Shown piece after piece: positions 1 to 64,000 of a stretch of 64,000 bases of DNA. The stretch is from Atractiella rhizophila. Its lineage: Eukaryota. Each line of letters opens with the position of its first letter. Within the stretch, counting starts at the first letter, position 1. The DNA lies in the NCBI GenBank assembly GCA_021432655.1, contig MU271374.1, forward strand, positions 1 to 64,000. The letters are read 5' to 3'. Made by a program: the position numbers and the translations under genes. Under the pieces are notes generated by a model. That model saw only the letters and a list, made by a program, of their open reading frames with translations. It did no database searches and was not told the DNA's origin.

Positions 1-1015
1 AACAGGTCCTTTGCTCTCTTGAGTTCCTCCCGTTTAGCCTTCGCTTCTTGACGGGTAAGGGTGAGTGGAGAGATGGCGAGGAAGAGAATGGAGCGGGTGG
101 AGGTCGGTTGGGAGGAGGTGCGGGAGAGATGAGGGAAGAGAGAGGTGAGCAGGATGGAGGGTGGGAGTGCGTGACGGATGTCGGTTAGTGACGGTAGGTG
201 TGTGCGACCGTTGGAGAAGAGCGGGGTGGTGTGGAGACGTAGCCGTTGTTGTAATGTTTGCAAAGTTCGAAGGAGACGTGCTGGTAGAGCTATAGTCGCC
301 TATCAGCATATTTTCTGTGGACCCTTAGAGAAGAAATTCAAGTAATGTGCTGAGTACTGAGCTTGCAGTCCCAGGATTAGGAGAGCAGAGAGCCCAGGAG
401 CAGGCAAGAGAACGGGTTCAAATTGTTGCGTCATAGAAATTTTCTTTTGATGGTGGATGGTGGGAAGCGGACGCGTTAAATTCAACCACCCAAGGCTGAT
501 TCTCGTGAAGTATATCGCTACAACCGCACTCCTGCGCTACCTCAGATAGAAAATGAGATACAGGACTAACTTTGGATCAAGTACGTAACACGGTCATAAG
601 GGTCACCCTCAACCACTCTCCAATAGTCTAGCTCATTTTCATATCTTCCCGCCTCCTGCAAGAGCATATGCATAGCGACTCCATATGCTCCAGTCACCAC
701 TTGTGCGAGCAGCAGCAACTCTTCAGCCTCTACCTCTTGCTGGATGCCAATCTCCAGATCCCCCTTTTCTGCTTCGGCATCCAGAAAGGTATCTCTAATT
801 ATCTTGAGGAGGTTCTCTCTGGTGGGCAAACGGGAAGAGGAAGCGAGGTTGAGCGCCTTGATGCCTGCTTGCGCGCGAGAAGTAGCCTGTGAGCGAAAGG
901 TGACCGCCTGCGACCTGGGTGCCAGAGAAGGCGATGGGGCGTTGAGCAAAGCTTGGGACACAACGTCAAGGGACGAAGCAGTGAATCTGGTGCTCTCTGA
1001 GGCAAACGACGCCAT
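1..1015 (-). CDS. NCA2: NCA2-like mitochondrial ATP synthase regulation protein (5' part; runs off window start)
   Basis: ATG at 1015 (MASFASEST). The ORF contains LLLAQVVTGAYGVAMHMLLQEA...ELDYWRVVE...YLIQ, resembling the fungal Nca2 N-terminal region, with short introns downstream. Confidence 0.7.
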
Positions 1016-1339
1016 TTTCCTCTCTCCTTCTCTTCGTTTTCTTTCGTCTTGGTTTGGTCGGATGCAGACACGTGATATTTGATCATCAACTACAATCATC
1101 AACGCTTCTTCTTTCCAAGCAGCGACATCCACTTCCGGGTCTGGGTCAAGGTAAATATCTCAAATCATTAGCAGCGCTGCGTGGAAATTGAGTGCACTTC
1201 TCTGTTCACAGAAAGCTTAACTCGATTTCTAATACAAGAACGCCAGCTCCTCTGCACTTTCGAAGCAACAAATCAATCAGCTTACACATTCGTCGCGTCG
1301 TCAAAACATCGTAGGCCTCCTGAAGGCTACTAGAATATC

Positions 1340-4220
1340 ATGGAACACATCAATGGCGACGGCTCCAATGCGGCGGACAGCACTACGGATCCAACCACCT
1401 CCAACGCGCCGACGAACCTGAACACAACAACCGCGACCTCTTCAACCCAAGCACCAGCACGCTCTATCTCGAATGGAGATGTATCAGATATTGCCGAGGA
1501 TGTTCCTACAAAACGAACAATAAAGGGCCTTACTATACCCCAAAGGGAGCTTTCTGCCTCTTCATCTGCATCCACATCCACGTCCACAGCCGCACGTCCT
1601 TCCTCTGTCGCGAGTGGTCCAATCCCCGGCCTCTCAGCTATTTTCCCCGTCCCAGTCCCCGCAAGATCTCGTCCGCCTTCGAATGGTAGCGAGACCAACG
1701 CCCATCGCAACTCCAACGGCAGCGTCGTATCAACACCAAACGGACACCGTACTCCGACGACTTCCACTGGAGCCAAGCAGGATAGTTCGTTAGGCATACA
1801 ATCATATCCCAATGTGGCCACCGGTGGCATTGCTTCGTACCCTGCTCCCGCTTCGGTACAACCTTCGCAGGACGCGTCTTCATCGGAGGAAGAGACGGTG
1901 CCGATGGTCGCCACGCGTAGTAGGCGAACGAACGCAGGGACGAAGATGGCGGCGCTGATTTCGAAGATTGGAGAAATGGAGGAGGAGGAAATGTTTGCTG
2001 AGGTGGCTGGAGATGGAGATTTTGCGATCAAAGAGGGAAAGGAGGAGGGAGATGAGTTTGATTCGGATTTTGGGAGTACGAGTGAGAGCGGGGAGGATGA
2101 GGATGAAGGCGAGAAGGAGATCAGGGAGGAGGAGAAGGAAGAGAGAAGGGTATGTCTCTTGCTGGTCTCATCTGTGATGTGGTTTGCTGATGGATAACAG
2201 GCGAAGAGAGCAAAGAACCAGTTCACCCCTTTCGTCAAAACGACGAAAACGAAACAGCAGAGGCTCATCAAATCGGTACTTAAGCGTTCTCAGTCCTCAG
2301 CAACTCCAACACCGGATGGGGAGGGGACTGGTACTGAGGATGGGGAGGAGCGGCCGAGGAAGAAGCAGAAAGTGGCCTTCGCCGCTGGTGGCGATGTGGA
2401 CGATGGGGAAGGAACTGAAACCTTGAGTGGGGCTGCTGAGTGGGAGGATGGGCGGAGGACCAAGAGCACTAGAACGGCGGCCCTGAAGTACATCAATGAG
2501 GTGGAAGCTAGGGCGGAAAAGGAAAAGGAGCGACTGGTACGCCTCCCTTTTGTTCTCTTGCATATCCCCGTAGATGAACTGACACCGAACATAGGAGAAA
2601 ATTCAAGAGCGCATGAGCAAATCGAAAGCTACGAAGCAAGCCACTAAAGTAAGAGCTTTGACACAAGCGGATCTAATAGCTCAAGCTCTCGAAATTGAAG
2701 AATTGAACAAAGCGTCATTGGTCGACTTCTACGCGCGTGAAGATGAGCGGAGGGAGTTGGAGCGAAAGAAGCAGAAGAGGACAGAGGTTGAAGGCTCTCG
2801 AATCGTCTGGAGAAGCTTCATCGATCCAGCCGCCGAACCGAGACGAGCTGCCATTGAGGAAGTTCGTGGTCCGAGACTCAAGAACCTCAGCACACCTGCC
2901 CTGACGACGGCTGTTGGACAGTCCCCAAATTTTGGAGGCAGTAGAAACGTAATCATCCTCAGAGATTTCACTGGCTCTAAAACGCAAGAAATGACCGCTG
3001 TCTTTGGTGATCATTCCGACTGGGGAGCCGGAGCCAAACCAGGTCCCAATCGTGCAAGGGTCGTGCCACCAGGTTCGTCCACAATTCTCTTATTTGTAAG
3101 CGGGTTTAACAGGTGTTCTGCAGTTCGAAAGGCTGCTATATGCGCAATAACCGGTACTCCTGCCAGATACAAAGATCCTCTCACTGGCCTTCCTTACTCT
3201 TCCATACAATCGTATCAGACAATTCGAGCGTTATCCCAACACCAATTTGCCTGGTCAATCGATCTGAACACCTACACTGGTCGTTATGGAGAAGGTCTCA
3301 GAGATGAAGTGGGACCACCAGCGATGAATGACGCTCCACCTGAATACTACATCTCGCGCACACGTACGGAAAGCCAGGACGGTGTTGTCGTTGCATCAGC
3401 TTCTAGGTTGGACGAGGGGAAGAAGGAGAAGGAAGATAAATCTAAGAAAAAGAAGGAAGGCTCTAAGAAGCGGTCACGGCCGAGAACGTCGACTGTGAAA
3501 GAGGGAGGAAGCGCGAAGAGGAGGAAGAAAAATGAACTCGGTGAAGAAGGGAAGGAAGGATCGCAAAAGCCTCAAATTGTCGAGAAGCAACATCCTCGAA
3601 CTGGAGCCCCATCACCCGCCGCTCCACATCAATCTTCCCAATCAAACGGTCAAGAATCAACTATAGCAATACCTCCGGATCCTGTAAACTCTGATCCTTC
3701 GTCACCTTCTGTACTGGCTCCAGCTCCCAAGATACCCACTGTTTCGCAACCTCCGACAAAGGCCCAAGTCAGTTCACACCATGGCCGTGTAGATCCTCCT
3801 TCTAGCGACCTTTCAAACCGTCCACCGCCTCCAGCTGCTCTGGTTGAAGCAGTGGTTCCACCTGTTGCACCCTCTGGTTTGACACCAGCCACAGTTGCAG
3901 CTTCCTCGTCAGGACAATCGCCAGTCTCGCAACCTACGGGAGGCACAGCTAACGTAGCTTCAGCGATCGATTCTAATGTGCAGCCTTCTGGGTCTTCCCT
4001 ACCCATCGACGCCACAACCGTTCTTCCCGAAACTATTGTCCAGACTGAACTCGAATGCGTTGACGGCGACATTCCCATCGTGGATTTCAAGTCAAATGTA
4101 CCACCAGATCCACCAACGATTCTCAGTTCCACAGAATCAGTTCCACATCCGAAGAATCAGGTCGCGAACGTATCGATGGCCCAACCAGTTTCTTCAGCTG
4201 TTCAGGAAACTGGCCTCTAG
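1340..4220 (+). CDS. VPS72: SWR1 complex subunit Vps72/Swc2 (YL1 family), multi-exon
   Basis: YL1 N motif RSRRTNAGTKMAALI followed by an acidic tract; LTQADLIAQALEIEELNKASL; YL1_C motif CAITGTPARYKDPLTGLPYS. Confidence 0.9.
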
Positions 4221-4634
4221 TCCTTCGTTCTCCTTTTCACTCCATGACCTCCCAGACTGGTCATTTTACCTCAGACATCTGCAATGGCATTACCTGTATG
4301 CAGAAATGATACTTCCCTACGATCCTTTGCCAACATTGTCATAATCACCGATTGAGGATTCGGAAAAGGTCCCTTCCAGTGTAAGAGGTATACGAGGACC
4401 ATGCTTACACAAAGTAATCGGGCACTGTTTCTGTGGGAGTAAGCAGGTCATGCTTCAGTCGACCAAGTCGGCTGCATTCTCACTGCCTGCGCGACAAAAT
4501 ATTGTCTTCATTCTACTCTCCGACTGCACCTTTGTGGAATCATGCTTTGACCTAACGCGGTTTAGCGATGATTGCACAGAGAATTCACGACAATGCAATT
4601 AGGGTATTCCAGGAGACTAACATTATACCGCTCC

Positions 4635-5989
4635 TCAGTCCACAATTAGACGCACTATTGCAAATAGGATATTGATGATTACTCCGAGCACGATACCATT
4701 CTGCCATCACACTTCAGCTCCAGCGGATGTACACTGAAAAGAAAATACGTACCTGCAGTCGAGTGGAGAAGATACCGTGTCTGAAGAAAAGTATGGGGAG
4801 GAAAGGTATGAAAAAGCCAAGTGTTGAGCCCCAAAGAATGGATGTATACGCTCCTTGCGAAGTTTCCTGATTCAGATCTTGATTGGAAGAGAAAGAATCT
4901 AGCCATTGTTCCTCTACACAAGGAGTAAGTTAGAAGCAGCATCAATTCAGTAAGAACAATGACAAACCTAAAGCTCGGGCCGTTTCCTCATCATCTTCGG
5001 CTGCCCCATCTAACCCATTCTTTAAGATTAGCGAAATTAAAGCGGATAAGGATAACCTGCCTATCTCCTGCCCTCGGGCCCTTCTGAAATCTCGCCGCAT
5101 ACTATCAATATCTTCTTCAGAAAAACCCGCTTCCCGCAATCGGTCAAACCCAAGCATAGGCGGTATTTGTTGTCCATCCCGTTCTCGCCGCTCCAGTTCC
5201 TCAGTGGCGCGCTCTGTATCTTCTCCGACAACTCCTTCAGCCAAAGCCGCATTGATCTCAGACGGAGACATCTTTTCTCCGATAGAACAATGCAACCATA
5301 TAGTTTCTTCCGCTTGCTGCACCGACTCTTTCCCTTTCCCTTTTTTCTTCCCTTTTCCACTTGACGGGTCTCGGTCTTCGTTAGGGGGAATACCCAGCCA
5401 TGTCGAGACGTTGTCCGTTGTTGCATTGACAGCATTGACGATTGTAGATGAGGAGCCAAGCTTGGTGTTGTGGTGTGAAAGGAGCGAAGATGTCCATGTT
5501 ACAAGATGTATTGCGTCGGAAAGGATACGCCCATGATGGATGAGACGTAGGTTATAATGCTGCAAGGCAGGACGAAGGAGACGAATCTGCAACAGAACAA
5601 AGAGTCAATACTGGGCAATATGTCAATGCAGTGAGCTTTGAATGCAGAGCTTTGGGAAATATGAAACTTCCCCAAACGTCAACACCATACACAGCTCAAG
5701 TGCCAAGGCAGGGCTGCCACTCTAACAAAGCAGCAAGCAGCAACCTCCGCTCCCATGGACTACCGGGATAATAACAGTATGACGAGAACCTTACCCGCCG
5801 CTTCACATCCCTAACCCTTTCCTTAGCTCCCACCCAGAGATCCAACACATCGTCTGGAGGCTTGGTGTTCTCACTTCCATCTGCTTCAACAATCCCAGCA
5901 AAGCGAATATTGAACGAAAGTCCTTGAGAGTCGCTAGGTGAAGGTGTTCGAATAGGAGAAGGCGTGTACTGTGATTGGGAGGAAGACAT
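4635..5989 (-). CDS. DSC3: DSC E3 ubiquitin ligase complex subunit 3 (DUF2407)
   Basis: Ubiquitin-like N-terminus (IRFAG...VRDVKRRIR...LRLIHHGRIL), then IWLHCSIG and GFDRLREAGFSEEDI. C-terminal TM exons end NGIVLGVIINILFAIVRLIVD* (TGA at 4635-4637). Confidence 0.85.
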
Positions 5990-8950
5990 TGCCTTTCTTT
6001 CTCTGCCTCAGTGTCCGTCGTGGAAGTTTCGCATCTTCTAAATGCGGAGTACCAGCGCAAACAAGGTAAACAAGAATGTGAAGGACGAAGCGTGGTGAAG
6101 AATGGGATGGAACAATTCAAGAGGAGATGAGGATGAAATATCAAATATCTTGGAATGTATCGGTGCAGCAGAAAGAATTAAATTCTTAGCTCGGTTTTTG
6201 AGGGTGTGAGCAAACTTCTCTGTGAGTTTCTTGTTTCATCGAGGCGTTGGGATCAGGTCAAGAATGCAAACCTTCGGTCCTTCACACACATACTTGTTAT
6301 AATTACTATACTTGAATTATGCATTATTTGTGCGTGAAAGCAGAACACCAGTTTATGTCAATTAGTGTATGTCACGTGACCGACATCGGAAACCTGAGAC
6401 AAGCTCAGTACGCCAGACCAAATAATTTGTGTGACTTGTAGAAGAAGGCGCTACATCTTATCTCTATCATTGACTAGACTTCTCGATCTGAGAGTGTCCT
6501 AAGCGCTCCCTTGCCCGAATATGATGCCTACATTTGTAGGTGATTAATTTTGCCTTCAGCGCGTCAACTGGCCGGGATAACACCTGTCTGGACGAGGCCA
6601 ACCTCTGAAACGCGCTGTCCTTTCTGCTATTCTTTATCAATTTTTTTGAGAACTTTCAAACTGTCGTCTCTCCAACATCTCCAAGAAGAAAGGGGTTCTG
6701 TTGTACAAAATCCAGAGCGACACTGTCAGTGTTTCGTCATATCTTGTGTTTTGTGTTCTATATTCTTCACGATACCAAAAGAAAAGGGGTCTTTACGGTG
6801 CCTATGACCTGCATTGCACGGATCGAAGCCTTGGGTACCGATCTGAGGGGCAGGGCATCAACGCAATAATGCCCTCAGGAGACGTTGAAGGTAGTCTCCT
6901 GATTCCCCTCTTTCAATATCCATTCCGTGAAAGTGGAAGTGCACACGAAATCGGGTGTATCACCGAACCTTCTTCTTCCTTGGACTCTTTCGCAAAAAAT
7001 CCTTGTTTGTTGATCGCGTGGTCCAGTGTAGCTTGCCCAATTTGGCGTCAGGATCCTCGGCACCAATCTCCTTAATCTGAGCCGTGATCATTACTTCCTT
7101 GCACCGTCAGATCCTGATTCTCCTCGAGAGTGTTGCTGACGCGAAGCAACATAAACGGAGGACGCGAGCCTCTTCCATTCAGGATCATTCAGAACTACAC
7201 AATCTGACCGTCAGGCCAGTTACGAGCATCATGGAGGCCTCCAGCTGTGCTGGGAACCTGGCCACTCAAGATCTCTTCCTACGCATTTCTTTGTTTTTTT
7301 TGTCAAAGAACCATTGTCGATTTTGTCCATTTCTCGTCCTCAACGGACAATGATTACGCCGGCTTTGAAAAATAATGTCCCGAAGGAAGCAGCCGTGTGC
7401 AGAGCCACACCCGTGCTTTTGTGTCAGCGTGCAATCAACACTCAGCAATTCAACTTAAGAAGTAGATCTTGAATTCCTTTTGTGAATAGTCGCATTTAAC
7501 CCTGAGGTCAGGTTATGGTGACGGTAGTCCTTCGATTCTGGAGCTGAGAATGCCAAAGTATTGGGTACGTATGGCTGCGAGATATAAAGGGAGCTGTCAC
7601 AACCTTCGGTGTGCTTCACTCAAGGGTTCTTCAAACTCAAACATCTTTGCCAGGGATGAACGAGACAGACGAAATTTATATCTGGAAAACGGGGATGGGA
7701 AAGTTGTATTCAGTCCAAGACTTTACCGCGCGCCATGGGTGCAGTTCAGCTGAGGACGTTTTAGTCGGTAGGCAGCTCAAGAGCTCGTTGATTTTACTTT
7801 GACGCTTTGCTCGAAGTCTTTCCTGCAGGTACAGTAGTCGAGCGCAGTTGTAACTCAACTTCATTTCTTTTTGTGAAGGCTCATACCGACGCGTATTGGA
7901 CGCTAATGGGACCGAGTACTTCCCGTCAACGAAAGATGGCTTACTGTGGCTTCGAGGTAAGCCATCAACGTATCGATGCTCTTCTCCTAATCCCTTTCTC
8001 TGTTATTCTCATTCGGTCGCCCTATTTACGAAATATTCGCCTAGGCCAATCGTAAGTCTCTGACAACATCGACCAGCTTGGCTCAACTCACTGAACTTGC
8101 AGTTGCATCTGTCAAATCTTTGACATGGAGAACAAATGTGAGCGGTCGGCCAATTTGCTCTTTTCCCTCAATAATGGTGTGGAAAGACAAAAGACCTGCA
8201 GTCATCAGAAAGCACTTTATTTCTTGCAAGATCCGAGCTGAACTATTCGGCGGCCAGAACGACCCGATCGCGACGTGTTGTTTATTATGGGAAAAGATGT
8301 GAAACCCGTCATCAGAGGTCGATATATAATATAAGCGTTCGGTCGCAGTGTACGTGTATCATATGAAACCGTTGTGTCGATGTGTACTTCCTCAAAAGTA
8401 TCGTAAATCCAGTGGGTAATACTCCAGTGGGGAATTGGTTGCTCACGCTATATCCCAATTACCTGGAATTGGAAAGTCGAGTGAAGTAGAGAGGAGCATT
8501 GGAATACTTTTAGACGTGAAGATCCTACAGCATCATGAGAAGCCAACGAGAACCAACTTCTTTCTCACTTCGTAACGCTTCCTTCAGATTCCCCATCATC
8601 ACCCACAGATTCGCCTCCAACAACTCCATCCCTAAATAACTAGCTCCTGGCGTCCAAAGTCCTATTTATCACCTCTATTCTCGTAAGTCAAGCTCAAAAG
8701 TGGGCAGGAGAGAACCGTGCAGAAGAGAGCGCATTTCGGCGACAGAATCTGGAGCAGCGCTTCGTAACATATAGTCGTTGATTGTGGTAGTCCTGGATTG
8801 ATCGGAAAGAGTGTTGGGAACGCTCCAATTTTGGGTACGGGTGAAGGAGAGGTTGGGTTGGACACCCGAATCCTGGGAGCATTGCTGACGCAATAGAATG
8901 AGTAAAGTAAAACGACAAGGGGAGTGATGCTCACCTCGTGAGGATTTATT
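5790..8950. repeat. Copy 1 of a diverged ~3.2 kb tandem segmental duplication
   Basis: Collinear similarity to 8985-12170. Matched blocks include 5800-5980 vs 8990-9145, GTCACGTGAC at 6371 vs 9504, 7656-8334 vs 10838-11501, and 8480-8945 vs 11640-12170. Boundaries are approximate. Confidence 0.9.
7656..8334 (+). CDS. Small uncharacterised micro-exon protein (~116 aa), putative C2HC Zn-binding; paralog A
   Basis: Exons 7656-7767, 7817-7828, 7879-7956, 8045-8051, 8103-8137, 8187-8274, 8316-8334 are all GT-AG flanked and splice in frame. The structure matches paralog B. The last exon and the start codon are less certain. Confidence 0.75.
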
Positions 8951-9150
8951 GACACGTTCTGTATCTTCTCCAGAGCTGCCTCAGCCACCTTCCGCTTCAC
9001 CTCCTGCACCTTACCTTAGCTCTCCCACCTACCTTCTAGAAGTTCTCGCTTTCCTCATTGACTGAACGATTCCAGCAAAACATACTCAAAAAGGTCCTTG
9101 AGTCGATGGGTGAAGGAGCACGAATTGGAGAAGGTGTACTGGGGTTCGCA
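8530..9150 (-). pseudogene. Decayed chimeric DSC3 exon 1 :: MSS51 3' exon relic at the duplication junction
   Basis: 8985-9150 resembles DSC3 exon 1 (VQEVKRK vs VRDVKRR). 8530-8945 resembles the MSS51 last intron and exon (PGFGCPTQP; PQSTTICYEALLQILSPKCALFCT) with frameshifts and stops. Confidence 0.85.
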
Positions 9151-12100
9151 CAAGTTCACATTTGCTGAAGCTTCGCATCTCCAAAATGCCAAAGGAAGAC
9201 GCAAACTTACGCAAACTAACGCGAACAACCATGACATGGAGAAGGGAATAGTCGGAAGAGAGGATGGGAACAGTTTGGTCAGTCTGGGTGGGAGAAGGCA
9301 GTATATCCTTAGCTTGGGCCTGAGATATCGATGAGAAACCAGTAAGTTTTTACTTATTTGACGAAGTGCTGGATCGTAGTTGCAAACTTCAGATTTCAAA
9401 ATTCGTATCTCTATTGAGCTCGCAGGAATAGTGATATACTCCGACTATGTAATATGTGATGCTGTCAAGAAAGCTAGGGAACAGTTTACGTCAATTGAAG
9501 GATGTCACGTGACGGTCATGAATCTGACCTAAGACTATGATCCGAATGCCTTCAACGAGCAGCCTAATCATACTATGCAACTCGTAGAAGAAGTGATGTG
9601 GACTGGTACACTAGCGCCGTCATTAACTGGAGTTAGCGATCCTGATTGTGTGGACGGAAGTGCTTACATGCTTAGACTTTATTTTTTGTGCTTCTTCGCG
9701 CTTGCGTGAAGTTGACATTGTAAACAAATAATTGCAGCTCCAAAGCGCCGACTGACTGTAATGACAGCTGGATCATACCCCTTTGAAACGGCTCGCTGTC
9801 ATTTCGATTAATGTAATTTCATTCCCAGCAGTTTCTACACTTTCGAAGATGCACGAACCCTATCAGAAGATGCAAATACCACCTATAATAAGTCTTTTTT
9901 TGCCCCGTACTCATCCCAAGACTGGAGAAAGGGCTATCTTTTTGGTTGCGCTGGCTGGAATTGGGTCCATTCGGCGTGATGTGCTTCGATCCGAGGAGGA
10001 ACAGCGCAGGCAGTAATGCCCTAGTAATGCCTTCCAGAGGCATTGAAGTAGGATAGTCTTTAGATTGTTCACTTACAGTGCATGGTGAAAGTGTTGTGAA
10101 AATGTGGGCATCGCCTAACCTTCTTCCTTGACCCCTTCACCCTTCACCAAAGAATACTTGTGATCGGGTGATCCACGTTGATGGGCGTAACCTGCGCAAT
10201 TTTGGCGTCAGTATCTAATCGGCGCCAACCTCCTTAATCTGGTCCTGATCGATGTTCCCTTGTACCCTCAGATTTTCATTAAGCCCGATGTACTGCTGAG
10301 AAAAGTAAGATAGACGGACTATGCGAAAGGCTCCCTACTGGTCTTCCACCATTCACAATCGCGAATTCTGATCGGCGACCTAGTTGGTGTCTGGAGATTT
10401 CGAGCTTTGCTGCGACTATGACATTCAAGCCTTCTTCCCGTCTTCCTCCCTGTTTTTTTAATAAGTGACTACTCTCTCTTTGGTCGATTTCTCGTCCCTA
10501 ACGGACCATGATTGCAGTTTCTTTGGAAACAAATCTCCCGAAGGAAAGACCCGTAGCTGAGCCACACCCGCTCTTTCGTACCTTAGTGCAGTCAACTCAC
10601 TTCTTGATTCAACTGAAGATTTTGATCTGCCTTGAATTTCTGTGTGAGGCCCCAGAACCTCCCATCTTAACCCTGACGGACCTGACGTCTGACACTACTT
10701 TGTGTCTTCGAAGTTTCGGGAACAAAGAATGTCAGTGTTGGTTGGGTATGTTTGGTGACAAAATAAAAAGGCAGCTGTCAGAAGCCTCAGCCTGCTTCGC
10801 CCCTTTAGACTTGCCTTCGAGACGCCTTTGCTAGAGGATGAACGAGACAGACGAAGTTTATGTCTGGAAAACAGGGATGGGCAAGTTGTATTCTGCCGAA
10901 GACTTTACAGCACGTCATGGATGTAGTTCCCCTGAGGACATTTTGATCGGTAAGGACCTCACAAACTCTTTAAATTCATTTTCACGTTTCCTCGAAGTCT
11001 TTCCTGCAGGTACTGTGGTCTTACTGCAATTTAACTCGACCTCATGCCGTTTGTGAAGGCTCTTACCGACGGGTATTGGACGAGAATGGAACCGAGTACT
11101 TTCCTTCAACGAGAGATGGCTTACTCTGGCTTCGAGGTAAGCTCCTCCTAAATTCGTTCACTGCCTTTCGTTCCGTTCACGCACCAAATTTTGCTGCCAG
11201 GTCAATCGTACGTGCCAACAGCTTAAAGAACCTTGGTTCACGGCGACTTTGTAGCTGCATTTGTCAAAGTTTTGACATGGAGAACAAATGTGAGAGTTCG
11301 GTCCTTCCGCGTTTTCCCTTCGAACTAATGGCCTGGACAGACAAACGACCTGCAGTCATCAGAAAGCACTTTATTTCTTGCAGGAGCCGAGCGGAACAGT
11401 TCGGTCAAAACGACCCGATCGCGATGTGTTGTTTATTGTGGGAAAAGATGTGAAACCCCAATCATATCCGCCTGAATTCTTTTGTCAGCGGCCGATATTA
11501 GTGTTTGGATTTTGGGTGTAGTGTAACATGTATCTGGAACCGGTGAGTGCCGGTCTGTACTTTCTCAAAGTATGTTGTAGATGTAGAGGGTAATCGATGG
11601 CTCATGTTTATCTCAAATGCAGGAATTAGTACGAATTTGAGTGAAGTAGTGAGGTGCATTAGAGTACTTTTTAGATAGGAATGGCTCTACAGCATTATGA
11701 GAAGCCCATTAGAACCAACTTCTCTTTTCTCTCACATCATAACGCTTCCCTCTAATTCCCCAGATTCCCCAATTATTCTTTATCATCACCCTCGGATCTG
11801 CCTCCAACACCTCCCATTTCTCACTCCTAAAATAATTCTCTCCAGGCGTCAAAAGCCACTCATACTCACCTTCCACCCCATCCGTCGTCTCCATCGCTCG
11901 CAGGTCACGCTCAACGTCGGCAGGAGAGAAACCGGTGCAAAATAGGGCACATTTTGTTGAAAGGATCTTAAGCAACGCGTCGTGCCATACAGTCGTTGAT
12001 TGTGGCGGTCCTGGATCGATCGGAAGGAGTGTTGGGGACGCTCCAATTTCGGGTACGGCCGAAGGAGGAGGTTGAGTTGGAAACCCGAATCCCGGGGAGA

Positions 12101-12170
12101 AAGCAAAGAAGACATCGCTGATGCAAGGGTTGGTAAAATAAATGCAACAAGGAGTAGCACTCACTGGTAA
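8985..12170. repeat. Copy 2 of the ~3.2 kb tandem segmental duplication
   Basis: See copy 1. Its right end is the functional MSS51 3' exon. Confidence 0.9.
10838..11501 (+). CDS. Small uncharacterised micro-exon protein (~113 aa), putative C2HC Zn-binding; paralog B
   Basis: Exons 10838-10949, 10998-11009, 11059-11136, 11201-11207, 11255-11289, 11341-11425, 11489-11501 give MNETDEVYVWKTGMGKLYSAEDFTARHGCSSPEDILIVFPAGSYRRVLDENGTEYFPSTRDGLLWLRGQSCICQSFDMENKYKRPAVIRKHFISCRSRAEQFGQNDPIAIGRY*. Confidence 0.75.
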
Positions 12171-13211
12171 GGATCAAAGGGCTCAAAAATTTGGTGAACC
12201 TCTTCGTAGGTACAACGAAGACTGGTAAGCGTGATGTCTGTGCTCAAAATTCTCGTCCAGCTAGGCACGCCGAAGTATCCCTTCCCTTCTGAATCATTTT
12301 GTTCGTGCTTCACTAATCCAACTCCGGGGTTCTTCGGTGGAGGTGGGACGTGTGATTCCGGACCAACAAAAAAGATGTGAAAAGGAACATTTGGAAACAT
12401 GTACGAAATCTGGCGGACAAGTGCAGCAGGAAGCGTCGACTCTGCTCGTGCGCCAACGACGAAGACTCGTATGGGAAGCAGTGGTTTTTTGAGCGTTGGT
12501 TTCTCCCCTAATGGGGGATGCAATGCTATTCGGAGTGCTGCTAAGGAGCGAACACCTTCAGTGGTGAGCCGCCGATTGCGCGTTGTATAAGGACTGAATT
12601 GGTGAAGGACGCTCGCGATGGTGAGAGGATAGGTGAGAATTTTGGAGACGTGCCGCCGCGAGCGGTCATTATCTATAGACTTGAAATGACGAGTGTAGAA
12701 ATATACATCCCAGTTTGCTAACGAGACAACCTCGTCGTAAGGCTGCTCGCCTATTCTCTCCTTCAGCACTGACCAACCTCCATTGCAATATGTGAAGCTT
12801 ACCAGGCATATCGAACTCATCCACATTTCTCCCGCTCCGTAAGTCATGCTCATCCTCATTAATCTCCCTCAGCTGCCAACAATACCGCTCCCTATCCTCG
12901 TCCTCTTCCCACATTTCCTGACTGGCATGAGTTGGGAAACCGCAATCTGGACAGTCAAAAGCAACGTGTTTCTGAACCCCATACTTCTCTAACGAGACCG
13001 GACATAATGCGAGTCGTTTGATTCGCTCCGCCTTCGCTCGCATTGCTGGTATTGGCGACTTGGCCAGGACATGGAATAAATCATCCTGCTCGATAATTGG
13101 TTTTGGCGGAGGAGGCTTCTGAGGTTGTGCACGTCGTTTGAAGAAGCTAAAGATGGTCCGTGCCTGCCCCGGAGGCTTGAATGGACTGAAAGGCGAGCGT
13201 AACACGAGCAT
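11709..13211 (-). CDS. MSS51: Mitochondrial COX1 translational activator/assembly factor Mss51
   Basis: FDCPDCGFPTHAS...LREINEDEHDLRSGR; NWDVYFYTRHF; FVVGARAESTLP; PFDPY..FFAFSPGFG; NNWGIWGIRGKRY. Two short introns. Confidence 0.93.
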
Positions 13212-13239
13212 GAGTGAAGAAATTCATGGCGAATTGTCG

Positions 13240-13245
13240 CACGTG
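13240..13245. promoter_or_regulatory. CACGTG E-box in the 71-bp divergent MSS51 / YlxR-like intergenic gap
   Basis: Exact CACGTG centred between the two opposing ATGs (13211 and 13283). The same motif recurs in other upstream regions. Confidence 0.45.
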
Positions 13246-13282
13246 AGGTAGCGGAACCAAAGCACGCCAGGTATTGTTTGCC

Positions 13283-14529
13283 ATGAATACCAGGACAGTC
13301 AAGTCGCTCGTCTATCAGACGACTCAGAAAACATCCATTTTATTGCAGGGGAGAGTCCCGCGCCAGTCGTCCGAGACCCACGAAAAGAGTGTACCGAATT
13401 ATAAACAACTTGAACCAGAATGGGAGGGCAATCCATATTGTAGGTCCAACTGAGGAGTACTTCGAGGAAATTTGACTGTTGTTTAGTACGAATGATTGCG
13501 AGTCCTTTGCGTCCATGCATTCTCACGAAACGGAAACACCCTACCTCCCTCATGCTACGATTTTCGGCGGCGCATGACGAGACAGCTAGCGAAGGAACGC
13601 GGCTGGCCACAATGCGCTTAGTTCCTACGCGAATACTTCTAGAGGGCCGCCCCACTCGCAAAGGACGTGGAGCATGGCTTATATGCCGTAAGGAAGCTGT
13701 CGAAGCGATGTGCCGCAAAGGGTGTAAGTGTTCTCCAGTAGAACGTGGTGGTTGACAGAATTAATCAACTTGCGCAGGGTTTCTTCATTGGAAACTGCTC
13801 GAAACGCAAAAGATGGAGAAAAACTCCAATCTCGTTGAACCGGAAGCGTCAAGATTAATCAAGCAGATTCAATCTCAACTTGTCCGACGAATTTGGCAGG
13901 AACTTGAAGCCCTAGCTGAGAAAAGAGGGAAAGTCCTGTGGTATGAAAAGTCACAAGCTAACAATGATAGTATGTGTTGTACTTCATTAAATCCATCCGG
14001 CGCTGATTTGTATATCCTACTTTGTTCCGAAGAAGAGCCTATAGAGCAAACATCGTTGGATCTTGTCGACTTACTCAATCGCTCCGACTTAGACTCGATC
14101 CTTAAAGCTGATGACGGTTGTCTTCTGTCACGACCACAAGGCTGCATCATTCTTCTAGACTCGCCAATGCCGTCAAATTTGTTGTCAATTCCAGAAGAAG
14201 ATGAAGCATTTTCTACTATCCTCAACCATACACCGGTCTACTCCTTCCCTTACCTTCTCTCCCATTCATCCACCGTTTTCCCACCATCCACTCCCGCTCC
14301 AGAAACCGCACGAACCATGGACCTGTTTCGACAGCTTACTCACAGTCAACAGGAGTGGGATGGTACAGCAGTGGTAGTGAAGTTCCATATGCGAACAGTT
14401 GAATTGTTGCAGTCGCTTTGGAGGACGAGGCTGTGGCTCGGAGAGGGATGGGGCCATGCCGATGGATTGGGGATTGGAGAGTGGAAGAGTAAGAACCCGC
14501 CCGATATGATTCCAAAGATTATAGGATAG
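13283..14529 (+). CDS. Hypothetical protein with YlxR/DUF448-like N-terminal motif, possibly mitochondrial
   Basis: ATG 13283 exon ending ...EGNPY splices to LRMIASPLRPCILTKRKHPTSLMLRF...GRGAWLICRKEAVEAMCRKG and then to the 13813-14529 ORF. Confidence 0.7.
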
Positions 14530-14710
14530 ATTGTCGTCAACCAAAGTTCGTTACACGGACAAGATCATCACGCAGAGTGATCTTAAACCGTCACCAGTAT
14601 AGAGTGAGGATCTTTCCCCTGAGACCTGCCCCTGCTCAATAGCAATACTCTTGCTGAGATGAAGTGGGAAGTGCTTTTGTGCACATCCGTGACTCATGAT
14701 CGCGTAACAA

Positions 14711-14751
14711 CCTTCACGCTCACAATTCACCTTCACGCTCACAATTCACCG
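14711..14751. repeat. Short perfect tandem repeat (CCTTCACGCTCACAATTCA x2)
   Basis: Direct reading of 14711-14751, upstream of the hydrolase ATG. Confidence 0.85.
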
Positions 14752-14839
14752 CAATGGAATTGCAAATCGGAGACATTTGGCCATAAAGCTTGGGAGCCCG
14801 TCAAAGGCGCTTGCAGGGTTTTATCAACTTTAACCCAAG

Positions 14840-17245
14840 ATGAAGAAAGGTGACGCAGCAACAATCCCATTTGCGGCAGAGAATCCAAGCAAGCGCCATG
14901 AAAGGCCTGCATGGAAATTCATAGCTGCAATGCTTCTCGCCTTTTTCTCTTTCAAATTCCTGGTTGCCCGCCATCCACCTCAATCACTTCACCATGTTAT
15001 GAGTCGCGAAGGTGGCTTTCGTCCGCAGGTGCAAGAGACCCATGGAATGGTTCCCCGCGCTCCAAAGTGGGCACCTTGCTTCGATCACCCTACAGAGCTT
15101 CCCTGGGAGTGTGCTACCATTGCTGTACCCATGAATCACTTCAATTTGAGCGATGAAAGGAGCTTTACGATTGCTCTGAGCAAAATTCCTGCTAGCAAAG
15201 ACAAAGTGAAGAAGGGAACTGTGTTCACCAATCCCGGAGGGCCAGGCAAGTATCTCGCTCTCTTGACTCGTAGAGTTATCTTGTTGACCATGGCTCATAG
15301 GTGGAAGCGGAACGGCACAAAATCAAGGCAAAAGTGGTCCAGGACTCTATCGCATCCTGCAAGGAGAATACGATCTAGTAGGGTTTGTCTGATCGCACTC
15401 AATCCTACTCACATCCCCAGCTTACACTTTGTCAGGTTCGACCCTCGTGGTATCAACTTGACTAGTCCCGCAGTTTCTTGTTTCGAGAATCAGCTAGAGC
15501 AATATCTCTTCGACTTGGGTTCCTTGTCATTCAACATTCCTGCGAACCTTTCTCTTCTCCGGGATGGTCACCTCGAAAGCCAAGTCGCCATTTCGCGAGC
15601 GGGTATTGAAGCTGCCAACAGAAAATGCGTGGAGCAGGTGGGAGAACACTTGAAATATGTTTCGACTGCAGACGTAATCCGTGACATCCATTGGATGAGC
15701 CGAGCTCTCGACGGGGACGACGCGAAGATGTGATTTTCCTGTTTCTTTCTCCATCAAGTCTCATGCTGGTGTGTAGCAACTTCTTTGGCACGAGCTACGG
15801 TACAATCGTCGGGCAGTATCTCACAATGATGACACCTCCCGAAAAATGTGAGCGTTGCTTCCAGTCTTTCACCTGCTGTGTTAACTTCTTTTGTTAGTGG
15901 GGAAGGTAGTGATTGATGGAGTGGTAGAGTAATCATTCTTACTTTGGGTATCTGCGACGACCTTGTTTAGGCTGATCTATGATGCCTGCAGTGCGGAACT
16001 TTGGCTCGAATATGGCATCAATATCTTCAAGCAGGGTTTAGATGACAATAACAAAGGTTCGCAAAGCGTCCACTTGTTTGCCATTCTAACGTCGCTCAGT
16101 ATTTGGAGCCTTCGCTCAAAGCTGTCTCGACGTTGGGGAAGAATGTGCACTTTCAAAGCATTTCCAGACTGTCGACGATATTCTCGCAGCAATGGACTCT
16201 CTCATCGACTCCCTTTACCTTTCTCCCATTCCTCTTGACCATCCGGCGCTTCCGTCATTATCGTTCCAAGCTGGCAATCTGCGTTTAGCGTACAACGCAA
16301 TGGCATACTCCATCACGAGTTGGAAAGCATTTGCTGGTCATATCGAGGATGCGTTATTTAAATCAAACTTCTCCGGCCTACCTGTAGGACAACCCATCAA
16401 TTTGACAGAGGCTGCCTTGAAACCAGCGCAATCTGAACGGGCAGGGTCCGTGATATCTACCTTCGAATCCTCACTAAGTGTTATGAACAGGTCTGCGATT
16501 TTCTGTGCGGATGCCAAGCAGTGGGATTTGCCCAAGCTCACGCCTCGAGAGTGGACCAAGGCAGCAATGTGGGGTCTTGAAACATACACGTCAAGAGTTG
16601 GAGAGTTCCTCTCTGCCCTTGACCATTGCGACCTCTGGGACATCAAATTTGAAAACAGGTTTGTTTTCCACTCCTTCGTAAGTCGCCTTTTCACTGTGAA
16701 ACATAGATATGATCGGGGTTTCAAACTGGAAAATGGGACGTTGGAAACACCCATACTTATTCTCAGTCAACTGTATGATCCTGTAAGCATTTTTTGCCGA
16801 CATGTCATTCCGATTACCAACCGTTCTCATATTAGGTCACCCCCCTTGTACACGCCACGGACGCTTTGCAACGATTTGGTGACAACTCTCGACTGGTTGT
16901 CCAATCGGATGGTTATGGGCACTGTGCCATGTGTGCCTCCTTGTCCACCAACAACAAAGACAAAACTAACTGGTTTCTTCGCGACACAGAGGACAAGCCT
17001 CTTTGTGCACGGCTAAGATCCTCCGCGACTATTATGTTAATGGGATAGTCCCAGCAGAGAGCTATACACGATGTCAGGTCGACCAAAAGCCATTCTTGCC
17101 TTGGAACGACACCCAAGCGGTACTTCAGCATCTCGACATCAGTGCAACTAACACCGAAGACTTCGCGGAGGCGGTCTCTCTGCTGGAAGGTTTGGCGATG
17201 ATGGGAGAAGGCATGAGGGATCAGCGAACAGGGTTAGGTTTATAG
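14840..17245 (+). CDS. Alpha/beta hydrolase, TAP-like (tripeptidyl aminopeptidase family) with N-terminal TM anchor
   Basis: WECATIAVPMNH, VFTNPGGPG(G), FDPRGI, nucleophile elbow GTSYGT, PILILSQLYDP, GYGH, CTAKILRDYYVNG. Many short introns. Confidence 0.85.
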
Positions 17246-17444
17246 TCTTAAAATCTACTCAGTGTTGGATGGGGGTCATGCACTAGTTTGGTCAAATGTA
17301 GCGAGGAAAGTAAGCAAGACTAATCATATTCCCATATCGATATACAAAGTAACAACTAAATATCAGTCTGACAAAAGACAGGGAAACATGACACATGAAA
17401 ACGAAAACCGAGAAGCGAAGTCAAACACAGCAGACAGAAACGGT

Positions 17445-18452
<1,008 letters not shown>

Positions 18453-19284
18453 GGTTGTTGTTTATTATGAGGTTGTTATTGGATGAGGTTGTGGTTGATC
18501 GATTGTTTGGGTGGCAAACGATGTGAAGGAGGAGGTGGTGGTTGTTGCGGGGTTTGGTTTTCCTTGGTCGTTCTGGTGGAAAGGGAAAGGAAATCTACCT
18601 CGAAAGGTGCGGCCTTTTATGGGTTCTGAAATCTCGCTTCCGACGGCGTCCCAGGTGCCGATGGCACCGCGCCATTTTGGGACCGTCACGGTTTCCAAAT
18701 GGGCTTCAAACTGGCCCTCAAAAAGCCCTCGAATTTTTTGGTTGGTGTTGACAATGTGTACTGCGGATAGTAGGACCGTGACTCAAAGGCCCTAACCCTA
18801 CTACTCGGTGACACAAACAGACCCCAAAACGTCTTTCCCACCAGTTTCTCAGTTACTTGAGTTTTCCCTTCCGGATTCTGTATATCTGGATGATCATCCC
18901 TGCAAAGCAGCTGGTTGCAAGTCATGAAAGACGTTGTACGAAGATGCAAACCGGTGCAGCCGCGTCGGTCTGTTTGGACCCCCAGGAGCTTCAGTGATGA
19001 CCATACTATTGAAATGATGGGAAGATGTCCTGGGAACGGGAACGGTACACACGCACTAATAAGATACGGGAACTGTGAAACTCGGACCACCGACCGAGTA
19101 CTTCAGTCGTTTAGGTCTGACTGACTTTCCTCCCATTTAGATAGCTGCTTCGTCCAAGTCCAAAAGTCGGCCAGAAATCAGTCCTTTCTTTCCTTTTCTT
19201 CCTTTAGCAGTATACATCTGTGCCGCGAAGGACAGCTCGTGTCCGTCGTCTCCATCTCCAGAGGTTGTCGAAGCTTCGTTCAGT

Positions 19285-22176
19285 ATGTCAAGATCCACTC
19301 CAAACGCGCTTCACAATCTGCACCACAACCAACAGCTCACTCGAACTGGCTACACGCCATCGAATCCGCCACCCAAGCACCCGCCATCCCCAAACATGAA
19401 CCCTCCTTCAAAGCACTCCCTCCAGACGTCCGCCATCCAACCTTCTCCTAAAATCCCTCGAAATAGAGAAGCGGCTGCTTTCACGACTCCTCCTCTCTCA
19501 CGAGCCAGCAGCTTCTCTTTAGATCTTAGATATGGCCCCAATGGCTCTCCCATCCACGATCCTTCTAAAGCTTTCTTCAATCCACGAGAAGGCATCAATA
19601 TGTCTCCTTCTGTCCCTTCTTCCGTTTCCGGGAGCTCCCTCTGTGGAAGTCCTGCAAGTCGTCCTGCCTCAACTACAGCCTCTCCGGCGGTCTCTCGGAT
19701 TGAAGCGTTCAAAACAAGCGGTTTATCCTGCGAACTCCTCAGGCTGGACACCACCGCGTCGATTCCAATTTTGATGGACATCGACCGCGAAGGATTTGGA
19801 GTTGGATTGGGATTACAGGAGGAATTCATTTTCGGAGCTAGTGGGGATGAAAGGAGATGTCCCGAAGATGAACGGCTTGGTAAGTCTTCCACCCTCATAT
19901 CCTGGATTCCATTTTGTCTAAGCACACCCCGTCTCATGATTGTCGTCAGGTCGAAACCGTCTTCCTTCCTCACAAAGCAACGATTCTTTACTCTCTCGAC
20001 TTGCGCCATCTACCTCTTATGAATCGTTACATATTCCCTCTCGTCGACGACTTTCCGATGCGAGCACCGATACTTTTGGCGTGATGCGAGGAGGAGCGAC
20101 ACGAACTATAACGCGGCTATCGGATGTTTTTGAGCTAGACGAAAACCGCTCCTTTTCTCGCCTGGATCTGTATCCCAACCAAGAGCTGGATCCAACGAAT
20201 CCATTGGCGCCAGATAACGCTTCAGTCGCTTCTGCCTTCACCGTCTCTGCCTATTTTAACGACGCCGCCGGGTCTCTTCCTAAAATCAAGGAAAGCGCTT
20301 ATCAACTCGATCCGGGAGATGTGTCCGTCGACACCTTGCGAGGTGATCAGCCGAGTAACTTAGAAACTCCTTTGCCCAGAACACCAACCCCGGTCAAAGG
20401 GCAGGGTGGATTGAACGCTCGTGTACTTCTCGCCACTCCTCCGCGCTCCTCTTCAGCTGCGAACTACCTATGTCTAGATCCTGATTGTATTGATGGACCT
20501 TCCACACCTCTGGCAGCGAAGACGAATAGTCGGCATCTTCAACTAACACGGCCGAGGACAGCCAACACTCTCGAAGCTGCTCGCGACTTTACATCCACTT
20601 CTCATTCCAGGAAGTGCCCTGGCACTCTGACAGTCATCAAGCCCACGAACATAAAACGACCGAAGACAGCTGATGCGCATGTTGGAGCTCAGATGGGAAG
20701 GTCAGAAGGGTGGAGCAACAAGGAGAGTTCGTTCCTTGCTAGCGGTGTGGTGACGCCAAAGCGACCTCAAACGTCTTCTGATCAGCCCTTGACGACCTTA
20801 CAATATCGCCAGAAATTCCCGCTAAAACTTGAATTACAGACTTCGAGCTCCTTGCTCAAGAACGGAATCTCTCACAAAACTCTGCTTTCTCCCGCTGCGG
20901 CATTGGCATCGCCAGTATCTCGAACTCCGTCTCCAGCTGGGGACCGTCGACGGATGCATTTCACCGTTAATGGGATGGACTTCGATGGAAGGCGAATCCC
21001 TCTGGCGCTCGAGTGCTACTGTATACGTCTTAGAATCGATCAAGAAGGTTTTCGTGAGATCAATCCGGTCATGAAGTTCACACGCTGGGACGCATCTTTG
21101 AACAAGCTCGAGTTCAAGTCCGACCAAGCCGCGTTCCCTTTCCATTCTACAGGTCAAAGCGCTCCAGTTTTAAGAAAGCTTCTTTCGGGTTCTGGAATTG
21201 AAGTTGGATATGATGCTGGGGAGGAGAAGGACTTTTTGAGTACTCAAGCGGCTTTGGGTGTGAAGGAGAATGGCGTTTGGGTGGTGGAAGGTGTCGAAAG
21301 CATCAACAAGCAGAAGTATACGTGGAGTTTTGCATACGAGGTGAACGATAGGTTCAGTCTCATGGGGAAGTTGATGGTCAATGAAAAGGTAGGGTTCTCT
21401 CGCGGCTTCTGTACCTCTACTGATCTTGTTGCAGAGCTTTCGGCCTTTGGTCTTCTGTTGTGATCCTCAGATCCTTGTATTGTCAAATGCGAAGCCCGTG
21501 AGTTTGTTCGCTTCGACAGGCTACAAGTTGTTAATACTTCAAATAGTCCCGCCTCTTTCATTCCTTAAAGAAGTCAGTCCAGTCGAAGTTTGAAGCTGTG
21601 CGCCTCGATTCGCCGATGTCGCGCAAGTTCGCAAATTTTGGGTCTTCCAAGGAGTCCTTGCGACCACTTTATCCTTCGCTCCCAGATACTCCATCTTCTC
21701 AAGTGATGCCACCAGAGTATCAACTTCCTTCTCGTCCGAGAACTCCTCGCTCCCTCCCGCGCAACTCCCTCTCCTCATCCAACTCTTCATCTTCTGGGTC
21801 GAAGAAGGAATCTTTCGATAAAACAACTCCTACACTTCAATCGCTGATAATGCAGACTCCACCTCAAACTCCATCCCGCGGCGCAGCTGGATGGATTCGC
21901 CGGCCAGCAACAGCGGATTCTTCGAGGAGACGCTCTAGGACGTCGAGTGGACACCATTCCCTTAGCCTTGGAGCGATCACTGGCAGAAGAGGCCGCAGTG
22001 GGAGCGACGCGCTCGTGCCCATTCCTCCGTTGCCGTTCGAGAGTGGCACTCCTGTGAATTTTCTCGCACATCCTTCTGTGGGGCAAAGTCCCAATCACAT
22101 CAAAGAGAAGAAGTCGAGGAGGTTTTCGAACAAGGCAAAAACAGATTTCCGATCCGACTTCTACATGAAGGTTTGA
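19285..22176 (+). CDS. Hypothetical Ser/Pro-rich protein (multi-exon)
   Basis: Consecutive long + ORFs (19285-20022, 19940-21463, 21598-22176) linked by short GT-AG introns. One possibly globular region, IRLRIDQEGFREINP...WSFAYEVNDR. No family recognised. Confidence 0.7.
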
Positions 22177-22372
22177 AGCATAGTCTTTTTCATCCAATCT
22201 CTCGTTCATCACGCCACGCATCACAAGTTGTTGTCCTAATTGGTTCTCTCTAGTCATTGGTAGACACCAGTTGGTATGTTTGAGTTTCTCACGGACAGTT
22301 CTTCAATGTTTTCAATACGCGTTTCGAGCCTCAATTTGGCGAATCGTTGTCATTGTAGCGCACATATGTATT

Positions 22373-23387
22373 CTAGTTTTGCCAGTTCACAGATCGTCCT
22401 TCCATCTTTGGGACTGCCTCATCCCATGGTCCTCGAATTTCACTGTCGTTTCACCATAAATGTCCCTTCCCTACCTTGATGAAGGAGTTTGAATGGACTC
22501 ACTTTTTGTGCTTCATGACATTCATAAGACCAAGCGGGGCTCCAAAAGTCAAGCCGAAAAAAGACAGTAGATAAATCCACATTGACGATGACGAAATTCT
22601 CCCCAGCATATACGTTGCAGCTAGCATGAGAGAAACTCCGAGTAAAATTTGTCCTTTTGCCTATGCCCCCATTGTCATCTATTCCTCTTTTCTCAAACCG
22701 AATTGAAGTCTTACAGGAAGCTCCCTTCTCCAACCAGGAAACAGACCAAACCAGACAACAGAAAAGAGCATAAACGCGAAAACCTGCTCAGCTGCTTCCA
22801 ACCTGCTCGCTAGCACTGTTGATGCTGAAATCGCAGCGGATAACGAGAGCGGAGCTGGAAATTTGAGAGAAGGATGCTCCTTGATCTCCTTGATACTATT
22901 GGGGAGAGTGTAATTTGCCAAGACTGCGTTCGTTAGAAAGAGGATTGCAGCGAGCGCCCATATTGAATCAGAAGTGGTAGCCGCCGTAAGCGTTCGTAGT
23001 GCAGGAGATAAAAGGTAAAGCATCACGACGAGCAGAACGGGCGAGGGTGACAAGGGAGGAGCACGAAGTACCGAAGGCATACACACGAGGGATAGGAGCA
23101 AGAGGAGGTGTGTAGGTCGCAGGTATGCAGTGTACAGGTGGATAAATAAGCAGACGAAAATGATTATGCTGGAGAAGTGTTGGGTTACAGGTAACGTGGA
23201 GTAAATGAGTAAAGACAATGACGGCGCCTCGTAGTTTTCTATCCTATTTTAGCGCCATTGTTTAGACAAAGGACGTAAGAATACCATTTCTATGCAGCTC
23301 ATTTAGGAAGGTAGCATCAGAATAGTTGTCTGGATAGTCCTGCTTCTCCCAAAGAATCTTCTGCCAGGGCTTTCGTCTGGATTTCAT
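22373..23387 (-). CDS. GPI2: GPI-GlcNAc transferase subunit Gpi2/PIG-C
   Basis: PWQKILWEKQDYPDNYSD; LSPALRTLTAATTSDSIWAL; SLSAAISASTVLASRL; C-terminal EIRGPWDEA. Confidence 0.92.
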
Positions 23388-23626
23388 TCCAGGATAAGCT
23401 CGAAACCTTGCGCCTCCTCGATGAGCAGCAGGTTTACCAAGGACTTTCGATAGGAGGAATGGTTCGCTTGACAAATTTGGGTGGATCGAGTGAGTGTTTG
23501 CTGGAGTGGCAACGAGTTCATTGGAATGCAGACACGTGATGGATCAAACTAGTATTTTTTGTTTAGAATTTCTGTATTACCAATGATCTAAAGGGTATAC
23601 TTCTATTCATGCACAAATATACAACA

Positions 23627-25060
23627 TCATAAGTCTGTCCTCTCGCCTCCACCATGCGCTACACGCCCAAAAGCCTCTTCTAGCCCTTAAAACAGGAAAC
23701 ATTAATGGAGACGACTCAGACAGGAAGAGAAAGCGTACGTGTTTTAAACTTGCCTTCCACTTTCTGAGGAAGGACAATAGAATACTCGACAAAGAGGTCG
23801 CCATGTGATGCTGACGCGTGAGCCTCCATCGTATGATGAACTGGCATCCCTTCGCCGTGAACGATTTGGACAAAGCCTGGCTGTGTCACTTCCGTGCGCC
23901 GAAGGAGAATTTCGTGGCCGTCTAGATGTGTGATATTTCTTGAAAACCCTAGTAACGCCTTGAAGACATCATCAGCCGAAGTTGAGGACAGAGCAAAATC
24001 AGAAACCTACCTCATCCAAGCTTAAAGCTTCACGCCAATACAATCCAGTCTCTTTCCTCATGAAGCCACCGTCCATCTTCTTACTTCTCACCCTCACAAC
24101 AACGTCTCCTGCATCCCAATCGGGATTCTCATCCGCCTCGCCTTCGAACACGACTTCCGATCCTTCCGGCAGACCACGGTCAACATTAAGGGTGAGCTTG
24201 TTGCTGGTTTGGACGAGGCGGTGCCCACGACAAACCGGGCAGAGATGTGAAATGGTCCTCCCACGACCTCCACACTTGTCGCATTGCATCTGCATAGACT
24301 GAAATATGCCTGGACCAAGTTGGTGTCGAATCAATCGAACTCCTTTCCCGTCGCAATGAGGACAGGTCTTGATATCCGTAGGTTTCCGCGCTCCAGACCC
24401 GTCACATTGATGGCAGATCGTTTTGCGTGAGATTTCGAACTACAAGCAGACTATGTCAGCAAACTTTGCAGAAAAAGGGTAGGAAAGAGCCCACGTCTAG
24501 TGATTTTCCAGCATACATATCCTTCAAATCCACCTCAATATCGGCCACAACGCTTGGCCCAGTCCTTCTCTGAGGATGTCCGCCACCGCCAAATCCACCG
24601 CCACCAAAAAAGCGCGAGAACACGTCGAAGGGATCGTGGAAGCCGTGATGACCCCCGCCTTGTGAATGTTGCTTGAGGCCTTCCTCTCCATATTTGTCAT
24701 ATATTTGACGTTGTTCAGGATCGGAAAGGATTTCATAAGCTGTGTCAAAGCACTGTTAGACGCCACTGATGCAAAATGGACCCTACGTGCTCACCTTGAG
24801 AAACTTCGATGAACTTCTTCTCCGCTTCTTTATCATCTGGATTTTTGTCAGGGTGATACTTTCGAGACAGTTTCTTTATGTGCAAAGTATATTAGCTGAA
24901 TTGGTCAAGCTAAAGAAAGGCCACATACGCGGTAACGGGCCTTGATATCTTTCTCGTCAGCGGTCTTGGTGAGTCCCAACACTTTGTAATAATCGATGGC
25001 CAAGGCAAAAGACAGTGAAAATAGGAGGAGCAATGCTCGAAGGAGTGACGAGGCGGCCAT
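23627..25060 (-). CDS. SCJ1: ER-luminal type I DnaJ/Hsp40 (Scj1-like)
   Basis: Signal peptide followed by DYYKVLG, J-domain HPD, CxxCxGxG repeats, [10 protein letters not shown], and a C-terminal RTDL* (KDEL-like). Confidence 0.9.
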
Positions 25061-25201
25061 GATTGCAATGGTCTTCAACGTACAACAGACTTTCGCGAAG
25101 AGGACACGTCGGAGGGTTGAAGTACAGTTCAGAGTAGGGTTAGGGCGAGTGAGGAGCAAAAAATTTACAAGCAACGATCGGCATAGGAAGCAGCAATTTT
25201 C

Positions 25202-26463
25202 ATGGCAGCAGAAGGAGAGGATCAGGTGTTGGCGCTTGCATCGAGTTCGGTTCCTTCGTAAGTATCTGCCTTTTCAAAATTTGTGAAATGTGATGGTCTT
25301 TGCAGGACTTCGAAGTTATCAACTCCGCACACCATTTCACTGCCATTGCTGGCCATTTTTGATCATTCAGAGGTGCATTTGCCATCGACTGCTCAGGATC
25401 CCGTGTGAGTGGTTACACCGTACTGAATTCACTCACTGACTGGGAATTCTGGACACAGTGCGTTTGAACAAGCTTTGCTCTCGAACTCGCAAACTATTGT
25501 GCAAGCACTCGTTGGCTCTATCTTCTCCCGCCCCCTTGTCTCTTCCCTTTCCGCAAACTCGGGTGAAATTCCCACAGCCATCTCCAGTTTGAACAAAACC
25601 TCGCTCGAACCACTTGTCACTCTGCCCCCTGCGTCTGATTTGGAGTATGGTTTGATTCCTCGAGCAAAGCGGTTACCGTCTGCTAAACCACTAACTAAGT
25701 GGGAGAAATTCGCGAAGAAGAAAGGCATTGGCGCGAAGAATAAGGGCAAAAAGGTGTGGGATGAGGAAAAGGGAGAATGGCGGGATCGTTGGGGTTATGG
25801 CAAGTGGAAGGGTGCTAGAGGAATGGGCGAGGACGGCAAGGGATTGGCGGACGATTGGGTGGTTGAAGTGAAAGGGAACGAAGGTTCGTGTTCTCCTATT
25901 TCATGTTAATTGGTCCATCAACGTAGAAGCAGATCCCTCATACAATCCACGCGCTCAGTCGAAGAAAGAGTCAAAGTTACGCAAAGGGAAGAACGAAAAG
26001 CAGCAATTGGCGAACATCGCTAGAGCTCAAGCTGAGACCAGTGGACCGACCCCTCAAGAAAAACGGAAGACGGAGCTGGAACGGAAAATTGGACAAGTAT
26101 CCCGCTCCACGACTGCCATGGGGAAATTTGCGGAAGCAGGAGAAGTGGGACGAGCAAAGGGAGAGCGCCGCAAAGTAAGATCTCGCTTTTTCTTTAATCA
26201 AGTTGGATCTAATGTGGTGACAGTTCGAGCCAAATGTTACATCTGGAGGAGAGAAGGAAGAGCGGAATAAGCAACTGGAGATTTTGAACAAGCTTGGGAA
26301 GCCTGGTTCTGGGACGACATCGAAGAAACGGAAGGCAGAGGAGATGGGAGGTGCAGAGTTGAACGTGAGGAAGGCTATCAGGACTTTGAATGGTGAGAGA
26401 AAAGCTGCGAAAGATGCGTCAGCAAAGACTGGTGGAGGGAAAAGGGGGAAGGGAAAACGTTGA
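25202..26463 (+). CDS. RRS1: Ribosome biogenesis regulatory protein Rrs1
   Basis: IPRAKRLPSAKPLTKWEKFAKKKGI...VWDEEKGEWRDRWGY; STTAMGKF; LNVRKAIR. Confidence 0.92.
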
Positions 26464-26935
26464 GTTTAACGACACTTCCCTCAGAGTGCAATCTTATTAT
26501 GACTGTGTGACACTATTACATTGCAGCCCGCACAAAGCTTGGTGGGACTTTAGAAAAGACAAGCGAAGTAGATGACGATGCTTGACAAGGATCAGCGCTC
26601 GTTACCAGGATTCTGGGACTATTCGCCACGTGCTATGTTGCTATGCGTACAACATTCAACAATCTGTCCTGTGCTTCCTCTCGCCTGATTTTCAAGCTCA
26701 ACACCCGACCAAACCTCGCGCTGGTTCGACCATCAACCTCTGGCCTTCAGCCCAAAACTGCTCTTGAAGTAGTCCTTCACTCTTTTATCCAACTCTCCCC
26801 GAGCCATATACCCTTACCACCCTCCGCGAATCTCGTCGAAAAGACCCAGTATCTGGCCATTGATTGGCCCCTCATTTAGACGCAGAGCTCAGCTCCCGAG
26901 ATTAGGCCTGGGCGTGTACGGCGACTTTTCAGGCA

Positions 26936-28158
26936 ATGAATCTTCGCCGTACCATCAATAACATTGGAACCCGATTCTTTTCAGTTTTCGCACTCGCTAC
27001 TTGCTTGGGATGGGAGGGAGTGAGCGCTCAGAGCATCAATGGGCAGTTTTTCACTCCCGGCCTTGTCATCGTTGACGCTCCAGCGGCAGGGAATCCAACA
27101 ACTGGTGCGTGTTCTCTCTGTGCATCAAAAAAAGGGCCGTGTTTGAGACTCGAAACAGTTGGTTCGACAATGCCAATTGCGATAGACATCAGCGGAGACG
27201 GCTTGCTCCCTTTTCCTCCCCCTTCCCCTATCGCTTCGAACGACCTTCCAACAGCCATTTTGTCCCTCGATTTGTACCTCGTCTCCTCCAAAAACAATGT
27301 CAATGTTACTGTCTCGGAAGGTACTGGCTTGTTGGAACAAGAAAGTGGAAGCACAGTCAAGCATCTGAATTACCGAGTGCCAGATTGTTTACCTGCAGGA
27401 GATTATAATGTCTGTGTCCTTCAACTGAAGCAAGATTGGTCTTGACAGCGCTGACGTGTAGTTGACATTTTACGAAGTTGACCGCATCAACCAGGAGACT
27501 TTTTTTGCCATTTGTGAGTTGTGTATCGTGGAAAATATTGTTGCTAACTTATTTATTTATAGACGCCATCCCAGTCTCCATCAATCGTCCATCACAAGCG
27601 AATGGAACGAACTGCACAGGCACCGTCGAAGTTCGCCCCGCCGAAAAGCAGCCACAGGACGACAACCGAAGTCCTCAACAGCCATTCTCTGGTCCTGGTC
27701 AAACCAATTTCCCGATCTCAACATCCGGAGCTACAACGCAGGGCTACACTACGCTCACGTATGCCATAGCTTCTTCAGCCCTTGTGCTGCTCTTCGCTGA
27801 GTTCATTTTGTAGTACCGAAGTTCAATACATGACCACCATCTTTATCCCCACCACAACACAGTCGAGCGGCATTGAGATCGTAGTGAATGTCCCTCAACC
27901 AACTGTGATTATTTCAGAAGTCTGTATTCTGCAATTCGCTCGAGATACCGATTGGGCTGAGGCTTAACATTCCAGGTTACTGTTGCTGTTCCGACCAATT
28001 CAATGGGACAGATGACAAGTGATCCGGAGGATATGGTGAATCAAGGAGATTTCGGAGTACCTATTATCGACTCTGCTGCTCCATCACGGACAATGGTTAG
28101 TTTGCTGCCCCCCTCTTTCTCTTTAGCTGTTGGTTTCTGCATGTGGTTCCTCCTATGA
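26936..28158 (+). CDS. Secreted, probably GPI-anchored hypothetical protein
   Basis: Signal peptide, globular region INGQFFTPGLVIVDAP...STVKHLNYRVPDCLPAGDYN, Thr-rich stalk, and hydrophobic C-terminus SAAPSRTMVSLLPPLFSLAVGFCMWFLL*. Confidence 0.75.
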
Positions 28159-28775
28159 AGTGTTGTACTCCGAGCAGCGATATATCGATCACAAGTTCCT
28201 TGGTTGAGAAACATTAGATTGTACTCAAGGAACGGTAAGCAGCTGAGCAGAAAATAGTATGCAGAAGCTAGGCGAAAAGCCACTGCGCAAAACTGGCCAC
28301 TTGTGCATTTGCAAACCTGCCTTTAGAGTTTACCCAAATCCTATCTAAATACTTCATATTCCGTCCGCTCCGCAGTAAACATTGATATACAGTTTGCAGA
28401 ATCATCACAACTTCCTTGCATGGAAGTCTAGATTGTAAGTTACTGCTTGAGCCATGCTCTCTGCCTAGAATTGGACATGAGACATATGTTTGCCGACAGT
28501 CGATACGACAAAACGGGTGAAAGCGTATGAAAGCGTGTCCCATGCAATCGTCCAAATTGTTCCCATGGCGGGACGATGTGATATTTCCCATCATATGGTT
28601 CAGCCCCTTTTCATGGCGGGAGGCTTCCTCCAACTCTTCGCTTCGTGAACCACCCAAGACGACCATCAATCGTGCTACCTCTACCAGGCTGAGGCGTCAA
28701 GCCTGCCTTGTGATACACCTCATTCTTTGCCATCTTTACGCTATTCTATAACCTGCTTTTTCCACTCTATACATT

Positions 28776-31700
28776 ATGTCGAACACAGGTATTCTCTTCC
28801 ATCCAAGCCCTCACAGTGGGATGCACGGTTTGGGAATCAACTTCAATCCTTCTCCTTCTCCTCCAGAGCAAATTCTGCATACCGTTCCTCCCATGGTTGA
28901 TCCTGCCCAGAAATGCGACTTCCTCCCACCACCGAATGATGGTGGCGCTGACGAACTACCGCCACATGGCTTCTCGACAGATTTTGATGGAACAAATGGA
29001 GGTTTCAGGCTAATCGTAGAGGACGTACAAGGAAACGACTTTCTCGATCCACTCGCGCCGCAATACGCTCACTTCCCTCCTTCTCCAACTGAATCCACCG
29101 AATCTGGTATCTCAGTTCCCATTTCTCTTCAATCATGTTCCGCCACCTCAGCGAGTTCCCTCCATCGAAGACGCGAGCAATTAGATGGCATTCTGCGTCA
29201 CACTCAGAGCCTCAATACTCTCTCCCAGTACTTGCCAGCGACCCAAATGGACCAACAAAGCATCTTGAACTACCTTGCTCAATCTTTTGGCGTGTCTCCA
29301 TTTGAACAACAGCATCATGGTGGGAAGCAAGATCAACGGTTGCGTCCACTCGTCAAATCCGCACCGGCTGAACGAACTGCCTTCCCTTCTAGCGCCTCAT
29401 TGCACCTCCCACCTCTTCCAGCGGCGTCTGCATTGTCCCCTGCCTACTCTGATCATTGCACTAATCGACGGCCGTCCCGTGTTCCTCCTTTGCTTCTCGA
29501 TAGAGCAGCGAGTGCACAAAACGGTGTTCCCTTGGCGATAGCAAGAACGAGGAGTCGATCAGCGGAGGAGGCCAACGTCCGTCATATCTCTCATATACAA
29601 CCCTTGCATGGAATCCCAGAAGCGACTAAGATGGAGGAGTTTGGGTCGTTTGATACTTCGAGGGATGCGATGAGGAGGTCTGACTGCGATGGAATGGGAG
29701 TGGGCATGAGGTTCAGCGTGACAACGGGGCAGAGGAATTTGCAGACCGGATCGAAGTTTTCGGAATTGTTTGCAGAGGAACCTTCTCCTCTGTCTCTCCC
29801 GCCGGGTCTAGTGCTTCCTCCTGGTCTAAACCTCAAGAACTTGCCCGCGAAAACCCAAGCGGTCCTTCCTCGTTCTGCTACCTCTCCGGATCTCCACCGC
29901 GGTGGCACCTTACTGTCTTCAGGAGCAAGATCAAGCAAAGAGCTTTCGCGTCTCCTCGTCGGCGGGAAACGGTCTAACATTGCGGCTGTCGTTGCTTCCA
30001 CAGCTTCGGCTTCCTCCGTCTCCTCTTCTTCCCTCTATTCTCCTTCATCTAGTACCGCCCCTTCTTCTTCTTCGACTGCTCCATCCTCGCACCATCAGCA
30101 TCAGACTCGACAAGTGAAGAATGAGGTTTACGCACAGCCAACTTTGGAACAGGCAAGGCCCAATCCTAGAGTTTCTGTGGATCTGATGCTCCAATCTGAG
30201 CTTGTGGTGGAAGGTGGAATCCTGAAAGGGACGTTGCAGGTGAAAGTGAATACTTTGAAAAATGGAGAGAAAATCAAAGTTGGCTGTCTCAAAGTCAGAC
30301 TAGTGGGTTTCGAAGGTCCGTTTCTCATTAAATGCTGCCTTTGGACACAGGCTGAAGTGTGATTCTACAGAACTTCCTGCATTAAAGACGAGGAATGTCT
30401 TCTATCACCACTCCGCATCTGTCGAGGACAAGTTTTCTCCAGTAACTGCTCCTGCAGATGAAGAAGGCTATCGCATTGTTCCTCCTGGAAACCTTTCGAT
30501 TTCCGTTCGAGATCAGGCTTCCTCTGTCCAAAGGGGCGAAAGGGAGTTGGAAGGGAAAGCAAGGTGTAATTCGGTACATCGCTATTGGGTTCGTTTCATC
30601 TATTCAACTGTAACACGCAAATCTGGGGCTAATTTCCCAACAGGTCTATCAAGCTCAAAGCAGAAGATGGATCGGACAACGCTATTGCCCATTTCTACAG
30701 GGACGTGGACGTCTTACCTTATCTAAACCCTGCCCTTGTTCTTGCTCCTTCTTTCCAACCGATAACTTCCAAGATGGCGAAACCCGTCTTCATGGGAGGA
30801 AGCGGTAATGTCGAACTTACCGCCAGCTTGCACAGGTCTACATGGGTTGCTGGTCAGAAGTGTTATGTGGAAGTGACGGTTGCGAATAACAGCACGAGAA
30901 AGGTCCGTGACACCCACTCAGCTATGATTCATCCTCGTTTACCCGCTTGATTCGGTTACAGATTAAGACTTTGACAATTGCAGTCATTCGAACCACCTCG
31001 ATTTTCAATGCGAGAACAGCGGATGGGAGTAGCTCGATGGATCCAGCGAATGACGCAGAGCTAGACTCGGTGAAGAAGAAAGTTGCAGAGAGCACTTTAG
31101 AGATGGGAAAGAAAGGTGCCAAAGGGAGCGTGACTGCAAAGGGAAGTTGGATCGGAGTTGAGAAGGGAGAGAAAAGGGATTTCCTTCATTCTATCATGCT
31201 ACCCGTACGTTGTGTTCCTCTCCCTAACGAAGATTGTCGAACGTTTAATGACGAATGATTTTGGTGTGGACAGGCTGATGCTATTACGATGCCAAGGGGA
31301 AAGTACTTTGAGGTTAACTACAGCCTGAAAGTGACAGTCGGTGGATCGATGACTTCTGAGGTCTCAACCGAAATTCCTATCCGCATCATCAACTTTGTCT
31401 CTCTCGATCCACCTCCTGGGCACATTGGCGAGATCCCTTCCAAACGACTCGGAGCGATTTCCCGATGTTGGAGCATCGATGACCTCGCAAATCGAACAGA
31501 AGATACCATGGAAGGAAAGCCCTCCCGAGATACCTTGCGCCTGTCAGACCTCAACGAAAACTTTCGCTCCAATAGGCTTCTCAACAAGTCCAGCAGAGTC
31601 ACATTTTCAGAGGATAGTTTTCGGATGGAGGCGAGAGAGAGAAGGATGAGGCATCAAATGTCGTTGGACGTTATTGGGGCAGCTATGGCTGGTTCGGCAA

Positions 31701-32725
31701 GAAAAATGGCCTTCATTCCTTCTCCTGGCAGAGAATCATCCCAACAATCTCAGCTGACTACACTTTCGCCTGTGGACTTAGAGGGTGCCTCCGAGGGAGA
31801 GGCGCCAGAGCTGTATGGAACAGAATTAGATTTTCTGCTTGGTGCGCCAGATAGCGATGTCGACGATCGCGTACCTCTTTCTATTACTCCCAAACCGTAC
31901 TCCTCTCCTGTAGGCCCTCTCAGTGCTCCTGCTAGCCCGACGATATTCAGAAGACCGGTCATTTCCAACAAGGATCTGGCCGCCGCTCTATCGAATATTC
32001 TCTCGGATGATGACATTACACCTCAGAAGACTCCAATAAGTAATGATGAACATCGCCAGAGGGATCCAATGCGTTGCACTCCGAAGGACGACTTTCAACT
32101 AACTCAGACAACTCAGGAGGAAGACTCACAACAAGCAAAGTCCAGCTTGACGCGTTCAAAGGCAATCGGGAGCGCTTTGAAGAAGAGGAAACTACATTCC
32201 CTTCCTCGCCAAATGTCGCTTCCAGTCTTCCCCACGGCTGAAGGAGAACATAATACACCAATCAGGAGACACTATCTTGCTCCGGGACTGCGCGATTGTT
32301 CTCCTATGCCACAACTCTTGATGGATGAAGAACCTCCTCCGTTCGATTTAGAGGACGAATTGCTTTCATGCCTAGAAGAAGACTCCATGACGCACGCTTC
32401 ATCGCCTTCTATGTATTCCAACAGTGCGACTGCTGTCTCCACCATCTCAAGGTCTACAACTGTTCCAGAATCTCTTGCGTCTAGTTCTTCCAGGAAGAGC
32501 ATGTTGCCTATCAGCTCATCGGTTAGAATGCGGATCGCCGCTCTGGAATCCAACGCGGCGAAATCGAAGGCCTCATCTCCTACTCCTTCTCGGGTCAGAA
32601 GCATTCGCAGCTCTGCATCCAGTTCGTCACTGGCGTCAGCTACAACCTCGTCGTCTTTTAGGGTGCCAAAGGTCGTCTCCAGAGGGCAAACAATCAAGAG
32701 GTACAATGCTCCGCTTTTACAGTGA
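28776..32725 (+). CDS. Arrestin-domain protein (Arrestin_C) with long disordered termini
   Basis: PRVSVDLMLQSELVVEGG...KVRLVGFE; LTASLHRSTWVAGQKCYVEVTVANNS; YFEVNYSLKVTV...EIPIRIINFVSLDPPP. Confidence 0.8.
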
Positions 32726-33031
32726 TCGACGACGGATATCCTCTCCTTCTATTTCAATCCTTACTTTCTTACTTTCCTTCACAATTGAACGTTGAGAAGC
32801 TGGGTCACGTCATATCCTGATTGGTTGCTGTCGTAGTATGTACTGATCGAAGGAAATGAAGTGCATGAAATGCTTCAAGTTAAATAGAAGAAAGGCGAAA
32901 GAATCTGCTCTGCTACCTAGTACAAGAAAGTGAAATATCAAGTGTCCTGATCCCTTCCCAATATCTCCACATTCACTCAGCTTCACCAGAATTACAACGA
33001 ATAAAAAGGATAATAATCACTGAATCACAGG

Positions 33032-35564
33032 TTACAAACTGGTACTATATCTCCTTTCTTTGGTTTTCGAAGACCATTCCGATGGGACAGCGTTTTCATC
33101 ATCCGTCTCAAAATCATCCAACGTGACGCCCCCTACCAGTTCTTTCACCCATTCCATCCCCTTTTTCCTCCTCTCCAAAGTTTCATTGCTCATGATGACG
33201 CTTTTCGGTCTTGATTTGATGGTGGCTGCATCGCTATCCTTTGAACTTTTCTTCACGCTAGGCTTCGTAATGTTAGCCTTTTGAGATTGGGAGGCCATCA
33301 CGCTCTCGATTTTGATGACGTTCGTTCCCGCCTGCCCTAGAGGTGGACTCGTCGGTCGAATCCGTATAGTAGGTGCATCATCTTCTTCGTCCAGGTTCGC
33401 GGCAACGGAGGAAGGACGAGAGACAGGACCAGTTGAACGTTTCAGTTTGCCAGTTGGACTGGAGGGACGTGAGGAGGAGGATGGATTTTTGAGCTTTGTT
33501 GAAGAAGCAACGGAAGAGGGACTCGAGGGACGGGATTTGGTCTCTGTTGTGGCAGACTTGGCAGACTTACGAGCCTTCAAGGCTGAAGTGGATTTGATGC
33601 TGGATACGAACCCTTCCTCTTGGCGCATTTTACTAAAGAGGATTAGTTCTATCGCTCTTGACAGCTGACTATAGAGAATGCACCTGTTTAGTTTGGGTAA
33701 TGCATAGTTGATGGTGGTTCTAGCTCGCCGTGATTCCCTGAGAGGCGGTTGTGACTCCTGCGATGCCGTTTGTGCTTGGCCTGAAGACATAGTTTAAGTA
33801 ATGAGACAATGAGGAAGGGAACATGTACCTTCTTCATTCACGACCTCCATTTCTTGGATTTGTTTCCTACTCCTTAGACTAGGATTTTTCACAATGCCCT
33901 CATCCACATTGCTCCTGTCTGAAAGGGTATCCTTATCTTCCACCTTGATTTTTCTTCCCTTTCTCTTCGGGGTCGTATAATCACCGTCGTCGGAATCGAG
34001 GTCCAGACCAGTTTGCAACTCGACTGACCTCCGCTTTTGCTTCCTGGCAGATTTGACCAAGGACTTCCTCACGAGTTCCTCGTCACTATCAACCTCATCA
34101 TTCTCAGACGTTTCCGAATCCGATATCTCGTCCGCTTTCTCGCTAGCGCTCTCTAGATCGCTCAGTTCGCTGCTCTCCTCGCTTTCTGGTAATTTCACGA
34201 GGCGAGGGTCCATCCTTCTGTCTTTCTGCCTCTCTTTCTCCGTGATCGGGGCAGAGACAACTCTCTTGCCTTCCTCCCCATTCCGTCCTCCTCTCAGCGT
34301 GACGTTCGAAGGCAGGCAACCTGTGATTGTTGCGTTTGACTTTACTGATGGGGTGGCGGTGCGAGAAGTGAGGGTATCAGAGACGGAGGACCGACGAGGA
34401 CGGACCGTCTTGGAGGTTGTTGTCAGCTTCTCCTGAGGCTGAGATACTTCTTCTTTATCTAAGATGCCGGGACTAAAGATGCCACTGAGTGAAGCTGGAG
34501 CATCTTCCAACATCTTCATTGGCGCAACATTGAACAGAGCGGACTGACGGCGCGTAGATCCTCTACGCGATACACTGTCAGAAGAGATAGAAGAGGTGGA
34601 CGCTGCTCTTGGACGAGTGATGGGAGCTGAGGGAGGAGAAACCGGTCTAGTTGTCGGTGGAGGGGAAGGACTAGTAGAGATGGATCGGCGCGATGGTGTG
34701 GGTGATATTTGGAAAGCAGGCGACGGCTTGGTACTTTGGTGCACATGAGCGATTTCCAAACATGGACAGGAGGAAGTAGAACGCACGTTATCACTACAGA
34801 CTCTCGCTCATCTGCTCCCTCTGCGCTGAAGCTCCTCTCTGTGATGGAGCCCAAACCCGGTAATACGCTTGCTCTCCGAACATTAGGGCCTAGAGAAGGT
34901 CGCGATAGGACGCGCGAGCGTGGTTGGGTCTCGGTAAGAGGCATTGGGACAGTGGAAAAAGATTCTTCAAGTACGTCTAGCAGTGCTTTTGTTTCCTGAG
35001 GTGTGCTGATAGTTGCGGCGCGTGGACGCACTTTCAGTTCGGGTGTAGGAATGGAAGAAGCCAGGGAAGAGAGTTGGGAAATGATTCCATGAAGGGACGA
35101 CTGAAGCGCCTGGATCGAGCCCAACATTACCTTTCTGATCTCCAGTTCAAGGACAAGCAGACACGTACCTCCAGCGTCTTTCCACCTTCCGCCTCATTCC
35201 TCTCCCTCTCCCTCCTCAAAGCCTCCGCCAACGCGGCCACTTTGACCTCTAGTCTAAAATTTTCCCTTTTCAATCTGCCATTCGAGTCCCACAAATCTTC
35301 AATCTCCTTGATGAGTTCTGCTTTCTGGACCGTCAGCTGAGTGTTCTCCTTCAGCAACTCCGAATTTTTGTGAATGATGTTTCGATTTTGGGCGAGATGC
35401 TTCTTCTTAACTGTAGTCCAATAAAATAAGTATCAGTTGCTTCGACACGGGGAGGATTGAAGTGAGAGGAAGGAATTCGCACAGATTTCCATCGTCTCCA
35501 AAAGCTGTTGTTGTCCCGACGCGCCGCCGTTCGCGAGCGCCGACAGTCGTCGAGTGGTCGTCAT
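33032..35564 (-). CDS. SGO1: Shugoshin
   Basis: N-terminal coiled coil KKKHLAQNRNIIHKNSEL...; C-terminal SGO motif RRARTTINYALPKLNSKMR. Confidence 0.85.
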
Positions 35565-38141
35565 ATCCTCGTCCCCTTTACCTTTCCTTGCGTACCTTCA
35601 GGGCAGCCTTGAGACGCCAAATCCAATATGTCGTCGAGTGATACGGTTGTTTGTGATCCCTTTGTGATAGATTGACACCCTTCGCTGCGGAAGTGGTTCG
35701 CGTTTTGGCACGTGATTTTTGGGAGGTGTCCTTTGAGATTAATTGTCCCCTACTGTAATTGCTGCGTTGTCAATAATTGTTTTTGAACAACCCGTCAGGG
35801 AAGCAACTTCGTAAATATTCCCAAGTGGAGTACCCCCATGGCATCATTTAAGGTTCCCATCATGTGACTATGCGCAAACCTGCGCAAGCGCCAGCAGCAC
35901 TGACCCACCTCCTCTCCCTCTCTCCACGCTCCGTCTCCGCCTCACTCCCTTCAATTACACCACAAGCAACTTTCGATACTTCCTCCGAAAACGGGGCCGC
36001 TTGACAACCACCAAAATCGACCGGATCTTCGAAGCTTCCTTCGACGACAACGAGGACGAAATTTGTGAGAGGAACAGGTTTTAGGATGTCCTCGTCAGCT
36101 TGGGATGGGTTGCAACAAGGTGTGTTGTCTCATATTCACGGAGAAAAGGACATAATTTCGTTTTGAATGGGGGAAAGGAGCTTTTTGTTGCAACCAGAAA
36201 ATACTGCTAGAAAATGAAGGAACGACTGTGGAATGGATGAAAAGGTATGCACTTACGCTTATACTTACTTGAAATCACTGAATTTGGTGTAAAAGCTTTA
36301 ATTCCCATCGAAATCACTTGAAATGACCGGGCGACGACGAATGGACTTTTGGCTCAGTCGAATCAACGCCCCTTGGATCGAAGTAGAATAGCACCAGGTG
36401 TAGCTGTAAGCCCTTTCCTATCTCTAACAGTTCGTAAATCTACATCGCGAATAGCCTAACGTACCTTAGCAGCGCTTTCTGACGCCTCCACCTCCAGCCC
36501 GCGATGACACCCTCTTTCGCCTCAATTGTCACCTACCTTCGACTACCCCACACGCTTTTCGCTCGCTTCGATCTCCCCCTCGAAGATGTGTAGACGAGTG
36601 GTTGATGTGTGACGAAACTCACTTGCAGAACAGTGGGAATGGAGGAGTTGCCGCGGATTTGGAGGACTGGATTGGAGGGAGCAAGTCATATGGTCATAAA
36701 ATGTTCACAGATAAATGAGATAGTGGAAAACGATTTCTTTTATTTATTCTGACTTAAAAGTACAATTGAACATGAGGAGGCAACTCATAGAGTGCGCCGA
36801 AACTTTTCGACGACTAAGAAAATTCGCTTGGCAGCACTCGACTAGTGTTGGACACGGGGGAAGAGACGTCAACATGGTGAGAAACGAAGTGAACCTGTTC
36901 CAACAGTGGTTAGTACAGGAGAAAGGGACAGAGACGGAACGGGACATGCAGAAACATTGTACATACCTGTGACAATCCCGCCATACCATATCGTGCAGCA
37001 CATATATGCACCTAGCATGGTGCAATCGTTCTGTTAGATTTTGGTGGCGATAAATTGAGTAGGGAGTTGCCACGAATGCTGGAAAGATGAAGGAAAGGGG
37101 ATAGGAGCACGTGCCATTATCATTCAACCCGTGCCCAAATGACTGAAAGAGAGGACGAACTGTCTCCTATAAGCCCATAAACGCTGCCAGTACTCATATG
37201 CACCACCTAAGTACTCCCAATGCCGAGCACAACGCCTCGATTCGTCATTTGGTCAGACGCTGAGAGGGCGGGGTTCAAGCAGGTTGGGAGCGTTCGGAAT
37301 GGGGATTTCGGCCTGAGGCATCATTTGGGGGGGTCGTACTAGAGGTGGGAATGATGCTACGAGCATCTTCAGCATGAAAATGAGGCGAGGGGAGCGGGAC
37401 TGACCTGATTTTGGCGGTGATGATGGTGGGGAGGTGCCACTTCGCAAATTTTGGGCGGAATGAAGTCATATGATGCGGGAGAGGTTGGAATGAGTCTACG
37501 AGGCGAACTGGAGAGTGGTGGGCGTTTATTGAGGGTAGAAATAGGTCAAAGTTGTCGTTTCTGCATTCATGATCAGCTCAGAAAAAGAGAGACCAAAAAA
37601 GGTCGGAGAAATGGAGAACTCACTTCGTGTAGGACTTCCCCAAGCCTCTCATTCCCACCGAAGGCTCTCAATCATCGTCCAGATCATCGTCGGCAACTGT
37701 TGAAAGAGTTCCACTGGTCATAGAGGAAAGTGGAGGATGCAGGTTGCGCATTGCGCGCGATGCGCGCCCTGCGACCATGGCATCATCTGGGGGGGTCATA
37801 CTAGGTAAGTGACTTCGTAAGACATGGAAGACACAACTTTTGAGGTGTCACCACAGTTGGAGGAAGTAAATGGGAAATGCATTAACCATCCTCGACCCAG
37901 CATCCCCAAAGAACAGGTCAAGTCGAACTCTATCAATTGAACAATAGGCCAGTGAAGAGAAGGATGTACTCTGAACAGAAATGAGAAGGAGAAATAAAAC
38001 ACCATCAGGACCTTAATCGCCATAATTTTTCACCTTAAATATTCGCACAGAAAGGACGAATCAATCAGATCAACCGGCACCTGCCACTCTCACAACCACA
38101 CGTCATCCATCCACCTCACAGACCGCTCCGATTCGAATCCT

Positions 38142-39320
38142 TTACTCCACCTTCTTGGCCGCTGCCTTTGATGCTGCAGATTTCTTGTAGGTCTTCCTGT
38201 AGAACGCCTGCATTTTGCGTCATCAGCAAGGCAAGATCACACAAGAGGAAGGGAGACGCACAATGAAAAGGAAGAGGTAGCTGGTAAGGAGTACGCATCC
38301 AATAACAGCTGCAGCTTCCGAACCGGAGCACGATCCCATAGTGGGCATCCTGGGGAAGTACTCGGCGGTGAAGTAAGAGTAGGAGGCGAAATAGACGATG
38401 AACAGGTCGATGACGAATTGAGAGATTTGCAGGGTGGTAAGGTACTTCTTCCACCAAATTTTGTAACCCGCCGACGCCATGAAGTAGTAGTAGTCTAAAA
38501 TAGTGTCAATAAAATAAAGAGGAAGGAGGTACAACGTACACATCAGAACATGCACAAGGAGGTTAGCGGTAATGACGACCCATGAGACGGAGGTTTTACC
38601 GTTAAGCTGAGTCCAGCAAAGGATCATGGTGGCGGAGTGGTGGAAGACATGGAGGAATGCTGGCATCCCATTCTCTCGGTCAGGCTCGACATTCCGATAG
38701 CAAAAGAGAAAGACAAACCGAGGGGCTTCTTCTTCACGACCAAGAAAAAGGTGTCGACGAACTCCCAGTACTTGAAGACATAGTTGATCATGTAGAAAAA
38801 TTCCATCCTCTGACATCATTTTCTTCAGAACTACAAGCCAAAGCGTAGAAGGAGAAGACACACAGGAGTCCAAGCGGCAATATGGCAAATACCGAAGAAA
38901 AATCCATGCTTGTACACAATGGGTACAATCTATTCCCGCACAGAAGGAAACGTCGGTAAAACTCCGGTGGCCAGTTGAGGGTAGTAGAATGGGCACGTAC
39001 CTCTTCAAGCATGAGGGCGAGCAATAGACCACTTCCTGTGCTCAACAAGAAGTTGTGAAGCATGAAAAGAGGCTTGAGTTCTATCAGTTCGTCCCCGCAA
39101 TTCATTAATCAACTCCTCCCATTACAGCAGGATAAGAGGGAAACGCACGCATAGCCTTCCTATCTTCCATCACCTTCTGGCCAAAGTACAGAATGGCCAG
39201 ATAACCAAACATAGCGGGCCATACTGTCCCTGGAGTGGAGAGGGGAGTAAGACCGGGTTGCCATGATGTGTAATGTTTGGGGAGGGTGATGGGAATGTGA
39301 GAAAGAGCCTCGTAAATCAT
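38142..39320 (-). CDS. Fatty acid elongase (ELO/GNS1/SUR4 family)
   Basis: LHNFLLSTGS, KYWEFVDTFFLVVKKKPL, FLHVFHHSAT (HxxHH), WWKKYLTTLQISQF, and a lysine-rich C-terminus. Confidence 0.95.
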
Positions 39321-40030
39321 TTTAAAAGTCTATAAGCCACGAAAAGAGGGTGAATTATTGGCTGCTGAAGAGAAAAACCACAAAAGGGAAAGCTGGGGCG
39401 AGATGCTGGTGGTTGAAAAGAAAAGGACTTCGGAGCTTCGCGCGGTCGGCAACAAGCGACCGAGTTTCAACAAGCAACCAACCCAACCCAGCCATCTTGT
39501 CGACATGGCGAGTGGTAATGAGATATTCTTACCTCGAGAAGTACGTGCTGATAGGAGGGGAGCACCTGATTGCTGAAAATGGAACAATTCGTGAGATCCC
39601 TGTTAGTAAAGGTTGGGGACTTGCAACTTTTTGGGGCCGAAATTGCCATCACTATTTGACTTGACATTGAATATCATAAACGTATACCTTGGGGAATGTC
39701 AAAGGTTACCGTCAACGTTCCATAAATTTCTGAGATTGAGAGTGCGACCTTGTGCGGACACAGTACCCCTCCACATGAGGCAGAGATCAACTTGACACCT
39801 GGCAGTACGTCTGAGGCAAAGAAGCCTCCAACAAGTTTCCTTGTATTTTTAAAGGTTCTAGCCGGGCGACATTTCATTGATTCATTATGAACTGACCCAG
39901 AGATGGAGCCATCCTGATAGAGGAAGAAGCTGCAGTCCAAATTCTTCTAGCAGTAAGCGAGCAGCAAATGCTGTGCTGAATCAGTAACTGAGCCTGCAGT
40001 TTATTTAGATCTGCAGATATTACAATGCAC

Positions 40031-40915
40031 TTAATGCTCCTTGGTGTTCTTTCTCAGCCATTCCTTCGTGTCCATCACTGAAATACCTCTCTTCACGTTG
40101 TATGTTTGTTCCTTCTCCCAAGAGACCCCTCTTCCCAGTGCGAACACAGCTCTGTATTTCTTCATCTGGTTTCCTGAATCTTTTCTCAATTCCTCCATCA
40201 GCCAATCAACTGTCCACTCCTCCTTCTCCCAGTTCCCAGACTCCTGTTCCAACATCTCTGCCAGTCTGTGGTACAGGATAGTATCTCCCGAGGTATATAC
40301 GACAGTGTTTCTCACTCTCGGCTCCTCGAAAACCACCTCAGCGGTAATCTTTCCTATGTCCTCCGGTGTAGTGACCGTCACTCCATTCTCCCAACTTCCA
40401 AGAGCGCGAACAACTTTCTTTTCGAAGTCGACGATCCCGAATGCAGGTTCGAAGAGAAAAGAAGTGAACATTCCGGTGGAGACGATGACCCATTCCGTCC
40501 TGGATTGCGAACGAAGGAGGTCACGAACGTCCAACTGCTCGTCAAAGAGATCTTGGGGACTACCGCGTCCGATGACATCGTAATCGACACCGAATTGCCA
40601 CGGAAAGTAGCGGGGTACTCCCGCCTCCAAAACTGACTTTGCCAGTTTGAGCTGTATACCAGGTCCGCCCACAAAGCCTGTACAGGAAATAATGGTATCG
40701 AAGGGGGAAAAGACTGATGCGAGAGCGGATTGAGAGGCAGTTGAGATATCCTCTCGAACAATGGAGACTTCAGAAGGGATGGACGTCGTGGACGTGGGGC
40801 GGAGGAGGACAGAGAGCTTGATTGCGGCAGAAGGCTTTCGAGAGAGAAGTGATTTGAGAATTGCAGAGCCAAGCTCTCCTGCTCCAAGAACTAGAATATT
40901 TTGATTCAACGACAT
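40031..40915 (-). CDS. NmrA-like/isoflavone reductase-like NAD(P)-dependent oxidoreductase, intronless
   Basis: ILVLGAGELG Rossmann motif; YFPWQFGVDYD; STGMFTSFLF; VTVTTPEDIGK. Confidence 0.9.
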   Translation of the reverse strand: MSLNQNILVLGAGELGSAILKSLLSRKPSAAIKLSVLLRPTSTTSIPSEVSIVREDISTASQSALASVFSPFDTIISCTGFVGGPGIQLKLAKSVLEAGVPRYFPWQFGVDYDVIGRGSPQDLFDEQLDVRDLLRSQSRTEWVIVSTGMFTSFLFEPAFGIVDFEKKVVRALGSWENGVTVTTPEDIGKITAEVVFEEPRVRNTVVYTSGDTILYHRLAEMLEQESGNWEKEEWTVDWLMEELRKDSGNQMKKYRAVFALGRGVSWEKEQTYNVKRGISVMDTKEWLRKNTKEH

Positions 40916-41339
40916 ATTCTTTCTAATCTCCTCTTCAGTTCTCACTTGCAATGAATTTGAGAAATTGGCGAACACTATTTTGAATATTCAGAGACAGTTG
41001 TGAGTGGAACTCAAGTCGCAAGTACTTATACTCTAAGATCAAAAGTACTCCTTCTTGGATGCAGGTCTTAAGTAACTCTAGCGTACAGCAGGTAATCGTA
41101 AGCTTAGGTAGCTTACCAAGCCTGATGTGGAGGTGGTTCCACGTCTAAGTGGAGGTTCTGAGACGGGACGCTTTGTGGGCTTGCCTTCGAACAGTAGTAG
41201 GAAATGGAGCGAGTTACTAGCTGGACGAGAAGTCACAGTGTGCCAGTGGTGGTAGATTTGGAACTGTCAACAGTGACGGAGAGGTAATGAAAGTCCCGCA
41301 TAATGACGATATTCCATTATTACTCCTGAACTGACAAAG

Positions 41340-42734
41340 CTAGCGCACTACCTCCACCCCTTTCGTCCCCCAATAAATCGCTCTCCTAGGCTCTTCTGCT
41401 ACGACTAAGGAGTTACGCGTTTCCGTCGCGTCTGTTCCGATTTCAAGAGCGAAATGATGCGTTGAGAGATTGGCATAATGTTTTGTCGCGTCGTAGCTGC
41501 CAACATATCAGCTGTGGCGGAAGTCTAGACAGGGGGAGTTGCTCACTCTGAATGCGAAGCAGCAACACGGGTTGCATCCGCGTAGAGTTGTCCGAGCCTA
41601 TAATTGGAAGTATCAGTTCTGAGGATTCATCGGGGCAAAAGAAGCGAACTCACTCGTAGTTGATATCTTCTTTGTGCATCAGCTCTACAATACCCTCGAT
41701 GAGAGAAATTGCATCCTTCCCACTGATGCTATCACTGATCCAGCTCCCCAAACGTCCTTTCAGAGTCTGAATCGTGACGAGCCGTTCGTCTGAGAGTTTC
41801 GATTCGCTTGTCGAGAGGGAACATGTGCGACACGAACACGTAAAACCGTACATTGCCTGCAAATATCGTCTACAGTTTCTGAGAATTAGCCTCCTCTGAT
41901 TCCCCCGACGCTCAAGAAAAATATAACCTACTGTCGCTCATCTCGCACCTTTTTCGAGTCCCAATAAGACAAAAATACCTCTTGCCCCTCTGCGAGCCTT
42001 TTGACGACTCTAATCTCTTGCTTATTTACGCTCTCGTTCCAGTGGTACACTGCGTTGGCGCTCCCTGCACACGCGTGGTTTATCCTGGCTATGGTAGGGA
42101 AGAGTGACGTTTTTCCAGCAGCTTGCATTGCGTTCGTCTATCGCTGCTCTCATCAGCCATCCTCTTCTCATTTCCTATGGACAGGGGGAAATGTTCAACG
42201 AACCTGGAGGATCCCAAGAAGAGAAGGCAACTCTTTGTGCCCTTCCCACGCATTCGAAAGCTCCATTACCTTGAGTTGGTCCGCGGAGGACAGGACATCG
42301 AATTGTCCTTGGACGAATTGCTCCGCTTGGGAAGGAGAGAGCCCCTGGGCTTCGGAACTGGAAAATGAAATGATAGGCGTCTCACTCATCAGTAATGTAC
42401 CTGCTTCGATAGCACGGGAAGCCACGACTCCCATCCCACCTCCGCGGTCCTGCATCGCTACGATTATGTAGGGAGTATCGGAAACGATTGAACTGCCTGG
42501 GCGGGCTGTATGAGACACCAGAGTCGACAGTTGGAGGAAGACGGAGGGTATGGAACTCGGAGCGTAGATGGAGAGGCAGAGGAGTAACAGTAGCAGCAGG
42601 GAACTGAGATAGAGTCGTGTTGTGCCTTCGTGAAGACTGTTCGAAGGCGAGCCATATCGCAACCGAGCGTCGTTTGAAGATCCGGAGGTACTGGTGTTCT
42701 TACTTGGTCGCTTCTTCAGACCAGATGTTGCCAT
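41340..42734 (-). CDS. SET-domain lysine methyltransferase-like protein with N-terminal hydrophobic helix
   Basis: GMGVVASRAIEAGTLLMSETP; LFPTIARINHAC; EVFLSY; YGFTCSCRTC; TPR-like tail. Confidence 0.88.
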
Positions 42735-43568
42735 TGTGGAAGCTGACAAAAGCCTAATGAGCGCTGGAGTAATACGAGTGTGCATGCCGCAAACAGTCAA
42801 GAGCTTACAAGGGACCCCAATCTCCTCAGGATGTTGCTTATCTAACGCTTACTTCTTTCTTACTACCACGTTACACCTTACAATGACCACTTCAATGTGT
42901 GGTTACGGACACGTGACTCCGACCGAACTCGGCGGTCGGACAAGAACAGGAGCAGGGCCAGGAGCAAGGCGACCACGATTCTGGTGGAGACAGAGGCAAC
43001 AACAGTAGGGGCACTGAGGCAGGCACTGAGGTGGAGACAACTCAGGGGACACCTGTTCACAATCCAAGTTTCCCGCTGCGCCAAGTGAGCGATGATTCAG
43101 TCGCTTCCGGTTTCTTCAGAACCGGATCACCATCCCGTCGGTAGCACACCTTCCCGCTCCGCTCCCGCAGGGGGATCGAGAACTTTGGATTGCACCCAGG
43201 CTCGCACCTATCTCTACAACATAGGAAGTGGGAACATGGGCTTGGGAGAATAGTGATGCTGTCCAAGATATAGAAGGACAAGGGATGGGAATTACCAAAT
43301 GCCATTCGACGTGTGGAAGCTGGCATGGGAATTGGACTTCTCTATAGGTTCAGCTGAGCCAGGAGTGATTGGGCAATGGTAAGCTTGGAAAGGAGGTCCG
43401 TTTCAATTTTAGCCTCCACCTCCACTTGTCTGAATCGCAATAACAGCGATACTCATTCATATACCACTGCAAAAGGTATAAAGCCTAGCAGTTTGGAGCT
43501 TCCTCCCAACACATCTCTCAAACCAGCGACATCCAGTCTCAAGTATCGAAGCACAAAAACCAGTGAGA

Positions 43569-45114
43569 ATGTCCTCCACAGGCAACAGACAACTCAGGCA
43601 ACTCGGGAAGAATGGGCCCAAGAGTGCGTCGTTACCTGTCATCATCAATTGACAATGATTATACAATGCCACGCAGTTCCGGCTCTAGGATTTGGAGCGA
43701 TGGGCCTCAGCGCGTTCTACAAGAACGAGAAATCTGATGAGAATAGTAGGGAGGTGTTGAGGAAAGTGTGTTTTTCTTCCCTGTCATTTTGCACGAGATT
43801 GACTGGTTTCAAGGCAGTTGACGTTGGCTGCACCATGATCGATACTAGCATCGGTTCGCCTTCATTCATCTTTTGCTTGCATTGTCTAATGAACGGATAC
43901 TCGATCAGTCTATGGCCCTCCTAATGGAAAAAACGAAATTTTGATAGGTTCTCTTCTCAAAGATGCGGCGTTCAGGGAGAAAGTCTTCATCGCCACCAAG
44001 TTCGCTATGTTGTCCTTCTGTCAAGAGAGGAAACTGAAGAAACATTAATAGGTTCGGTATGGCGTTCGACGAAACTGGTGGAATGGTGCAATCTGGGAAG
44101 CCTGAAGACGTTCGTAGATGGTGCGAGATGTCTCTGAAACATTTGCAAGTGGACAGCATCGACTTGTACTATCAACATCGAGTTGATAGGTCGATTCCCA
44201 TCGAAGAGACGTGGAAGGAATTGGCAAAATTGCAAAAGGAGGGGAAGGTCAAGCATCTCGGGATCAGCGAGGCGACCTCTGAGGAAATTAGGAGGGCAAA
44301 CGCCGTTGCGAAGATTAGCGCGCTTCAAGTTGAGGTGCGTTGTTCCGTTTCTCTCGCCCCGTCAGCGAAATCTGACCTAATGGATGGCGAAGTTCTCCCC
44401 TTGGACTCGAGATATCAAATGGAACGGTATACTCGATACTTGTCGCGAATTGGGCATCGCGATAGTCGCTTATTCTCCTTTGGGAAGAGGTACGCGACTT
44501 CCTTCACGTTGTCACATCATGCTGAGCGCACGTTCTCTTAGGATTTTTGACTGGCGCAATTAAAAGTCCCTCTGATTTCGCGCCGGACGACTTCAGAGCT
44601 GCGCTGCCCAGGTTCCAGGGTGAGGCATTCAAGGAGGTGAGGTCGTCATTTATCACTATGTGCGATATTCTAATGCGGAAACGACAGAACCTCAAACTCG
44701 TGGACGCGCTTACGGAACTTGCAACTAAGAAAGGCTGCACGCCTGGTATGCCATCCTTTTTTGTCCCGAGGTGGGATTCTGGCTCATGGCTAACGTCCAG
44801 GGCAATTGACTCTTGCATGGGTTATAGCTCAAGGAGATGAGTGAGTTCCTCCATATACGGTTTAAGCTCACAATCGACCATATGGTGCAGCTTCTTCGCC
44901 ATCCCCGGAACTACGAGTACAAAGAACTTGGAAGAGAACGCTGGCGCTTTCGACGTCGTCCTCACTGCTGAAGATATCAAAGCCATCGATGACATTATCG
45001 AGAACATCAAGACGATTGGGGAGAGGGTTAGTTTCTATTCTTTTTCAACATCGAAAAGTTGACTGATATTGGAAACAGTATGACCCGGCTTTGAAAGCTC
45101 TAGCTGGATTCTGA
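43569..45114 (+). CDS. Aldo-keto reductase (YakC-like)
   Basis: [73 protein letters not shown]. Confidence 0.93.
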
Positions 45115-45693
45115 AGGACGAAATCGAAATCGAAACGCAATCAATCGCGAAAGAATTGAAATTGTCCGTACTCTGCTGAATGATTATGAATCGACTCAAC
45201 GGAATCAAAAAATAAATGGAATGACAAATGAACATCAATATGTTGATAAAACTGATGGTAGCTCTGAGCGACGCCGGACCAACAAACTAAAGCCCCATGA
45301 TTGCAAAATATATACATACACTTTCTCTCACAATGCTACAAACCTAATCCAAAGGAATCGACAAACCATCCCAAACAGGCATGGTAAGTGAAGTTTCCTC
45401 AAAAGCTCAGCAGTTCATCAATCTGGATCTGTCAACAGATACTGATATAGAATCAGATGTAGAATACACTGTCGAATTGTTAGGGACTGTTTTTGGTGAA
45501 TTATGAACAAAGTCAGAATCATTGCTGCAGTTTGTGCAGTTTGTTCTGGTTTGTGCAAATAACTACGTCGCATTTCTCAGCGGATAAATTTTGTTGACTG
45601 TGACCATGCCAGCTTTGGCTACTCCATAGATTTTAGGATCTGCCTTGCATGATCCTCTCGATATTGTCTTGCTATATTTTATTTCTTGTTTAA

Positions 45694-48328
45694 ATGACTG
45701 CCAACTCGAACGATTTATTCTCCCTGCAGCAATGTGGGAGCGGTGTTGGCGCTGCGTCTATTGTTATTCAGCGGGAATTGCAGATTGCGAACGAAAATGA
45801 GGGACTGGGTGCCCCAAAAAAGAAGAAGAAGAAGAAGAAATCTGGAAACAATTCTGCCTCGGTAAATGGTTCTCAAGTTAATGAAGGAGCGGTGAAGGTT
45901 GCAGGTGGGACAGCTGTCCGTGTGGAAGTGTCCCAGAGCCCACCGTTGAAGATCAGTAGAAATAAACATATGAAGGTACGTATTCTCTCGATGGTGACGA
46001 GATGTTGGTTGAAATATTGGTTCTGGAACTGCCTCGTAGTACATATCAGCTTACCATGTGAGTAGTCTCTACAGGTGTGTATTTACCGTGTTAACTTCGC
46101 ATCAAGGGACCGTGGCTGCAACTACCACTAGAGCTCATGCAATCGCTTCTCGCATTCAACAATTCTCCTGATCCTTCATCCACAAGCCCGTTTCGAATTG
46201 CTCTGAACAACGAGTTTGGTCGTCCCTCCTCCGGATCTTTGGCTTCTCCAAACGCATCTGCTTATTTTGACAGGGACCGAAATATTCGCTCACGAGCACT
46301 TCGAGAGATTGTTCGAGATCCCATCCTCGCATCTTATGCGTCCAATTCTGCATTGGCTAGGAATCACACATCTTTCGTTCCACCACCTGTGGATCCAGCA
46401 GTATTCAGTGCGGTCACCGAAGTCAGGAAGCTGGTGGAAGAAGCAACTGCATTGGCTATCAAAGCCTCATCTTGTGCGTTAGTCCACCTTGATTCAGCCC
46501 GTGTCTCAACCTGATCTTACTTTATCTCAGCTCTCAGCGTAAACTTCGACAGTAATTCTGGCGGCGGCAGAAATCTAACTCTCTCTCATGCTCGACAACA
46601 TAGACTTCGATTGTTAGCAGTAAGCAAACTAGCTGTTGCATATCGAATAGACGAAATCGCTGCTTCAGTTGCCATCATGCAAGGCTCATCGGCACTGGAC
46701 GATCTTGCGGAGCGAGTTCTTAAAACTGACCCTTCAAACACCGACGCACGATATGTCCATTTCTTCCACGAGAAAATTCCATCGCAGTGAGCTCAACACT
46801 CGCCTAAACCGAATCTAACAATCCAATGTAGAACACTTGCCGCATCGACAAATACGGAAGTTTTGGACCAACTGATAATCGAGAATCCTCATCAACTCGA
46901 GTACTACCGCACGTTAGGAGTGGTTAATGGCTTCAAGCAAGACTACAAGTCAGCTATCCGGAACTTTACCCAAGCTCTTCTGCAAGCGAAAGCAGCACGA
47001 CGGGCAAAGCAGTGGCGCGCTAACGATGCCGGAAAGTCTAATCGGAAGAAAAGCAAGTTGCCCAACAATTTTGCAGAATCTGATGGGGATCAACAACTTG
47101 TTCTTGCTGGCAAGGAGGGGTTCATTGGACTCACTCCTGGGGACGATATCGAGAGGCAACTTCTTTTCTTGCGTGGCATGGCATACTTCCATTTTGCTTC
47201 CTCCACCATAGAGGAAGCTGTTCTATCAGTCGAACGTGCCCCGAAACCTCACAATGGTCTCTCCAACGAAACCGGAGAACCAGGACTGGAGACGCTGGGA
47301 ATCCGATTGCCTCACCTCCAAAAGGGGCTCTATGGCTGTGCTACTAGTACCAAGGCGGAAGAGTACCGCACAAGGCTGAGGGATCCAGCTTTTCTAAAGA
47401 AGGTTATGACGCTTTTGTCCAAGTCCCTTAGAGATCATGAGCGATTTTTATCCTACTTTCCTGTCTCGGAAGTTCCACCGGGCTCTGTTTATGAGGTTCG
47501 CTCCCAGCTTTCTCTGCTGTGTTTACTGACGCAACGACTTAGGATGACAAACGTTTAAACCATCCTCGAGCAAATGAAAGAAGTCTGACGTTTCGAGGGA
47601 GACGCCTGATCCATTATCGCTGTCTAACAGGGCGGACGAAGCAATCTCCACCACGAGCCGATGGCCTCAATCCTGAGCCCGCTCTTTTGACAGCGTACCA
47701 CCCTCTTCTGATAGAATCCCACTTTACCGTCGTCCTGTGCAAGCTTCTGCTTGGAGACTTCAGCTCTCTCATTCACCAACATACCCGCGTTACTCGCCTC
47801 ATGGAGAACCTAGAAAGCCAGCCTGTCTTCCTCCCAGCTAGGTCGCTCAGTCAGTCCGAATATGCTGAACTAATGGAACGCCTGGCCGTGGTGTGGCTGC
47901 CTGACCGTGAAGCAGCGGGCCAAACCGTCCCCGAGGGCTCGGAACATGACATGGCATTGGAAGGACCCCTTGCATGTCTCCATTTCCTTGTATCTTTCTT
48001 TACGAAGGAGTATTCCGAGGTGCTCGAGCAACAGGCCAAGATTGCTGAACGAGAGGCCAAAGAGGAATCAAAGGCTAAAGCTAATGCTAGCGGGCTACTC
48101 TCTCTGCTTGATGTCTGCTATAAACCAACTGAGAGCAACGGGAAGAATTCGAACGGGGAGAAGAAACGTCAAAGTCGGGAGCTCGACCCACCTCTTAACA
48201 CTACGGCTAGGTCAGAAATGGCGTTGGCATGGTTAACTGCGAGCGTCATCCCTATGCTCCAGATGGCGGAGAAGGAAGGCGTGCTTCTCCACAGCGGCGG
48301 CAGGATGGATGACGATGATCTTGATTAA
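45694..48328 (+). CDS. Conserved fungal hypothetical protein (TPR-like segment)
   Basis: ISRNKHMKYISAYHGPWLQLPLE; AYRIDEIAASVAIMQGSSALDDLAERVL; YVHFFHEKIPS; TAYHPLLIE. Confidence 0.8.
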
Positions 48329-48694
48329 TGGAGCGTTGATAATTTGCATATTCTCGTTAGGTTTGAATGCTTTGACTCTGCGTTTTTCTGCATTGCTATG
48401 TTTGTAGATTTGGAGCCTGTCTTGGATAAGATAATTATGACCATTCTTGCAATATCATTGGAAAGTTCTTCATCGAAGCATACAATTCGTTCCAGGGGAC
48501 ACGCAGAGTGCGTTGATGATTGATTGCACAACCAGTCATTATTCGGTACGATAGACCCTACGGAAGCGCAGTGGTAGACAGTCAAAGCCAGGGAATAGAT
48601 AAACGAAATGAGCGAGGTACGACATCAAAATGCAACAACCAGACACCAAAAGGGAAATTGAAATTTTCGCCATTGAAGCGGAACGGCACCGACT

Positions 48695-51600
48695 AATGAT
48701 TTATGGATAAACAGCCTATTCCTTTAATTTCAGCAAAACAGCTTTGATAGGGCAGAGGGGGAAAGTACGCACATCGATTTCCTTCTTATAGTGGTTCAAG
48801 ATCTGTTTCCTCTGCAACTTCTGCGCCGCGGTCAGAAGGCCGTTCTGTGGTGTCCATTCCTCGGCAGTGAGAACTACGCATTGAAGAGTCTCGAGAGGCT
48901 TGAGACCGGCCTTCTTTCCGACTGCGTTGAGCTCGTTGAGGACGGCCGTGTTAACATCCTTCTCCTTGACGAGCTCCTCAGCCGATTCGCTCTTGTTCAC
49001 GAGATGCTTCAGGTTGGCCTCGTGCACGAAGATAATGGCCATTGGCTTGGAAGCGGAGGAGGTGGCGTGTACGCAAATGTTACCGACTGTGGAGGCGGAC
49101 TTGTAGATACCTATGGAAATCGTCAATATATGTATGCCTGATCGTATAAGGAGCGTACTTTCTAACCGCTCCAACGCAACGTATTCTCCACCAGAAAGTT
49201 TGATTAGATTCTTCTTGCGGTCGATGATGGATAAAGTTCCGTCCTTGTTCCATTGTCCAATATCACCCGTCATGAACCAACCGTCCTCTGAAAATGCCTC
49301 CTTGGTCAAATCCTCCCTCTTGACTACATCACCCGCCAAAATCAATCAGATCCTCTTCATATTCTAAGAAGAAAGGACTGAGGGCCAACACGCACAGTAT
49401 CCCTTAGTGACAGATGGCCCACGGATCCAGATCTCTCCTTGAGCAGGCGTGTTCGTCGCAAAGTATCCGGCCTCCTCAACATCCTTCAGCCTGACTTCGA
49501 CGGAGGGCATTGGTGGTCCGACAGTTCCGTATTGGTAGAACGTCGGCGTGAGGACGGCACACATCCTGTCTCTCCCTCAGTTTTCTAGCGAAACGCAAAG
49601 CAGAAGACGCACCCGCATGATTCAGTCAAGCCGTATCCCTGAAGCATAGTCACTAGAGCGATATTCAAAAACTCCTGAGTGTCTCCCGACAGCGGTGCTC
49701 CACCATTCATTGCATATTGCAACTGTCCACCCGTGGCCTGTCTGACTTGTTTGAAGACAATCATGTCCGCCAACATTCCGAGAGGATTGATACCAAATGG
49801 CATGTACTTGCTCAGCCTCTTCGCGCCGAGAGCCAAATTGAAGACTCGCTCCTTCAACGCTCCTCCGCTCTTCACTCGTCCCGTAATACCCTTGCGAATC
49901 AGCTCCCAAACCGCGGGCACCCCGACCAAGATGGACGGCTTGAATTCTCGGATGTCCCCGAGGCAGTTTCGCACCGAGGTATCGGTCAGCGTCTTTACTG
50001 TCCCAAAGCCGATTGACACGCCAAGGTAGAGCATTGAGACCTCGATAACGAACTCCATGACGTGCTGCGAGTAACTGTCAGTTATGGGAGAGATGGAGGA
50101 AAAGAAGAAGACATGCCGCAAGTGGGAGATATGCAAGATACGAAAGACCGGGTTTGAGGAGGTGCCCAAGGTGAAACTCGACCGCGCCGACTGTATAGTC
50201 GTTGATGAATATCAAACTGGTAATCTAATGCGGAGCAAGAGGACGAACCAGAGGCCACGACATTCTCATGAGTAAGCAATACACCCTTTGGCGCACCAGT
50301 ACTTCCCGAAGTGTACATGATACAACAAAGGTCCTGATGCTTAGGAATGACCGGCTCCCACTCTTTCTCCTTGCCCATCTTCTCTACCTCATCGAGTGTA
50401 ACGACCTGGATGCCCTCCCGTGCCGCCTTCAGCTTCTCCAAAGCACCAGCTGGTACTTCGTCCTCGGGTCCATCGTAGATGATCACCTTTACGGTGGGAC
50501 AGTGGGGAAGGACCTTGGCGAGTGTTCCGAGGAGCGACGAGTGAGTAAACACCCCAGTGACTTCGGGCTCATTGATGGAATGTTGGAGCTGCGTGACGCG
50601 TCCGAATTCAATTAGCAAGACTCCCCGCGGAAGCCAAGCAGAGAAACGCTTACACCCTCTTCTCCTAATGAGTCGTAGGAAGTGGAAAAGACGATACTCT
50701 GACTGGAGCACGCGATAGCTACAGTCTGCCAATTGAGCCTACCTCGCCACAGCCGAAATGATTTATGGATAAACAGCCTATTCCTTTAATTTCAGCAAAA
50801 CAGCTTTGATAGGGCAGAGGGGGAAAGTACGCACATCGATTTCCTTCTTATAGTGGTTCAAGATCTGTTTCCTCTGCAACTTCTGCGCCGCGGTCAGAAG
50901 GCCGTTCTGTGGTGTCCATTCCTCGGCAGTGAGAACTACGCATTGAAGAGTCTCGAGAGGCTTGAGACCGGCCTTCTTTCCGACTGCGTTGAGCTCGTTG
51001 AGGACGGCCGTGTTAACATCCTTCTCCTTGACGAGCTCCTCCGCCGATTCGCTCTTGTTCACGAGATGCTTCAGGTTGGCCTCGTGCACGAAGATAATGG
51101 CCATTGGCTTGGAAGCGGAGGAGGTGGCGTGTACGCAAATGTTACCGACTGTGGAGGCGGACTTGTAGATACCTATGGAAATCGTCAATATATGTATGCC
51201 TGATCGTATAAGGAGCGTACTTTCTAACCGCTCCAACGCAACGTATTCTCCACCAGAAAGTTTGATTAGATTCTTCTTGCGGTCGATGATGGATAAAGTT
51301 CCGTCCTTGTTCCATTGTCCAATATCGCCCGTCATGAACCAACCGTCCTCTGAAAATGCCTCCTTGGTCAAATCCTCCCTCTTGACTACATCACCCGCCA
51401 AAATCAATCAGATCCTCTTCATATTCTAAGAAGAAAGGACTGAGGGCCAACACGCACAGTATCCCTTAGTGACAGATGGCCCACGGATCCAGATCTCTCC
51501 TTGAGCAGGCGTGTTCGTCGCAAAGTATCCGGCCTCCTCAACATCCTTCAGCCTGACTTCGACGGAGGGCATTGGTGGTCCGACAGTTCCGTATTGGTAG

Positions 51601-52820
51601 AACGTCGGCGTGAGGACGGCACACATCCTGTCTCTCCCTCAGTTTTCTAGCGAAACGCAAAGCAGAAGACGCACCCGCATGATTCAGTCAAGCCGTATCC
51701 CTGAAGCATAGTCACTAGAGCGATATTCAAAAACTCCTGAGTGTCTCCCGACAGCGGTGCTCCACCATTCATTGCATATTGCAACTGTCCACCCGTGGCC
51801 TGTCTGACTTGTTTGAAGACAATCATGTCCGCCAACATTCCGAGAGGATTGATACCAAATGGCATGTACTTGCTCAGCCTCTTCGCGCCGAGAGCCAAAT
51901 TGAAGACTCGCTCCTTCAACGCTCCTCCGCTCTTCACTCGTCCCGTAATACCCTTGCGGATCAGCTCCCAAACCGCGGGCACCCCGACCAAGATGGATGG
52001 CTTGAATTCTCGGATGTCCCCGAGGCAGTTTCGCACCGAGGTATCGGTCAGCGTCTTTACTGTCCCGAAGCCGATTGACACGCCAAGGTAGAGCATTGAG
52101 ACCTCGATAACGAACTCCATGACGTGCTGCGAGTAACTGTCAGTTATGGGAGAGATGGAGGAAAAGAAGAAGACATGCCGCAAGTGGGAGATATGCAAGA
52201 TACGAAAGACCGGGTTTGAGGAGGTGCCCAAGGTGAAACTCGACCGCGCCGACTGTATAATCGTTGATGAATATCAAACTGGTAACCTAATGCAGAGCAA
52301 GAGGACGAACCAGAGGCCACAACGTTCTCATGAGTAAGCAATACACCTTTCGGCGCACCAGTACTTCCTGAAGTGTACATGATACAACAAAGGTCCTGAT
52401 GCTTAGGAATGACCGGCTCCCACTCTTTCTCCTTGCCCATCTTCTCTACCTCATCGAGTGTCACGACCTTGATGCCTTCCCGTGCCGCCTTCAGCTTCTC
52501 CAAAGCACCAGCTGGTACTTCGTCCTCGGGTCCATCGTAGATGATCACCTTTACTGTGGGACAGTTGGGAAGGACCTTGGCGAGTGTTCCGAGGAGCGAC
52601 GAGTGAGTAAACACTCCAGTGACTTCGGGCTCATTGATAGAATGTTGGAGCTGCGTGATGCGTCCGAAATTCAATTAGCAAGACTCCCCGCGGAAGCCAA
52701 GCAGAGAAATGCTTACACCCTCTTCTCCTAATGAGTCGTAGGAAGTGGAAAAGACGATACTCTGACTGGAGCAAGCGATAGCTAAAGTCTGCCAATTGAG
52801 CCTACCTCGCCACAGCCGAA
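48695..52820. repeat. Near-identical 2062/2063-bp direct tandem duplication (48695-50757 and 50757-52820)
   Basis: Sequences align at offset 2062 with a few dozen SNPs and one intronic 1-nt indel. Junction GCCGA-A-ATGATTT has 1-bp overlap. Confidence 0.97.
48701..50738 (-). pseudogene. 5'-truncated duplicate (exon 2 to stop) of the long-chain acyl-CoA synthetase
   Basis: Reading frame and splice sites look intact, but exon 1, the ATG and the promoter are missing. Confidence 0.75.
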
Positions 52821-53247
52821 GCACTACGTCATGCTTTGCCCTGCTGACTTTTGAACGAGAAACTCACCCAGTAGAATTGTAAATGTTGAACCTGGTGTCC
52901 TTATCCAAACCTAACGTCCTCAGAGCGCTAGCGACAATTCTCACGCGATCCCCAAACTGCTTATAAGTCAACCACTCATAAGGTCCCAATTCAAAGTATT
53001 TCCACGTCTTCGTCTTCCCTCCCACCTCCTTCTGTTCCTCAATTATATTGAGGATCTTCCTGCTTGCAATGCCATTAACGTCTGGTGACCTCCTAATGAT
53101 GCTCTGTAATACTTCGTACACCGTCTGAGAACCGTCCGAGGGCGTGCTAATGAGGTCGCTCTTGTTGTGTTGGGCGAGTAAAAATGAGCGCCGAACGGGG
53201 GCGGAGCCAGGGGCTGCTGTGGCCTTGTCTTCTGTGGAGGCGAGCAT
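50763..53247 (-). CDS. FAA1: Long-chain fatty acyl-CoA synthetase (Faa1/Lcf1 family)
   Basis: IMYTSGSTGAPKGV, QGYGLTESCG, DGWFMTGDIG, IDRKKNLIKL..GEYVALERLES. Starts MLAST at 53247 and ends AVYP*. Confidence 0.95.
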
Positions 53248-54269
53248 GGCGGGGTGCTGGTGTGGGGAGAATGGAAGAGTCTGGGGCACTCGTTGGCTTC
53301 GTGGATTTTATTGACCGTGCCCGCCATTCGCGTGGCCGGGTGACCGTGAAATGCACAACAACGACAACACGATAACATTCTTCAGAACGACTTGCACAAC
53401 CGATAATTTCCCAAGAAGCTCTAGGTATATATAGAGGTAATTGGATAGGACTTGAATTTGTTGCACACGAATTATTGGGGACACGTATTAGGTGTGTACG
53501 CCAACTTTACATCGATTCAGCTGTTGTTGTTTCGCCGGGAACTCTCGCCTCCTGTGGAGCGATGGATTGCATGAAAGCAGCAGAGTAACGCCGGAAGGAC
53601 GTCTGGCCGTATATCAGACATTCGAGGCATGTTGGGAATGAAGGCTTGTTTCCGCGTCGAAAACAGCTGAATTCACATGCTGGCTGGCGGGAGCGGCTGG
53701 AATCACTCCACAATGTGCCAGAGCCAGAGATGATGATCCCTCGGCAAGAAAGCTTGATGAAAGTTTGATGAAACTGTGAGTGTAGAGAGTGCTGAATCCT
53801 CTTGACGAGCGCTATCCCGACGTGGATGGCTGTGATACTATCAGAGCATTGCTTTTTCAGAAGAGCACCACCGCATGAGCACGCAAGTGCTGCTGAGACG
53901 ATTTACCGTCTTCGTGCAATCATGTGCTGGCAGAACACTTACTTCGTTCTTGCAACAGAGCCCACGAAGGAAAGGAGCTAAAGATTCCTGACACACAATA
54001 GCCAGCACTAGTTTGCGATTGTCATCTCGGCTAACTTCTTTTCGAACTGGCACATTTGCAATTAACATGAGACTAATCATTACACAATCTCTCAAATGTC
54101 ATTGTTACCCACTATGCTCCCATGATGTAACAACTCCTACCCGGGCGCAACAATAACAGCCTAAAGCTAGAAATCGTCTAAAAATTGCTCTGCCTTAGTT
54201 TTCTTTTCCTCGAAGCGATCTTAGGGCTTAGTGTGCTCTCTAGAAGTTGTCAATTCGAATGCACGAAGA

Positions 54270-55172
54270 ATGGAAGCAGGCGCCGGGCAAATAACGACTA
54301 CTCTATCATCGTCCGGTGAAATTAACTTTTCTTCCCTCTCCGCCAAATACCCGCTCAAGCTCATCTCTCCTACTCGTGCGACTTCCCTACCTCGAGATCT
54401 TGGCAGCGTCTTCGTCATGACATATGGTGGAGGCGTAGTGGGAAACGATTCTGTCAAGCTGGAAGTCAAAGTTGAAGGGAGAAGTCGACTTGCATTATTG
54501 ACACAGGGAAGTACGAAAGTTTTCAAAAGCAAGAGCGGGGGAGAAAGCAGTCGTCAGACTTTAGATTGCACCGTGGAGAAGAATGGTACTCTCTTCGTCC
54601 TTCCCGCTCCGACAACACTTTTCTCCAACGCCTCTTTCGTTCAAAGTCAACTCGTCGAACTCCAGGACAGCACCTGCAGTGTCTGTCTTTTAGATTGGTA
54701 TACATCCGGTCGTTCTCTTTCAAATGCCACAGAGTTGTGGTCTTTCGACCTGTTCAACTCGTTCACTAGCATTAGATATCGCAATATGTCGCTACCAACC
54801 ATCCATGATAACCTCGTCCTTTCTTCCTCCGCCGAATTCGTCTCACTGCCCTCCCGCTTAGGACCGTACACCTGTTACGCCTCCTTCTATCTCATTGGCC
54901 CGGCATTCGCCTCTTTGGCTGAACGTATACACGATTCTTTCACGCAATCCGCCAACATCGTCTATCGGATGAAGGAGCCACTCGACCTCGTTTGGAGCGT
55001 CACCCTCATCAAGAAAGGAGAAGAGGTGATTGGAGCGACAGTAAGGGCGGCGAGTAAGGGCACGGAGAGGATGAGAAATTGGTTGCGCGGCGAAGCGGAA
55101 GATGGGCTGGGAATTGGAAAAGAGCTGGAGGAGGCGTTGGGCAAATCGAATTGGAGGCACGCCATGGCTTGA
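54270..55172 (+). CDS. ureD: Urease accessory protein UreD
   Basis: YPLKLISP, YGGGVVGND, LLTQGSTKVFK, LLDWYTSGR. Single exon. Confidence 0.92.
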   Translation: MEAGAGQITTTLSSSGEINFSSLSAKYPLKLISPTRATSLPRDLGSVFVMTYGGGVVGNDSVKLEVKVEGRSRLALLTQGSTKVFKSKSGGESSRQTLDCTVEKNGTLFVLPAPTTLFSNASFVQSQLVELQDSTCSVCLLDWYTSGRSLSNATELWSFDLFNSFTSIRYRNMSLPTIHDNLVLSSSAEFVSLPSRLGPYTCYASFYLIGPAFASLAERIHDSFTQSANIVYRMKEPLDLVWSVTLIKKGEEVIGATVRAASKGTERMRNWLRGEAEDGLGIGKELEEALGKSNWRHAMA

Positions 55173-55274
55173 ACAAGGAAGAATCATAAGACTCACAGAC
55201 TCAATATTGGCACACTTTTTCATTGAACAGTTCTACACAACAACATTATTTATATAGGATAGGATTTTCGCTGT

Positions 55275-56651
55275 TCATGGTTCCATCGATCGTATGTCTG
55301 CTGACTTCACTTTTCCCTCGAGGAGCAGTTCACTGAGGCATAATCCAGTTCCGGGACCTTCAAATAAACGAGTTATTAACTTCATCAAGGTGTCAGGAAG
55401 AACCCACCCAAGGTGATGCCCCAGACCGCCAATCCAGCTCCTATGACGATATTGTCGCCTAGACTTCCCACTAAACCTGGACCCTTGCTTGTCGTTGGAA
55501 GGTAGCATGCTTGTTCGGTTTTGAGAGTAGCCTTCCCATTTGCAACGTCGAAGTGTTCTGGCGAGAGAGAAGCAACTTGCGAAACAAGTGATTGAGTCGC
55601 AATAGGATCAAAGACCACATCTGTCACTCGTGCAGGGATGGGAGCATCTGGCGCTGGGTTTGGGCCACATATGTACACAGCACCATCAGCGCGAGGATAC
55701 ACCTGTTCCATTGATGAATGACTTTCAGAATGAGTTTGACCCTGCACCAACCTCTGGACCCCAGGAACCCGTAGAGTCTTGTAGTTCGGTAAATAAGGCG
55801 TACTCGCTTTTGCTCGCTGCATCAAAATTCGGTTCGATGACGATCGAATGCGCTCTCCGCCCTCCAACATTGATTTTCAACCCTAGAACTGACTTTGCAA
55901 ACATTCCAGCCCACGGTCCAGCAGCAACAACCAGCCCTCCCTCCGACAAATCGAAGTTCAGAGTGTTCCCGTTCCCGCTGGATCCTACAGCAGACGCTCG
56001 AACTGAAATAGCCTTCTTGCCCTCCATCTTCACCTCGTCCACTTCGTATCCCTCGAAAACATCCACCTTTCCGCTTTTCTTCGCCAATTCCAGGATTTCT
56101 CTGGTGAAGAGACCTGGCGTCACTTGAGCCGTCGTCTCCTTTGTCCCGATTGCGCTGAATTGGTTGATTCCAGATCCAAGCCATGAAGACACTTCCTCAG
56201 GCGGAGCGGACTTCGTTGTTTTCCTCTTTGATGCGGAAGAGTAGGACAGGGAAAGAGTTGAGATACGTCGGTATCCCCATTTCGTCGCTCCGTCATGCTC
56301 ATTTGCTAGTGAAGCATGCAACCCGAAGGAGAGTTTAGCGAGTGATGCTGTGGCTGCAGAGTGCCAATCCTGTTACAGTGTTGCCATCAGAACGACACAC
56401 TTCTTGTTCAGTGAAAGAACTCTCGAAGAGCTTACTAGAGCCAAAAAACCTCCAGACTTTCCACTTGCTCCAGCCGCAATCCTGAGTTTCGCTCAGCGTC
56501 CTATCACCACCAGGTTGGCAAGAAATTCTCACGTTCCCGTCTCGATTACGATGATCTTCGCATTCGATGGCAAGTTTGCACTTTGAGAGAGAAAGTATGC
56601 AGTGCAACAGCCGACAATCCCACCCCCGACGATAACAAAGGTTGCGCTCAT
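55275..56651 (-). CDS. FAD-dependent oxidoreductase (DAO family, Tda3/Btn3-like)
   Basis: VIVGGGIVGCCTAYFL, GASGKSGGFLA, TAQVTPGLFT, VAAGPW, QACYLP, WGITLGPGTG. Confidence 0.88.
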
Positions 56652-56846
56652 GTTCTTGATAACTTTGGCCTCTAGGCTTTTCTTGTTGCGACCAGTTCGA
56701 TGCCATTGGTTTGGTTTGGATGTGCAACTCGAAAAAGTGACGTAGGTGTCCGACCGAACAATATTACCATTAATGCAAGACAACGTTCAACAGCACGCCA
56801 TGACCATATGTCTCTGCTCTCGGGCAGAAAAAATGGCAAAAGGTAA

Positions 56847-56924
56847 TGACGAGAGTGGGATTCGAACCCACGCCCGAAGACTGCGGCCTTAACACAGCGC
56901 CTTAGACCACTCGGCCATCTCGCC
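56847..56924 (-). tRNA. tRNA-Leu(AAG), intronless
   Basis: GGCGAGATGGCCGAGTGGTCTAAGGCGCTGTGTTAAGGCCGCAGTCTTCGGGCGTGGGTTCGAATCCCACTCTCGTCA folds into a cloverleaf with A and B boxes, anticodon AAG and a downstream oligo-T. Confidence 0.95.
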
Positions 56925-57096
56925 CATTTGTTGAATGGTATTCCATATGTATGCTTATACGCTGCCAAGCATCAGCAACGGAACCTGGCCAGAACCCGAC
57001 AACAAGCCCCAAGAGAGGGAGAGGAAAGACTCACCACTCACTCCTTCGTGATTTACTGCAACATCATTCAAGAGACAGCTGAAAGAGCAGGCAGAA

Positions 57097-58343
57097 ATGA
57101 GCACTTCTAATCGTAACTCCAATGTCTTGTTTGGTGCGTTCTTTTTTCATCAATTTGAGGCTGCTCACAACTTCTCCAGTTGGCAGTGTGTACCCACGAC
57201 CTCTTCCAGTTTCTCGTATGACCTTTGAATACAGATCTCCCGTATGATTACACAGAGGAGCAAATGCAGGATGTATGTTTTCCTCTGCTGAAGGTGCATG
57301 CACCCGTTCACACCACAGAACAGATGTTTCGCACCGTTGGACCCGTCAAGTCAGTGCGGTAAGTCCTCACGAGGTTCTTTGGCAGAACGTTTAGGTGGCT
57401 GAAATTTTCATCAGATTAGTATTCGAACGAGACACGGGTAAGCCGCGAGGCTTTGGATTCTGCGAATTTTTTGGTGCATAGTATTCTATCAACGTTGGAC
57501 ACGAGCTGAAGTGGCAAATAGACGTCGAGACCGCTTCTTCTGCCCTACGAAACCTCAATGGGATGGACGTTGGTGGTCGCTCGTTGCGCCTGGATTTCGC
57601 GGATCCAGAGGATGAGCCCAGGAGGGAGAGAGGTGACAGGCGTGATAGGGACAGGGGACGTGGAGGCCCTGCTGAGGAGAAACAACAGATTCCGAAAGGT
57701 AAAATTAGTCCCTGTCTCCATATCCCGTGCGCTCATTCTGGCTCAAAGGTGTACCTGTTCCTCCTGGTGCAAGTGCGACGGACGTTATAAGTAAGACGCT
57801 CGCTACCATGCCGCCTCATCAACTGCTGGATGTTATGACACAAATGAAGGTTTGCCCTTTAGATTTAAGTGAACTTATAGACTGCTGATGCTTGTACCCA
57901 GTCCCTAGTAACGACATCCCCGGATCAAGCCCGCGCCCTCCTCAATTCCAACCCACAAGTGACATATGCACTGTTCCAAGCCTTGCTCATGATGAATATC
58001 GTGGACTCAAATGTCCTCCAACGTCTTCTAGTCTCCAATGCCGGTGCACCCGTCCCAGCAGCTCCCGCTTTTGCCCCTCCTCCAGTATTTCAACAACCAG
58101 TACCGGCGTTCACTCCAGCTCCCATACCTATACCAGCACCAGCTCCTGCCGCTCCTCCCTCTGCAGACGCGCACCAGCTCATTACACAGGTACTGGCGAT
58201 GACTGAGGAACAGATTAACATGTTGGCACCGGAACAGAGGACGACGATATTGCAGATTGTACGTGTTTCTTCCTCCTGAGAGGATGAGCCACTGACTTGG
58301 AACTTTGTATCGTATGAAGAGGGCACAAGCAGGCATCCGTTAG
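57097..58343 (+). CDS. RNA15: Cleavage stimulation factor subunit 2 (CstF-64/Rna15)
   Basis: RRM (LVFERDTGKPRGFGFCEF...LRNLNG..RSLRLDFA); hinge (ISKTLATMPPHQLLDVMTQMK...ALFQALLMM); C-terminal QVLAMTEEQINMLAPEQR. Confidence 0.92.
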
Positions 58344-58568
58344 CTCGTTCACGTATCCTTCTTTTCCAATTTGCAATGTACAAATGCTTTTCAAGACTAT
58401 CGAATGAGAAAATCGAAGTACTGCACTATCTTGACATCCAAACAGATGGCTTGACATGTCCGTATCTCACCCCAACTCAAGTCAGCAAACAGGTGCTGTT
58501 GCCTTGACATCTATCCTCCCGCCTTTCGCTGGCACACTTCATAGAAAGTAGGACGGTCGCCTCTACTG

Positions 58569-58976
58569 CTAATCTACCGAGATTCCTTTAGTTCTTAAGT
58601 CATCTTTCGCCATTTTGATTTCCTGTTTGCCCCACGCAAAGCCCAGTTCATCTGGCGGGTCCCGAGAGAAGAGAATTGAAGGACTAACGAGTAGTAGGTC
58701 TCTGTAATCCTGCTCACACTCCCCGAAGCTATAAACACCCATCCCTAGCTGCCAAAGACACCAACAGCCAAAGCTAATAAGCAACCAAAACGGTAACTGT
58801 GCCAAAATTCACGTATGAGCAAATGTATGCGTGTAAGGTCGCGAAAAGCTGACAACTTGTAAGAAGTAGTATTTTACATCGTCGTCTAGCGGGAGAGGCA
58901 GAAAATCGAAGTAGAAAAGGGTCCATAGGGCTGTAGCGCTGAAGAAATAGGTGAGCAGTCGGTTGAAGCGTGTCAT
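58569..58976 (-). CDS. DPM3: Dolichol-phosphate mannosyltransferase subunit 3
   Basis: MTR...LPFWLLISFGCWCLWQLGMGVYSFGEC...LLLEIKMAKDDLRTKGISVD*. Confidence 0.92.
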
Positions 58977-59047
58977 AGTGGTTGTTCTCAAGTCACTGGC
59001 ACAGTGGCAAAGTCCAGCAAAACTTTTGAAACGACCACTTCAAGACG

Positions 59048-60767
59048 ATGCTACGACGGCAGCTCTTCAACGCTTCTCGCAGGCTCTCTACTGCTCGCCA
59101 TGCTCACGAATCAGTTCTTACTACCCTCCCAAACGGGGTACGAGTGACGAGTGAGAATAGCCCAGGGCACTTTGTCAGCGCTGGCATTTACATAGACGCT
59201 GGGTCACGGTATGAGTATGGGCGCACGAGCGGTTGCTCTCATCTGCTAGATAGATTAGCATTCAAGGTGAGTATCTCTTTGGATCTGCGGAGGAAGAACA
59301 CTGGGTGAAAGTGCGTTGTAGAGCACCTCAAATCGCACAAGCGAGGAAATGATGGACGAAATCTCAAAATTGGGAGGCCAATTCATCTCTTCTTCTTCTC
59401 GTGAAGCTATCCACTATCAAGCCGTCTCGTACTCCAACACTCTCCCTCAAATTCTTTCCGTCCTCTCCGACACCGTCCTCTCCCCAGCGATCACTTCAGA
59501 AGAACTCGAAGACCAGCGGTTAACAACTGCTTTCGAGGTGCTGGAGATCAAGCAGAAACCAGAGATGATTCTTCCTGAGCTCCTCCATGAGGTAGCTTGG
59601 GAAGGGAACACGCTAGGGAATCCGCTAATGTGCGACACAGAGCGTTTAGGAACCATCCAAGCGCACGAGATTCAGGAGTACTGGCGGGAATGGTATCAAC
59701 CCGACAAAATCCTGGTCGCAGCTGTCGGAGTGGATCATGAAGAGCTGCTCAAACTATCAGAACGCTATTTCGGACACCTAGAGGCACGTAAAGCCCCATC
59801 GAATGCGACACTCAATGCTCGACAAAGCGTACCACCTCACCTCCTCCATCCATCGTCCAACAACACGCGACCCGGTTTGTTTAAAAACCTCTCAACATTT
59901 TCACCTTCGCTCGCATCAGTCTCATCTCTCTTCCCCCAGTCGTCCCCAAGTCCCTACAACTTCTCTTCCCATCCTTCAGTTGCCGAGCTCTCCTCCCTTC
60001 CTGCCCGCTACACCGGCGGCCAAGTCTACCTCCCAAAACCCGATTCCGAATTCACTCACCTTTTCGTTGGTTTTGAAGGGCTCCCCGTATTTTCTCCAGA
60101 CATTTATACCCTCGCTACCCTGCAAGTCTTATTAGGAGGAGGAGGCTCCTTCTCGGCTGGAGGTCCTGGCAAAGGGATGTACTCGCGGCTATACACCAAC
60201 GTTTTGAACCAGTACTACCTGGTAGATCACTGTGCCTCCTTCCATCACTGCTATCGCGATTCCGGACTTTTCGGGGTGGCCATCTCTGTCCATCCGACTG
60301 CGATGGGGTCAGCAGGAGAAATAGTTGCGCGGGAACTCTACAATGTGACGGGAGAGGGCAGGGGAGGAATAACGGAGACGGAACTTTCGAGAGCGAAGAA
60401 TCAGCTCAAGAGCTCGATGGTCATGGCACTCGAGAGCAGGCTGGTGCAATGTGAGGATTTGGGGAGACAAACTCAGACACATGGACGAAAAGTCAGCGCT
60501 CAGGAAATGCAGGAGCGGATAGATGAAGTTACGGTACAAGATATCTATCGTGTCGCTAAACACGTCTTCACTAGAGGAGAACCGACGATTCTTGGAATGG
60601 GAGAGAATGTGGAGACCTTGGGCGATGTTGCTGGGACGTTGAAGCGGTGGGGTTTTGGGAGTGGGAAGGTTCGGACGAGTTTTAGGGTGAAGAAGAAGTG
60701 GATGGATGATTTAGAGGTATACGAAGCACAGAAGAGGATGATGGAACAAGAGTCAGCTTCTTCTTAA
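59048..60767 (+). CDS. MAS2: Mitochondrial processing peptidase alpha subunit
   Basis: LTTLPNGVRV, IDAGSRYE, SHLLDRLAFK, and the glycine-rich loop GGGGSFSAGGPGKGMYSRLY. The 3' end is uncertain. Confidence 0.95.
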
Positions 60768-60962
60768 TTCTAACTTATTCCCATTCCCTGTAATGCATAC
60801 CCCGTCGTCGTTCAGTCAGCTTCAGCTCCACAAGTACTTCACTTTGACGCCTTATTGGATGACCCCTGCAGTACAAAGAAATGAAAGCACAGATTGGATT
60901 ACAGTTAAAGAGAGAAATATCGAAACTTTTGGAGACAAGTAGCAACATGATGTCGATGTCAC

Positions 60963-63900
60963 TCAGATAGTGAACTCGGATTGAAGCCTGATATCCCTCG
61001 AGCTCGAACCGATGTGAACGGTGTATTTCCCCTTGGGAATGGTCCACTTTTGGGCAACGACGTCCCAGATGGACTATTTGTATAGCGTTAGAAGCATGCT
61101 TCTGTATACGGGATGATGAACGTACGATATCTTTGGCCCTCAGCTTCAGGGACACTTGCTCTGTCTGTCCTTTCTTGATGAAGACTCGATCAAAGTCCCT
61201 CAAAACCTTAGGAGGCTCCTCTGCATTGATCCTTCAGCACAAAGGCCTATCTGGGGATGAGAAAACTCACGGGCAGACTTGGGGTATTCGAGGTAAAGTT
61301 GGTAGACCTCGTTTCCATCACTTGATCCAGTGTTCTTGATCTTGAAGGAAGCAGTGTAGGCATCATCGTAGAGGTAAGTTGGGCCACCAGAAGCCTTGAC
61401 GATTTGAGCAGGAGCAGAGGTAGGTCCTACCTTCTTGACCTTGAGGTTGGAGTAAGAAAAGGTGGTGTAGCTGAGACCGAAACCGAATTCGAAGCGAGGG
61501 GCAATGTTCTTCGCGTCAAAGTATCTGTAGTCGATGTTGAGCTTCTCCTTATAAGTGATCTGAGGAATGGTGTTCGGTTCAGCATCGTAGAGGACATCAG
61601 CGTTGTAGTCTGAGCGCTTCTTTGCCCAAGTGTAAGGAGTGCGACCGGAGGGGTTGACCTTGCCGAAGAGAATGTCGACGATAGCATTTCCAGACTCTTG
61701 CCCAGGAAGTCCGGCGGCGAGGACGGCGGTGACGTTCTATACGTCGAGACCTCAGCGATTTGCTGTATTGTTGCTGAATGAGACACACCTTGTGGTTGAT
61801 CCAAGCCTCAACATCGACTGGTCCTACATTGTGCATGATGACTACAGTGTTGTCGCATTCAGAGGCCTAAGAGACTGGTGAGCGAATTGCGTCGAGCGGA
61901 GGACAAAAACATACAGTGGTCTTGATCAACTCATTACCAGCGTGCCAGAGCGTGAGGTTGTTCCTATCACCAGCGTTTCCGTCGACAGTGATCTAACCTT
62001 GAATTAAGCATCAAATGTCTCCTAGCACGATTGAAAACTCACGTATCCCTCACCAGAGTCAGAGTTAGCGAAGACAAGGCAGACTTCAGCCTGACGAGCG
62101 ACAGCGCGAATTTGACCGTAGTTGAAGTCGTCGAGGACGAAACTAAGAAAAATTGTGAGTTATGCTCAGAGGAAGGAAAAGGAACAAGATATACTCAATG
62201 GGAGTGGAGGGACTGTGGGCGTTCATGTAGCTCTGGATGGCAGCGAGGGGATCGATGAGGTAAGGGAAGTTAGCCTAACGCAGGACGGACGCAAAGTCAA
62301 CATCACAGTTGCAAAGGTAGATTAGCTATTCGAGAAGAGCGCTCACAGTTCCAGATCCCCATCCCATGGCGAGGGTTCCTTCGTCACCACCACGATCAGA
62401 GAACCCATTGGGTCCTCCCTTGGCTGGTCCGGCATCAGAACCGATGACGGCAATGCGCTTGAACTTCTTCTCGTTCAGTGGGAGAGCTTTCTTGACGTTT
62501 TTGAGGAGGACGGTTGAAGCTGCACCAATATCCCTGATAATCTTATAATGATCGTCCTGGACATTGATGTGCTCGTTCCTATTTAGACACAGTTGAGCAG
62601 TTATGATTTGATATGGCAAAAAAGAGAAACTCACACTAAGGCACCATTTTTGTCGTAGGTGTCTTGGAAGTTGTCTGTTAAGAAATAGCTATTAGATCTT
62701 GGACACACAAATGAGGTGAACGAAAGACATACAATTGAAGTTGAGGTGAGGGTAGTTTTTGTCTTGTCCAAGCTTGTAGTAGGCAGACATCGTGCGCACA
62801 ACCATGTCAGTAACACGAGCCTGCAAGCAGTAATCATTAGAATACCGCAGTGAAGAGGGAACATCATCTGAGCGTACCTCGGGAACAGAGCCGTTGCGGA
62901 CTGCTTCGATCAAGGCACTTCCCCAGTAGCTATGGGTAGTGTTGGTCGGGTTGGGTTCGCTTGGTCTTCCATCGTAAGCGGTGAATCCAGGCATGTTCAT
63001 ATCGGTACTGTATATTAATGGTAAGTATTCAGCGTTCACGAAAAAGTTGTAGTGCTCACCCAGCAAGAGCACTGTTGACACCAGAGACCATAGCTGCCCA
63101 ATCAGAGAGCATGAAACCCTGGAAGTCGAGCTCGTCCTTTGCGAGACCATTAATGATCTTGGAGTTCTCGCAGGCGTGAGTCTGGTTGATCCTGTTGTAA
63201 GAGCACATGATCGAACCGACTCCGGCGTGTACCGATTCAGCGAAAGGCCAAGCGTAGACTTCATGCATGGTGCGGTCGTCGATGTCTGCCGATACCAATG
63301 ATCAGGACTTGGCCTTAAGTATGCAGGAGAATAGCATCGCACTGGAGGAAGAGGTTTGACCTCCAGATCCACCACGGTAGTGTTCCTGCTCATTACCGAC
63401 GAAATGCTTCGCGTTGCTGGTCAGGTTCTCATTAGGCTGAGTAATTATGTTAAGGTAGTGAGACGAACGCAATGACGCCTTGTTCCTGGACTCCCTTAAT
63501 GTGAAGGGCAGCCGCAATACCAGCGAAAGACGGATCGGCTCCCCAGCCTTCCCAGTTCCTGTACAACTAATGTCAATGACGAGCTCGTTGCATTGAGACA
63601 GGAGCAGGAAGCGCACCTTCCTCCAGCGGCGACACGTCCCAAGTTCATCATGGGACCCAAGTGAACATTGATACCCTTGCCTCTGAACTCTTGGCCCATA
63701 GCCACGGCACGCTTGTAGATGAGATCTTTGCTCCACGTCTACATGCATAATGTTCAGCAAATGCCACAAAGGGGACAAGGGGGACGTACAGCAGCAGCGT
63801 TGATGGCTGCAGGGAAAGCGGAAACGTAGTCCGCGAGCCTGACCCCTAGAGTGATTTGTCCCTGTCAATCATGTATTCTTGTTCTGAGAGTTGTTCACAT

Positions 63901-64000
63901 ACCCAGTGGGCCATCTTCCAGGCAGAATCCTTTGAAGCCAAGTCGCGTAATCTCACCTATGAGAACCAAGCGTCACTAAGAGCTCTGCAAGGTATCACAG
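60963..64000 (-). CDS. GH3 beta-glucosidase, many introns (5' end beyond window)
   Basis: KHFVGNEQE, DDRTMHEVYAWPF, MCSYNRIN, GFMLSDW, STVLLKN, GTLAMGWGSG, FEFGFGLSYTTF, LRDFD, GSSSRDIRL. Confidence 0.95.

Follow-up and report, generated by a model that had tools for sequence, protein, structure and literature searches.

A fungal nuclear gene with a YlxR/DUF448 domain of alphaproteobacterial type, as judged by sequence comparison

A 64,000-nt stretch of the Atractiella rhizophila genome, referred to here as the window, contains a nuclear gene that is expressed and has four exons; the fungus belongs to the Pucciniomycotina. Profile comparisons identify in its product a true homologue of the bacterial YlxR/DUF448 domain, and that domain is of the type found in alphaproteobacteria. 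The best explanation, to which we give a probability of roughly 60%, is that an endosymbiont gene for a YlxR+L7Ae protein moved to the nucleus, and that its product is imported into mitochondria and acts there on structured RNA.

A spliced gene head-to-head with MSS51

The YlxR-like gene occupies positions 13283..14529 of the forward strand, from its ATG at 13283 to a stop codon ending at 14529, and its four exons encode 360 aa. Exon 1 (13283..13439) contains the start codon, 52 codons in all and one further base, and encodes a basic, S/T-rich leader with a conserved NPY at the exon end. Exon 2 (13487..13723) follows after intron 1 (13440..13486, 47 nt) and encodes the bulk of the YlxR-like domain, with the motifs SPLRPC, LMLRF, GRGAWLIC and CRKG. 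Beyond intron 2 (13724..13777, 54 nt), exon 3 (13778..13969) completes that domain, adds a conserved helix (SQLVRRIWQE) and leads into the C-terminal region. Intron 3 (13970..14032, 63 nt), which is in frame and free of stop codons, separates it from exon 4 (14033..14529), which encodes the C-terminal alpha/beta region and, at its end before the stop, a family-invariant motif (LWR.RLW.GEGW; alignments A2 and A3). All these features lie on the forward strand, and the three introns are of the GT..AG kind. An intron-less contig of 1107 nt from the public run X14, reaching position 13279, contains all three joints (13439>13487, 13723>13778 and 13969>14033), which confirms the splicing. The sequence of intron 3 is also absent from the NCBI model P0001.

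The spliced frame is open over 360 aa. Of 21 listed departures of the X14 contig from the window, 13 are synonymous in this frame (23% expected; binomial p=1.7e-4), as are 4 of the 5 in exon 1, indicating coding constraint on the frame, exon 1 included. The initial annotation had proposed this ATG, this stop and the exon 1/exon 2 reading NPY-L-RMIASPLRPC; all are present in the sequence, and as an observation it holds as a whole. Two details required correction. Exon 2 had been read to end in CRKGFF, and the X14 joint gives CRKG-W-FLHW; the protein had been given as 381 aa, and is 360 aa because intron 3 had been overlooked. In the NCBI annotation, Atractiella rhizophila BT69DRAFT_1298427 (286 aa) takes an internal Met as its start and so misses 74 residues at the N-terminus, the first YlxR motif among them.

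On the reverse strand, an MSS51 homologue occupies 11709..13211, with exons at 13211-12802, 12749-12165 and 12117-11709 and a product of 467 aa if there are no more introns below 12100. Its domains, zf-Mss51 (PF13824, E=8.7e-22) and MSS51_C (PF20179, E=2.3e-10), both score above their cut-offs. The joint 12749/12802 was found in three runs and the joint 12117/12165 in four, and the frame is open to 11709. The two start codons, at 13211 (reverse) and 13283 (forward), diverge from a spacer of 71 bp (13212..13282), so that the 71-bp head-to-head arrangement claimed earlier was borne out. Contigs show both genes as spliced transcripts; in runs X1, X2 and X4 MSS51 is covered and the YlxR-like gene has no cover. 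The two genes may share regulation, as the initial annotation proposed. A Pfam scan of two open reading frames further downstream (14840-15250 and 16192-17013) found no domain.

YlxR homology and alphaproteobacterial affinity

The YlxR-like domain spans residues ~57-183 (13498..13932, forward strand) and is interrupted by intron 2; these limits come from an hhalign comparison with 29 proteins of alphaproteobacteria, which aligned residues 57-183 of the query over 98 columns at Prob 98.2. Exon 2, scanned alone with the rest of the domain lying beyond intron 2, matched Pfam PF04296 (YlxR/DUF448) at E=1.1e-5 and 25.6 bits over profile positions 1-54 of 75; the gathering score is 26.9 bits. Five of ten relatives also matched PF04296 weakly (E=1.2e-4 to 0.19, 12-22 bits). 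A profile of eight fungal N-terminal domains aligned with 62 bacterial YlxR domains at Prob 98.2 over 90 columns (E=2.7e-14, a value that, like all hhalign E-values here, refers to a single pairwise comparison), and a second run against bacterial YlxR gave Prob 98.0 over 99 columns. In controls the score of 78.1 fell to 9.8 with the reversed alignment, and none of 20 column shuffles exceeded 16.4. The YlxR/DUF448 likeness put forward earlier is thus well founded at the level of sequence comparison.

The affinity is specific. The fungal profile aligned with alphaproteobacterial YlxR at Prob 98.9 (score 97.1, 31% consensus identity over 90 columns), and hhalign probabilities for the other groups were 74.4 for Actinomycetota, 24.4 for cyanobacteria and 17.0 for Bacillota (31 domains). 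The window's YlxR-like sequence alone gave Prob 96.7 and E=4e-10 against the alphaproteobacterial set. When bacterial domains were ranked by a fungal HMM, the top 22 places were all alphaproteobacterial, with a median score of 21.4 bits for alphaproteobacteria versus 6.6, 7.4 and 2.6 for the other groups. In a quick maximum-likelihood tree on 102 columns, with four bacterial groups sampled in depth and a long fungal stem (2.33), the eight fungal rows were nested in a set of 37 that also took in every one of the 29 alphaproteobacterial rows (SH-aLRT 99). The best NCBIfam match was PRK09190 (NF006622) in all three relatives scanned (E=1.1e-6 to 4.5e-3, 16.4-28.2 bits), and exon 2 of the window matched it at E=0.0025. 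The equivalog cut-off of 184 bits was not reached by exon 2 (17.2 bits) or by the relatives (at most 28.2 bits); three of three alphaproteobacterial proteins scored 206-242 bits. These comparisons place the fungal N-terminal domain with the alphaproteobacterial YlxR type and fit the descent from the mitochondrial endosymbiont that the initial annotation had suggested.

The alphaproteobacterial counterpart is a YlxR+L7Ae fusion (PF01248 in five of the six proteins scanned), and its gene is flanked by nusA and infB in both loci examined. We know of no established function for this PRK09190 protein. Its N-terminal domain is the closest bacterial type to the fungal one, the two proteins share a domain order of YlxR first and an alpha/beta domain second, and the homology continues along the linker helix as far as the opening residues of the L7Ae-like part in bacteria. 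Unlike it, the fungal protein is encoded in a eukaryotic nucleus by a gene with three introns, begins with a leader, and carries an insert of ~17-20 residues inside the YlxR domain. The fungal C-terminal region is about twice as long as its bacterial counterpart and has no detectable sequence similarity to it, and the Trp-rich end motif has no aligned counterpart in PRK09190-type bacterial proteins.

Structural searches returned no YlxR match for the N-terminal domain. Exon 2 had no phmmer match among PDB sequences at E up to 10, and a whole-family profile matched four unrelated PDB sequences (best E 0.38) and no YlxR entry. Two AlphaFold models were of low confidence (mean pLDDT 59.9 and 56.9; about 50-60 in the N-terminal domain); both were built on full-length sequences from the same shallow alignment and are therefore not independent. 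With these low-confidence full-length models, Foldseek and VIA-align gave no YlxR-fold row for the N-terminal domain, and Foldseek returned nothing from the PDB at E 0.001 or better.

Leader, C-terminal region and fungal relatives

The leader comprises ~50 residues and resembles a mitochondrial presequence in composition: residues 1-30 contain five K+R, no D+E and nine S+T, the earliest acidic residue being number 31. Presequence-like leaders were present in all four full-length family members examined. The presequence proposed in the initial annotation was therefore upheld as to its basic, S/T-rich and acid-free first 30 residues, and targeting, judged by composition, is a prediction. The region that follows (residues 53-180) is basic, with 25 K+R versus 13 D+E. 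Together, these features suggest that the product may be imported into mitochondria and may bind RNA.

The C-terminal region of ~175 residues is alpha/beta, and its Trp-rich end motif is invariant across the fungal family. In the low-confidence models it gave weak L7Ae/YlxQ-like fold matches, with L7Ae and eL8 entries among the non-significant Foldseek rows. The region's hhalign probability against the L7Ae-like part of the alphaproteobacterial proteins was ~1%, whether the alignment was local, low-mact or global. The fold matches point to a strongly enlarged L7Ae/YlxQ-like domain as the probable identity of this region; its nearest known counterparts would include B. subtilis YlxQ, together with further RNA-binding proteins of the L7Ae/L30e/Gadd45 fold.

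All relatives detected by sequence searches are unannotated Pucciniomycotina proteins from three classes, together with one metagenomic protein; the genera represented include Rhodotorula, Sporobolomyces, Leucosporidium, Cystobasidium and Meredithblackwellia. Every one carries the label 'hypothetical protein' and lacks a recorded Pfam domain, and several gene models, including the window's own, are cut such that the diagnostic first motif is lost. Word-index protein searches found only the protein itself (one of 34 candidates for exon 2 among longer proteins, and one of 1586 for P0001). A metagenome scan yielded one confirmed relative (L185, cut by a contig end on its 5' side) among 316 pattern matches. 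In an ESM-Atlas search, ~30% of one Mucoromycota cluster was already labelled YlxR by Pfam, so databases had recorded the domain in fungi before. A full-text literature search found no paper on a eukaryotic or mitochondrial YlxR protein. Three papers retrieved by that search were discarded, the matching term being YlXRN1 in PMC2911113 and DUF4485 in PMC7329392 and PMC10179368.

Origin and possible role of the family

Could the YlxR likeness be no more than a motif shared by coincidence, in a protein specific to its lineage? The gene missed every curated threshold (PF04296, PRK09190 and RnpM), as a coincidental match might. Against this, the alignment is colinear over 90-99 columns at 98-99% probability, the controls score far lower, and PF04296 was matched independently by the window and by half of the relatives scanned. 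As far as sequence statistics allow, chance resemblance is refuted, and we give it very little weight. A second alternative accepts the homology and holds that the gene was acquired later, by horizontal transfer from an alphaproteobacterium, to encode a cytosolic or nuclear RNA-binding protein that lies beside MSS51 by coincidence. The restriction of the detected family to Pucciniomycotina and one metagenomic protein would agree with this, as would the fact that mitochondrial targeting was judged from composition. The gene's three spliceosomal introns, the very long fungal stem branch, the spread over three classes, the presequence-like leaders, and Atlas leads to Mucoromycota YlxR and Ascomycota RRG8 proteins collectively favour an old fungal gene, and we consider late transfer distinctly improbable.

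The initial interpretation also invoked RnpM of Bacillus, and this analogy was not supported in the form proposed. B. subtilis YlxR/RnpM and S. pneumoniae YlxR (PDB 1G2R) belong to the same Pfam family, PF04296, and have the same motif order as the fungal domain (P-x-R-x-C, L-x-R-F, G-R-G-A-W/Y, K-K-G). RnpM is a single-domain protein of ~90 aa, whereas the fungal protein has 360 aa in three parts. The NCBIfam RnpM model (NF047356) gave 14.8 bits (E=0.022) against an equivalog cut-off of 80, and the Bacillota-type profile reached Prob 17%, as given above; a role as an RNase P modulator is therefore not simply transferable. An RnpM-like action, in which the protein would bind the RNA component of a mitochondrial RNase P that is RNA-based, dampening or adjusting tRNA 5' processing, is compatible with the basic YlxR domain, and PMC11622646 describes a cyanobacterial homologue that raises RNase P RNA and tRNA levels. 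P RNA binding is demonstrated for RnpM only (PMC10853771). Given the profile scores, we regard such an action as unlikely. A connection to yeast RRG8 (YPR116W, PF17068) deserves more weight. RRG8 is a protein of mitochondria on which their translation and the upkeep of mtDNA depend. Its deletion abolishes mitochondrial translation (PMC2768984, PMC7453639). One relative (P0006) matched PF17068 with residues 81-138 on profile positions 55-108 of 277 (E=0.057, 13.2 bits), exactly on its N-terminal YlxR-motif region, and two ESM-Atlas searches led to Ascomycota clusters with RRG8 in 17-19% of members (scores 0.81-0.82). On the other side, PF17068 was matched by this one relative of ten, below the 27-bit cut-off, the unspliced exon translations of the window had no PF17068 match at E up to 10, and Atlas scores below 0.9 are leads only by the tool's calibration. 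The similarity between RRG8 and the family is below significance, and the link is only a lead. S. cerevisiae RRG8, which fungal mitochondria need in order to translate (PMC2768984), may be an orthologue of the YlxR-like protein. We put the chance that our gene is the basidiomycete orthologue at somewhat under even; the family would then be known already, its YlxR ancestry perhaps not. No description of RRG8 as having a YlxR or L7Ae domain turned up in a literature search. The fuller proposal, that fungal mitochondria keep the YlxR+L7Ae protein of the nusA-infB operon as a nuclear-encoded import and that RRG8 is its divergent orthologue, is doubtful.

In our preferred reading, that of an endosymbiont gene moved to the nucleus, the gene for the YlxR+L7Ae pair, once situated between nusA and infB, would have passed to the fungal nucleus. 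Its 360-aa product, with a presequence-like leader, a basic YlxR domain and a C-terminal alpha/beta region, is predicted to enter mitochondria and may bind structured RNA there (rRNA, a tRNA precursor or RNase P RNA), with a role in translation or in the maturation of RNA. The product, whose putative RNA-binding domain would descend from the bacterial lineage that became mitochondria, is probably a factor of mitochondrial gene expression that has gone unrecognised. If this is correct, a piece of an endosymbiont transcription-translation operon would have survived unrecognised in fungal mitochondria, and in basidiomycetes the family would be a candidate for an RNA-binding factor that serves mitochondrial translation or the processing of mitochondrial RNA, as well as a tractable eukaryotic model for the uncharacterised bacterial PRK09190 family. 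The family also provides a testable idea of the molecular role of yeast RRG8: if the link to RRG8 is true, this orphan, without which mitochondria do not translate, would be a protein that binds structured RNA with two domains, and its place of action might be the RNA-based RNase P of mitochondria or the assembly of mitoribosomes.

Structure of the YlxR-like gene and its MSS51 neighbour

The YlxR-like gene lies on the plus strand, with its ATG at 13283 and its stop codon ending at 14529. For splice evidence, public contigs were aligned to positions 12100-14700. A 1107-nt contig from the public run X14 (library type not on record) spans 13279-14540 and is spliced at three GT..AG introns, with joints at 13439/13487, 13723/13778 and 13969/14033. 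The third intron, 63 nt long, in frame and stop-free, is likewise spliced out in the NCBI model of the gene, P0001 (286 aa). Joining exon 1 (13283-13439) to exon 2 (13487-13723) gives ..NPY-L-RMIASPLRPC.., and exon 2 continues into exon 3 through a split Trp codon (..CRKG-W-FLHW..). The start, stop and exon 1-2 splice of the initial annotation are upheld; that annotation had overlooked the third intron and had read the exon 2 end as ..GFF. The exon 1-2 splice is independently supported, since the NPYL block of the Cystobasidium relative P0006 matches that junction. Joined by coordinates, the four exons form a 360-aa open frame.

The X14 contig differs from the YlxR-like gene at 25 letters (~2%) and by one in-frame 3-nt deletion at 13292. 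Among the 21 differences with a listed position, 13 are synonymous, versus 23% expected (p=1.7e-4), as are four of the five in exon 1. This excess indicates that the reading frame, exon 1 included, is under coding constraint. The intron-less X14 contigs derive from another strain or haplotype. Their MSS51 part (12100-13184) is far closer to the window, with 6 letters differing.

The sole match in a word-index search was BT69DRAFT_1298427 (P0001), a hypothetical protein of Atractiella rhizophila (Pucciniomycotina, Atractiellomycetes), which is 100% identical to exon 2 across the 73% of the query where the two overlap. This model takes the internal Met of ..MLRF.. as its start, which leaves it 74 residues short and without the first YlxR motif; the missing stretch, 13283-13548, consists of exon 1, intron 1 and 62 bases at the 5' end of exon 2. 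The relatives P0003 and P0011 start at a Met homologous to this false start (M-[LV]-VRF..) and are probably truncated as well. P0013, which belongs to the cluster of P0003, has 356 aa against 312 for P0003, a difference of 44.

A divergent open frame on the minus strand has its first ATG at 13211, which leaves the originally described 71 bp between the start codons of the two genes. The encoded protein carries matches to zf-Mss51 (E=8.7e-22) and MSS51_C (E=2.3e-10). This MSS51 homologue occupies 11709-13211 and encodes 467 aa if there is no additional intron below 12100. Its two short introns, 12750-12801 and 12118-12164, were confirmed by contigs, with joint 12749/12802 found in three runs and 12117/12165 in four. 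Spliced MSS51 contigs were present in 4/4 runs compared, soil metatranscriptomes included. Two plus-strand ORFs lie 3' of the YlxR-like gene (14840-15733 and 16192-17016) and gave no Pfam match in the parts scanned, 14840-15250 and 16192-17013.

A fungal family with a YlxR domain of alphaproteobacterial type

Word-index protein searches found no relative beyond the protein itself. With P0001 as query, a full HMMER scan of 1.84 billion representatives returned six proteins at E<=0.001, five of them relatives (E=7.7e-5 to 6.3e-4), and a profile search brought further members (seven at E<=0.001 among 8000 scored candidates). The named members are all Pucciniomycotina (Meredithblackwellia, Cystobasidium, Leucosporidium, Rhodosporidiobolus, Rhodotorula and Sporobolomyces), each labelled 'hypothetical protein' and none with a precomputed Pfam domain; one additional member is a metagenome protein. 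The fungal alignments share four conserved blocks, (NPY)L-MLSSPLRRC-LT, P-DLM-RF, GKG-WV-C..AV..LA-KG-YKRL and HSQLARRVVQE, and an invariant end motif, ALWR-RLW-GEGW. Positions 51-488 of the metagenome contig L185 encode a relative with 39% identity to residues 211-370 of the relative P0005; the contig breaks off within the gene, so that neither its 5' half nor the upstream neighbour is present. In the family alignment, the conserved cysteines of the N-domain are C58 in SPLRRC and the invariant C119 in GKG-WV-C (P0005 numbering). The YlxR fold has been assigned to the treble-clef zinc fingers, with ligands lost to a variable extent (PMC4999995).

Exon 2 alone matched the Pfam YlxR model PF04296 over profile positions 1-54 of 75 (E=1.1e-5), at 25.6 bits against a cut-off of 26.9, a score for the exon 2 portion only, the domain remainder being encoded beyond intron 2. 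Five of ten relatives matched PF04296 weakly, all below cut-off (E=1.2e-4 to 0.19); it was the sole family listed for four of them and the better of two weak matches in the fifth. The fungal family falls below every curated threshold.

Bacterial YlxR genes were gathered from representative genomes with the Pfam model, which matched in 45/61 alphaproteobacterial, 59/61 Bacillota, 24/26 cyanobacterial and 21/26 actinomycete genomes; the alphaproteobacterial and actinomycete tallies each count one unpublished genome, whose sequences were left out of all analyses. The 16 alphaproteobacterial genomes with no match are mostly small (1.1-2.1 Mb) and may include incomplete ones; the one Ehrlichia genome searched gave no YlxR match. 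A profile of eight fungal N-domains, including the spliced window protein, aligned to 62 bacterial domains over 90 columns with Prob 98.2, score 78.1 and E=2.7e-14, profile-profile E-values here referring to single pairwise comparisons. Controls reached 9.8 with the alignment reversed and no more than 16.4 in 20 column shuffles. A second comparison of fungal and bacterial YlxR profiles gave Prob 98.0 over 99 columns, and Prob was 96.2-96.7 when the window N-domain was entered as a single sequence. The YlxR/DUF448 resemblance noticed originally holds, and we judge that homology of the N-domain to YlxR is established at the sequence level.

Against separate bacterial groups, the fungal profile aligned best with Alphaproteobacteria (hhalign Prob 98.9, score 97.1, E=9.9e-18, 31% consensus identity), followed by Actinomycetota (Prob 74.4, score 32.8), Cyanobacteria (24.4, 25.2) and Bacillota (17.0, 23.7). 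Ranks 1-22 of a fungal-domain HMM search were all alphaproteobacterial, and median bits were 21.4 for alphaproteobacteria, 7.4 for actinomycetes, 6.6 for Bacillota and 2.6 for cyanobacteria. A quick ML tree (100 rows, 102 columns) placed the eight fungal rows in one group (SH-aLRT 99) on a long stem (2.33), within a set holding all 29 alphaproteobacterial rows (SH-aLRT 99) and separate from the other 63. The best NCBIfam match was the alphaproteobacterial model NF006622 (PRK09190) in 3/3 relatives scanned (E=1.1e-6 to 4.5e-3) and for window exon 2 (E=0.0025). By these comparisons, the fungal domain is a true homologue of YlxR and of alphaproteobacterial type, the pattern expected of an endosymbiont-derived mitochondrial factor.

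The C-terminal region

The alphaproteobacterial counterparts are two-domain proteins: PRK09190 scored 206-242 bits in 3/3 scanned, PF01248 (L7Ae) matched 5/6 (E<=0.0058), and YlxQ-family models matched the C-terminal half in 3/3 (E 1.6e-11 to 0.016). The gene sits between nusA and infB in both loci examined. AlphaFold2 models of P0005 and P0001, built on one common, shallow family alignment, were of low confidence (mean pLDDT 59.9 and 56.9). Foldseek found nothing significant with either; its non-significant rows include 'L7Ae derivative' and eL8 entries. When both models were compared with 48,161 PDB representatives using VIA-align, L7Ae-superfamily entries led for the C-terminal region: the SBP2-ribosome entry 7zjx_B (5.0 and 4.5 for the two models), Gadd45a (4.8, 3.2), human RNase P 6ahr_C (4.4, 4.1), Snu13 (4.0, 3.2), B. 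subtilis YlxQ 3v7q_A (3.4, 3.5; 87-88 of 97 residues), Nhp2p (3.4, 3.4) and yeast RNase P 6agb_C (3.1, 3.7). Several ribosome chains were also listed; these and the RNase P chains we take to be L7Ae-type subunits (eL8, Rpp38/Pop3). Between the fungal C-terminal region and the L7Ae-like domain of the bacterial proteins, hhalign detected no resemblance in sequence (Prob ~1%). Overall, the odds that the C-terminal domain is L7Ae-like are about even. If it truly is, the fungal protein retains the whole alphaproteobacterial architecture.

Location, function and a possible link to RRG8

The first 30 residues of the window protein contain 5 K+R, 0 D+E and 9 S+T, and the three relatives with full N-termini carry similar leaders, which extend over 53-100 residues ahead of the SP-R-C motif. 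The YlxR region is basic (25 K+R vs 13 D+E). The product may be imported into mitochondria and may bind RNA, and the gene may be co-regulated with MSS51. In published work, Bacillus YlxR/RnpM binds RNase P RNA with a KD of 460 pM and has a modest inhibitory effect on the enzyme (PMC10853771), and the cyanobacterial homologue alters RNase P RNA and tRNA levels (PMC11622646). By analogy, the fungal protein could act on RNase P; direct transfer of RnpM function would be unwise because the fungal match to the Bacillota type is weak. With the gene model corrected, the observation in the initial annotation is confirmed. Its interpretation, an endosymbiont-derived mitochondrial RNA-binding factor, is partly supported: the alphaproteobacterial-type homology stands, and import, RNA binding, an RnpM-like role and shared control with MSS51 are inferred.

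ESM-Atlas provided no more than leads, all scoring below 0.9. In one Mucoromycota cluster 30% of members carry PF04296 (0.82 and 0.87), and in Ascomycota clusters 17-19% carry RRG8 (0.81 and 0.82). The YlxR-motif region of a single relative, P0006, matched the Pfam RRG8 family (E=0.057). RRG8 of yeast is a mitochondrial protein on which translation in the organelle and mtDNA maintenance depend (PMC2768984, PMC7453639). Yeast RRG8 may be the counterpart of this fungal YlxR-like protein, the most interesting possibility raised here.
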